A stretch of DNA of 63,008 bases, the filler included, from Octopus bimaculoides (Eukaryota): NCBI RefSeq assembly GCF_001194135.2. It is 6 parts of 6 records of this genome, joined end to end, with 100 filler letters (N's around TTAATTAATTAA, not from the genome) between each part and the next. Parts side by side here need not be neighbours in the genome. Positions count along the whole stretch, not along the records: positions 29,034 to 55,537 come from NC_068987.1; 5 more parts are not named here. One strand, given 5' to 3'. Positions 1-63,008 of the stretch are shown here, piece by piece; the stretch's first letter is position 1; every line of letters begins with the position of its first letter. Under the pieces are notes generated by a model. It was not told the DNA's origin. It saw nothing but the letters and a program-made list of their open reading frames with translations, and did no database searches. The position numbers and the translations under genes were made by a program.

Positions 1-12690: not shown

Positions 12691-13455
12691 TTTTCTCAAA
12701 TTCCAGGCCTTGTGCCTATGGGAGAAAGAATTATTATTATGATTGTCATTACCTCCATCACACTTGCTATCACCAATATTGCTTTCACACTCACCCCACC
12801 CCCCTTTCTTCAGCCCTTCTTCTCTTCAATATCATCGCTTCAGTCATTCTCCCTCCATCATCACATCCCTATCGTTGTTATCATCCACGCAAATTACATC
12901 TATTGCTATCATCCCCATTGCCCTACCCCCTACCTTCACCACACCGAGTTAAATAGCTGGGTGTGTCTTGTCTTTAATTTGGCGTTGATGTTGTTTATGG
13001 CAATGTTGTTGATGATGATGATGGTGGTGGTGGTGGTGGTGTTATCAAGGACATCGATAACATGCACAGTTATCGAAGGAGTCATTTAAGAGAAGCCCTT
13101 GAAGTGTTTTAAGGGTGTGGTAAAAGTTTACATGCTGAAGGGGGAGAGATAGATAGATAGATAGAGGGGGAGAGAGAGAAAGGGAGAAAGAGAGAGAGAT
13201 ATACAGATAAAACAGACTGATAGATAATCGATAGATAAATAGATAGACAGATAGATAGTAGACAGATAATAGATAAATATGTATATATGTATTTATCCAT
13301 CCATCCGTACGTACACATACACATACATACATACACATGCACACACAGACATAGATACATGTTGTTGGATAGCTGTTGAGTGATTGAGAGAAAGACAGAT
13401 AGATAAACAGACAGATAGATGGATAGATAGGTATGTAGATATATAGATAGGTATG

Positions 13456-13490
<35 letters not shown>

Positions 13491-13539
13491 ATCGGTATGT
13501 AGATAAATAGATGGGTAGATAGATAGATAGATAGATAGA

Positions 13540-13639
13540 NNNNNNNNNNNNNNNNNNNNNNNNNNNNNNNNNNNNNNNNNNNNTTAATTAATTAANNNNN
13601 NNNNNNNNNNNNNNNNNNNNNNNNNNNNNNNNNNNNNNN
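13540..13639. other. Artificial scaffold join: 44 N + TTAATTAATTAA + 44 N
   Basis: Same 12-mer all-frame-stop palindrome at 13584, 21995, 28978, 55582 and 61916, each inside an N run. Confidence 0.9.
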
Positions 13640-15234
13640 TGAAAGGCAAAGTTGATTGACCTCAGTGAGATTTGAACTCAGAACGGTCAATATATTGTCC
13701 GGCATGCTAATGATTCTGCCAGCTCACCGTCTTGCAACAGTTAAATATCATAGAAATGAAATCAAATAAACTCATCAAAATAAGTCTTGGTAAATTTTAT
13801 TGATTTACATTTGTTAAAACTGTTCAAATGATATATCTTTGTTTGTTTTTTTCCATTATTTTTTTTCTACTTCCTGTTTGGTTTCTCTGTTTATAAATTC
13901 AGTATTGATCCATCCTTGTCTTCAAGTTTTGGCAGATTTTTAGATTTTACATATTTCACCAAATTTATTATCAGCATCTTCCATCTCTGACTGAATATTA
14001 AATCATTTATCAAAGTTTAATAATAAATAACTGAATAAACAAATGTTGCTGTTTATCAGGTCAGTCCTGATACTACATTCAAAGGCATTTTAGCCACACC
14101 CATCCCATGGTATCCAGATACCTTCTCAAAGGAAGAAATTGGATAGTGTAGTTTGGGATATAGTGTAAGACATTGTTTGTAGCTGTTATTTCTAGCAGGT
14201 TGTGTGACTATTTTGAAGCTTCCTTTGTGGATAGTAAACAAGGGTTGTTTATATACCATGCTTGTGTGTGTCTGTGTGTCCATATATGTGCGTTGGATAT
14301 TCTGCAAGTAAGCTGTATATGTGTACATCTAATGCAGTACTACCCTTCTGCAGTGCTACGTATTTTCTGCCTCTTGTCCAGATCTCATTGAATCAATACA
14401 CTGTTGATTCTGCTACGCTATTGTCAGTCGACTTACTACGACGAACCAGTCAAACTGTCCAATGTTAGTTGTTCTCAAGCTATTCTTGATGTTGTTGCTG
14501 GCTAGCTGTGTGCTGGTGTTCGATGTTTACGGGGATCATTCAACAACATGACCCCGTGTCACACTCTGAAGCCTGGGCTTGGCACCTTCTTGTGCGAACA
14601 TGTTCTCGAAGAGATGGTAATTTCGTACGATATCCTCTGCTTTGCAAAAAAAAAAAAACAACCACCTCCACCACCACCACTAGTAACATTACACCAACAT
14701 CACTGCAATCACTAACCACCAAAGGGACCTTATGTGGTCACTCAACTTGCTTGAAATAGCAGCCAAATCTCCTTGAAATCTCATCCTATTGTTTTCAATA
14801 AGGAACAAGATATAAGAGAAGATGGATTTTCATGATTGGAAAGGTTTCTGATTATTGGTCATCTTGATCAGGTTTAAGTTGGGAGCTAAACCACAACATT
14901 ACTGTCACCACCATCGGTACAATCCTTGACAAATTGTCCCCCCCCCAAAAAAAAACAACAAAAAATATACAATAACTCCCAAGTTTGCCTTCTTGCCATT
15001 CCTTTGTATATTAATGTCAACTGTAACTGGATAGGTTTCTGATATTGTACATTGAATATTTCTAAACTTCCATAGTTATTGCAGATTTCTGTTATATTTG
15101 GTTCACTCACATGTTTAAACCCCCTTGTCTTTGTATTGTCACAAACAGGCCCTTAGCAATCCTGTACAATTCTTCCCATCTGGCTGCTCTGTAAAATCAT
15201 AACAGCTACTGCTATATGATATATATCATACATA

Positions 15235-15276
<42 letters not shown>

Positions 15277-16336
15277 TTGTATGTATATTCTTGCATGTAT
15301 ATAAATTACACACATACATTTTGGTTAAATCAAACTCTCTGTATATATTTAGTTTTTTTCTTAGCATCTATTCACGTCACTGCTATAAATAAATATTTTT
15401 TTGCTTCTTTACCAAATTCTAAATATAAATTTTTTTTTNNNNNNNNNNNNNNNNNNNNNNNNNNNNNNNNNNNNNNNNNNNNNNNNNNNNNNNNNNNNNN
15501 NNNNNNNNNNNNNNNNNNNNNNNNNNNNNNNNNNNNNNNNNNNNNNNNNNNNNNNNNNNNNNNNNNNNNNNNNNNNNNNNNNNNNNNNNNNNNNNNNNNN
15601 NNNNNNNNNNNNNNNNNNNNNNNNNNNNNNNNNNNNNNNNNNNNNNNNNNNNNNNNNNNNNNNNNNNNNNNNNNNNNNNNNNNNNNNNNNNNNNNNNNNN
15701 NNNNNNNNNNNNNNNNNNNNNNNNNNNNNNNNNNNNNNNNNNNNNNNNNNNNNNNNNNNNNNNNNNNNNNNNNNNNNNNNNNNNNNNNNNNNNGGATGGC
15801 GGTTTTTGTTCTGGTTTTTTTTTTTGTATTTGTGATTCTGTGTGCGGGGCCTCTGTTTAGTTTGAAATGTTTTCATTCAGCTGTTTCCAGAGCTTTCTAT
15901 GCAATTTTATATTTTATAATTGCACCACCACCTCCACGCAAACACACATACACACAGTGTGTGTGTGTGTGTGTTATATTAAATCAATGGTTTTCTCGTC
16001 TCGATTATTGTTCTCACTGTTTCAGCTGTGCATGGTCCAGCCGAATGTAGTGGAAACTACAATCAAGACGAGGTTGCCATTCCAACTCATACAGATAAAA
16101 AGTCTCAGAAATATAGAATTTTTTATATAATACATAAACTCTCTCTATTGAAGAATCATGCTTGAAATGTCATTTTCTCTCTAAGTTTTCTATCAAAAGT
16201 TTCACTGATCGTGAAATTGACTTTTGTTTTTCCTGTTTTTGATGTATGTGTGTACATATATATGTACATATGTATATATATATATATATATGCATATGTA
16301 TATATATATGAACTTTGTTTCCTTTCTCCTTGCTAG

Positions 16337-16528
16337 ACTGCAGCAGCCATTCTGTTCTATGGTGGTGCTTGGATTTTCAAAACTTACCATCATTTTGATC
16401 AACTGACCACAGCCAATATTACCCTCATCCCAGCCAGTATCATAATTGGTGTTGGCATCATATTATTTATCATTGGACTTCTGGGAATTGTCGCTGCTGG
16501 CAAAGAAAACCGATGGCTTCTTGCAGCG
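16337..16528 (+). CDS. TSPAN3: Tetraspanin (TSPAN3-like) exon: end of TM1, EC1, TM2, TAAAILFYGGAWIFKTYHHFDQLTTANITLIPASIIIGVGIILFIIGLLGIVAAGKENRWLLAA
   Basis: Acceptor tttctccttgctAG, donor GTAAGT at 16529, 192 nt phase 0/0 (the usual tetraspanin exon size). TLIPA..II.VG..LFIIGL.G matches recalled TSPAN3. Confidence 0.88.
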
Positions 16529-19500
16529 GTAAGTTTATTTCTTTATTACCATGTTGTTATCATGCTGGCAGATGTGTTAATTATATTTGACTGTATTTCA
16601 GTTTTCCTATTTAAATCTCTGGTATGTTAAAATATATATATATATATATATATATCATCATCATCATTTAACGTCCGCTTTCCATGCTAGCAGGGTTGGA
16701 CGATTTGACTGAGGACTGGTGGAGCCCGAAGGCTACACCAGGCTCCAATCTGATTTGGCAGAGTTTCTACAGCTGGATGCCCTTCCTAACGCCAACCACT
16801 AAGAATGATTGGTGCTCTTTTTGTTCATAAAGTGAGTTAGATGCATAAAACTATTTGTTCTTAACATGAAGTACTTGATAGTGTCTTGATATTCTTTTCT
16901 ACTCTGGGCACAAGATCTACCGCAGTGTGCAACTGGTGCTTAATTTATTTACCCCCAAAAGGATGAAAAGCAAAGTCGACCTTGGTGGAATTTGAACTCA
17001 GAACGTAAAGACAGACGAAATACCTCTAAGCATTTTGTTTGGCATGCTAACATTTCTGCCAGCTCGCCGCTTTTGCAGTGTCTTGATATTAAGACAGAAC
17101 AGATATACAAAGATACTTATATTTACACAAAACCTATCTTGCATCAAAGTAACACTGCCGACTAATATGAAGATTTTATATATATATATATGTGGTGGGG
17201 TGGGGGGCACACATGCCCACACAAATATACACAGTTATATACTCATAAGGTTGATAAACCTATGCATGTCAATGAGAATTAATATACTAACCCACTTCTG
17301 CTTAATTAATCTTTTTCATAGTTCACTAATTAACTGATAAAAAGAATTATTCTTTTATAAGGCAAAGTTGTTTTGTTTTTTTGGCCTTTTTTTTTTATAG
17401 TCTTATGACAATTGACAATGGATTAATTGGAAGTGTAATTGAGTAATAGAGAGTTGTTGTGTGTGAAATGCTGATGTCACTCCACTTGGAATTAAATCGA
17501 TTATGAGGTTCCTTAGAAAGTCACTCAAAAGTCAAGAAAACATCATTGCATTCTATTCCCACTAAATATGAGTGGCACTCAATCAATTTTTAAAATATTG
17601 AAGGATTTAATAAAATAACTTTGTCGATACCAAGATGGTATTCAGAACATTAATTCACATGACGTTTTGATAGGTTTTAGTTTAGATTACATTAAAACAG
17701 AATTTGTGTCACAGAACGATGGGCAGTTTCAGACAAGTTGGTATCAAAAGGTTTACATTGATACAGTATATCTCTGATGGAAGCTTGTTGATCATACCAA
17801 CAGTTCTTCTTTACATTTTATTCTGGTTGTTTCCTGCTGGTGTCAATGATGAGTCAACTTTATTTCAATCTTCTACTGTTAACAACTGACAAATAAACAA
17901 ACCTTATCTTGCTGAGTGTCCTTTTTGTTTCCTCTCTCACACACAATCTTCTCGACTTTGTGACACAATGGAAATCAAACGGTGCTGATTGTGATATGTA
18001 GTGATGGATCTGCCAAGGACACAGGCATGGTCGAGAAGTTTGCTTTCCAACTACATGGCTTCAGGTGCAGTCCCATTCTGTGACACCTTGGGCTAGTGTC
18101 TTCTATAGTCCTGGGCTAACCAAAGCCTTGTGAGTGGATTTGGTAGACAGAAACCGAAGAATCTCATTGCATGTGTGTGGTGTTATTTTTCTAATGTCCA
18201 CTCATTACATTTTCATGGGTTGGATGGAGTTTCTTGAGGCAGATTTTCTCTGGACAGATGTCCTTGTTGCTGACCTTCGTGTGTATGAAGTAATATTTCC
18301 CTATGACCAGCCTTGATTCTGCAGAATATTGGAATTGAATGGTACAGCTTGTATAACGGTGACACTCGTTTATAACTATCCTCCAATGTCAAGACAAGGG
18401 GATTCATATTCACACATACACCACAGTGAGCTTCTTTCAGCTTTTTTTTACCAAGACCACTCACCATACGTATGTGTGTGGGTTTCCCTCATGTCCACTG
18501 GTCTGTAAACAATGGCTTCCTACCAGTGCCATTGGCTTGCAGTCCGTCAGAAATGATATCTGAGCTTCCTAACATTCCTCAACATGTGTGATCTTTGTAA
18601 ACAAAAGGCACCTCAAATTGTGTTGTTTGTTTCCAGTTCACTGTATAGAATATGTCTGAGCTGTTATTTGTGCAATACTCAGAGAGATTATTACCTCACT
18701 TGGACATAAGTGAAGGTTGATGACAGGAAGAGCATCCGACCAGAGGAAAAACTCTGCCTCAATGCACTCATGTCTGATCCATGCAAGCATGGTAGACGTT
18801 AGACAATAATGATGGATCTGTCAATCTGTGATATATGATGGTGGAATTCTCTCCATTGAGAACAATGTATGAACATTTTCTTGTTCAATCATCTGAATGA
18901 GTTACTCATTCAGTTAGTATGTGAACTGGCTGAGTATCCCATAGGTATAACTGAATCATTGTGACATGGTTGGACCTTCAAAATACCCAGTTTCACTCAC
19001 GAGGTTTGGGTCTTCCCAAATCTGTGATAATGGACATTTGCCTAAGATTCCAGACAGTGGGATCAAACTCAGTTCCTCATGGTAGCAAACTGAATTTTTT
19101 AACCTCTCAGTCATGCTTGTATCTGCATATGTGCGCATACTTGTTTGTGCTTTCATTTTTATACCCATTTTCCCATGTTGCAGTTCAACCAGTCCACTTT
19201 GCCCCTTGATAAGTGTGTTCTACTCAAGTCATAAGATCAAGGTTCCTATTTGCAGATGGGGTGATACATTGTGTTCTTGAGTAAAATGCTTTGATTCAAA
19301 TTGCTCCCCCAGTCACTTGTATACCATGAGAATTGGATTAAGCTCTGGCTTTTTGAGACCAAGCGCTTATGACAAATTTATATCTAAGAATCTGTTACAT
19401 AAATATGATTGATGTATTGTTTTACACCTGGATACTCTTCCTGTTGTTAACCCTTACCTGTTTTACTAGTTATGAATATCTCGAAATATTGAGTAACCTG

Positions 19501-19669
19501 AGGTTTTAGAAAACTGATTCTCCTAATTCTTTTGCAAAAAGGCCTTGTTCATTGAACCTGTCTTACAATTCTGTGTTGTTGTTTAATACTGATTCTGCTA
19601 TAAAATTCCTGGTTGTATGTTTAATTTGGTCATGTCTGTTATAACAGTTTCCATGTTTTGTTGTTTCAG

Positions 19670-19744
19670 TACTTCATTGCCTTACTTGTGGTACTCACTG
19701 CTGAGGTCACAGCTGGTCTGTTAGCTTACTTATACAGATCACAT
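19670..19744 (+). CDS. TSPAN3: Tetraspanin TM3 exon, YFIALLVVLTAEVTAGLLAYLYRSH
   Basis: Acceptor ttttgttgtttcAG, donor GTAAGT, canonical 75-nt phase 0/0 TM3 exon with the polar Glu. Confidence 0.88.
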
Positions 19745-21424
19745 GTAAGTATCTCTTAACCATTCCTTTCTCTTTTACTTGTGTGTTTGCATCAAAGTTT
19801 GATCACGCTTTCATGAACTTTCCCTAAAGTTTCTTTCAATATTAACTTCTGGATCTCCTCAGCATAAATGATGGTATTTCTGTTAAGAATGACTATGCTA
19901 GATTACCAAAGAATCAATACTTGGCATTTTAACTTTAATGTTGAAAAATTTATTATATTTAACTTGTCATAGCTCAGAAAAGAAAATCATTTTAATGTCT
20001 ATTTTTCTATGCTGATAAGGGTCAGACAAAATTCATTGTAGCAGATTTTCCGTGGTGAGCAGGATGCATTTCCTGTCGCTAACATTGACAGGTTTCCAAG
20101 CAGGATGATATTTTCTCCGAGTCCAGACATGTTTCCATGGAAGACTGCACACTCATTATGAACAAATAATCATCATACAAGCTGCATTATTTCTTTGCAA
20201 TGTCAAGACACACACCTGACAAGCTTCTTTTTAGTTTCCAAATCCACTTACAGGGTTTTGATCTGCCCAGGGCTATAGTAGAAAACCATTTGCCAATGGT
20301 TACGTGCTGTGGGACCAAACCCAAAACTGTGATTGCAAAGCAAACTCATTAACCACACCTGTAGTTGTACCTAAGGGCTATTCAACCTCTCTAGTTGGTG
20401 CTACAGTTTGATGTTTGGAAGGGCATCCAGCCATAGAAACCAAGCCAAATGACACCCCAGTATCTTATTTTTGGTTGATATAGTTCCCAATGGGAGGTAA
20501 CTTGAACTGCGATGACTCCTCCAATCCATGCTAGCAAGATTGAAAAATGGGGTGCTTCCTCAGATTTTCAAAATAAATGGGTTTTTTTGTTATTAGTGAC
20601 AGAAGCAATATTAGTTCAAAACCTTTCTTTATTTCTGACCATCATTCTCCCATTAATATCACCGTTTATTTATGACTTATTCTCTCTCCCCTGTCACCCA
20701 TCTGCCCTGCTATCCATCACTTTCTGCCACTTATTGTCACCTTCATTTTTTTTTCAGTTATCTCCTTTACTAATCAACGACTGCCCTCATTTTTATTACT
20801 CTCCTCCCTCGCCATACCACTCGTGATAATTTCTATTCAATTTCCTATCCGTCAATCAACATGTAGTTGTCTATCCTCACTCTGTCACTCATTCAGTTAT
20901 GTTGCTGTTGTAAAGTGGTCTTTTGTCACTGTGTCTGTCTTTTGATGACGGTTGTCGCTCTGACAGATATTGTTATATTCCAAAGTCGTCAATAGAATGG
21001 TTCTATCTGACACTGTGTGACTCCCCCCACCCAGTCATACATTGTTATTATCCTCAAAAGGTTGGATCGTTATAACATCCACTCATTATCACACTATAAT
21101 TACTATATCAGCACACACGACTATCAAGTCTTCTCGTACTCTCGGCCATCTCTGTCAACCGGCTATTGGTCTGTTTATAATGGCTGGCTACTACCACTTT
21201 TTACCAGGAGGGGTTTACAGTTTCACTGTACAACAGTTGCCATGAACAAACAGTAACTTTTTAGTCTTGTCAGGGATAGGACAACCTCTCTAGTGCTTGT
21301 ACCACATTAAAATGATTGTTCAGTGTTGCTAGAAAGATCAACCAGTTGTAGTAGAAACTATGGCAAATATGGAATGTAAAAATGAAATGTTATTCACAAC
21401 CTGGTTTGGAAGACAGTGATTTGT

Positions 21425-21683
21425 CCAGCCCATGTCAGCATGTGAAAGTAGACATAAAAATATTTTTCCAATTTATTAGAAACCTTTGAACAGCCCATGT
21501 CAGCATGTGAAAGTGGACATAAAATTAATATTTTTCCAATTTATTAGAAACCTATGTACAACCCATGTCAGCATGTGAAAGTAGACATAAAAATATTTTT
21601 CCAATTTATTAGAAACCTTTGAACAGCCCGTGTCAGCATGTGAAAGTGGACATAAAATTATATTTTTCCAATTTATTAGAAAC
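21425..21683. repeat. Minisatellite of four ~65-bp units in ABAB order
   Basis: Unit CAGCCCATGTCAGCATGTGAAAGT(A/G)GACATAAAA...TTAGAAACC; units 1 and 3 match each other, as do 2 and 4. Confidence 0.9.
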
Positions 21684-21696
21684 CCGTTATATGGAC

Positions 21697-21948
21697 TGTT
21701 AGATATGTAATTCGTCTGACGTTCCGTGTGTCATGTGGTTCGTCTGAGTTCATTGTTTCATTGTTGTTGTCTTGTGGGACTGTCGTAGTAAAATGTCATT
21801 GATATATATATGGCGGACATGACTTTTGTTTATTCATAACGAACATTGGGTGAGTGCGTTCTTTGTATGTAATTGAACAATAAATGTAATAATTAAATTG
21901 TATAACTCGTTATGTTATCTCTGCGAGTCACCCGAGGGAAACATAACA
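21697..21948 (+). mobile_element. LTR-like sequence, 252 bp (solo LTR or end of an LTR element)
   Basis: TGTTA...TAACA termini, internal TATATATA (~21805) and AATAAA (~21879). Followed by a gap, so a TSD or PBS cannot be checked. Confidence 0.55.
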
Positions 21949-22050
21949 AANNNNNNNNNNNNNNNNNNNNNNNNNNNNNNNNNNNNNNNNNNNNTTAATT
22001 AATTAANNNNNNNNNNNNNNNNNNNNNNNNNNNNNNNNNNNNNNNNNNNN

Positions 22051-22420
22051 ATGAGCCCTGCTCTTGATAAGCATACATGACTGCAAACATTGCAGATTAA
22101 GCTTTGCCCATTCACTATACGAGCCGTGCACTTTCGCGCAGCTCGCTTAAATTCTTCATGCTGGATACGTGCTCTCTCAAAAGTGTTGATCCCCTCCTTA
22201 ACCTGCTTCCTCCATCTGAGGCGATGACAGGCATTGTTCTCCCAATCAGTGTCCTGCATATCACAGGCCTTTAATGAGGACTTGACACAGTCCTTAAAGT
22301 GCAGCCTTGGTTTCTGCCGGAGTCTCTTTCCAGTGACAAGTTCTCCATAGAGCATCTGCTTAGAAATCCTGCTATCCTTCATTCTAATAACGTGTCCAGT
22401 CCAACGTAACCGTTGACAGT
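22051..22420 (-). mobile_element. RTE/BovB-like LINE C-terminal ORF fragment
   Basis: RLRWTGHVIRMKDSRISKQMLYGEL...FKDCVKSSLK...W...A..R..WR...C..C. Confidence 0.85.
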
Positions 22421-22423
22421 ACC

Positions 22424-24704
22424 ATGGTAGATAAAGCAATTATGAGTATGAAGACAGGGAAGGCCCCTGGCCCATCAGGAACCACTGCAGAGATGCTCAA
22501 AATATCTGGCAGTGTCGGCTATAGCCTAGTCACCCATATTGTTAACCAGGTGATACACGAAGGAGTCATACCCAATGACTGGTATAGCAGCACCATTGTC
22601 AATTGCTACAAAGGTAAAGGTTACGCTTTAGATACAAATAATTACAGAGGTATCAAGTTGTTAGATCAGGTAATGAAAGTCAGAGAGGGTCATAGCCCAA
22701 CTAATTAGGGAGAGAGTCAGTTTAGATGAGATGCAGTTTGGGTTCGTGTCTGGGAAAAGCACCACTGATGCCATATTTCTGGTAAGACAGCTTCAGGAGA
22801 AATACCCAGCCAAGGATAAACCTCTGTACTTTGCTTTCGTTGATATGGAGAAAGCCTTTGACAGGGTCCCCCGATCCCTCATCTAGTGGTCAGTGAGGAA
22901 ACTAGGGATACAAGAATGGTTAGTGAGAGCTGTGCGAGCCATGTACAGAGACGCTGTCAGTAAGGTGAGGGTTGGCAATGAGTACAGTAAAGAATTCCAG
23001 GTAGAGGTAGGGGTCCACCACGGTTCCGTCCTCATCCCCCTCCTATTTATCATAGTCCTCCAGGCGATAACAGAGGAATTCAAGACAGGATGCCCCTGGG
23101 AGCACCTCTATGCTGATGACCTTGCACTAATTGCGGAGTCACTATCAGAATTAGAGAAGTTTCAGGTCTGGAAGGAAGGAGTAGAATCGAAGGGCCTTAG
23201 AGTCAACCTAGCTAAAACCAAAGTCCTAATAATTAGGAAGATAGACAAAACACAAACCCCTTCAGGTAGATGGCCCTGCTCGATCTGTAGAAAAGGTGTA
23301 GGTAGAAACTCTATAAGATGTACCCAGTGCAAGCTATGGACACATAAGAGGTGCAGCAATATCAAAAGCAGGTTAACTAGCAAGTTAGTTTTTGTTTGTG
23401 GCAGATGTTCAGGTGCAATAAACACTGTAAATGTGCAGAAAACAAGTTCTGTCTCATTCCAGGGAAAAAAACTAGACGTAGTTGATAGCTTCCGCTATCT
23501 GGGTGACCAAGTTAGTAGTGGGGGTGTGTGCGCTGAAAGTGTAGCTGCTAGAATAAGAATAGCCTGGACGAAGTTCAGAGAGCTCTTACCTCTGCTGGCG
23601 ACAAAGGGACTCTCACTCAGAGTAAAAGGCAGACTGTATGACGCATGTGTACGAACAGCCATGCTACATGTCAGTGAAACATGGGCTGTGACTGCTGAGG
23701 ACATGCGTAAGCTTGCAAGGAATTAAGCCAGTATGCTCCGATGGATGTGTAATGTCAGTGTGCATACCTGACAGAGTGTAAGTATCTTGAGAGAAAAGTT
23801 GAACCTAGGAATCATCAGTTGTGGTGTGCAAGAAAGATGATTGCGCTGGTATGGACATGTGGCGAGAATGGATGAGGATAGCTGCGTGAAAAAGTGCTAA
23901 ACCCTAGTGGTTGAGGGAACCCGTGGAAGAGGCAGGCCTAGGAAGACCTGGGATGAGGTGGTGAAGCACAACCTCCGAACATTAGGCCTCACCGAGGCAA
24001 TGACTTGTGACCGAGACCTTTGGAAATATGCTGTGCGTGAGAAGACCCGGCAAGCCAAGTGAGACCAAAATCCAAGGCCTCTGCCAGGGATGCAGCCAGC
24101 CCACTTACGGGTAACATTCCTTCATTGGACACTAAACTCCGCTTGTGAAGACCTGTTGAGGCAAGTGAAATCGAAATCGAAATCAAACTAAATTTGTTGT
24201 AACACTAAACTCGGCTTGCAAAGACCTGTTGGGGCAAGCGAAAGTGAAATCGTGATGGCACCTGTACCAGTGGAGCACTAAGAGCACCATCCGAGCATGA
24301 TTGTTGCCAGAGCCGCTGTCCGGCTTCCGTGCCGTTGGCACGTAAATAGCACCAGCGTGATCGTTACCAACATCGCATTCCTGGCATGTGAAGAGACATT
24401 CAAGTGAGGTCATTGCCAGTGCCCCTGGACTGGCTCCTGTGCAGGTGGCATGTAAAATACACCATTTTGAGCATGGCCATTGCCAGTACCTCCTGACTGG
24501 CCTTCGTGCCGGTGGCACGTAAAAGCGCCCACTACACTCTCAGAGTGGTTGGCGTTAGGAAGGGCATCCAGCTGTAGAAACTCTGCCAAATCAGATTGGA
24601 GCCTGGTGTAGCCATCAGGATCACCAGTCCTCAGTCAAATCGTCCAACCCATGCTAGCATAGAAAGCGGACATTAAACGATGACGATGATGATGATGATG
24701 ATGA
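22424..24704 (+). mobile_element. 5'-truncated RTE-clade LINE: RT with internal PHD finger, long repetitive 3'UTR, (GAT)n tail; disabled
   Basis: KAPGP, YRGIKLL, QFGF, DMEKAFD, GVHHGS, YADD motifs; stops at ~22885 and ~23724; frameshift near 22683. Confidence 0.92.
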
Positions 24705-25118
24705 TATATATACAGTTGAAGTATGACCATTGGAAGTGGCTCCATTTAATTGAACAAAGCAATCACTACATCAAATAAAATGCAGCTAGATAAATAGATA
24801 AATAAATAGAAATTTAACCAGTTCGACACATTAATATCAGTTTTCTCAAACACTTTAACAAAGCAAAAAGATGGAAGAAATTCATGTTGTCAGTATTGTA
24901 GCTAAGAATAGACTACACTTCCAAGAATGGCATGAAGCTTACTGGGGTCATAGCGTATGAAGGATTGTATTTGAGAAAAATTATATTAATGTGTTCAACT
25001 GGTTAAAATTCTATTTANNNNNNNNNNNNNNNNNNNNNNNNNNNNNNNNNNNNNNNNNNNNNNNNNNNNNNNNNNNNNNNNNNNNNNNNNNNNNNNNNNN
25101 NNNNNNNNNNNNNNNNNA

Positions 25119-25881
25119 TGCAGTACGTGAGAAGACCCGGCAAAGCAAGTGAGAGCATAATCTGTGACCTCTGCCAGAACTGTAGCCAGCTCACTAATTC
25201 GTATCTTTACTTCATTGAACACTAAAAACCCTGCTTGTGAAGACCTGTTGAGGCAAGTGAATTTGGAATTTGAAATTTGAAATCTGAAATCGAAATCGAA
25301 CCAAATCCAACGACTGGCACCCATGCCAACCTCTCCTTTATTGGACACTAAACTCTGCTTGCGAAGACCTGTTTGGGCAATTGAAATCGTAATTGAACCA
25401 TACTTGATGACTGGCACCTGCGCTAGTGGAACACTAACAGCACTGTCAAGTGTGTTAATTGCCAGAGCAGCTTTCTGGCTTCCGTGCCAGTGGCCTGTAA
25501 ATAGCACCATTTGAGCGTAATAGTTACCAGCGTTGCCTTCTAGCACTTGTGCTGGTGGCACGTTAGAAAATCATTCGAGCGAGGTTGTTGCCAGTGCCTT
25601 TGGACTAACTCCCGTGCAAGTGGCACGTAAAAAACTAAAAAACATCTTTTTGAGCATGGCCATTGCCAGTACCGTGTGACTGGCCCTCATGCCGGTAGCA
25701 CGTAAAAGCACCCACTACACTCTCTGAGTGGTTGGCGTTAGGGAGGGCATCCAGCTGTAGAAACTCTGCCAGATCAGATTGGAGCTTGATGCAGCCTTCT
25801 GGCTTGCCAGTCCTCAGTCAAATCGTCCAACCCATGCTAGCATGGAAAGCGGACATTGAACGATGATGATGATGATGATGA
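25119..25881 (+). mobile_element. 3' end of the same RTE family with (GAT)n tail
   Basis: Collinear with 24030-24704. Further tail copies at ~10216-10290, 16655-16800 (-), 38124-38280 (-), 38400-38860, 39950-40330, 43040-43200 (-), 46395-46700 and 46950-47110. Confidence 0.85.
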
Positions 25882-26398
25882 TATATAATATATATATACA
25901 ATATATAAAATATAATATATATAATATANNNNNNNNNNATATAAAGCTGAAGTTGTGTGTCTGTGTGAAGCCTTTTTAAAAGTTTATAGAAATCCACATT
26001 TTCCACTTTTTCGTAAAATTTTTTACATCAATGGAATTTTCTCGATGTGAACTTTCCAGTGCAGTAATTAGATTTTTTAAATTCCGTTTACTTTGTGTGA
26101 TTTAACGGAGATTTGGCTGTTGTTTCTAGCAACTTTTATATTTTTTCCCTTCTACCTGGAACAGCGTTCTTACACACGCGCTCAACAGAGAGAGAAAGTG
26201 ATACATACAACGTCATAGATTAAACTTTCTTCTCAGTATTCTTTATTTTTCATAACATTGATACGTAAAAACACACACAACCACGCACGTAATCTGTGAC
26301 AACAACATACACATTGCTCCCGTTCTCCCCCTCTTCCTCTCTCGCTCTCTCAAACGCATACACGTGCATGTAAACACAATCATTCACGTTCGTCAATG

Positions 26399-26735
26399 TG
26401 GCATAACTACAGAGTTGTACCCACCGACTTTGGAAGGTCATAACTTTCATAAAAATGAATATTTTTTAATGAAATTTTCTATGCATATATTATTTATTAT
26501 GTAGATTCCGAATATACATTTTGGTGAAAGTGTTTTGGGAGGGGGAGGGGGACAATTTTCGGAAATTCCACTTAAATTCCTCTTAGCTTCCAGGAAAATG
26601 AATATTTTTTCGTGAAAGTTTCTACAAATATACCTTCATGCATGTACATTTCGAACATGTAGGAATTTTGAAGGAAACAACTGCAGGTTATTTTTGAGAA
26701 GTGTTCCCCACTCGGTGGTGTTTTGGAGCAAGTCG
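26399..26735. mobile_element. Partial copy of the hAT-like MITE at 48366-49375
   Basis: Starts GTGGCATAACTACAG; matches the reverse complement of 49039-49375. Confidence 0.7.
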
Positions 26736-26977
26736 TCCATATTTGTTTCATTTTTCTCTATTATGTGCGTAAGTGCATCCATAGATTTCTAATGAAGTAA
26801 TAGGCAGTGAAGAGAAGCCCTTATAAGAAAACTTTTAACTACCTCTATTCCTTTCTCCCTCTCTCTCTACCTCTTCCTCTCACGCTCTCTCAAACGCATA
26901 CACGTGCAAGTACACAATCATTCAGTAAAATATAACTTATGTTCGTCAATGTTTTGTAAATATACCACGATTTTCAC

Positions 26978-27153
26978 TAGGGTGTCAGGGTTAGGGTTTA
27001 GGGTTAGTGTTACGGTTACAGTTTTAGGGTCAGGGTTAGGCTTATGGTTAGGGTTACGATTAGTGTTACGGTTACAGTTTTAGGGTCAGGGTTAGGGTTT
27101 AGTGTTAAATGTTAGGGTTAGTGTTAGGATTAGGTTTAGGATTAGGGTTGGGT
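26978..27153 (+). repeat. Degenerate interstitial (TTAGGG)n-like array
   Basis: TTAGGG, TTAGTG, TTACGG and TCAGGG variants; a 37-bp block recurs at 27004-27040 and 27060-27096. Confidence 0.85.
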
Positions 27154-28529
27154 AATCGTGCGGCTGTTAATCTGAAAAATTACAGAAATGTGAAAATACC
27201 GACCCTGCCATCTATTATAACTTTTGTTGTTCTGTTTAATATATACATAGATTATGCCTCCAAAGAAGAGTGTTTACTGGGGAAAGAAAGCAACCGGTTT
27301 AAAATGACAGCAACAGACTCCAGCAATTCACCACATTCCAGAAGCTACTTTGAACATAATGCAAAATGGTGCATCAACATCTTCTGCCCAATCTGATAGA
27401 ATTCTGGCAAAACTGTGTACCAACAGATCGCCAGCAATTGCTTCATCACAAATTGCCGTCCTAGCTCCTGCGAAAAGGGATTACCCTGCTATGTATAATN
27501 NNNNNNNNNNNNNNNNNNNNNNNNNNNNNNNNNNNNNNNNNNNNNNNNNNNNNNNNNNNNNNNNNNNNNNNNNNNNNNNNNNNNNNNNNNNNNNNNNNNN
27601 NNNNNNNNNNNNNNNNNNNNNNNNNNNNNNNNNNNNNNNNNNNNNNNNNNNNNNNNNNNNNNNNNNNNNNNNNNNNNNNNNNNNNNNNNNNNNNNNNNNN
27701 NNNNNNNNNNNNNNNNNNNNNNNNNNNNNNNNNNNNNNNNNNNNNNNNNNNNNNNNNNNNNNNNNNNNNNNNNNNNNNNNNNNNNNNNNNNNNNNNNNNN
27801 NNNNNNNNNNNNNNNNNNNNNNNNNNNNNNNNNNNNNNNNNNNNNNNNNNNNNNNNNNNNNNNNNNNNNNNNNNNNNNNNNNNNNNNNNNNNNNNNNNNN
27901 NNNNNNNNNNNNNNNNNNNNNNNNNNNNNNNNNNNNNNNNNNNNNNNNNNNNNNNNNNNNNNNNNNNNNNNNNNNNNNNNNNNNNNNNNNNNNNNNNNNN
28001 NNNNNNNNNNNNNNNNNNNNNNNNNNNNNNNNNNNNNNNNNNNNNNNNNNNNNNNNNNNNNNNNNNNNNNNNNNNNNNNNNNNNNNNNNNNNNNNNNNNN
28101 NNNNNNNNNNNNNNNNNNNNNNNNNNNNNNNNNNNNNNNNNNNNNNNNNNNNNNNNNNNNNNNNNNNNNNNNNNNNNNNNNNNNNNNNNNNNNNNNNNNN
28201 NNNNNNNNNNNNNNNNNNNNNNNNNNNNNNNNNNNNNNNNNNNNNNNNNNNNNNNNNNNNNNNNNNNNNNNNNNNNNNNATATATATATATATACATACA
28301 TATATATGTTTGTGTGTCTGTGTTTGTCCCCTCACCATCGCTTGACAACCAATGTTGGTTTGGTTATGTCCCTGTAAGTAAACGGTTTGGGAAAAATGAT
28401 ACCGATGGAATAAATACTTGGCTTACAAAGAATAAAACCTGGGGTTGATTTGTTGGACTTAAGGCAGTGCTCCAGCATGGATTCTGTCAAATGACTGAAA
28501 CAAATTAAAGAATAAAAGAATATTTGTAT

Positions 28530-28751
28530 ATTCTTTTATTCCTTTCAGTAATTTTGACTGTGGCCATACTGGAGCACCGCCTTCAGTCGAGCAATTCAAC
28601 CCCAGGGCTTATTCTTTGTAAGCCTTGTACTTATTCTATTGGCCTCTTTTGCTGAACCGCTAAGTTACGGGGGTGCAAACACACCAGCATCGGTTGTCAA
28701 CCGATGTTGGTGGGGGGACACATACACAAACATACATACACACACACATAC

Positions 28752-28786
<35 letters not shown>

Positions 28787-28933
28787 TACGACGGGTTTCT
28801 TTCAGTTTCCGTCTACCAAATCCACTCACAAGGCTTTGGTCGGCCTGAGGCTATAGTAGAAGACATTTGCCCAAGATGCCACACAGTAGGACTGAACCTG
28901 GCACCATGTTGTTGGTTAGCAAGCTACTTACCA
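28530..28933 (-). mobile_element. SINE family A copy, tail-to-tail with a + strand 3' half at ~28280-28520
   Basis: Reverse-complement match to 36737-37149. Confidence 0.8.
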
Positions 28934-29036
28934 NNNNNNNNNNNNNNNNNNNNNNNNNNNNNNNNNNNNNNNNNNNNTTAATTAATTAANNNNNNNNNNN
29001 NNNNNNNNNNNNNNNNNNNNNNNNNNNNNNNNNTGA

Positions 29037-29073
<37 letters not shown>

Positions 29074-29544
29074 GTGCTTCTTTGCAGCTAAGAATTTTTA
29101 ACTCTTATTTCTAGCAATGCAGGTGCTGCCCTGCACTGTCAGTTAGCGACAATTGAATTTTTCCTTTTTGTTTTTATATTGCATATAGCGACCTTTGTTA
29201 TATATATATATATGATATAAATATATTGCTTATGCATAGCGATATTACTAACCTGGTGTTAGAAAGAAGCATTAGTATAATAGAAAATAATAGATTATAA
29301 TAGAAAATCAAATAAATGACAAGAGAACAAGAAGTTACTTAATGAACTTCATTAGCTTACAGTTGTTTCTGCTGTAACATGCAATCCACTTGGGTGTTTG
29401 TGTATCACTCAACTTTGAGTGCATTGCATGTTGTAGAAAAAACAACTGCAAGCTAATGAAGTTCATGGCATCATTTTTTTTGTTACCTTGTCATTTAGTT
29501 AATTATATATATATATTTATTTATTCCAGTTCGTTATTATAATT

Positions 29545-30495
29545 AAGGTGGCGGTGGATTGGCAGAGTCATTACTGTCAGAGAAAATGGTTTGCAGCCGT
29601 ATTTGTTCCAACTCATTACATTCTTAGTTGAAATACCAAGGTCAACTTTGCCTGTCATTCCTTTGGGTGGTGATAAAATGAAATACCAGTCACATACTGG
29701 GGTTGATTTAATTGATTAACTCTCCCCTCAAAATTGCTGGCCTGGTGCCTATTGATTATTATTATTATTAGAGTGGTGAGTTGGCAGAATTGTTAGAGCA
29801 TTGGACAAAATACCTTGCAATATTTCTTCTGGCTCTTTATGTTCTGAGTTCAAACCCTGCCAAAGTCAACTTAACCTTCCTTCCTTCTGGAGTTGATTAG
29901 ATAACGTATCAGTGAAATACTGAAGTCAAATTGATTGTTCTCCTCTCCCTAAAATATTTCTGGTCTTGTTCTTTTGGTGGACCCTTTAAAGTGTTGGACA
30001 AAATGCTTTGCAGTATTTGTTTCAGGCCTTCACATTCTGAGCTCAAAGCCTGCCAAATTTGTCTTTTGTCTTTTTGGGGGTCTGTAAAGTAAAGTGCCAG
30101 TGAAATATCAGAGTTGGTTTAATTGACTAATTTCCTGCCCTAATTTTGAGGCCTTGTGCCAGTGATAGAAATTATTATTTATTTTTTGGGAATTTCATAT
30201 TCTTTACTATTTTAGTATTTAAAAAAAAATTTTTTGGGGAGGGGTGGTTATTATTATTATTATTATTATTATTATAGGGTTGGTGGATGGGCAGAATTGT
30301 AAGAGCAATGGGTAAAAAAATGGTCTTGCAGTATTTTTTTTTTTTCCAGCTCTACATTCTGAGTTCATATCTTGCCGAGGTTAAATTTGCCTTTCGACCT
30401 ATCAAGGTTGATAAAATGAAGCACCCGTCAAGTACTGGAGTCAGTTTGACTAAAACCCTCCCCTCAAACTTGCTGGCTTTGTGCCTAAATTTAGA
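29545..30495 (+). mobile_element. Four head-to-tail decayed copies of SINE family C (Meta/MESC-like core)
   Basis: Repeated GGCAGAAT...TTCTGAGTTCAAA...GTCAACTTTGCCT(T/G)TCAT...GATAAAATGA.GTACCAGT, separated by (ATT)n. Other copies at ~12000-12170, 16905-17075 (-) and 42045-42215. Confidence 0.7.
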
Positions 30496-33400
30496 AACAT
30501 TATTGTTGTGGTATGCAGTAGGTTTTCTTATTGGACTGAATTCGGTCATCCAGTTTCACATCCAAGCTGGAACCGTTTTCATCACTTTATGTCACTACTA
30601 ATGCCACTCTGAAAAAGGCATGAACATCTCTATCTCTCATTCACTTTCTCATAAATCTGAGGCCAACTGGCCACGTTGAAAGAAAATCCCAAACTATTCA
30701 CCCAATATTAAAGCAAATGCTGGGACAAAATATAAAAATTGTCTGCAGATTATATTTATTTTTTAATATAGAAAATAATTTACTTGCCTATATTTTTGAG
30801 ATGTTATTACTAGAAAGGTATATATATTTATTGGACTACTATGCACTATCTTTTGAGGTTTCTAACTACACTACGTTTTCTCTTTTCTTCTTTCTTCACT
30901 CCATCAAATGAAAAATATGTTTGTTGATCATCTACAGGGGATCAACTGCTATTTGTTTTATGAATTCTTTTTGAAAGGGTTCAGTACTCTTTATTTACGT
31001 ATACTAAATACATTAAGATATAATGTTGACATGATTTTATTTCTGAATTTAAATTCTGCTCTTATTTTGAGGTAACTTTTGTATATTAAAATGTGTGAGA
31101 TATGTAGATACAAACATGACCATGTGGTTGAGAAGCTTGCTTCACAATCCTGTATTTTCAGGTTCAGCCCATCTCTGTGGCACTTTTGAATAAGTGTCTA
31201 GTTTGCTCAAGGCTATAGCTTCAATTTGATCAATATCTTACGAATGGAATTTGGACTACAGAAATTGTATGTTTGTGTAGATATATACGTAATGTTTATA
31301 TCTTTTGCCATATTTGGTAGGATGTAAGACTGCACTTTGAAGTCCTCTTGGTTATAAATATTCTCTTGTCTCTCTCTCTCGCTGTCAACAATGCAATGAA
31401 CCAGTGATTAGCCCATTGGAAACCTGTCGCTAATAATACTATGGTTCGCAAATTGCTATATATGTATGTATTCAAAGTTCAGCTTTGTCTGCAATTTATG
31501 AATTATCTCTACCCATTGAGTAATATCAAAAAAACAAAAAAAAACAACTTGGTGTACTTTTGCAAAGAGATTCTCAATTTCTTTTACAGAGTTAAACCAA
31601 ATTTTTTCTGATGATACTTATTGGAGTAGAGGTGCTCTGTGGATTTGTAGAGAGATAAACTGTGTAATTCTGCATCCTATGATGCATTGAGCATTTGACT
31701 GAGTGTGATCTTTTTTTTTTTTCTTTTTAACTGGAGTATACATGTCTATATTTAAAAAGGTGGAGTTTTAGAACTTAAAAGTTTAAGGATAGAGATGAGA
31801 TGGGGTGTGATAATCTAGTATACTTCAAGAAATTACCAAATATGTGGTGTAGAAAGAAACTGAAAAAGGTTTAACAATCCAATAAATTCATACTGGTCTA
31901 GAAACTATTTTTTTTTCTGACAATAATTTGGAAATACTGCTTCTTTTTTTTTTTTAATTTTTCTTCCACAAAGTTATGATTTCAGTGAATTCTAGNNNNN
32001 NNNNNNNNNNNNNNNNNNNNNNNNNNNNNNNNNNNNNNNNNNNNNNNNNNNNNNNNNNNNNNNNNNNNNNNNNNNNNNNNNNNNNNNNNNNNNNNNNNNN
32101 NNNNNNNNNNNNNNNNNNNNNNNNNNNNNNNNNNNNNNNNNNNNNNNNNNNNNNNNNNNNNNNNNNNNNNNNNNNNNNNNNNNNNNNNNNNNNNNNNNNN
32201 NNNNNNNNNNNNNNNNNNNNNNNNNNNNNNNNNNNNNNNNNNNNNNNNNNNNNNNNNNNNNNNNNNNNNNNNNNNNNNNNNNNNNNNNNNNNNNNNNNNN
32301 NNNNNNNNNNNNNNNNNNNNNNNNNNNNNNNNNNNNNNNNNNNNNNNNNNNNNNNNNNNNNNNNNNNNNNNNNNNNNNNNNNNNNNNNNNNNNNNNNNNN
32401 NNNNNNNNNNNNNNNNNNNNNNNNNNNNNNNNNNNNNNNNNNNNNNNNNNNNNNNNNNNNNNNNNNNNNNNNNNNNNNNNNNNNNNNNNNNNNNNNNNNN
32501 NNNNNNNNNNNNNNNNNNNNNNNNNNNNNNNNNNNNNNNNNNNNNNNNNNNNNNNNNNNNNNNNNNNNNNNNNNNNNNNNNNNNNNNNNNNNNNNNNNNN
32601 NNNNNNNNNNNNNNNNNNNNNNNNNNNNNNNNNNNNNNNNNNNNNNNNNNNNNNNNNNNNNNNNNNNNNNNNNNNNNNNNNNNNNNNNNNNNNNNNNNNN
32701 NGTTGGGAGATGTATGAATCAATCTTTTTTTTTTTTTTTTAAAGTATTAGTAGCATGTACTGGAAAATAGTTTGTGCTTTTAGACTGCTCAAGGAGAAGC
32801 CCACATAATAGGCAGCTGTGATTGGATTCAATCAAAACAGCTGCCTCCACTGAACAATGTCTCTGAGGAGTTTTGAGTACACATCTCATCATCTCACGTC
32901 ATTATCACACTTAAGTGGGGGAACTGAATAAAAATGAAGGAAAACAAAAAGCCAGTTATTTACAAAATAGAGTTAATTCCTTAAATTTAGAATATGAAAA
33001 AATAAACATGGAAGCTTTTTTTTTTTTTAATTTTTCTTCCACAAAGTTATGATTTCAGTGAATTCTAGCTTAATTTGTGGAATAGCTTCTATTATGTGAT
33101 ATTTGCTTGGAATTGCCTTAACTGTTAATGGTTTGACCAGAACAGTTGCTTGATAGCGTGCAGTTATCATCATCTTTTAATCAGAAAGAGATGTGATGCT
33201 GACTGGCATGCAAAAACAAAACAAAATAAGTGTTTTGAGGTCACCTAGTTCTGTTCAGTTGTCTCGATTAATTAACCATTAATAGCATGATAATCAGCAA
33301 TACAATTGATTGCTAGTTGTTTTGCCAACTCTAAACAACTCATTGGGATAACAGACTCGCGTTCTTGCAAATTCAAACATATCATTTCATCTTGAGAGAT

Positions 33401-34642
33401 GTTATCAAAACTGAGAATTAAGAAAACGGTTCTTTTGACCAATTTTTAAGTATTTGAGGCTGAGATTTTATTCCATTGCTTCTACTAGTTTCCCAAAGCT
33501 TTGTTGTGAAAGACAAAAACTTGAAACTGAGTAACAACTGCAGAAAGCCTCTGCTTTGAATTATGAATAATAAACTCTTGTACTCTCTCTCATATATAAA
33601 TGAAATCCAAGCCTTGGAAGATTTTAAATCTAGTGTTGACAGTTTGCTGGTTGATTCACCACCATCCTCCTCATTTTAAGTAATAATTCATATCTCCTAA
33701 AGGTTGTCCGTTTGCCTGACACCTTTATCTGCCAACATATTTTAAATAATCCAGTACATTCAGAGTAAAAAAAAAAAAAAATCAATAACAAAAAAATCAA
33801 CATCTACCTATAAAATTCATTTTTGTAAATATTTGTTCACATTACCATCTAATATATAACTTTTTTTTTTTGGAATTGAAGATATGTCATTCTAGAAGTG
33901 TTATATATAAATTGTAAATACATAAATTCATATCATTCTGAATAAATTGAAATGAAAAAAAGAAAAACAAACCAAAAAATATATTGTTATATTTCTCTCT
34001 TTTTTTTTTTAAAATTAAATCATTAAAAAAAAATATATAAATTAAATTTATGTCTTTATACACATACATACACACACAACNNNNNNNNNNNNNNNNNNNN
34101 NNNNNNNNNNNNNNNNNNNNNNNNNNNNNNNNNNNNNNNNNNNNNNNNNNNNNNNNNNNNNNNNNNNNNNNNNNNNNNNNNNNNNNNNNNNNNNNNNNNN
34201 NNNNNNNNNNNNNNNNNNNNNNNNNNNNNNNNNNNNNNNNNNNNNNNNNNNNNNNNNNNNNNNNNNNNNNNNNNNNNNNNNNNNNNNNNNNNNNNNNNNN
34301 NNNNNNNNNNNNNNNNNNNNNNNNNNNNNNNNNNNNNNNNNNNNNNNNNNNNNNNNNNNNNNNNNNNNNNNNNNNNNNNNNNNNNNNNNNNNNNNNNNNN
34401 NAAAAACAGTAACGAAAATACCTTTTGAACTGTCAAGGTATCTCAAAGATTAGGCTTGCTCTGACCTAAAAAGCTCAAGTCAGAATCACATATCTGAGAA
34501 AAAAAATTGCTGTTACACACAAACATTCTAGAAAAAAAAATGTGGTAGTTAATCTCATTGGCTAAGATTCCCCCTCATCAACATGCTACAACCATTAACT
34601 CACAGATAAGGGTTTTTTTTCTTCTTTTCACCTTTTTTATAG

Positions 34643-34710
34643 CTACTACATTGACAGGCCATTCAACATACCTGTCTCTTGTTACCCCTGATGTGTCTCA
34701 TCTACCATAA
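34643..34710 (+). CDS. TSPAN3: Probable last coding exon of the tetraspanin, (x)TTLTGHSTYLSLVTPDVSHLP*
   Basis: Acceptor ccttttttatAG at 34641-42, stop TAA 34708-10, donor GTAAGT at 34723. The Y-L-S-L-V-T tail resembles the TSPAN3 YELLIT YxxL sorting motif. Confidence 0.5.
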
Positions 34711-34798
34711 GCAGATACTGCCGTAAGTACATAAACCAATCTTTTTTTTCTTCTTGGTGCTACAATCTTCTGGAATTGTCTCTAACTTTTTCCTGCAG

Positions 34799-34935
34799 AA
34801 GCTGAAATTGAACATTAACTGCAATGATTTGACCAGCCCGCAGCTTGGGAGATCTTATAATGGCCATAAGTACTGACTTCTCTTCTTCTTCTTCTGAGAC
34901 TCTTAAATGTAATAAAATCCTTAAATTATGGCTTG
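34799..34935 (+). other. Probable non-coding terminal exon (3'UTR) of the tetraspanin
   Basis: 76-nt intron 34723-34798 with CTAAC branch point (34782-86) and ttttcctgcAG; AATAAA at 34911-16. The end coordinate is approximate. Confidence 0.5.
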
Positions 34936-35440
34936 CTTAGTTGGCAGTATGTGCCAGGATTCTGACTCCAGTCTACCAATAGTAAAATAAAAGACTGAGG
35001 AGGCTAAAAAGTTTTGTGCAAATTATTATTCAAGTGCTATTCACATGAATGCATGTGACTTAATGACTAAAGTATTCAGTTCATGATCATAAGGTTGTGA
35101 GTTCAATTCCCAGTGGTGAATCATGCCCTTGAGAAAGACACTTTATTTCTTGTTCCACTCAACTAAGCTGACAAAAATGAGTTGTACCAGTAATTCAAAG
35201 GGGTCAGCCTTATCATATTCTGTATCACACTGAATATCCCTGAGAACTAAGTTAAGGGTATGCATTTTCTGTGGAGTGCTTAGCCATTTGCAAGTCAATT
35301 TCATAAGCAGGGTGTTCGTTTCATTGATGAGATCAACTAGAAAACCCAAAGACCGTAAGTGACAGAGAGCTAGGCCAACAACATGAAAAACGAGCGTGAA
35401 ATTAGTGTTAACATATTTGAAGTACAGAGTACATCTAAAA

Positions 35441-35726
35441 TCAATACTGAAATGGAAAATCGAATAAAATATGTACAAACCATATTTTATTTAAAATCTT
35501 AACCAGGTGTTTTTCTGCCAAGATCTTACAATTAAGTTTGGAAGAGTTGTTTCCCTTGGACAACCTACCGTCCGGCAGCCGATTTCCTTGTTCAGCGAAA
35601 GTGTTTGTTTGCTCATTGACAGTGTTCACTCCCGCCCGCAGCAAGTATATTGCAAATGTGCAGTGAGCTTCCATAAGCAGATAAAATGCATCAATCATCA
35701 AATTGCTGGCACAGAAACTTAAAGTC
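35441..35726 (-). CDS. FANCF: FANCF-like coding exon 8 (terminal), TLSFCASNLMIDAFYLLMEAH...NTVNEQTNTFAEQG...FQY*
   Basis: Acceptor cacattcAG, phase 2 compatible with exon 7, open to TGA at 35441-43. Partial match to the recalled FANCF C-terminus (F..L..A; T...Q...F...G); weak polypyrimidine tract. Confidence 0.5.
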
Positions 35727-35776
35727 CTGAATGTGAATGTTCCATACATGTGTCATTTAATATATATATAAATATA

Positions 35777-36065
35777 TATATTACATACAAAAATAAGAGG
35801 AATGACCAGCAAAAGTGGACTCCTATATGCTAGAAATAGATGCCGAATCATCTAACCACGAAAAAAAAAATATGTTCTCAGTAAACATTTAGCGACACAA
35901 CAGACTGTAAAAGGGCAAGACAAATGAAAAAATACAGTCTGTTGTGTCGCTGAATTTTTACTGAGAACATATTTTTTTTTTCGTGGTTAGATGATTCGGC
36001 ATCTATTTCTAGCATATAGGAGTCCACTTTTGCTGGTCATTCCTCTTATTTTTGTATGTAATATA
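35777..36065. repeat. Near-perfect inverted repeat: 133-bp arms, 23-nt loop
   Basis: 35777-35909 versus 35933-36065, two mismatches seen. Confidence 0.92.
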
Positions 36066-36374
36066 ATCTTAATCTTCGGATTTTTTTAATATGCTAGATC
36101 ACTGGTTTTAATTGATTAATATCAATTTCTACCCTCATTAATAAATTTTATAAATGTATATATATATATATATATGAGAAGGGATGACCACTAAGTGGAG
36201 ATCCATTAAGCTAGAGATCGACCATCTACGGTGAAACCACAAAAGAAAAGAAAATGTACTCTAGGGAAATTTAGCGCACACCAGAACATGAACGAGCAAG
36301 ACAAATGGCACTTAGCAATGGCCACGACTACAATTTCACATTTATAAAATGTACAAAAACAAAACAAAACTTAC

Positions 36375-36533
36375 TGCCAAGTGTAGAGTGAATTGCGTTG
36401 GTCATGGTGGTGGTGGTAGAGAGGTGAAAATTGCTTTGCCCAGTCAATGAGTTGGCGTAAGCAGGTGGAAAACACCGGAAAAGATAGGAGTATCACTTGA
36501 GAGAGTAAATCTTCTGCTACAGACCATATTAAG
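36375..36533 (-). CDS. FANCF: FANCF-like exon 7, LIWSVAEDLLSQVILLSFPVFSTCLRQLIDWAKQFSPLYHHHHDQRNSLYTW
   Basis: Acceptor ctgttttctttgcAG, donor GTAAGT, 159 nt phase 2/2; aligns with the recalled LL..V....P.L...L..L.DW. Confidence 0.85.
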
Positions 36534-36736
36534 CTGCAAAGAAAACAGTAAATCTTCTAGATATTTCCCATCTCCTCATAGAACAGAGGCATCCATCAGT
36601 TTCAGTTTCTGTCTACCGAATCCCCTCACAAGGCTTTGGTCAGCCCAAGGCTATAGTAGAAGACACTTACCCAAACAATGAATAATTTAGTAAAATAACT
36701 TTGTTATTAAAGATGATGTGTGGAACATAAATGAAC

Positions 36737-37149
36737 GGCGCAGGAGTGGCTGTGTGGTAAGTAGCTTGCTTACCAACCACATGGTTCCGGGTTCATTCCC
36801 ACTGGGTGGCAACTTGGGCAAGTATCTTCTACTATAGCCTCGGGCTGACCAAAGCCTTGTGAGTGGATTTGGTAGACGGAAACTGAAAGAAGCCCGTCGT
36901 ATATATGTATATGCATATATATGTATGTGTGTGTATATGTTTGTGTGTCTGTGTTTGTCCCCCCAACATCGCTTGACAACCGATGCTGGTGTGTTTATGT
37001 CCCCGTAACTTAGCGGTTCGGCAAAAGAGACCGATAGAATAAGTACTAGGTATCCAAAGAATAAGTCCTGGGGTCGATTTGTTCGACTAAAGGTGGTGCT
37101 CCAGCATGGCCGCAGTCAAATGACTGAAACAAGTAAAAGAGTAAAAGAG
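36737..37149 (+). mobile_element. Full-length SINE family A with internal (TA/TG)n
   Basis: tRNA A/B-box head, central microsatellite, GGTGCTCCAGCATGGCCGCAG and (GTAAAAGA)n tail. Confidence 0.85.
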
Positions 37150-37256
37150 CTTGATGGAAGGTTCTGCTTTGGATCACTTTAAAAGAGTAAGTTTTTATGA
37201 AACAATGAAGATTGGTCTCAATGGTGAAGGTATCCAAAAAAATCTAAGGAACTAAC

Positions 37257-37399
37257 CTCGGAGGCTTGGACATCATGATATTGTTTTGGACAAATTGTTC
37301 AAGAAACTGATACACTTTTGAATACGAGTCTTTGGAAATGTTCCACAGTGTAGGATTAATGTCAACATCTTTTTTTGTTAGAAAATAAAGAAGAATTTC
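37257..37399 (-). CDS. FANCF: FANCF-like exon 6, EILLYFLTKKDVDINPTLWNISKDSYSKVYQFLEQFVQNNIMMSKPP
   Basis: Acceptor tttttattttgcAG, donor GTTAGT, 143 nt phase 0/2. Confidence 0.8.
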
Positions 37400-37427
37400 C
37401 TGCAAAATAAAAACACACATACATATA

Positions 37428-38040
37428 CAGGGTTGCAGTGAATAAACTGCCATCTAAATTATGCAGAAATGTAAATAACACTGACATCTCATTTTAACAG
37501 ATATATTTACTAAAATTACATAAAAATATCTTGAAATACTAAAGAGTACATTTATTTAATAAAATCGCCATTGGCTTCAACCATGGCCTCCAGACGACTT
37601 CTGAATCTCCTGCAACTCTTCTGGATGGTCTCCTTGTTTAAGTTGGTGAATGCTGCCATAATCCTTGCCTTCAGTTCATCTTTGGTGTTACAAGGAGTTT
37701 TGTTGGTCTCTCGCTCAACTGCACCCCACACATGATAATAAAGGGGGTTGCAGTGTTGGTAGTTTAGGGGTGATGTGGTCACAGAAATTGTCTCACAGTC
37801 ATGATTGGGTTTTCCTGCTTGTGTGGCATGGTGCAGAGTCCTGTTGCCAGACATATAGGGTCTTCCAGTAGCCACCCTCTTGACCCAGAGCAGCACTACC
37901 TCCTACAGGCACTTGATATAGGCCTCCGTGTTGAGTCTGTGGCTGTGTGGGAAGATGGAGGCATAATGTCGCCATCACTAGTGTTCACTCCAAACACCAT
38001 GATGTTGACTGGATGTTTTATTTTTGTCTCTCTTGATACA
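37428..38040 (-). mobile_element. Tc1/mariner (maT/DD37D-like) transposase 3' remnant with TIR
   Basis: KHPVNIMVFG...DG.IMPP...GLRLN; NPLYYHVWGAVERETN...LKARI...CRRFRSRLEAMVEANG; TA-CAGGG terminus at 37426-32. Confidence 0.8.
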
Positions 38041-38863
38041 TGTCCTCAGATTGACACTCAAACACTTTGAAATGCTTGTATTGGAGCTTGTGGCGCAAAT
38101 GCTAAGCAGTACAACATCATCATCATCATCATCGTTTAACGTCCGCTTTCCATGCTAGCATGGGTTGGACGATTTGACTGAGGACTGGTGAAACCGGATG
38201 GCTACACCAGGCTCCAATCTGATTTGACAGAGTTTCTACAGCTGGATGCCCTTCCTAACGCCAACCACTCTGAGAGTGTAGACATGTTATTTCCAAATTT
38301 CTGGCAGAGTGAATTGCATCATGGAGCAGCATACTTTGCTGGATGTGCAATGTCAGTGTGTATGTATGACAGATTATAAGTGTATTAAGAGAAAAATTGA
38401 GTATAAAAGGCATCAGATGTAGTGTGCAAGAGAGAAGACTACATTGGTATGGTCATGTGATGCATATGAATGAAGACAGTTGCACCAAGAGATGCTGATC
38501 TCTAATTGTGGAGGGAACATGTGGAAGAGGTAGACCCAGGAAGACATGGGATGAGGTGGTGAAATATGATCTTTGACTGTTGAGTCCCATGGAGGCAATG
38601 ACATGTGACCAAGACTTCTGGTGATCTGTTGTGCTTGAGAAGACGTGTCAAGGTAAGTGAAATCATGGTTGTGGCCAGTGCCAGTGATACACAAAAGACA
38701 CCCAGTACACTCTGTAGAGTGGTTGGTATTAAAAAGGGCATCCGGCCATAGAATCCAAGTCAAAACAGATGACTGGAACCAGGTGAGGCTTTCCAGCTTA
38801 GCAGCTTCGGTCAAACTGTCTAACCCATGCCAGCATGGGAAATGGACATTAAATGATGACATA

Positions 38864-38917
<54 letters not shown>

Positions 38918-39382
38918 AAATTCTGAACAGAAGTCATCGTACTATGTTGGGTACATCGTGGTATGTTGATTCTTGTTTATTTTTATGTATCTCGACCATA
39001 CGTGTACTGATGAACAAAAGATGCAGGTTACTTCACAGTTTTTCTGTATTTGATTGAGAAACCAGTGGTTTACCGTTAAGTTAAATGTTTTTAAGAGATT
39101 AATTTTGAAAGCTGCATTCCCTCGCTTTCGGTAAATATGTTGCTTATTTTTTGGTAGTTTTTGACTTATTTAGTTCCTCGAAGCGTGAGGCATTACTACA
39201 CTGTTAATGCCCTTTATATAAATTATATATATTTATGGAAAAAAAATGATGAATTTTTTTTTCATTATGAGGTTTTTTTCACGCCGACTACTTGATAAAT
39301 TCTTATAAAGATTTTATCCTATATTATATTATATATATATATATATGTATACATATGTGTGAAAATGCAAACAACGACTTAC

Positions 39383-39440
39383 CCAACCATCTTTAGAAGC
39401 AGGTAAATTGGAAATGATTTTTAATACCAACTGGTCCAAC
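39383..39440 (-). CDS. FANCF: FANCF-like exon 5, (R)LDQLVLKIISNLPASKDGW
   Basis: Acceptor ttatttctttgtataaAG, donor GTAAGT, 58 nt phase 2/0. Confidence 0.8.
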
Positions 39441-40683
39441 CTTTATACAAAGAAATAAGAGATATAAGATGTTAATATGTAACAGAAGGATACAATTTGA
39501 AAGGATATTTTGCTGCTATTTCTAGCATGTGGAATGACTGTATAGGGAGTCCCTCAATAGATATGTTATATATAAAGATGTAACAAATAGATGGGAATTA
39601 TGACTTGATGCAAAACTTGAAAATAGAAATTAACTCTCTCCCTTCACAAAGTAAATTAAGAGTCCCCTTTACTCATTGCTGACCATAGGCTTCTGCACCT
39701 GGAGAATTCCTCTTCAAGGTGCAAACCTTTGCAATCACCTGAATTCAGGTTTAGTTCCTATGTGCAGCACCATGAGTAAGAAAATTTCTTTTGTAACACC
39801 AGGCTGACCACTCATGGAATTTGTGAGTGGATTTATCAGACAGAAACTTAAAGAAACCTGTCCTAGTCCTGTGCTGGAAGAAGACCCACACTCCACAGCA
39901 GAAGCGTTAAAGCTGCATCCCCTGGTGAAGAGGATTGGCCTGCAAGAGTCCTGTGCTGGTGCCATGTTAAAAGCACCCAGCACACATTGTAAAGTCGATG
40001 GCATTAGGAAGGGCATCCAGCTGTATAAACTCGTGTGCAGACAAGTCATCGACAGACAATTCCCACATAGCCTCAGACTTAACACGGAGATTGTGGCTAC
40101 TGGGTCAAGAGGGTGGCTGCTGGAACATCCCATGTCTGGCCACAGGGCTCTGCACCATACCACACAATTGTCCTGTCTGTAAGTTGTCTGTCTACCATAG
40201 AAACCAAGCCAAATCAGACAGGAACCTGGTGCAGCTTTCTGTTTAGCCAGCTCTGGTCAAACTGTCCAGCCCATGCCAGCATAGAAATATGAAAAATGGA
40301 CATTAAAAGATGATGATGATGATGATGATATATATATATATATATCTTGCAAACAATATGCAGCTGCAAGTGCTACCAGTTGAAAGCTTTAGTTGACGCA
40401 TGGCTATAGAAAAAGAAACTTGCTCATGATGCCATGCAGTGGGATTGAACCGACAGCCACATGACTGGGAAGCAAACTTCTTAACCACACAGCCATGTGT
40501 GAAACTTTAGAGGATTGCTATGAAAGAAAGGAATAAACCAGAAGAAATTTAGCACAGTAAGTTTCATTCTTATTCAGACTTTCCAAACAGGAATGGAAAC
40601 TGGCCCCAAAACTTCTACTGATATGATCTGCTTACCTGATTTAAAAAAAAAAAAGAGGCAAGAATAACAATTTGATGACAAAC

Positions 40684-40880
40684 CTGTCTTCATCAGAAAT
40701 AATAGAGATTTGGTTGACAAGTCTCTGCCAGAGTATTTCACTTTTAACAATAGTAACTAATGACGAATGTGAGCCTGTTTTACTAGGTCGGCATTTGTCA
40801 TAACTGCAGTTTACAATGTCTCTTTCTAGTCTGGAAATTATTTGCAAGGAAGCATGGAGACTGTTGAGCTCAGCACATTG
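40684..40880 (-). CDS. FANCF: FANCF-like exon 4, QCAELNSLHASLQIISRLERDIVNCSY...VKSEILWQRLVNQISIISDED
   Basis: Acceptor ctctctcttttcAG, donor GTTTGT, 197 nt phase 0/2; KSEILWQRL resembles the recalled QAELLLERL. Confidence 0.85.
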
Positions 40881-40932
40881 CTGAAAAGAGAGAGAGAGAA
40901 AAGTATAGGTTGTCTAGTATATCTAGTGTGCT

Positions 40933-41270
40933 AATACCTCCGCCTTAGCAAAGGCAGAGGTATTGTTTTCAGTTGTGTTTGTTTGTTTGTCAGTGGACAA
41001 GATATCTCAAGAACCGCTGGATGGATTCGAATGAAACTTTCAGGGATGTTTGGCCTCGTGACTAGCACAAACTGATTAGATTTTGGGATTGATCCAGTAC
41101 CGGACAAGGATTCTGGATTATTTTTCAGTTTTTTTTACTTAATTTTTGAGAGCGGTGAGGTTCATTCTTAGTATTCTTGTCTGTGAGAGCAGTTGAATTT
41201 ATTTCAGATATTCTCATTTTAAAAATCATCTCTGGCTAATTATTAAACAGACGTTGGTGTTGCCTTGTTT
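40933..41270. mobile_element. Helentron-associated (HINE/DINE-like) non-autonomous fragment
   Basis: Hairpin AATACCTCCGCCT-TAGCAA-AGGCAGAGGTATT, then (GTTT)n and GATGGATT..ATGAAACTT, the pattern typical of these elements. Confidence 0.55.
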
Positions 41271-42658
41271 AGAATAATTTCAGCACAAACACATTGTAAT
41301 TGTTTTTAAAAAGTAGTTAATGGCAAATTGGTAAAACATCAGATGAAATACCTTGCTATTTGGTGACTTCATTTATGTGGAAGTGCATGGTCTAGTGGTT
41401 AGTACAAGGGTCTAGGGTGTTGGACTCATGATTGTAAGATTATGGTTTGATTCCTTGACTGAGCATATTGTTCCAGTCCTCTCAGCAGGCAAAAATGAGT
41501 AATTCTGCGACAGACTAGCATCCTGTGCAGGGGTGGAATTTATATGCCACAAAACTGGGAAACGGGGCGCTTATGAGTTGGCATGACCCTAGAAGGTAAC
41601 TTTTTTTTTACTGTCAATTACGGTCTGATTTCAAATCCCGCCCAGACTGATTTTACTTTACATCAGTGGCTCTCAACCATTTTCCACCTATGGATTCTTT
41701 GCTTCATATTTTATTCCATTGGATCCTTAGAACCATTTGATGTTTTAAAAAAAAAATTGTTAAAATATTTAGTGTATTGTAGAAGTATAAGAAATTTATT
41801 GTTCACAAATTTTAACACAAAATCTTATATGGATCCCTAAGGGTCATATGAACCCCGGTTGTGTGCTTTACACATCTCTAAAATAGATAAAACGTAGACA
41901 ATGTAGTTAGAGTTGGAAATAGTCTGGAAATAAGAAGGGATGGCCATGGCCAAGATGTGTTTGAGAATAGGTTAACCCTTTAGCATTCAGATTACTCTGT
42001 CACACATAATGCTCATTTATCCACATTGTTTTGTATTAATACGGCATTATGTTATAGCTCTGACATTCTGAGTTCAAATGCCGCTGAGGTCAACTTTACC
42101 TTTCATCCTTTTGGGGTCAATAAATTAAGTACTAGTTAATTACTGGAGCTGATGTAATTGACTATCCCCCTCCCACAAATTTCAGGCCTTGTGCCTATAA
42201 TAGAAAGTGTTATGTTGTAGCTCTAAGATTTTGACAATGTGATTGTTTTCTGAATGATATTGTAGGGAAGGTGTGAGAGGCTAGACTTGGCCAGTTTAAA
42301 CATAAAATAGGTAGAATATTTGGGCCAGATATGGCCGGTTTGAATGCTAAAGGGTCAACATGATTGCAGTAGAGCTGGTTCTACCCTTTCCCCTACTGTA
42401 GCTGATGTTTATGATGAGGGCAATAACACCTAAGTAATGATTTACAGGCTGGAACAGTAGATTATCAGGTCAAATGTATAACAGTATTTAGCTTTAACTC
42501 TCTATGTGTGTGTATGTGTGTGTGTGAGTGAGTTTGGAGGAGTCAAGTTCAAATTCCACTGAGGTCAACTCCTTTTGTTTTTCAGAGAAATTGAATGTAA
42601 ATGTCCATTTCTTGTTAGGTAAGCCAAACAATAATAAAAGTTACTGCAAAACTCTTAC

Positions 42659-42745
42659 TTTGATGATAATTTCCTTTTCTCCCAGGGACATTTGAATAAG
42701 TTCCTCAAATAATTCCTTTGGAAGATGACTATTACAGAACAGCAA
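42659..42745 (-). CDS. FANCF: FANCF-like exon 3, LLFCNSHLPKELFEELIQMSLGEKEIIIK
   Basis: Long polypyrimidine tract ttttctttattttcacattttAG, donor GTAAGA, 87 nt phase 0/0; gapless with the recalled RLLENRAL...HLVQ. Confidence 0.85.
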
Positions 42746-43381
42746 CTAAAATGTGAAAATAAAGAAAATAAGTGTAAGGCACTTCAGCATCATTGTTTTA
42801 ACATCCACCACTTTTCCATGCTTGCATGGGCTGGATGGAATTTGTTGAGGCAGGTTTTCTACAGTTGGATGCCTTTCCTGTCACCAACCTTAACCTGTTT
42901 CCATGTAAGGTAATATTTTCACATGACCAGACATGTTTCCACCGAAAATTGGAATTGAAACACTTTGCTTGCATGGTGACAATTGTTTACAACTATCATA
43001 TGATATGAAGGCAAGGACACAATAAAGCGTAAACACATACATACACTCCTCCTCCTTTAACATCTGTTTTCCATGCTGGCAATTTGACCAGGGCTGGAAA
43101 GCTGCACCAGGTTCCAGTCTGATTTGGCTTGGTTTCTATGGCTGGATGCCCTTCCTAAAGTCAACCACTTTACAGTGTGTATTGATTGCTTTTAACGTGT
43201 CATCAGCACGAATGCTTTTATTTGGCACTGGAATGTGTATTTTGTACATGGCACTGGAACAAGTGTTTTTTACATGGCACCAGCATTCTTGCAGGCCATT
43301 CTTCTTCACCAAGCGAGAATGTAGCCTTAACACTTCTGCTGTGGAGGACAGCTTTTCTATATATACATATATATATATCTA

Positions 43382-43648
43382 AACGAGGTATAAACAGTAG
43401 CTGCATGACAACGTGAAGTATATTTGCCACTTAAATGTGGCTAACCACTAAGGGTGGATGCTACTGAAGCTTGTAGCCCCAGGAGGACACCTCCTCCAGT
43501 TGGCTATTGACACACTTTCTGTGCCCTATCAGGTCAAAGATGGGAAGGATGGTTTCCCTTTGCAAATACTGATAGGGCACAGAAAACGTGTCAATAGCCA
43601 ACTGGAGGAGGTTTCCTCCTGGGGCTACAAACTTCAGTAGCATCCACA
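43382..43648. mobile_element. Second copy of the 914-1329 fold-back element with the central ribozyme loop deleted
   Basis: Matches the reverse complement of 1329-914 except for a ~130-bp internal deletion. Confidence 0.8.
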
Positions 43649-44473
43649 AGCCTCGTGTGTGTGTGTGGGTGGGGTGGGATGGCAACGTTATGTGAGGAGA
43701 ATAAAGAGTAGAGAGGGATAAGATATGAGAAAAAAAAAGGGGCTGCAGCAAAATAAGTTTCTTGCTGTAGATGGTGGAAGAGGTGGAGATGGAATGTGGT
43801 GGGTGACATTTAGTCTACACCAGAGCACTATGTATCATTATTTGGGTAAATGAAATTGTTGACGGAGATTCAGAAATATTCCTGACAGCTAAGGCTGGCC
43901 TATCTTACGGATAATAATTGACCAGACAAAAGCTTAACGTTAGTTTCTCTGCAACTGCAGAGTTCATGATAATCTCTGAATCCATAGATAATCAAAAGAC
44001 AAAGTTATCACACATTGCCAACTCTTTCACTAATCTCTTCTTTCTCCAGTGTTTTCTGTCATAATCCTCCATTCTCCCTTACACACCATCTCTCATCCAT
44101 CCACCAAGGATCATCACTCATACTTTCTTGTAAACCCCGGTAACAACACAGAAATATATCAACTAGCCTCCAAAAAATGTGTGAGAAAGAGTCTCTTTAT
44201 AGCTATTTGACTAGCATGAAATAGCAATCAATTCTTGAAATCACATCACACCATTTTAAAAAGGAAGGACACATTAGCCAATGAAGTCATCGATATAGAA
44301 AAAGGGAGCGCATTCACATCTTTGATCACATGTCTGCTTGACCAGGGCTGATCTGGAATGAAACATTACTGCCGTCGCTGCCACCGCCACCACCACCACC
44401 ACCACTGCTATCACCACCACCACCACCACTGCTATCATCACCACCACCACCACCACTGCTTTAACATACTAAC

Positions 44474-44617
44474 TTGTCTTAAATTGTCAGTGGCTTTGTC
44501 CAGAAACTGAAGGTTAAGGTCTCCACATATCAAAGGGGATGATTGCACTGCATTCAGCTTTATGATTTGTTGGTTGAATACTTCCTTATAAGGTTTTTTA
44601 ATCACTTGTTTATAGAT
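44474..44617 (-). CDS. FANCF: FANCF-like exon 2, IYKQVIKKPYKEVFNQQIIKLNAVQSSPLICGDLNLQFLDKATDNLRQ
   Basis: Acceptor cttgatatatttcAG, donor GTTAGT, 144 nt phase 0/0. Confidence 0.85.
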
Positions 44618-44689
44618 CTGAAATATATCAAGAATGAAATTTAGCATAAAGTGTGTATGTATGTATATATTTCATCTTGAAGTGGTGCA

Positions 44690-45390
44690 TGGTACCAGAA
44701 TTTTCTGACTTGATCGGAGCATGAGCAAGTGGGATGGTAGGGCCAGATCAGAACATTATGTATGCTCAGAATGGCCACCTTGGGAAACTATGATGCCTGG
44801 ATGCCATAATGTAAATCATGAGACACTAATTAAGAAGAAGATCATTTTGCTATCACTGTATATAAAACTAGGCCTGATGAAGCAATTTACCAAAGCACTG
44901 CAACATAACAAGCCATGTTTCTAGTACCTCAAGGCGATCTTCCCTAAAATAAGTGATGCCAAGATTAAAGAGGGCATATTCGTAGGCCCTCAGATTTGTC
45001 AAGTAATAGCTGATGAGGACTTCGAGGTGACAATGGATGAAACTGAGCTAGCAGCCTGGCATGCATTCAAAGATGTATGCAAAGGACTTCTGGGAAAGCA
45101 CCAAATGGCCCAGCGTGAGAGTATAGTGGAGAGCCTAATCAAGTGCAACCAAAATCTCAGATGCAATATGTCACTGAAGATACACTTTCTTCATTCTCAT
45201 CTGTCCTTCTTCTCAGAGGATGCAGGAGATGTGAGTGATGGAACTTGGAGAGAGGTTCCATCATGATATAGTATCAATGGAAAACAGGTATAAGGGAAAA
45301 ATGGAGCTGTGCTGGCTGACTTCTGCTGGCATCTGAAGCGTGACACACCTGAGACGTCTTATAAACAAAGAAGTATATACTAAAATGTAG
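44690..45390 (+). mobile_element. Decayed CMC/Chapaev3-like DNA transposase (C-terminal half)
   Basis: WD.RAR..HY...WP; L.IKLGLMKQF.KAL; AKIKEGIFVGP; CNMSLKIHFLHSHL; stops and frameshifts. Superfamily label is from memory. Confidence 0.7.
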
Positions 45391-47176
45391 GTTCATACTT
45401 TATATAATGCTAACAAACATGCTGATNNNNNNNNNNNNNNNNNNNNNNNNNNNNNNNNNNNNNNNNNNNNNNNNNNNNNNNNNNNNNNNNNNNNNNNNNN
45501 NNNNNNNNNNNNNNNNNNNNNNNNNNNNNNNNNNNNNNNNNNNNNNNNNNNNNNNNNNNNNNNNNNNNNNNNNNNNNNNNNNNNNNNNNNNNNNNNNNNN
45601 NNNNNNNNNNNNNNNNNNNNNNNNNNNNNNNNNNNNNNNNNNNNNNNNNNNNNNNNNNNNNNNNNNNNNNNNNNNNNNNNNNNNNNNNNNNNNNNNNNNN
45701 NNNNNNNNNNNNNNNNNNNNNNNNNNNNNNNNNNNNNNNNNNNNNNNNNNNNNNNNNNNNNNNNNNNNNNNNNNNNNNNNNNNNNNNNNNNNNNNNNNNN
45801 NNNNNNNNNNNNNNNNNNNNNNNNNNNNNNNNNNNNNNNNNNNNNNNNNNNNNNNNNNNNNNNNNNNNNNNNNNNNNNNNNNNNNNNNNNNNNNNNNNNN
45901 NNNNNNNNNNNNNNNNNNNNNNNNNNNNNNNNNNNNNNNNNNNNNNNNNNNNNNNNNNNNNNNNNNNNNNNNNNNNNNNNNNNNNNNNNNNNNNNNNNNN
46001 NNNNNNNNNNNNNNNNNNNNNNNNNNNNNNNNNNNNNNNNNNNNNNNNNNNNNNNNNNNNNNNNNNNNNNNNNNNNNNNNNNNNNNNNNNNNNNNNNNNN
46101 NNNNNNNNNNNNNNNNNNNNNNNNNNNNNNNNNNNNNNNNNNNNNNNNNNNNNNNNNNNNNNNNNNNNNNNNNNNNNNNNNNNNNNNNNNNNNNNNNNNN
46201 NNNNNNNNNNNNNNNNNNNNNNNNNNNNNNNNNNNNNNNNNNNNNNNNNNNNNNNNNNNNNNNNNNNNNNNNNNNNNNNNNNNNNNNNNNNNNNNNNNNN
46301 NNNNNNNNNNNNNNNNNNNNNNNNNNNNNNNNNNNNNNNNNNNNNNNNNNNNNNNATCACAATATTTTTCAAAATTCCAAGTTACATTTTCTAGATATAT
46401 GTGAGTGAGATCATTGCCAGTACCGCTGGACTGACTCCTGTGCAGGTGGCACGTAAAATACACCATTTCGAGCGTGGCTGTTGCCAGTACTGCCTGACTG
46501 GCCTTCGTGCCGAGTGGCACATAAAAGCACCCACTACACTCTCGGAGTGGTTGGCGTTAGGAAGGGCATCTAGCTGTAGAAACATTGCGAGATCAGATTG
46601 GAGCCTGGTGTAGCCATCTGGTTCACCAGTCCTCACTCAAATCGTCCAACCCATGCTAGCATGGAAAGCGGACGTTAAACGATGATGATGATGATGATGT
46701 GGTACATGTCAATATGAGTGTTCACCCAGCATGATAGGGATTCTGCCAGCTTACCACTTTTAACTCTGAGGCAAAAATGTTAATAAGCATATACTGATAC
46801 ATTAAAAAGAAAACCTGTGCTCCACAGCAGAAGTGTTAAGACCAATCCCTGTGTTGGTGTAAAACACTTGTGGCAGTGCAATGTAAAAGTGCCTATGTGG
46901 TGTCACATAAAGGCACCTGTGTGGTGCCATGTAGAAGTGCATTTGCAGTGCCACGTTGAAAGCACCGAGGCCACTCTGTAAAGTGGTTGGCATTAGGAAG
47001 GACACCCAGCTGTAGAAACCATACCAAATCAGACTGGAATCTGGTGCAGCTTTGGTGAAACCATCCACCTCATGCCAGCATGGACAATGGATGTTAAATG
47101 AAGATGATGATTAACAGAGTAACAAAAAAAAAAAAGCGGGGAGTTTTATATTGAAATAGAGCCCCTTGTGCATTAC

Positions 47177-47305
47177 CTCTTTGCAATAAGCTGCCCAGTG
47201 GAGAGCATTTTGTAAAGAATTCTTGTCCCAAGTTGCTACTTCTTCTGTGCTAGCTTGCTGTAAGATTTTGGTGAAGAAATATATGTTTTTCAAAAATGTA
47301 GACAT
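47177..47305 (-). CDS. FANCF: FANCF-like exon 1 (ATG), MSTFLKNIYFFTKILQQASTEEVATWDKNSLQNALHWAAYCKE
   Basis: Acceptor ttttttcAG at 47315-14, ATG 47305-03, donor GTAATG. Gapless, about 15/43 identical to the recalled human FANCF N-terminus (ST..V.TWD......AL.WA.Y). Confidence 0.88.
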
Positions 47306-48365
47306 AATTGAATCTGAAAAAAACCCCCCAAAAAAACAAAACAGAATTTACACACATTATGCCATCATTGTTGTCATTTGTTCTCAGTCATCAGTCATCA
47401 GTCATCAGTGAAAACATGTCCGTGGAAACAGATGATAGTTGATGACAAAAAGGGCTATAGAAAATTTGCCTCAACTAATTCCATCTAACTCATGCAAGCA
47501 TGGAAAAGGGGATGTTAAAATGACAACGACGATGATGACAATGGAGCAGAAACAACATCTTCACTACTGAAGTAAATATTAATGTAAAGTCATGTGGAGA
47601 CAAACAACAACAAAACACACACATATGATGAACTCTAATACAATGGATTTCAGTCACAAGGCGTTAGTCAACCTTAGGTTACAGTAGGAAACTGTTGTTC
47701 AAGGTAGTTACATAGTAGAATCAAATCTGAAACTAGGTGGTTGTGAAGTGGACTACTTAACCAGAGTCATACATGAATCTAGATGAACTCATAAAGATAG
47801 ACGACAGAGAACAGACAGAGAAATATGCTTGCACTGTTGCACCATGTGTAGGACTTAATGCATTGCCCAGTTTAACTTTACCACTTTCGGTGCCTTAAGT
47901 GGAGCCTACTTTTGTAAGCATGAAGCAGGGCTGTCTCAGCAGTTTTATAGGCTCAGGACAAATCAATGCATTGGGCCCTGTACTCGTGAGGTCTCTGGGT
48001 AACTGTCCACTGTGCCAATACCTTAAGGTAGCACTAGGATCAGGTCTGAGGATATCTTATTGCTATATTTCAAGATGGTCATTTTTTCCTCTTGCCAAAT
48101 AAACGCCACGCACTATATATTCGTTCTGCACTCGTTTATTATTGTTATTATTCTATCCTATGCCCATTGTCTGGAAATCTTTCGTCACACATCTGTGACC
48201 TCTAGAGTGACTCTTCCATCCACGTTTTCCTGTTCTGTTTAGTCCATTCTGTCTAAACGCATGCATTTGTGTCTCTGTGTGTGTACGTGTGTCTGTGTTT
48301 TGTATGCGCGTATATGGGTTTGCTTACTATATTATTTGTATCCGTGCTCTTCATATAAGTTTTTT

Positions 48366-49375
48366 GGCATAACTACAGGGTTTTACCCCCCAGACTTTGA
48401 GAGGTCATAACTTTCAGAAAAATGATTTTTTTTTAATGAAATTTTCTACGCATATAGTATTAACTATGTAGAATCCGAATATACAAAAAACTTTTTTTCA
48501 ATCTTGCAAAAACACGAAGATTAAGAATAAACAGAAAAAGTACACAAATATATTTTACACACCTGTCGTATACGTCGGTTTTGTTTTTTTCACTTTAAAG
48601 GTGGATTAATCCCAACAAAATAACATAACTACCTTTAAAGTGAAAAAAAACAAAACCGACGTATACGACAGGTGTGTAAAATATATTTGTGTACTTTTTC
48701 TGTTTATTCTTAATCTTCGTGTTTTTNNNNNNNNNNNNNNNNNNNNNNNNNNNNNNNNNNNNNNNNNNNNNNNNNNNNNNNNNNNNNNNNNNNNNNNNNN
48801 NNNNNNNNNNNNNNNNNNNNNNNNNNNNNNNNNNNNNNNNNNNNNNNNNNNNNNNNNNNNNNNNNNNNNNNNNNNNNNNNNNNNNNNNNNNNNNNNNNNN
48901 NNNNNNNNNNNNNNNNNNNNNNNNNNNNNNNNNNNNNNNNNNNNNNNNNNNNNNNNNNNNNNNNNNNNNNNNNNNNNNNNNNNNNNNNNNNNNNNNNNNN
49001 NNNNNNNNNNNNNNNNNNNNNNNNNNNNNNNNNNNNNNACCACCGAGTGGGGGAACGCTTCTCAAAAATAACCTGCAGTTGTTTCCTTCAAAATTCCTAC
49101 ATGCTCGAAATGTACATACATCAAGGTATATTTGTAGACAATTTCACGAAAAAATATTAATTTTCCTGGAAGTTAAGAAGAATTTAAGTGGACTCTGTTG
49201 GAATTTCCGAAAATTGTCCCCCACCCCCATTCCAAAACACTTTCACCGGAAATTTTTGTATATTCGGATTCTACATAGTAAATACTATATGCATAGAAAA
49301 TTTCATTAAAAAATTTCATTTTTCTGAAAGTTATGACCTCCCAAAGTTTGGGGGGTAAAACCCTGTAGTTATGCC
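48366..49375. mobile_element. hAT-like MITE, ~125-bp TIRs, internal fold-back, spans a gap
   Basis: GGCATAACTACAGGGTTTTACCCCC... at both ends; the 8-bp direct repeat AGTTTTTT flanks both termini (48358-65, 49376-83). Confidence 0.75.
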
Positions 49376-50053
49376 AGTTTTTTCCCCCCTACGAGCCTAA
49401 TAAACTGTGTAAAGGGTCATGGGCACTACTTTCTCTTGACGAAAAGTTATAACACAAACGAAACAAGAGTTGAAGTGTGAGACTAAAATGGAACATAGAA
49501 AGGTTATAAAATACAACGAAATGTGAGAGGTATCAAATGTCAAAGATATGTAATGGAACAGGTGACAATTGGTTTTAGTATTTCGTGCGAAATGTTCGGC
49601 TATGTTGTGTTGCATCCATCCCTGATTAATCCTATGATTAAAGACATTTCAGCCAAAACCATCCCCTCTTTTTAGGTGCATATAGGACTACATTGTTTAA
49701 TATGTCATTTCCTGTTCCAAGATGGTAAAGTGTGATTTGAAGGAGATTTGACTACAATTTCTAGCAGATGTTGCGACCACATAGAAACTCCGCCATTGAC
49801 TCATTCGAGGAATCTGATTTGAACAGTGCAAAGCGTAAACCGGAAATTATGGAAGTTTAAATGTTAGGACAATAAATAAATAGGGCATCGTTTATGTATG
49901 AATAAAATATTCCCCAAAATTGCTTAGTATGGCTAGTATAAATTTATATAGTAATTACAAAATGACATACCGTGAAGACATAAAGGTAAACAAACCGGTT
50001 TGAAATTTGTAATTCAGCGCCATACGACTAGACGGTGCACACCGAATATTTAC

Positions 50054-50217
50054 CTCATTAAAAAGAAGCCCGACTACAAGTTCGATTTCTTGCATTAATA
50101 CACCAATAGCTTTTCTTTGAGAAAGAAAAAAAAATTAATTATAGGTAATTATATTAAAAGATATCCGTTTTTCTGTTATGCGGGAACAAAGACGGTGGGG
50201 TTGACTCGCTTGTGCAG
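50054..50217. promoter_or_regulatory. Putative bidirectional promoter / divergent first exons
   Basis: Minus donor GAG|GTAAAT at 50054/53 (candidate FANCF 5'UTR exon) and plus donor CAG|GTATGT at 50217/18, in a locally CpG-richer stretch. Confidence 0.35.
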
Positions 50218-52001
50218 GTATGTCTATGTTGAGAACCCACTGGAGTCAGTGTTAGTCTTTTATTGTAGTTGAATTTCTATATCTGACGCTTAGTAGGAAT
50301 ATCAAATTGACTCAGTATTTGACTCATTACTTTATTTTATTGATCCTAGAAGCATGATCTCGGCGAAATTTGTGACCAAAACATAAAGCAACATAACTAA
50401 GTACTACAAATCCAATGCTTTACTGTCTGCCAATTCTAAGATTTGATGTTGTATTTTATCAATTCAATATTGAACAAATGATTTAATATTAATCAGCTTT
50501 GTTATTTCAATTTCAATGAAATACTTTGTATCCAATTCCAAAGGAATAATGAGGCATTACAAAGTAACGCATAAAAATACAAAACAAAACAAAATCAGTG
50601 ATCAAGATTGTAGCAAATAAGAGTAGTCTCCCCTAGATCTAATTTGCCAGAAATAGTTATCTCCCTTAAAATTAACACCGAGCCAACAAGGGAGTCTTTA
50701 AGTGCTTGTTCAACTTGTTAGAAACAGCAACCAAATCCCCCTTAAAGAGAAACAGAAGAAAATAGAAAAAGAAGGAAAGAACAGCAGCAGTAGCAACAAC
50801 TGTAGCAGTTGTAGTAGTCAGGATATGAACGGGAAGACGATACAAACCATTTCAATACCGACGAGACAACGAGCCTATTGGAAATAGCAGCCAAATTATC
50901 CTTAAATCAGGCCCTACATTCTTGAAATGTGAAAGACATATTGGTTAATGAAAACAAAGTCCTAGATATGTAATGCTCGAAAGAAGGATGAGGATGGTCA
51001 TGGTTGGAACACATTTGATCATAGATTTGCTCAATCAGATATGTGAGCGTTAAACGTCACCAACAAGAACAAGAACAATAACTTCACCACCACCACCGCC
51101 GCCACCACCGCCGCNNNNNNNNNNNNNNNNNGATCATGATCATTATTGTCATCATGGTCTGATGATGAATTATTAATTTACTCAGCAATAAAAGATGTGC
51201 AACACTAGAGGTGTCAAACATAATGGCCCATGGTAATGTCTAGTCTAGCCTTCGGTTCAGTTATATATAATTCAGAATAGCCAGTGATATGTTTGTTTGT
51301 GAACAACATAAGCAAATACAGGTGTTTTATTAAGCTAAGTATGAATTGGATCAATCTGTGACTGAAACAAGTTAATTATACAACATAAATTCTTGATTAA
51401 TTAAAATCCTCACCGCATATCTATATACTTCGTTTTTGTACCTGGTTTGCATGATTCTTTATGTGAACTCGTGTGTTGAAGCAAGTTTTGTTGTTGCTGG
51501 GGAGAATCATATTGTTTTAATGCCTTATTATTCAACGCACGCATCGGTTCGATTTCCACTCATTTATTATTTATATATTTTTCTTCCCAAAATTTTGTTG
51601 CTTTTGCAACCTTATCAATGGATGTTAAGGTTACAAAAGCAACGAGAATATTGGAAGTAAAGTATAAATAATAAATGAGTAGAAATCGAACCAGTGAATG
51701 TGCTAGATAATAAGGCATTATGACAATATGACTCTAATTCTGTTCTCTTACAACATAATTCTATCTCTCTCTGTAATTACTACTAAACAATGAAGAGAAC
51801 ACAAACACACACTTTGCTTCGCATGCTGTTGGATTTATCATAACCTGCCCGTCGAGGCAAGGTATTGTAACGTAATGGTAAATAAATATTTCCTTAAAAC
51901 TTCATGCATTGTTCATCTTTCACATCCTACAATATGCCGTTATAACAACAAATCTTTCTCGTTTCAACTGCTGACCCTCGACCTCAACTAAAACCTAATC
52001 G

Positions 52002-52040
<39 letters not shown>

Positions 52041-52172
52041 NNNNNNNNNNNNNNNNNNNNNNNNNNNNNNNNNNNNNNNNNNNNNNNNNNNNNNNNNNNN
52101 NNNNNNNNNNNNNNNNNNNNNNNNNNNNNNNNNNNNNNNNNNNNNNNNNNNNNNNNNNNNNNNNNNNNNNNN

Positions 52173-52205
<33 letters not shown>

Positions 52206-52266
52206 TATCCCCGTTGACAGGCCGCTGGTATTTATAGTGTTGTAGTGACATCTTATAGCAGACGAC

Positions 52267-52652
52267 TGTTATATGTTCAATGTCCGGAGTTTTATCCACG
52301 CATGCGCAGGGACTAGTTCCGGAAGGAATACAAGAAGAGTCTCATGCGCATGCGTAGAGTTCGACACCCAGCTCTGGCGCCTTTTCTCAGTCTCTTCGGT
52401 GACCGATCTCTGTCGAGCCAAGACGTCCAACAGAGCTCTCTCACATGTCAGCACCAGAGCTTCACAAATAACCACGGAAATCATTCAGGAGGCGTCTCAG
52501 TAACCGAGGTCGACGAGCTACCGAATTCCCTCCAAGCGTGAACTGAATTCCATTGTAAATAAATATTGTTATGTTGTTCAGAATCTGCGTTCCGTTGTTT
52601 CTTCTAGAAATTTAATGTACGGAAGCGGTGTACACCTAATGGTGTATAACCA
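52267..52652. mobile_element. LTR/pLTR-like GC-rich segment upstream of the Penelope RT
   Basis: TGTTATA start and TATAACCA end, AATAAA ~52558, two GCGCATGCG-type palindromes; no TSD found. Confidence 0.35.
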
Positions 52653-52849
52653 CTTCCCTACAGTGTTAAGCACTTTCGGTATGCAAATTAGGGACTCCTT
52701 CATAGAGTAACTGCTGCATTTGTTGAGTATATAAACAGTTTGGCTGCTTGTTCTTGATCGAGTTCTTGATGAAGATCTGTGATAACTTGATCCTTGATCT
52801 TGTGACAACTTCCTCTCTGTTTTCACTTTACACCAATGAAGTACAGACA

Positions 52850-53850
52850 ACTGATTCAACACTGCAGTAAACTACCACACATGTACGGTCTCCCTAAGGG
52901 TCACAAGGATGGTATTCCATTAAGACCTATAGTGAGCTGTAGAGGTTCAGCATGTCATCCACTGAGCCGCTGCCTTGTGGATATAATCAGTCCATTAGCA
53001 GGAAAGTCAACATCGTACGTGAAGAATTCCACCCACTTCACAGAATTGATCAAGGATACCCCCATTGAATCCAACCAGATGGTGAATCTAGATTTGATAA
53101 GTCTGTTCACCAAAGTCCCAACTACTGAAGCACTATCGGTGATTCAAGAAAAACTAGTGACAGACACCCATCTAAAAAACGCACTAGTATACCAACAAAA
53201 AATTTGATGGAAATGTTGACCTTTTGTGTAGAAACTACCTATTTCAGTATGGACACTGATATATATCGACAAGAAGAGGGCTTAGATATGGGTTCGCCAT
53301 TATCATCGATAATAGCCAATATATACATGGAGTACTTAGAGAATTTGACTTTAGGATCAACACCACTAAAATCAACCCTATGGCTGCGATATGTTGATGA
53401 CATCTTTATTCTCTAGCTCCATCAGGAAGATGTCCAAGTGCTGTTAGCTCATGTGAACTCAATAAAGCCATCCATACAGTTCACAATGGAAAAGGAAAAA
53501 GGCAATCAGCTAGCATTCCTGGACGTATTAATAACACGCACCAATTATGGATTCCCGACATCCGTATACCGCAAGCCGACCTTCACTGGACGATACCTTA
53601 ACTTCAATTCCCACCAGCCATACGGCGTAAAGAGAGGAATTGCTCAGTGCCTAAAAAATCGAGCAAAGAATATAAGTAGCGCTCGTGATACCCATCACGA
53701 AGAAATGATCAAGCTCAGTAACAATCTGTTAAGCAACAACTACTCCAAAAGTATACTATCCACTCCAATTATGAAGAAAAGAGAGAGTGAAACCAATAAA
53801 CTGTCTACAGTCTGTCTACCCTATGTGAAAAGCCTCTCCGAAAACATTTC
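52850..53850 (+). mobile_element. Penelope-like element reverse transcriptase, disabled
   Basis: P.MYGLPK.HKDGIPLRPIVS, DLISLFTKVP, GLDMGSPLS..IANIYME, WLRYVDD, QFTMEKE...LAFLD, VYRKPT...YLNF.S.QP; several stops. Confidence 0.92.
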
Positions 53851-55495
53851 GTTATATGTCTGTATGTATGTACGTATGTATGTATGTATGTATGTATGTA
53901 TGTATGTATGTATGTATGTANNNNNNNNNNNNNNNNNNNNNNNNNNNNNNNNNNNNNNNNNNNNNNNNNNNNNNNNNNNNNNNNNNNNNNNNNNNNNNNN
54001 NNNNNNNNNNNNNNNNNNNNNNNNNNNNNNNNNNNNNNNNNNNNNNNNNNNNNNNNNNNNNTATATATATATATTTATATATATATATATATACACACGA
54101 CGGGCAACTTTCAGTTTATGTCCACTAAATCCACCTATAAGGATTTGGTATGCCTGGGGTTATAGTAGAAAACTCTTGCCCAAGGTGCCAATCTGTGAGA
54201 CTGAACCTGAAACCGTATGGTTGAGAAACGAACTTAAAACAAAATTATATCTATTCACAACGCTTTTTTTTCCTAGGGAAGGATACAGTTGATTATATTG
54301 ACTTAAGAATGATAAATACATTTGATTTCAGTGGATGTGAACTGTATATAACAAAGCACAGGAGGAAAAATGTATCATCTTTATGCAAAAAACAACTTTA
54401 TGCAAAAAACAACTTTATGCAAAAAACAAAAAAATACAAACAAACCAGTATTTGCTTTTACAATTTCGGTTGCAGTTCTGTGAAGTATTAAATGTCAAGT
54501 CCATTCCTATTAATTTTGCAATAATACATGGCGACCACCGTCCTCTTACATCATGCCTCGGAGACAGACCACATCACGACGACATTTTCAGACATCTGCT
54601 TATGATGTAGATTACGTTTTAGGTATTAATCCCACATAATCTACCTTGGTTATTACAGTGAGGTTGCTTTATCTCATTCTATATGCCTTCTGTGCCATCA
54701 GGTATTTTGTCATTTTCTATTCTCGGATAGCAAAAACACACGCCTCAACATGAGAGCTAAAATGTCGTCATGTTCAAAATAGACTACTCTGGTTGTTTGC
54801 ATTAGTGTCACGCTGAATGAAGCTTACTTACAAAATATCTATGCACAATCTTCTGCTAATAAGCAGAAGGCTTTCTTCGTATGTTCTGTTGCTCTAGAAG
54901 CGTGCAACTCCCCAGGGCGTGTATCCTCGGTTATCATCCGTCTCTCATATTGCTATTTAATTCATGTATACAGATTTTTTTTCCCTGGATGAACTTCGAC
55001 ACTTGATGGTTAGTTAATGCTGACGAAAAGATATGATGCGACAAGCAAAGGCTGTTTGAATCACTTTTAAACCTCTTCCACCATATTTTCGGTTTGAGGA
55101 AACATACTATCTATGTAGAAATTTATGGGAGTTTTTCAATAGTTTACAGGTTTTAATATCAACTGTTCGTATCTCATCTAGCGTCCAATCGACAGCCTAA
55201 GTATTGACAAGAGTACTGGAACAGTAAAAAAATTGCAGGAGAGTTCTGAAAGCCATATTATCCTTCATCTGGTTGTTATATTCTCTTGTTTTGCGTTCCA
55301 GGTTACAAGTATTTGTCATAAAAATGTCTTTCATGAATCACTAGGTATTTGTAGCATTCCCCTTGAGATATCGAAGAAATAGGTAGTGGCTAGAGATGTA
55401 TGTATGTATGTATGTATGTATGTATGCATGCATGTATGTATGCATGTATGTATGTAAGTTTGTCTGTAAATATACGCGTGTATCCTTATATGAAA

Positions 55496-55537
<42 letters not shown>

Positions 55538-56293
55538 NNNNNNNNNNNNNNNNNNNNNNNNNNNNNNNNNNNNNNNNNNNNTTAATTAATTAANNNNNNN
55601 NNNNNNNNNNNNNNNNNNNNNNNNNNNNNNNNNNNNNATTTATTTTAGAGACACTTTCAAATTTATCAGAATATTTGGACTGAAGATTGGAATAGTGAAA
55701 TTTTCATTCGCTTAACCATGAAACGATTCGTATCCAATTAACTAAAGACTTGTTTTGTTTACACTTTTCCCTCCGGTTTTTTGTTCTATGTGTGCCATAA
55801 ATATCGCCATCCGTTTAGAGAAAAATTTGTAGTTTAGAATCAGTAGTTCTTTGACTGCTATTTCTAAATTTTCAGTATGTTGGAGAAGCAACTCAATGCT
55901 AATCCCTGTATATTTATGATTTATGTATGTATATATGTATATATAAATGTTTTAAGTATTTTAAAAACCAAAACGATCCAGATTATAATAAATTAATTAC
56001 ACAGATCGAGGGTTAGTATTATTACCTCGTATTTCAATAGTTTATTTCCTTTCAATAAGAAATTTACGGAAGGAAAGGTTAGCAATCTATTTTCTCGGAA
56101 ATTTCTTGCAGGAGTATACCTACATCTGAAATGCTGAAATACCAGGGTCCACGTAGAACTAACTGTCGACGTGTTTCATTAATCTTTTTATAACTTGCAT
56201 CGTTTTGGCATTAAAATATATTTAAAACATTCATTGATACCAGACAAAGCTTCATGGAAACTTTACAATTCTAATATATATACATACATATAT

Positions 56294-56368
<75 letters not shown>

Positions 56369-57314
56369 TGTGTGTATGCATGTATGCACATAATGCATGC
56401 ATGCAATTATATGCGATCTACAGTGCATAAGTATAGCATTTTGAAAGTAAGTCCAGATGCATATATTAAAATAAACACACATGCGTCACATATTCTTTCC
56501 TTGTACATGGATCCGTGTTTATAATATAGAAATATACATACAAATTATATACATTAGAGTTGTTACAATCCACTGACCTTCTGTACCAGTAGTTCTGCAT
56601 CGTAGAATTACATACAAATTTAACAAAGCATTTTTAAACTTATTAAAATAGAAGAAAACTATTGCTTACCATGTTTTATTGACCATACTTGTGTTTAACA
56701 ACATAATGAATAACACATTCCTGAAGCCTTTCAAACATTACTCTAGTTTTTTTGTTTGTTTTTTTCTATAAAGCCTTACGTTATGTTTTAAAAAACCTGC
56801 AGTGCACTGTTTCAGAACAACTGTTTAATGCAGTCTCGTGACTTGTTGTAATTTGCATACAAACCGCCCATAAATCACACCTTGCTGTCTTAAAAAAGGA
56901 GGAGCACATGGGATGATGTAGTACTAGATACACTATGGCTGAAAAAGTACGGGATGCCCATGACCTGAAAGCCTCTGATAATAGATCATTCAGTTTAATC
57001 AGAGCAGAATTGATTGATAACAAATGACATGCTTCATGTTAATAGAAAACCGAACAAGTTACATTTTCAAAAAAATTTATCTAAATACTTCAATTTCTAA
57101 ATTGGGGTGTAGTTATATTTAACGAGCCTCAGCTTATTACTGGTACTTATTCGTAGCGAAATTGTTAAGCTGAAGATGAAACTGAACAACATATTAACTT
57201 CCTCAAAGTTAAGTAATCTACTAACCAGACTGCTCCAGTATAGTTGGTAAGTGTTCTCTAGAATATCTGTAAGTCTGTAAAGGTCGCCAATAACATCTGA
57301 TGTCTGTTATTTGG

Positions 57315-57420
57315 CAGAGTCAGACGTGAAATACATTGGACAGCGGACAAGAAGAATAGTTACTTCACTGAGATTTTTTGGCTGCTAAGAAAATGGATAT
57401 ACACGAAGGCATTGATGGGC
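57315..57420 (+). mobile_element. Possible GIY-YIG endonuclease remnant (Penelope-type)
   Basis: Only VKYIGQRTRRI resembles YIGQT.R.L; short and degenerate. Confidence 0.25.
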
Positions 57421-57574
57421 AAGCAAAATACGTGGGTTGGCTAGATTGATAAATGAGTAAAGTAGACAAATCCTTAACTTGAATAATTATATAACTGGCT
57501 GGCAGGCTCATTCGCTTGTTGTATTGTATGACTATATTGTTGTTCTAGCTGGATAGTGGATATGTAGATGAATG

Positions 57575-57646
57575 GTCGGTCGGTCGGTCGGTCGGTCGGT
57601 CGGTTGGTTGGTTGGTTGGTTGGTTGGTTGGTTGGTTGGTTGGTTA
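57575..57646. repeat. Compound (GGTC)n/(GGTT)n microsatellite
   Basis: Directly visible. Confidence 0.95.
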
Positions 57647-60600
57647 GCTAGGGTAATGGTTAGTTAGACGCGTGTTTGTATTGATGATTGGGTAGTTGAG
57701 TGTCTCGGTGGCTGCTCGGTTAGTCTGAAAGCTGTATGAATGGATATATGTATGACTGAACAGATAGAAATATGATGGAACGAATACGTAGTTGTTCCTA
57801 TATTATTTCATGCATGGCTATACAAAGGAATAGCCGTTCTCAGACTACAATAAGCAGTTCTAAATACTGCCCTTAGCAATCAGATTGGCGCCGCAATTTA
57901 TACCTTAACATTGCGAAATGAAATTATCCGAAAATATCTTTAATAATTAATCGATCATCAATTCCAAATTTGTGATTCTTTTCTCTTGCTTTTAATAAAA
58001 GTGTTCAACTAGAGTGGTTTGCCGTCTTTGAGCAACCAAGCATTGCTTCATATACCGTTAAGTATAATCACAGAGCCATAAAAGAATGATCAAAAAGAGG
58101 CTGGCTTGCTAGCTATTCCGAAATTTCAGAAGCTTCAAAGATCTGAAAAATCGATAAGGAATCTCTCGCTTCGTTTTCGAAAATGACTCCTTGATTAAAA
58201 ACAATTTACTTCAAAAGTTGTAATCGGTTGATGGCGACCCGTCAGTGACAGTATCGGCAATCCATTGATGATATTCTACCGCATCTAATCGTATAGTAAA
58301 TCAACATACAAATATGGCTGCTAATATAATGGTGCACACACGCAAACCGGGCGAGTGAATAATGTATTAGTAGCAAGTTCACATCTAAGTGAAAAAGAAG
58401 ATTTAATATGTGAGAATCTAAATTCAACAAAATGTGGGAAATATATTTCTAGATCTTCGGAGAATATTGCATTCCGTTGAATAATCTGAAGTCAAATAAT
58501 TGTCGGAGTATCGGTGTTGTTTGAACCGACATTATATATATGACTGATAAATTTTTTAATACATCTCGTAATTATGATTTTTTTTAAATGTTTCAAGCAT
58601 TGTTAGAACTCTCATCGAAAACAGATGACTGTAACGATCCATCAAATATTTTCAACCTCATAAGGGAACCTCTACGTATCCATTCCACAAAGAAGAAATT
58701 GTATTGAAATCCCCCTTAAATTACACTATATTGTCTTAAAGAAAGACTAAACACACTGAGCCATATAAAAGCTCTTACAAAAAAGATGGTTTGATCATAT
58801 GTATCCGCGATCAGATTTGCATTGAGTCTACAAAATAGAAATAACTCACGACTGTTCATATCTTACAGGGATATTAATCTAAAATTCTGCAGTGTCGTAT
58901 CCAAAGTTTAAAACTCAGGTTCATGTCTCAGTTGTTTAATATTCTAGTTCTTGGAGCAAAGCTCAAGCCTAAACGACTCTATTCGAGTTCCCTGGAGCTT
59001 GTTTTATTTATTAATGTTGTTACTGTTATATAGTCCCTTGTCAGCCCTGACCCGCAGAAGTATGAAATTGTTTTTTATATTTAGGACTACATTACTCAGC
59101 ATGTTTATCCTTAATGACCCAATATATAATATGACCCAGAGTGCATTCTTCTGGAAAAAAATAAATAAGATACTTTTGATCAAGCATTTCCTTGATCGAC
59201 GACAAAGCACGAATTTAATTCAAACTGATGTGTTTATATCAGTAGGTTCAACACAGTTGGAAAATTATGGAATTGCAAATGAAACAATAAATTTATAATC
59301 TAGTAATGTAATGCAAGTTTTGTCAGCATGAAATAATCTGTACCTCCATGAAGTCACACTGAAAGCACTATAATAATAACTTATGTTCCTTTGTTTCGTT
59401 AAGATTTGCTACTCACTTACAAACTATACATACTATACTAGTTATTAAAGCTAATGCTTATATTGTCATAAGCTTCACTCAATTTCTAGTTGTTTACGCC
59501 CCGAATGGAACCCGCTTCATCCCAACTCCTCCACTTTTATAGAGGAGTTGATCCAGAAAATAGGGATATGACTTTTCTGTTCATGAAGACCTTTATGTGG
59601 CTGGGTTACACTTGAAACTTTTTTTAATAATTCACAATTTCAAACAAAAGTCTTCATAACGAAATTAATAACTGATATGGCCTTCTGCTAAAACATACTC
59701 GCAAGTATATTGTGTTTGTGTCGGGCGGTCAAAGATTTGCCGTGCATTCCAACCATCCAATATTGAACATGAAAGTTGTGAAAAACTCAGGTCTGCTATA
59801 GTTGCAAACATTAAGTCATGGCTTCCTCTGTGTACATGTGCATATAACACAGAACAGCTATGAATGAAGAGGGTGATACAGACTCCAACTCAACACTGGA
59901 AAGATAATATTCATTTGCAACAGCGTCTCTACTTAGTTAACATTACCGTTCAGCCTTTGTCTCCACTGGCTATGACTAATATAGCACAATCATTCAGACT
60001 CAGTGATGACGAATATGTAAAACAATGAATTAGTAGAAGAGTGAACAGTGTCACAGGATGTCTGTCATTGGCAGACACGGTTTACCAACCACGTCTTCAT
60101 TGTTCACGATGACATCTATTGTAAAGTTTTTAGAACGTGGAAAGGTACAACAAAGCATAGTTTGCTTATTATACTCAGATAAAGGAATGAACTGTTATCT
60201 TGATTTTCGAAGATGATGTTGCATAAATTCAATAAGCAGTAAAACCATTAAGGAACCGCTTAAGTTGTTCTGTCGGTGTTCTTTCACTTTGAATGATTTC
60301 TTTCCAAAATCAATATGGTTGTGTTACTTCATACCAAGCAGTACAAAACTATTGCCGTAATTATGAATATGAAGCATCTTGTGCCGCAGACCTAGTACAA
60401 GACTTGCTCTGACAACTGGAATTTTTCTGCTGCGTTACAGTTGTACCTGCTGCTTATTTTCTGTGAAATAAATCTGAAGAGACATTGGATTTAAAAACAT
60501 AGGGACAAAAGGGAACCAACCAAATGTTAAGCCTACACTTGAGCACTAGACGGTTCTGTCGTAATTCATTGTGCACAATGTCTGCAAAACCAGAAGCGAT

Positions 60601-60907
60601 ACACTCATACACTCTTCTCGCTACATTTTCTATAAATTTGCGTTGGCCTCTGAGCAGGTAACGCCATGACAAATTTCTTCATCACGGTCAATGCGACGAT
60701 CACACGTTACACACATTCCTTCCAAGCACTGCTGTAAACAGTAAATGTGATCTAGAGCATTAAAACTTAGTGTACATGCAGAGCAAAGCGGTTTCATTCA
60801 GCAAACTTTAGTTTTATTGACATAGCAACAGTCCGGACTCTTATGGATCAGACTTCGTATGTATTTATTTGGGTGTGTTTCTGTGTATGAATGTGTAGTA
60901 TGCACAC

Positions 60908-60968
<61 letters not shown>

Positions 60969-61135
60969 ATCATATATGTATGTATGTGGAGGAAAAAAGG
61001 TTAGCATATCTGAAACTAAAGGTTTCCTGTAATCGGCCCTGAGTTCAACGGCACTCAACACACTGTAGATATATTACATCATGCTATCATATTAATATCA
61101 TATACAATATATCAAATACGGTATATATGTATATG

Positions 61136-61194
<59 letters not shown>

Positions 61195-61718
61195 ACAAAT
61201 GTATTATTCATTACATTAGATTCTATGGTGTTATTTCATTATATTATTTGATTACATCACATGATTATATAATAATATAATAATATATTATTAATGCATG
61301 CTGCTTTCTGTTTGATGAATCTTTTTTTGTTTTGTTTTGTTTTTGTTTTTTTTTTGTTTTTCGGTATTCATCTATTCTATAACGCGGGTGGTGTTGGTTT
61401 AGGGAAATTAATATAATTTACGTGTAGTTCATATCCTTTATTCCGTGTCATGTATGTTTTATATATTGTTTATTTTCCTATTGATATCTAATTTAGTTAC
61501 AAAATTATTTGTATATACAGGAGGTCTTCTGAGAAAAATCCTTAATATATATAAGTTGTAAAAACTGTATAATATTCAATCATACACGTTTCAGAGAAAA
61601 TCTGCTTCTCCGTATACAAACACAAGTAGATATACTTGCACACATACACGCATATTTATGTATTACATATACATATATGTATGTGCGTACTTAGTGTACG
61701 TAATCGATTGTGTGAACG

Positions 61719-61756
<38 letters not shown>

Positions 61757-62304
61757 TTGTGTGTGTGTTTCTATGTGTGTGTACGTATGTATTTATGTAT
61801 TCATTTATGTGTGTGTGTGTAAATGTAATATATCATAAAAGTCATTTCTAAATAAATGAGTCTGCATATTTNNNNNNNNNNNNNNNNNNNNNNNNNNNNN
61901 NNNNNNNNNNNNNNNTTAATTAATTAANNNNNNNNNNNNNNNNNNNNNNNNNNNNNNNNNNNNNNNNNNNNTATACATATATACATACACGGAAAAGTTC
62001 AGTTATCCGGCAACCTTCCAATCTTAGGGGAGCTAGATGTGAGGGCGCGATCTGTATTTAGCAAGATGTTTTGGTGAATAAGACACAACAACTAGCAAAT
62101 AAATAAATAAATATGATAAATATGACCAAAATGAATGGTTAAGGGCAAATATAGGAACCTTATTTTGGTTTATAGCGTCGTGGTAGAGAATCAATATGTC
62201 TGAGATACTGAAGCCATTGTTGAAAGAGGAGATAAGAGAGAGAGGGGGAGGGAGAAAGAGAAAGAGGAAAAGAAAGATAGAGAGTGTTGTGATGTGATGT
62301 GATG

Positions 62305-62346
<42 letters not shown>

Positions 62347-62945
62347 GATCATATTTCGATAGAGCGACTATTTTATGTTTGGAAGTGTTGATTAAGTGTT
62401 GGTTAAGTGTTGGGCAGTTCGTTGTAGGGTCAGTGGAAACAACTCACACGAAAGTTATTTAAAGAAACTGAAGTCAGATAAAGCGACTACAAAACTGGTT
62501 TCTTTCCGGTGTTAACTGACGAAAATAACGCTCGCTACCATTGGTTATTCTGCTGAAGGGCCACAGGAAGTAAAATGATATTCACTCGCACAGTTTTCAG
62601 CTAGCCGTTTCCTTTGTTTTAAGTGTCTTCAAAAATTCCCTTCACGTACGTACGTCTAAAAACATTTCTGTAGGTAGGTACGTAAGTAAGTAACTATGTA
62701 TGTATGTATGTATGTATGTATGTATGTATGTATGTATGTATGTACGTGTTTATAGAAAAGTGTAAGCATTATGTGAGTACATATGATTTGTAGATAAGTA
62801 TGAACGCATGAATGTTATGTATAAATAAACGTATGTCAGGCTGCATGCATCTTTGTAACCTACCTCCAAACACTTGCGAATATGTAGATGTGTGTATGTG
62901 TGTGTCTGTCTGTGTACGTGTGAATATATGTGTATATCAACGTAG

Positions 62946-63008
<63 letters not shown>

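What the first reader, a model, noticed from the sequence alone, without database searches (positions are those of the whole stretch)
35441..47313. Intron-rich FANCF homolog in a mollusc-type genome (8 coding exons, 400 aa)
Seen: eight minus-strand exons with canonical splice sites and compatible phases (129+144+87+197+58+143+159+286 = 1203 nt). The N-terminal 43 aa align without gaps to recalled human FANCF, and further motifs recur in the right order (N.Q.L...L...L..N, E.L..RL, LL..V...L.DW). Established: human FANCF is a single-exon gene, and Drosophila and C. elegans lack a recognisable FANCF. Inference: a spliced FANCF is ancestral, the intronless vertebrate form arose by intron loss or retroposition, and this lineage may keep an FA core complex. 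Such divergent exons are easily missed by annotation.
Basis: partly seen in the sequence, partly recalled or inferred. Interest (0 to 1): 0.75.

Follow-up and report, generated by a model that had tools for sequence, protein, structure and literature searches.

The report
Octopus FANCF gene, last exon mis-called
This is the already-annotated Octopus bimaculoides copy of the DNA-repair gene FANCF, split into eight coding exons whose intron positions are shared with snails, oysters, a worm, a scorpion and amphioxus.

Summary
The window piece is Octopus bimaculoides chromosome CM046607.1, and the gene is RefSeq LOC106871123.

- **Exons 1-7 are real.** They are the RefSeq model. Each is hit separately and in order by the O. 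sinensis and Argonauta orthologues. They score 69.9 bits on Pfam FANCF (cut-off 24) and evolve at dN/dS 0.29.
- **Exon 8 (35726-35441) is not real.** Orthologues end with a different 62-aa exon that completes the FANCF profile. The true exon 8 falls in the assembly gap 34081-34401, whose flanks are colinear with O. sinensis.
- **The flagged gap 45427-46355 is harmless.** It lies inside intron 1, and no orthologue or human residues are missing between exons 1 and 2.
- **An ancestral spliced FANCF is supported.** All seven octopus introns share position and phase with Lottia, a chiton and amphioxus. Six or seven are shared with oyster, six with a scorpion and five with an annelid. Fish and human FANCF are single-exon.

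The gene was not missed by annotation. It is an ordinary, already catalogued gene. The intron result is a modest evolutionary note.

The parts
47177..47313 (-). First coding exon. ATG at 47305-47303, 129 coding nt (aa 1-43), preceded by 8 nt of 5'UTR after an AG acceptor at 47315-47314. Donor GTAATG.
   Evidence: Gap-free alignment to the human FANCF N-terminus. Argonauta has an annotated intron 8 nt upstream of its ATG.
45427..46355 (.). Assembly gap (929 N) inside intron 1. No coding sequence is affected.
   Evidence: Orthologue and human proteins are continuous across the exon 1/2 junction. O. sinensis intron 1 is 839 bp, and the sequences abutting the gap have no match in the O. sinensis locus.
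44474..44617 (-). Coding exon 2, 144 nt, phase 0/0.
   Evidence: Same intron columns in eight species.
42659..42745 (-). Coding exon 3, 87 nt.
40684..40880 (-). Coding exon 4, 197 nt, ends in phase 2.
39383..39440 (-). Coding exon 5, 58 nt. The same 58-nt length occurs in Argonauta, O. sinensis, chiton, oyster, scorpion and amphioxus.
37257..37399 (-). Coding exon 6, 143 nt.
36375..36533 (-). Coding exon 7, 159 nt, ends in phase 2 (..TGG CA|gtaagt). The 306-aa RefSeq X1 product is exons 1-7 read on into this intron (TGG CAg taa).
35441..35726 (-). Rejected: it is an open frame inside intron 7, not coding sequence.
   Evidence: No FANCF or other Pfam hit. No orthologue match. The O. sinensis counterpart has a 4-nt deletion, a 1-nt insertion and two in-frame stops. 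Its 92% nucleotide identity is like the neighbouring intron, at 90%.
34081..34401 (-). Assembly gap (321 N) that should contain the true terminal coding exon (about 187 nt plus stop, about 62 aa, ending in the ...SIWHDLL... region).
   Evidence: Window 34684-34402 aligns to O. sinensis up to 13 nt before its exon 8 acceptor, and window 34042-32702 resumes about 700 bp after its stop. O. sinensis exon 8 supplies Pfam FANCF profile positions ~276-345.

Best explanation
The locus is the Octopus bimaculoides orthologue of FANCF (RefSeq LOC106871123). It is a functional, selectively constrained gene on the minus strand with eight coding exons. Seven of them are present in the window (47305 down to 36375). 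The eighth is hidden in the 321-N assembly gap at 34081-34401.

By homology, the protein would be the all-helical adaptor subunit of the Fanconi anaemia core complex. In that complex the FANCC-FANCE-FANCF module recognises the substrate, FANCF bridges FANCC and FANCE and binds FANCM, and the FANCL/UBE2T ligase monoubiquitinates FANCD2-FANCI during interstrand-crosslink repair. In plants the same module also limits meiotic crossovers.

Shown here: gene structure, family membership, purifying selection and deep conservation of intron positions. Inferred only: the biochemical role in octopus.

The seven-intron layout predates the protostome-deuterostome split. The single-exon vertebrate gene is therefore derived.
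For: Identity of the DNA: locus L001 from GCA_001194135.2 CM046607.1 has the same gene span and the same N-gap lengths in the same order.

Family membership:
- The full-length O. sinensis orthologue covers the profile 1-345 of 346 at 82.8 bits.
- An invertebrate-only profile hits human FANCF 7kzp_F at E 7.4e-24 over 343 positions and 2iqc at 4.3e-12, with no other PDB hit.
- The AlphaFold model (pLDDT 77.7) has top Foldseek hits 7kzp_F at 2.5e-6 and 9a0j_F at 9.4e-4.

Exons: each of exons 1-7 is hit separately by two orthologues, and the hits stop at or within a few codons of the predicted splice sites.

Selection: dN/dS is 0.29 against O. sinensis. Exons are 96% identical and introns about 90-92%.

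Last exon: the flanks of gap 34081-34401 are colinear with the sequence around O. sinensis exon 8.

Intron conservation: exact spliced mapping of annotated proteins gives phases 0,0,0,2,0,2,2 at identical alignment columns in octopus, Argonauta, Lottia, chiton and Branchiostoma. Six or seven of seven are shared with oyster (two sit 7-8 columns away in variable regions), six with Centruroides and five with Owenia.

Function of the family: PMC10085685.
Against: - No transcript evidence could be consulted, so the splice junctions rest on comparative and annotation evidence. The RefSeq models in other species may themselves be partly predicted.
- The terminal exon of O. bimaculoides is not seen at all, so a lineage-specific loss cannot be formally excluded.
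- The O. sinensis interval matching the gap is about 900 bp, against 321 N plus 38 nt in the window. Gap lengths are only estimates.
- The presence of partner subunits in octopus was not tested.
- The cephalopod-only profile found no PDB hit at E <= 0.01. The link to human FANCF needs Pfam or the broader invertebrate profile.
Confidence: 0.93

Rival explanations
1. One reading: exon 7 splices to 35726-35441, giving a 400-aa FANCF with a lineage-specific C-terminus.
For: The segment is open in the right phase, is bounded by an AG acceptor and ends in a stop. Without RNA data, its use as a minor alternative exon cannot be excluded.
Against: - The 94-aa peptide has no Pfam hit, and the FANCF match stops at residue 288.
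- O. sinensis and Argonauta use a different terminal exon that completes the profile.
- The orthologous O. sinensis stretch carries frameshifting indels and two stops, and is no more conserved than intron.
- The sequence before the AG is not pyrimidine-rich.
Confidence: 0.03
2. O. bimaculoides FANCF is truncated or decaying. The C-terminal exon is really deleted, and the gene ends after exon 7, as in the 306-aa RefSeq product.
For: The RefSeq isoform X1 stops right after exon 7. Exon 8 is not visible anywhere in the piece.
Against: - The missing interval coincides exactly with an N gap whose two flanks are colinear with O. sinensis.
- Exons 1-7 are intact with dN/dS 0.29.
- The 306-aa product is what results from reading on past the exon 7 donor into a TAA.
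- The C-terminal domain is conserved in all 17 aligned orthologues.
Confidence: 0.03
3. The protein is an unrelated helical-repeat protein that resembles FANCF only superficially.
For: Helical-repeat folds attract many weak structural matches (ranks 3-50). Identity to human FANCF is only about 18-20%.
Against: The sequence-profile evidence is specific and full-length. FANCF chains are the only structural hits at E <= 1e-3. The cephalopod-only profile retrieves proteins that their sources name FANCF in Biomphalaria, Elysia and Coregonus.
Confidence: 0.01

Closest known systems
Human FANCF (PDB 7KZP chain F, 2IQC; Pfam PF11107)
   Same: Homology covers the full length, with a conserved N-terminal WD...ALxWAxY block and a C-terminal ...SIW.DLL block. 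Both are all-helical two-domain folds of similar length (about 367 vs 374 aa).
   Different: The octopus gene is split by seven coding-region introns over more than 13 kb, whereas the human and zebrafish genes are single-exon. Identity is only about 20%. The middle region (residues ~115-158) is poorly conserved and has low confidence in the model.
Octopus sinensis LOC115214310 and Argonauta hians orthologue
   Same: Exon lengths are the same for exons 1-6 (129,144,87,197,58,143). Protein identity is 93% and 61%, and the intron phases match.
   Different: Exon 7 has one extra His codon in O. bimaculoides (159 vs 156 nt). Intron 1 is about 1.7 kb longer in O. bimaculoides. The O. bimaculoides terminal exon is unsequenced.
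FANCF of other invertebrates (Lottia, Liolophura, Crassostrea, Owenia, Centruroides, Branchiostoma)
   Same: They share the same intron positions and phases, and most have the eight-exon layout.
   Different: Owenia has fused exons 3-5 and Centruroides has fused exons 6-7. Branchiostoma has one extra intron, in phase 1, inside the equivalent of exon 4.
Arabidopsis FANCF (AT5G44010), part of the conserved FANCC-E-F module (PMC10085685)
   Same: It shows that the family is far older than animals, so a molluscan FANCF is expected.
   Different: It was not compared here. The plant role described is to limit meiotic crossovers.

Membership tests
FANCF (Pfam PF11107 / IPR035428) | The sequence scores above the curated Pfam gathering threshold. 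| tested here: met
FANCF (Pfam PF11107 / IPR035428) | Full-length match that includes the C-terminal helical-repeat domain. | tested here: inconclusive
   The window sequence covers profile positions 1-276 of 346 only, because the terminal exon lies in gap 34081-34401. The O. sinensis orthologue covers 1-345 of 346.
FANCF (Pfam PF11107 / IPR035428) | Specific reciprocal relationship to experimentally defined human FANCF. | tested here: met
   The invertebrate-only profile hits only 7kzp_F (7.4e-24) and 2iqc (4.3e-12) in the whole PDB sequence set. The single sequence hits 7kzp_F at E 0.009.
FANCF (Pfam PF11107 / IPR035428) | Fold similar to the solved FANCF structures. | tested here: met
   Tested on the O. 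sinensis orthologue, not the window protein. 7kzp_F scores E 2.5e-6 (TM 0.47/0.50), 9a0j_F scores 9.4e-4 (target-normalised TM 0.64), and 2iqc has probability 1.00.
FANCF (Pfam PF11107 / IPR035428) | Physical interaction with FANCC/FANCE, FANCA/FANCG and the FANCM MM1 motif, and a requirement for FANCD2 monoubiquitination. | not testable with these tools
   Needs biochemistry or genetics.
FA core complex present in the lineage | Genes for FANCA, B, C, E, G, L, M and FAAP100 are found in the octopus genome. | not tested
The literature reports co-distribution of FANCC, E and F across animals (PMC10085685).
Vertebrate FANCF as an intron-less derivative (retrocopy or wholesale intron loss) | Outgroups share homologous introns, and vertebrates have none. 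| tested here: met
   Seven shared intron positions run from molluscs to amphioxus. The Coregonus locus is one continuous ORF. Zebrafish and human genes are single-exon (PMC6328202, PMC4657327).
Vertebrate FANCF as an intron-less derivative (retrocopy or wholesale intron loss) | Hallmarks of retroposition: a changed genomic neighbourhood, poly-A or target-site-duplication remnants, and the timing in early vertebrates. | not tested
   No synteny analysis was done, and no lamprey, shark or tunicate loci were examined.

The most novel reading that the evidence does not exclude
The seven-intron, eight-exon architecture of FANCF was already present in the last common ancestor of bilaterians. The single-exon FANCF of jawed vertebrates arose by one event that removed all introns at once, after the split from amphioxus. 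That event would be either a retrocopy replacing the parental gene or recombination with a reverse-transcribed mRNA. I found no paper stating this in the searched library.
Probability: 0.6. Interest if true: 0.3.

Novelty: already known. Interest (0 to 1): 0.22.

Why it matters
For the genome itself, the result is a correction. Closing the gap would give a full-length protein of about 367 aa.

Biologically, a FANCF in a cephalopod is expected. [quoted passage not shown]

The one mildly interesting point is the column-for-column conservation of seven introns from molluscs to amphioxus. This makes the intron-less vertebrate FANCF a clear case of wholesale intron loss. It also offers a dated window (after amphioxus, before bony fishes) in which to look for the event.

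Tried and rejected
Tested by tblastn with orthologues, by Pfam and by alignment to O. sinensis. Rejected.
- **True exon 8 elsewhere in the piece.** Searched by sensitive tblastn (word size 2, E 10). Not found.
- **Second database search with a 41-sequence alignment.** It was swamped by teleost FANCF and returned no invertebrates.
- **Third database search with invertebrates only.** It returned five proteins, adding only a Lytechinus fragment without a contig.
- **Contig look-ups.** They nevertheless accepted proteins from the representative search. The Lineus protein was not on record.
- **Spliced mapper on the Coregonus model.** It failed because that annotation skips 39 codons of an (AAASATT)n repeat. 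The genomic locus is a single uninterrupted ORF.
- **Cephalopod-only profile against the PDB.** Nothing at E <= 0.01. The broader invertebrate profile was needed.
- **Literature searches.** 'FANCF' with 'intronless' or 'retrogene' found nothing. A search combining FANCF with mollusc, amphioxus or Nematostella terms listed no FANCF paper among its 15 top-ranked results.
- **Pfam scan of transposon-looking ORFs in the introns and upstream.** Only one reverse-transcriptase fragment scored.
Full report
**Provenance.** The piece (29034-55537, 37% G+C, eight internal N gaps) is Octopus bimaculoides chromosome CM046607.1 of assembly GCA_001194135.2. The contig that encodes the RefSeq protein LOC106871123 has the same gene span (10,935 bp) and the same series of gap lengths in the same order.

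**The observation.** This recovers one coherent chain on the minus strand: 47305-47177, 44617-44474, 42745-42659, 40880-40684, 39440-39383, 37399-37257, 36533-36375 and 35726-35441. Joined, these give 1203 nt and a 400-aa open frame. All seven introns begin with GT and end with AG, and most acceptors follow pyrimidine-rich tracts. The finding's upper boundary, 47313, is the first base after an AG acceptor 8 nt upstream of the ATG. Argonauta hians has an annotated 5'UTR intron at the same distance.

**Is it FANCF?** Yes.
The match covers residues 1-288 and profile positions 1-276 of 346.
- A profile built only from invertebrate sequences (cephalopods, other molluscs, an annelid, a nemertean, a scorpion and amphioxus) hits human FANCF over 343 positions at E 7.4e-24. 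It also hits the crystallised C-terminal domain 2iqc at 4.3e-12, and nothing else in the PDB.
- An AlphaFold2 model of the full-length O. sinensis orthologue is all-helical except for one short hairpin (mean pLDDT 77.7). Its only Foldseek matches at E <= 1e-3 are FANCF chains of the human core complex (7kzp_F, 2.5e-6) and of entry 9a0j (9.4e-4). 2iqc also has probability 1.00.

**Exons 1-7 are real; exon 8 is not.** The database search returned three cephalopod proteins:
- O. bimaculoides LOC106871123 isoform X1, 306 aa, 100% identical over 77% of the query. UniRef gives it a name that begins 'Fanconi anemia gr' (cut off in the output).
- O. sinensis LOC115214310, 367 aa.
- A partial Argonauta hians protein, 388 aa.

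The 306-aa RefSeq product is exons 1-7 followed by read-through of the exon 7 donor (TGG CAg taa). With tblastn, the O. sinensis and Argonauta proteins hit each of exons 1-7 separately and in order, and the matches end at or within a few codons of the predicted splice sites.

Both orthologues then continue with a different C-terminus (LQEKDSNEISTFADLSKHFMILTNCGEQPKKAVQAALESLQNQTSCSIWHDLLTKISTKDHI in O. sinensis). This has no match anywhere in the piece. With it, O. sinensis covers the Pfam profile 1-345 of 346 at 82.8 bits.

Its 92% nucleotide identity is no higher than that of the adjacent intron, at 90%.

**Where the real exon 8 is.**
- Window 34684-34402 aligns to O. sinensis up to 13 nt before the acceptor of its exon 8 (L002 22669-22855).
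- The N run 34401-34081 starts at exactly that point.
- Window 34042-32702 resumes colinearly at L002 23554.

The terminal exon therefore lies in the unsequenced interval. The O. sinensis interval is about 900 bp, against 321 N plus 38 nt in the window. That is compatible, because gap lengths are only estimates.

**The flagged gap 45427-46355.** This gap is in intron 1. Nothing coding is missing. The orthologue proteins and human FANCF run straight from ...AAYCKE to IYKQ..., and the Pfam alignment is continuous there. O. sinensis intron 1 is only 839 bp, whereas the window has 2559 positions including the gap. The two species align for about 430 bp at the 5' end and about 100 bp at the 3' end of the intron. 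The 37-39-nt sequences abutting the gap have no match in the O. sinensis locus at up to 3 mismatches. The gap therefore appears to lie in intron sequence that O. sinensis lacks.

**Is the gene alive?** Over 304 aligned codons of exons 1-7, O. bimaculoides and O. sinensis differ at 36 nucleotides and 19 residues. This gives dS 0.094, dN 0.027 and dN/dS 0.29, which indicates purifying selection.

**Is it new?** No.
- A full HMMER scan of 1.84 billion representative proteins with a cephalopod-only profile found 91 relatives at E <= 1e-3.
- The named molluscan ones are from Gigantopelta, Patella, Solemya, Lottia, Liolophura, Crassostrea, Dreissena, Biomphalaria, Mytilus, Potamilus, Mya, Plakobranchus and Elysia.
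- Named relatives outside molluscs are from Owenia (annelid), Lineus (nemertean), Centruroides (scorpion), Branchiostoma and Coregonus.
- The Biomphalaria entries are labelled 'fanconi anemia group F protein' and the Elysia entry 'fanconi anemia group F protein-like'.
- A Lytechinus fragment turned up.
[quoted passage not shown] It is present in Hymenoptera and was not detected in Diptera or Lepidoptera (PMC10085685).

**The evolutionary inference.** I wrote an exact spliced mapper and placed annotated proteins on their own loci. Coding exon lengths are:

| Species | Coding exon lengths (nt) |
|---|---|
| O. sinensis | 129, 144, 87, 197, 58, 143, 156, 187 |
| Lottia | 135, 141, 96, 167, 55, 125, 153, 190 |
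| Liolophura (chiton) | 135, 141, 96, 176, 58, 104, 153, 190 |
| Crassostrea virginica | 135, 141, 93, 161, 58, 113, 153, 196 |
| Owenia | 135, 141, 351, 128, 147, 184 |
| Centruroides | 132, 132, 84, 146, 58, 278, 178 |
| Branchiostoma | 129, 147, 96, 97, 97, 58, 134, 144, 214 |

I projected the intron positions onto a 17-sequence alignment. The seven octopus introns have phases 0,0,0,2,0,2,2.
- They fall in the same columns as those of Argonauta, Lottia, the chiton and amphioxus. Amphioxus has one extra intron.
- In the oyster all seven have matching phases, but two sit 7-8 columns away, in poorly aligned regions.
- Six are shared with the scorpion (one of them 7 columns off) and five with the annelid.

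The Coregonus locus is one continuous ORF. Its annotated 'intron' is a skipped 39-codon repeat. Zebrafish fancf is a single-exon gene (PMC6328202), and human FANCF has a single coding exon (PMC4657327).

The spliced form is therefore ancestral for bilaterians. All introns were lost between the amphioxus split and the ancestor of bony vertebrates. Whether that happened by retroposition or by in-place loss was not tested.

**Mechanism.** This is inferred from homology and was not tested here. FANCF bridges FANCC and FANCE in the substrate-recognition module of the FA core complex and binds FANCM. The complex's FANCL ligase, with UBE2T, monoubiquitinates FANCD2-FANCI (PMC10085685, PMC4657327). 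Whether the other subunits exist in octopus was not examined.

**Verdict.** This is a correctly spotted FANCF gene that is already catalogued. The eighth is an intronic open frame that stands in for an exon hidden by an assembly gap. Overall interest is low. The intron conservation is a tidy but modest evolutionary observation.

Noticed in passing
window 52836-54292 (+): Three consecutive same-strand ORFs upstream of FANCF. The middle one (53204-53416) matches reverse transcriptase RVT_1 (E 1e-6, 29.0 bits, just under the 29.6 cut-off) and has a YVDD-like motif. This looks like a decayed retroelement, interrupted by the N gap 53921-54061.
   Followed up: partly
window 38114-38281, 39968-40327, 43101-43215, 46381-46700, 46959-47111: Copies and fragments of one short interspersed repeat, 70-94% identical, lie in both orientations inside FANCF introns 1, 2, 4 and 5. 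In translation it reads ...LQLDALPNANHSESV.... An orthologous stretch is also present in O. sinensis intron 1.
   Followed up: partly
window 37552-37896 (-), in intron 5: A 114-aa ORF ending ...KDELKARIMAAFTNLNKETIQKSCRRFRSRLEAMVEANGDFIK. From memory it resembles the C-terminus of a mariner/Tc1-type transposase. Pfam gave no hit, so this is unverified.
   Followed up: partly
window 44650-45426 (intron 1, next to the gap), incl. ORF 45027-45266 (+): Roughly 800 bp of intron 1 that has no counterpart in O. sinensis intron 1 and contains a 79-aa ORF on the opposite strand with no Pfam hit. It may be part of a lineage-specific insertion that also contains the 929-N gap.
   Followed up: partly
L008 (Coregonus clupeaformis FANCF locus), about 1140-1260: The RefSeq fish model removes 39 codons of an in-frame (AAASATT)n repeat as an 'intron'. 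The genome reads through as one ORF of 402 codons, so that intron may be an annotation artefact or a repeat-length difference.
   Followed up: no
window 36375-36533 vs L002 18692-18847: Exon 7 has a run of four His codons in O. bimaculoides and three in O. sinensis. This in-frame 3-nt length difference is the only indel in the seven shared exons.
   Followed up: yes
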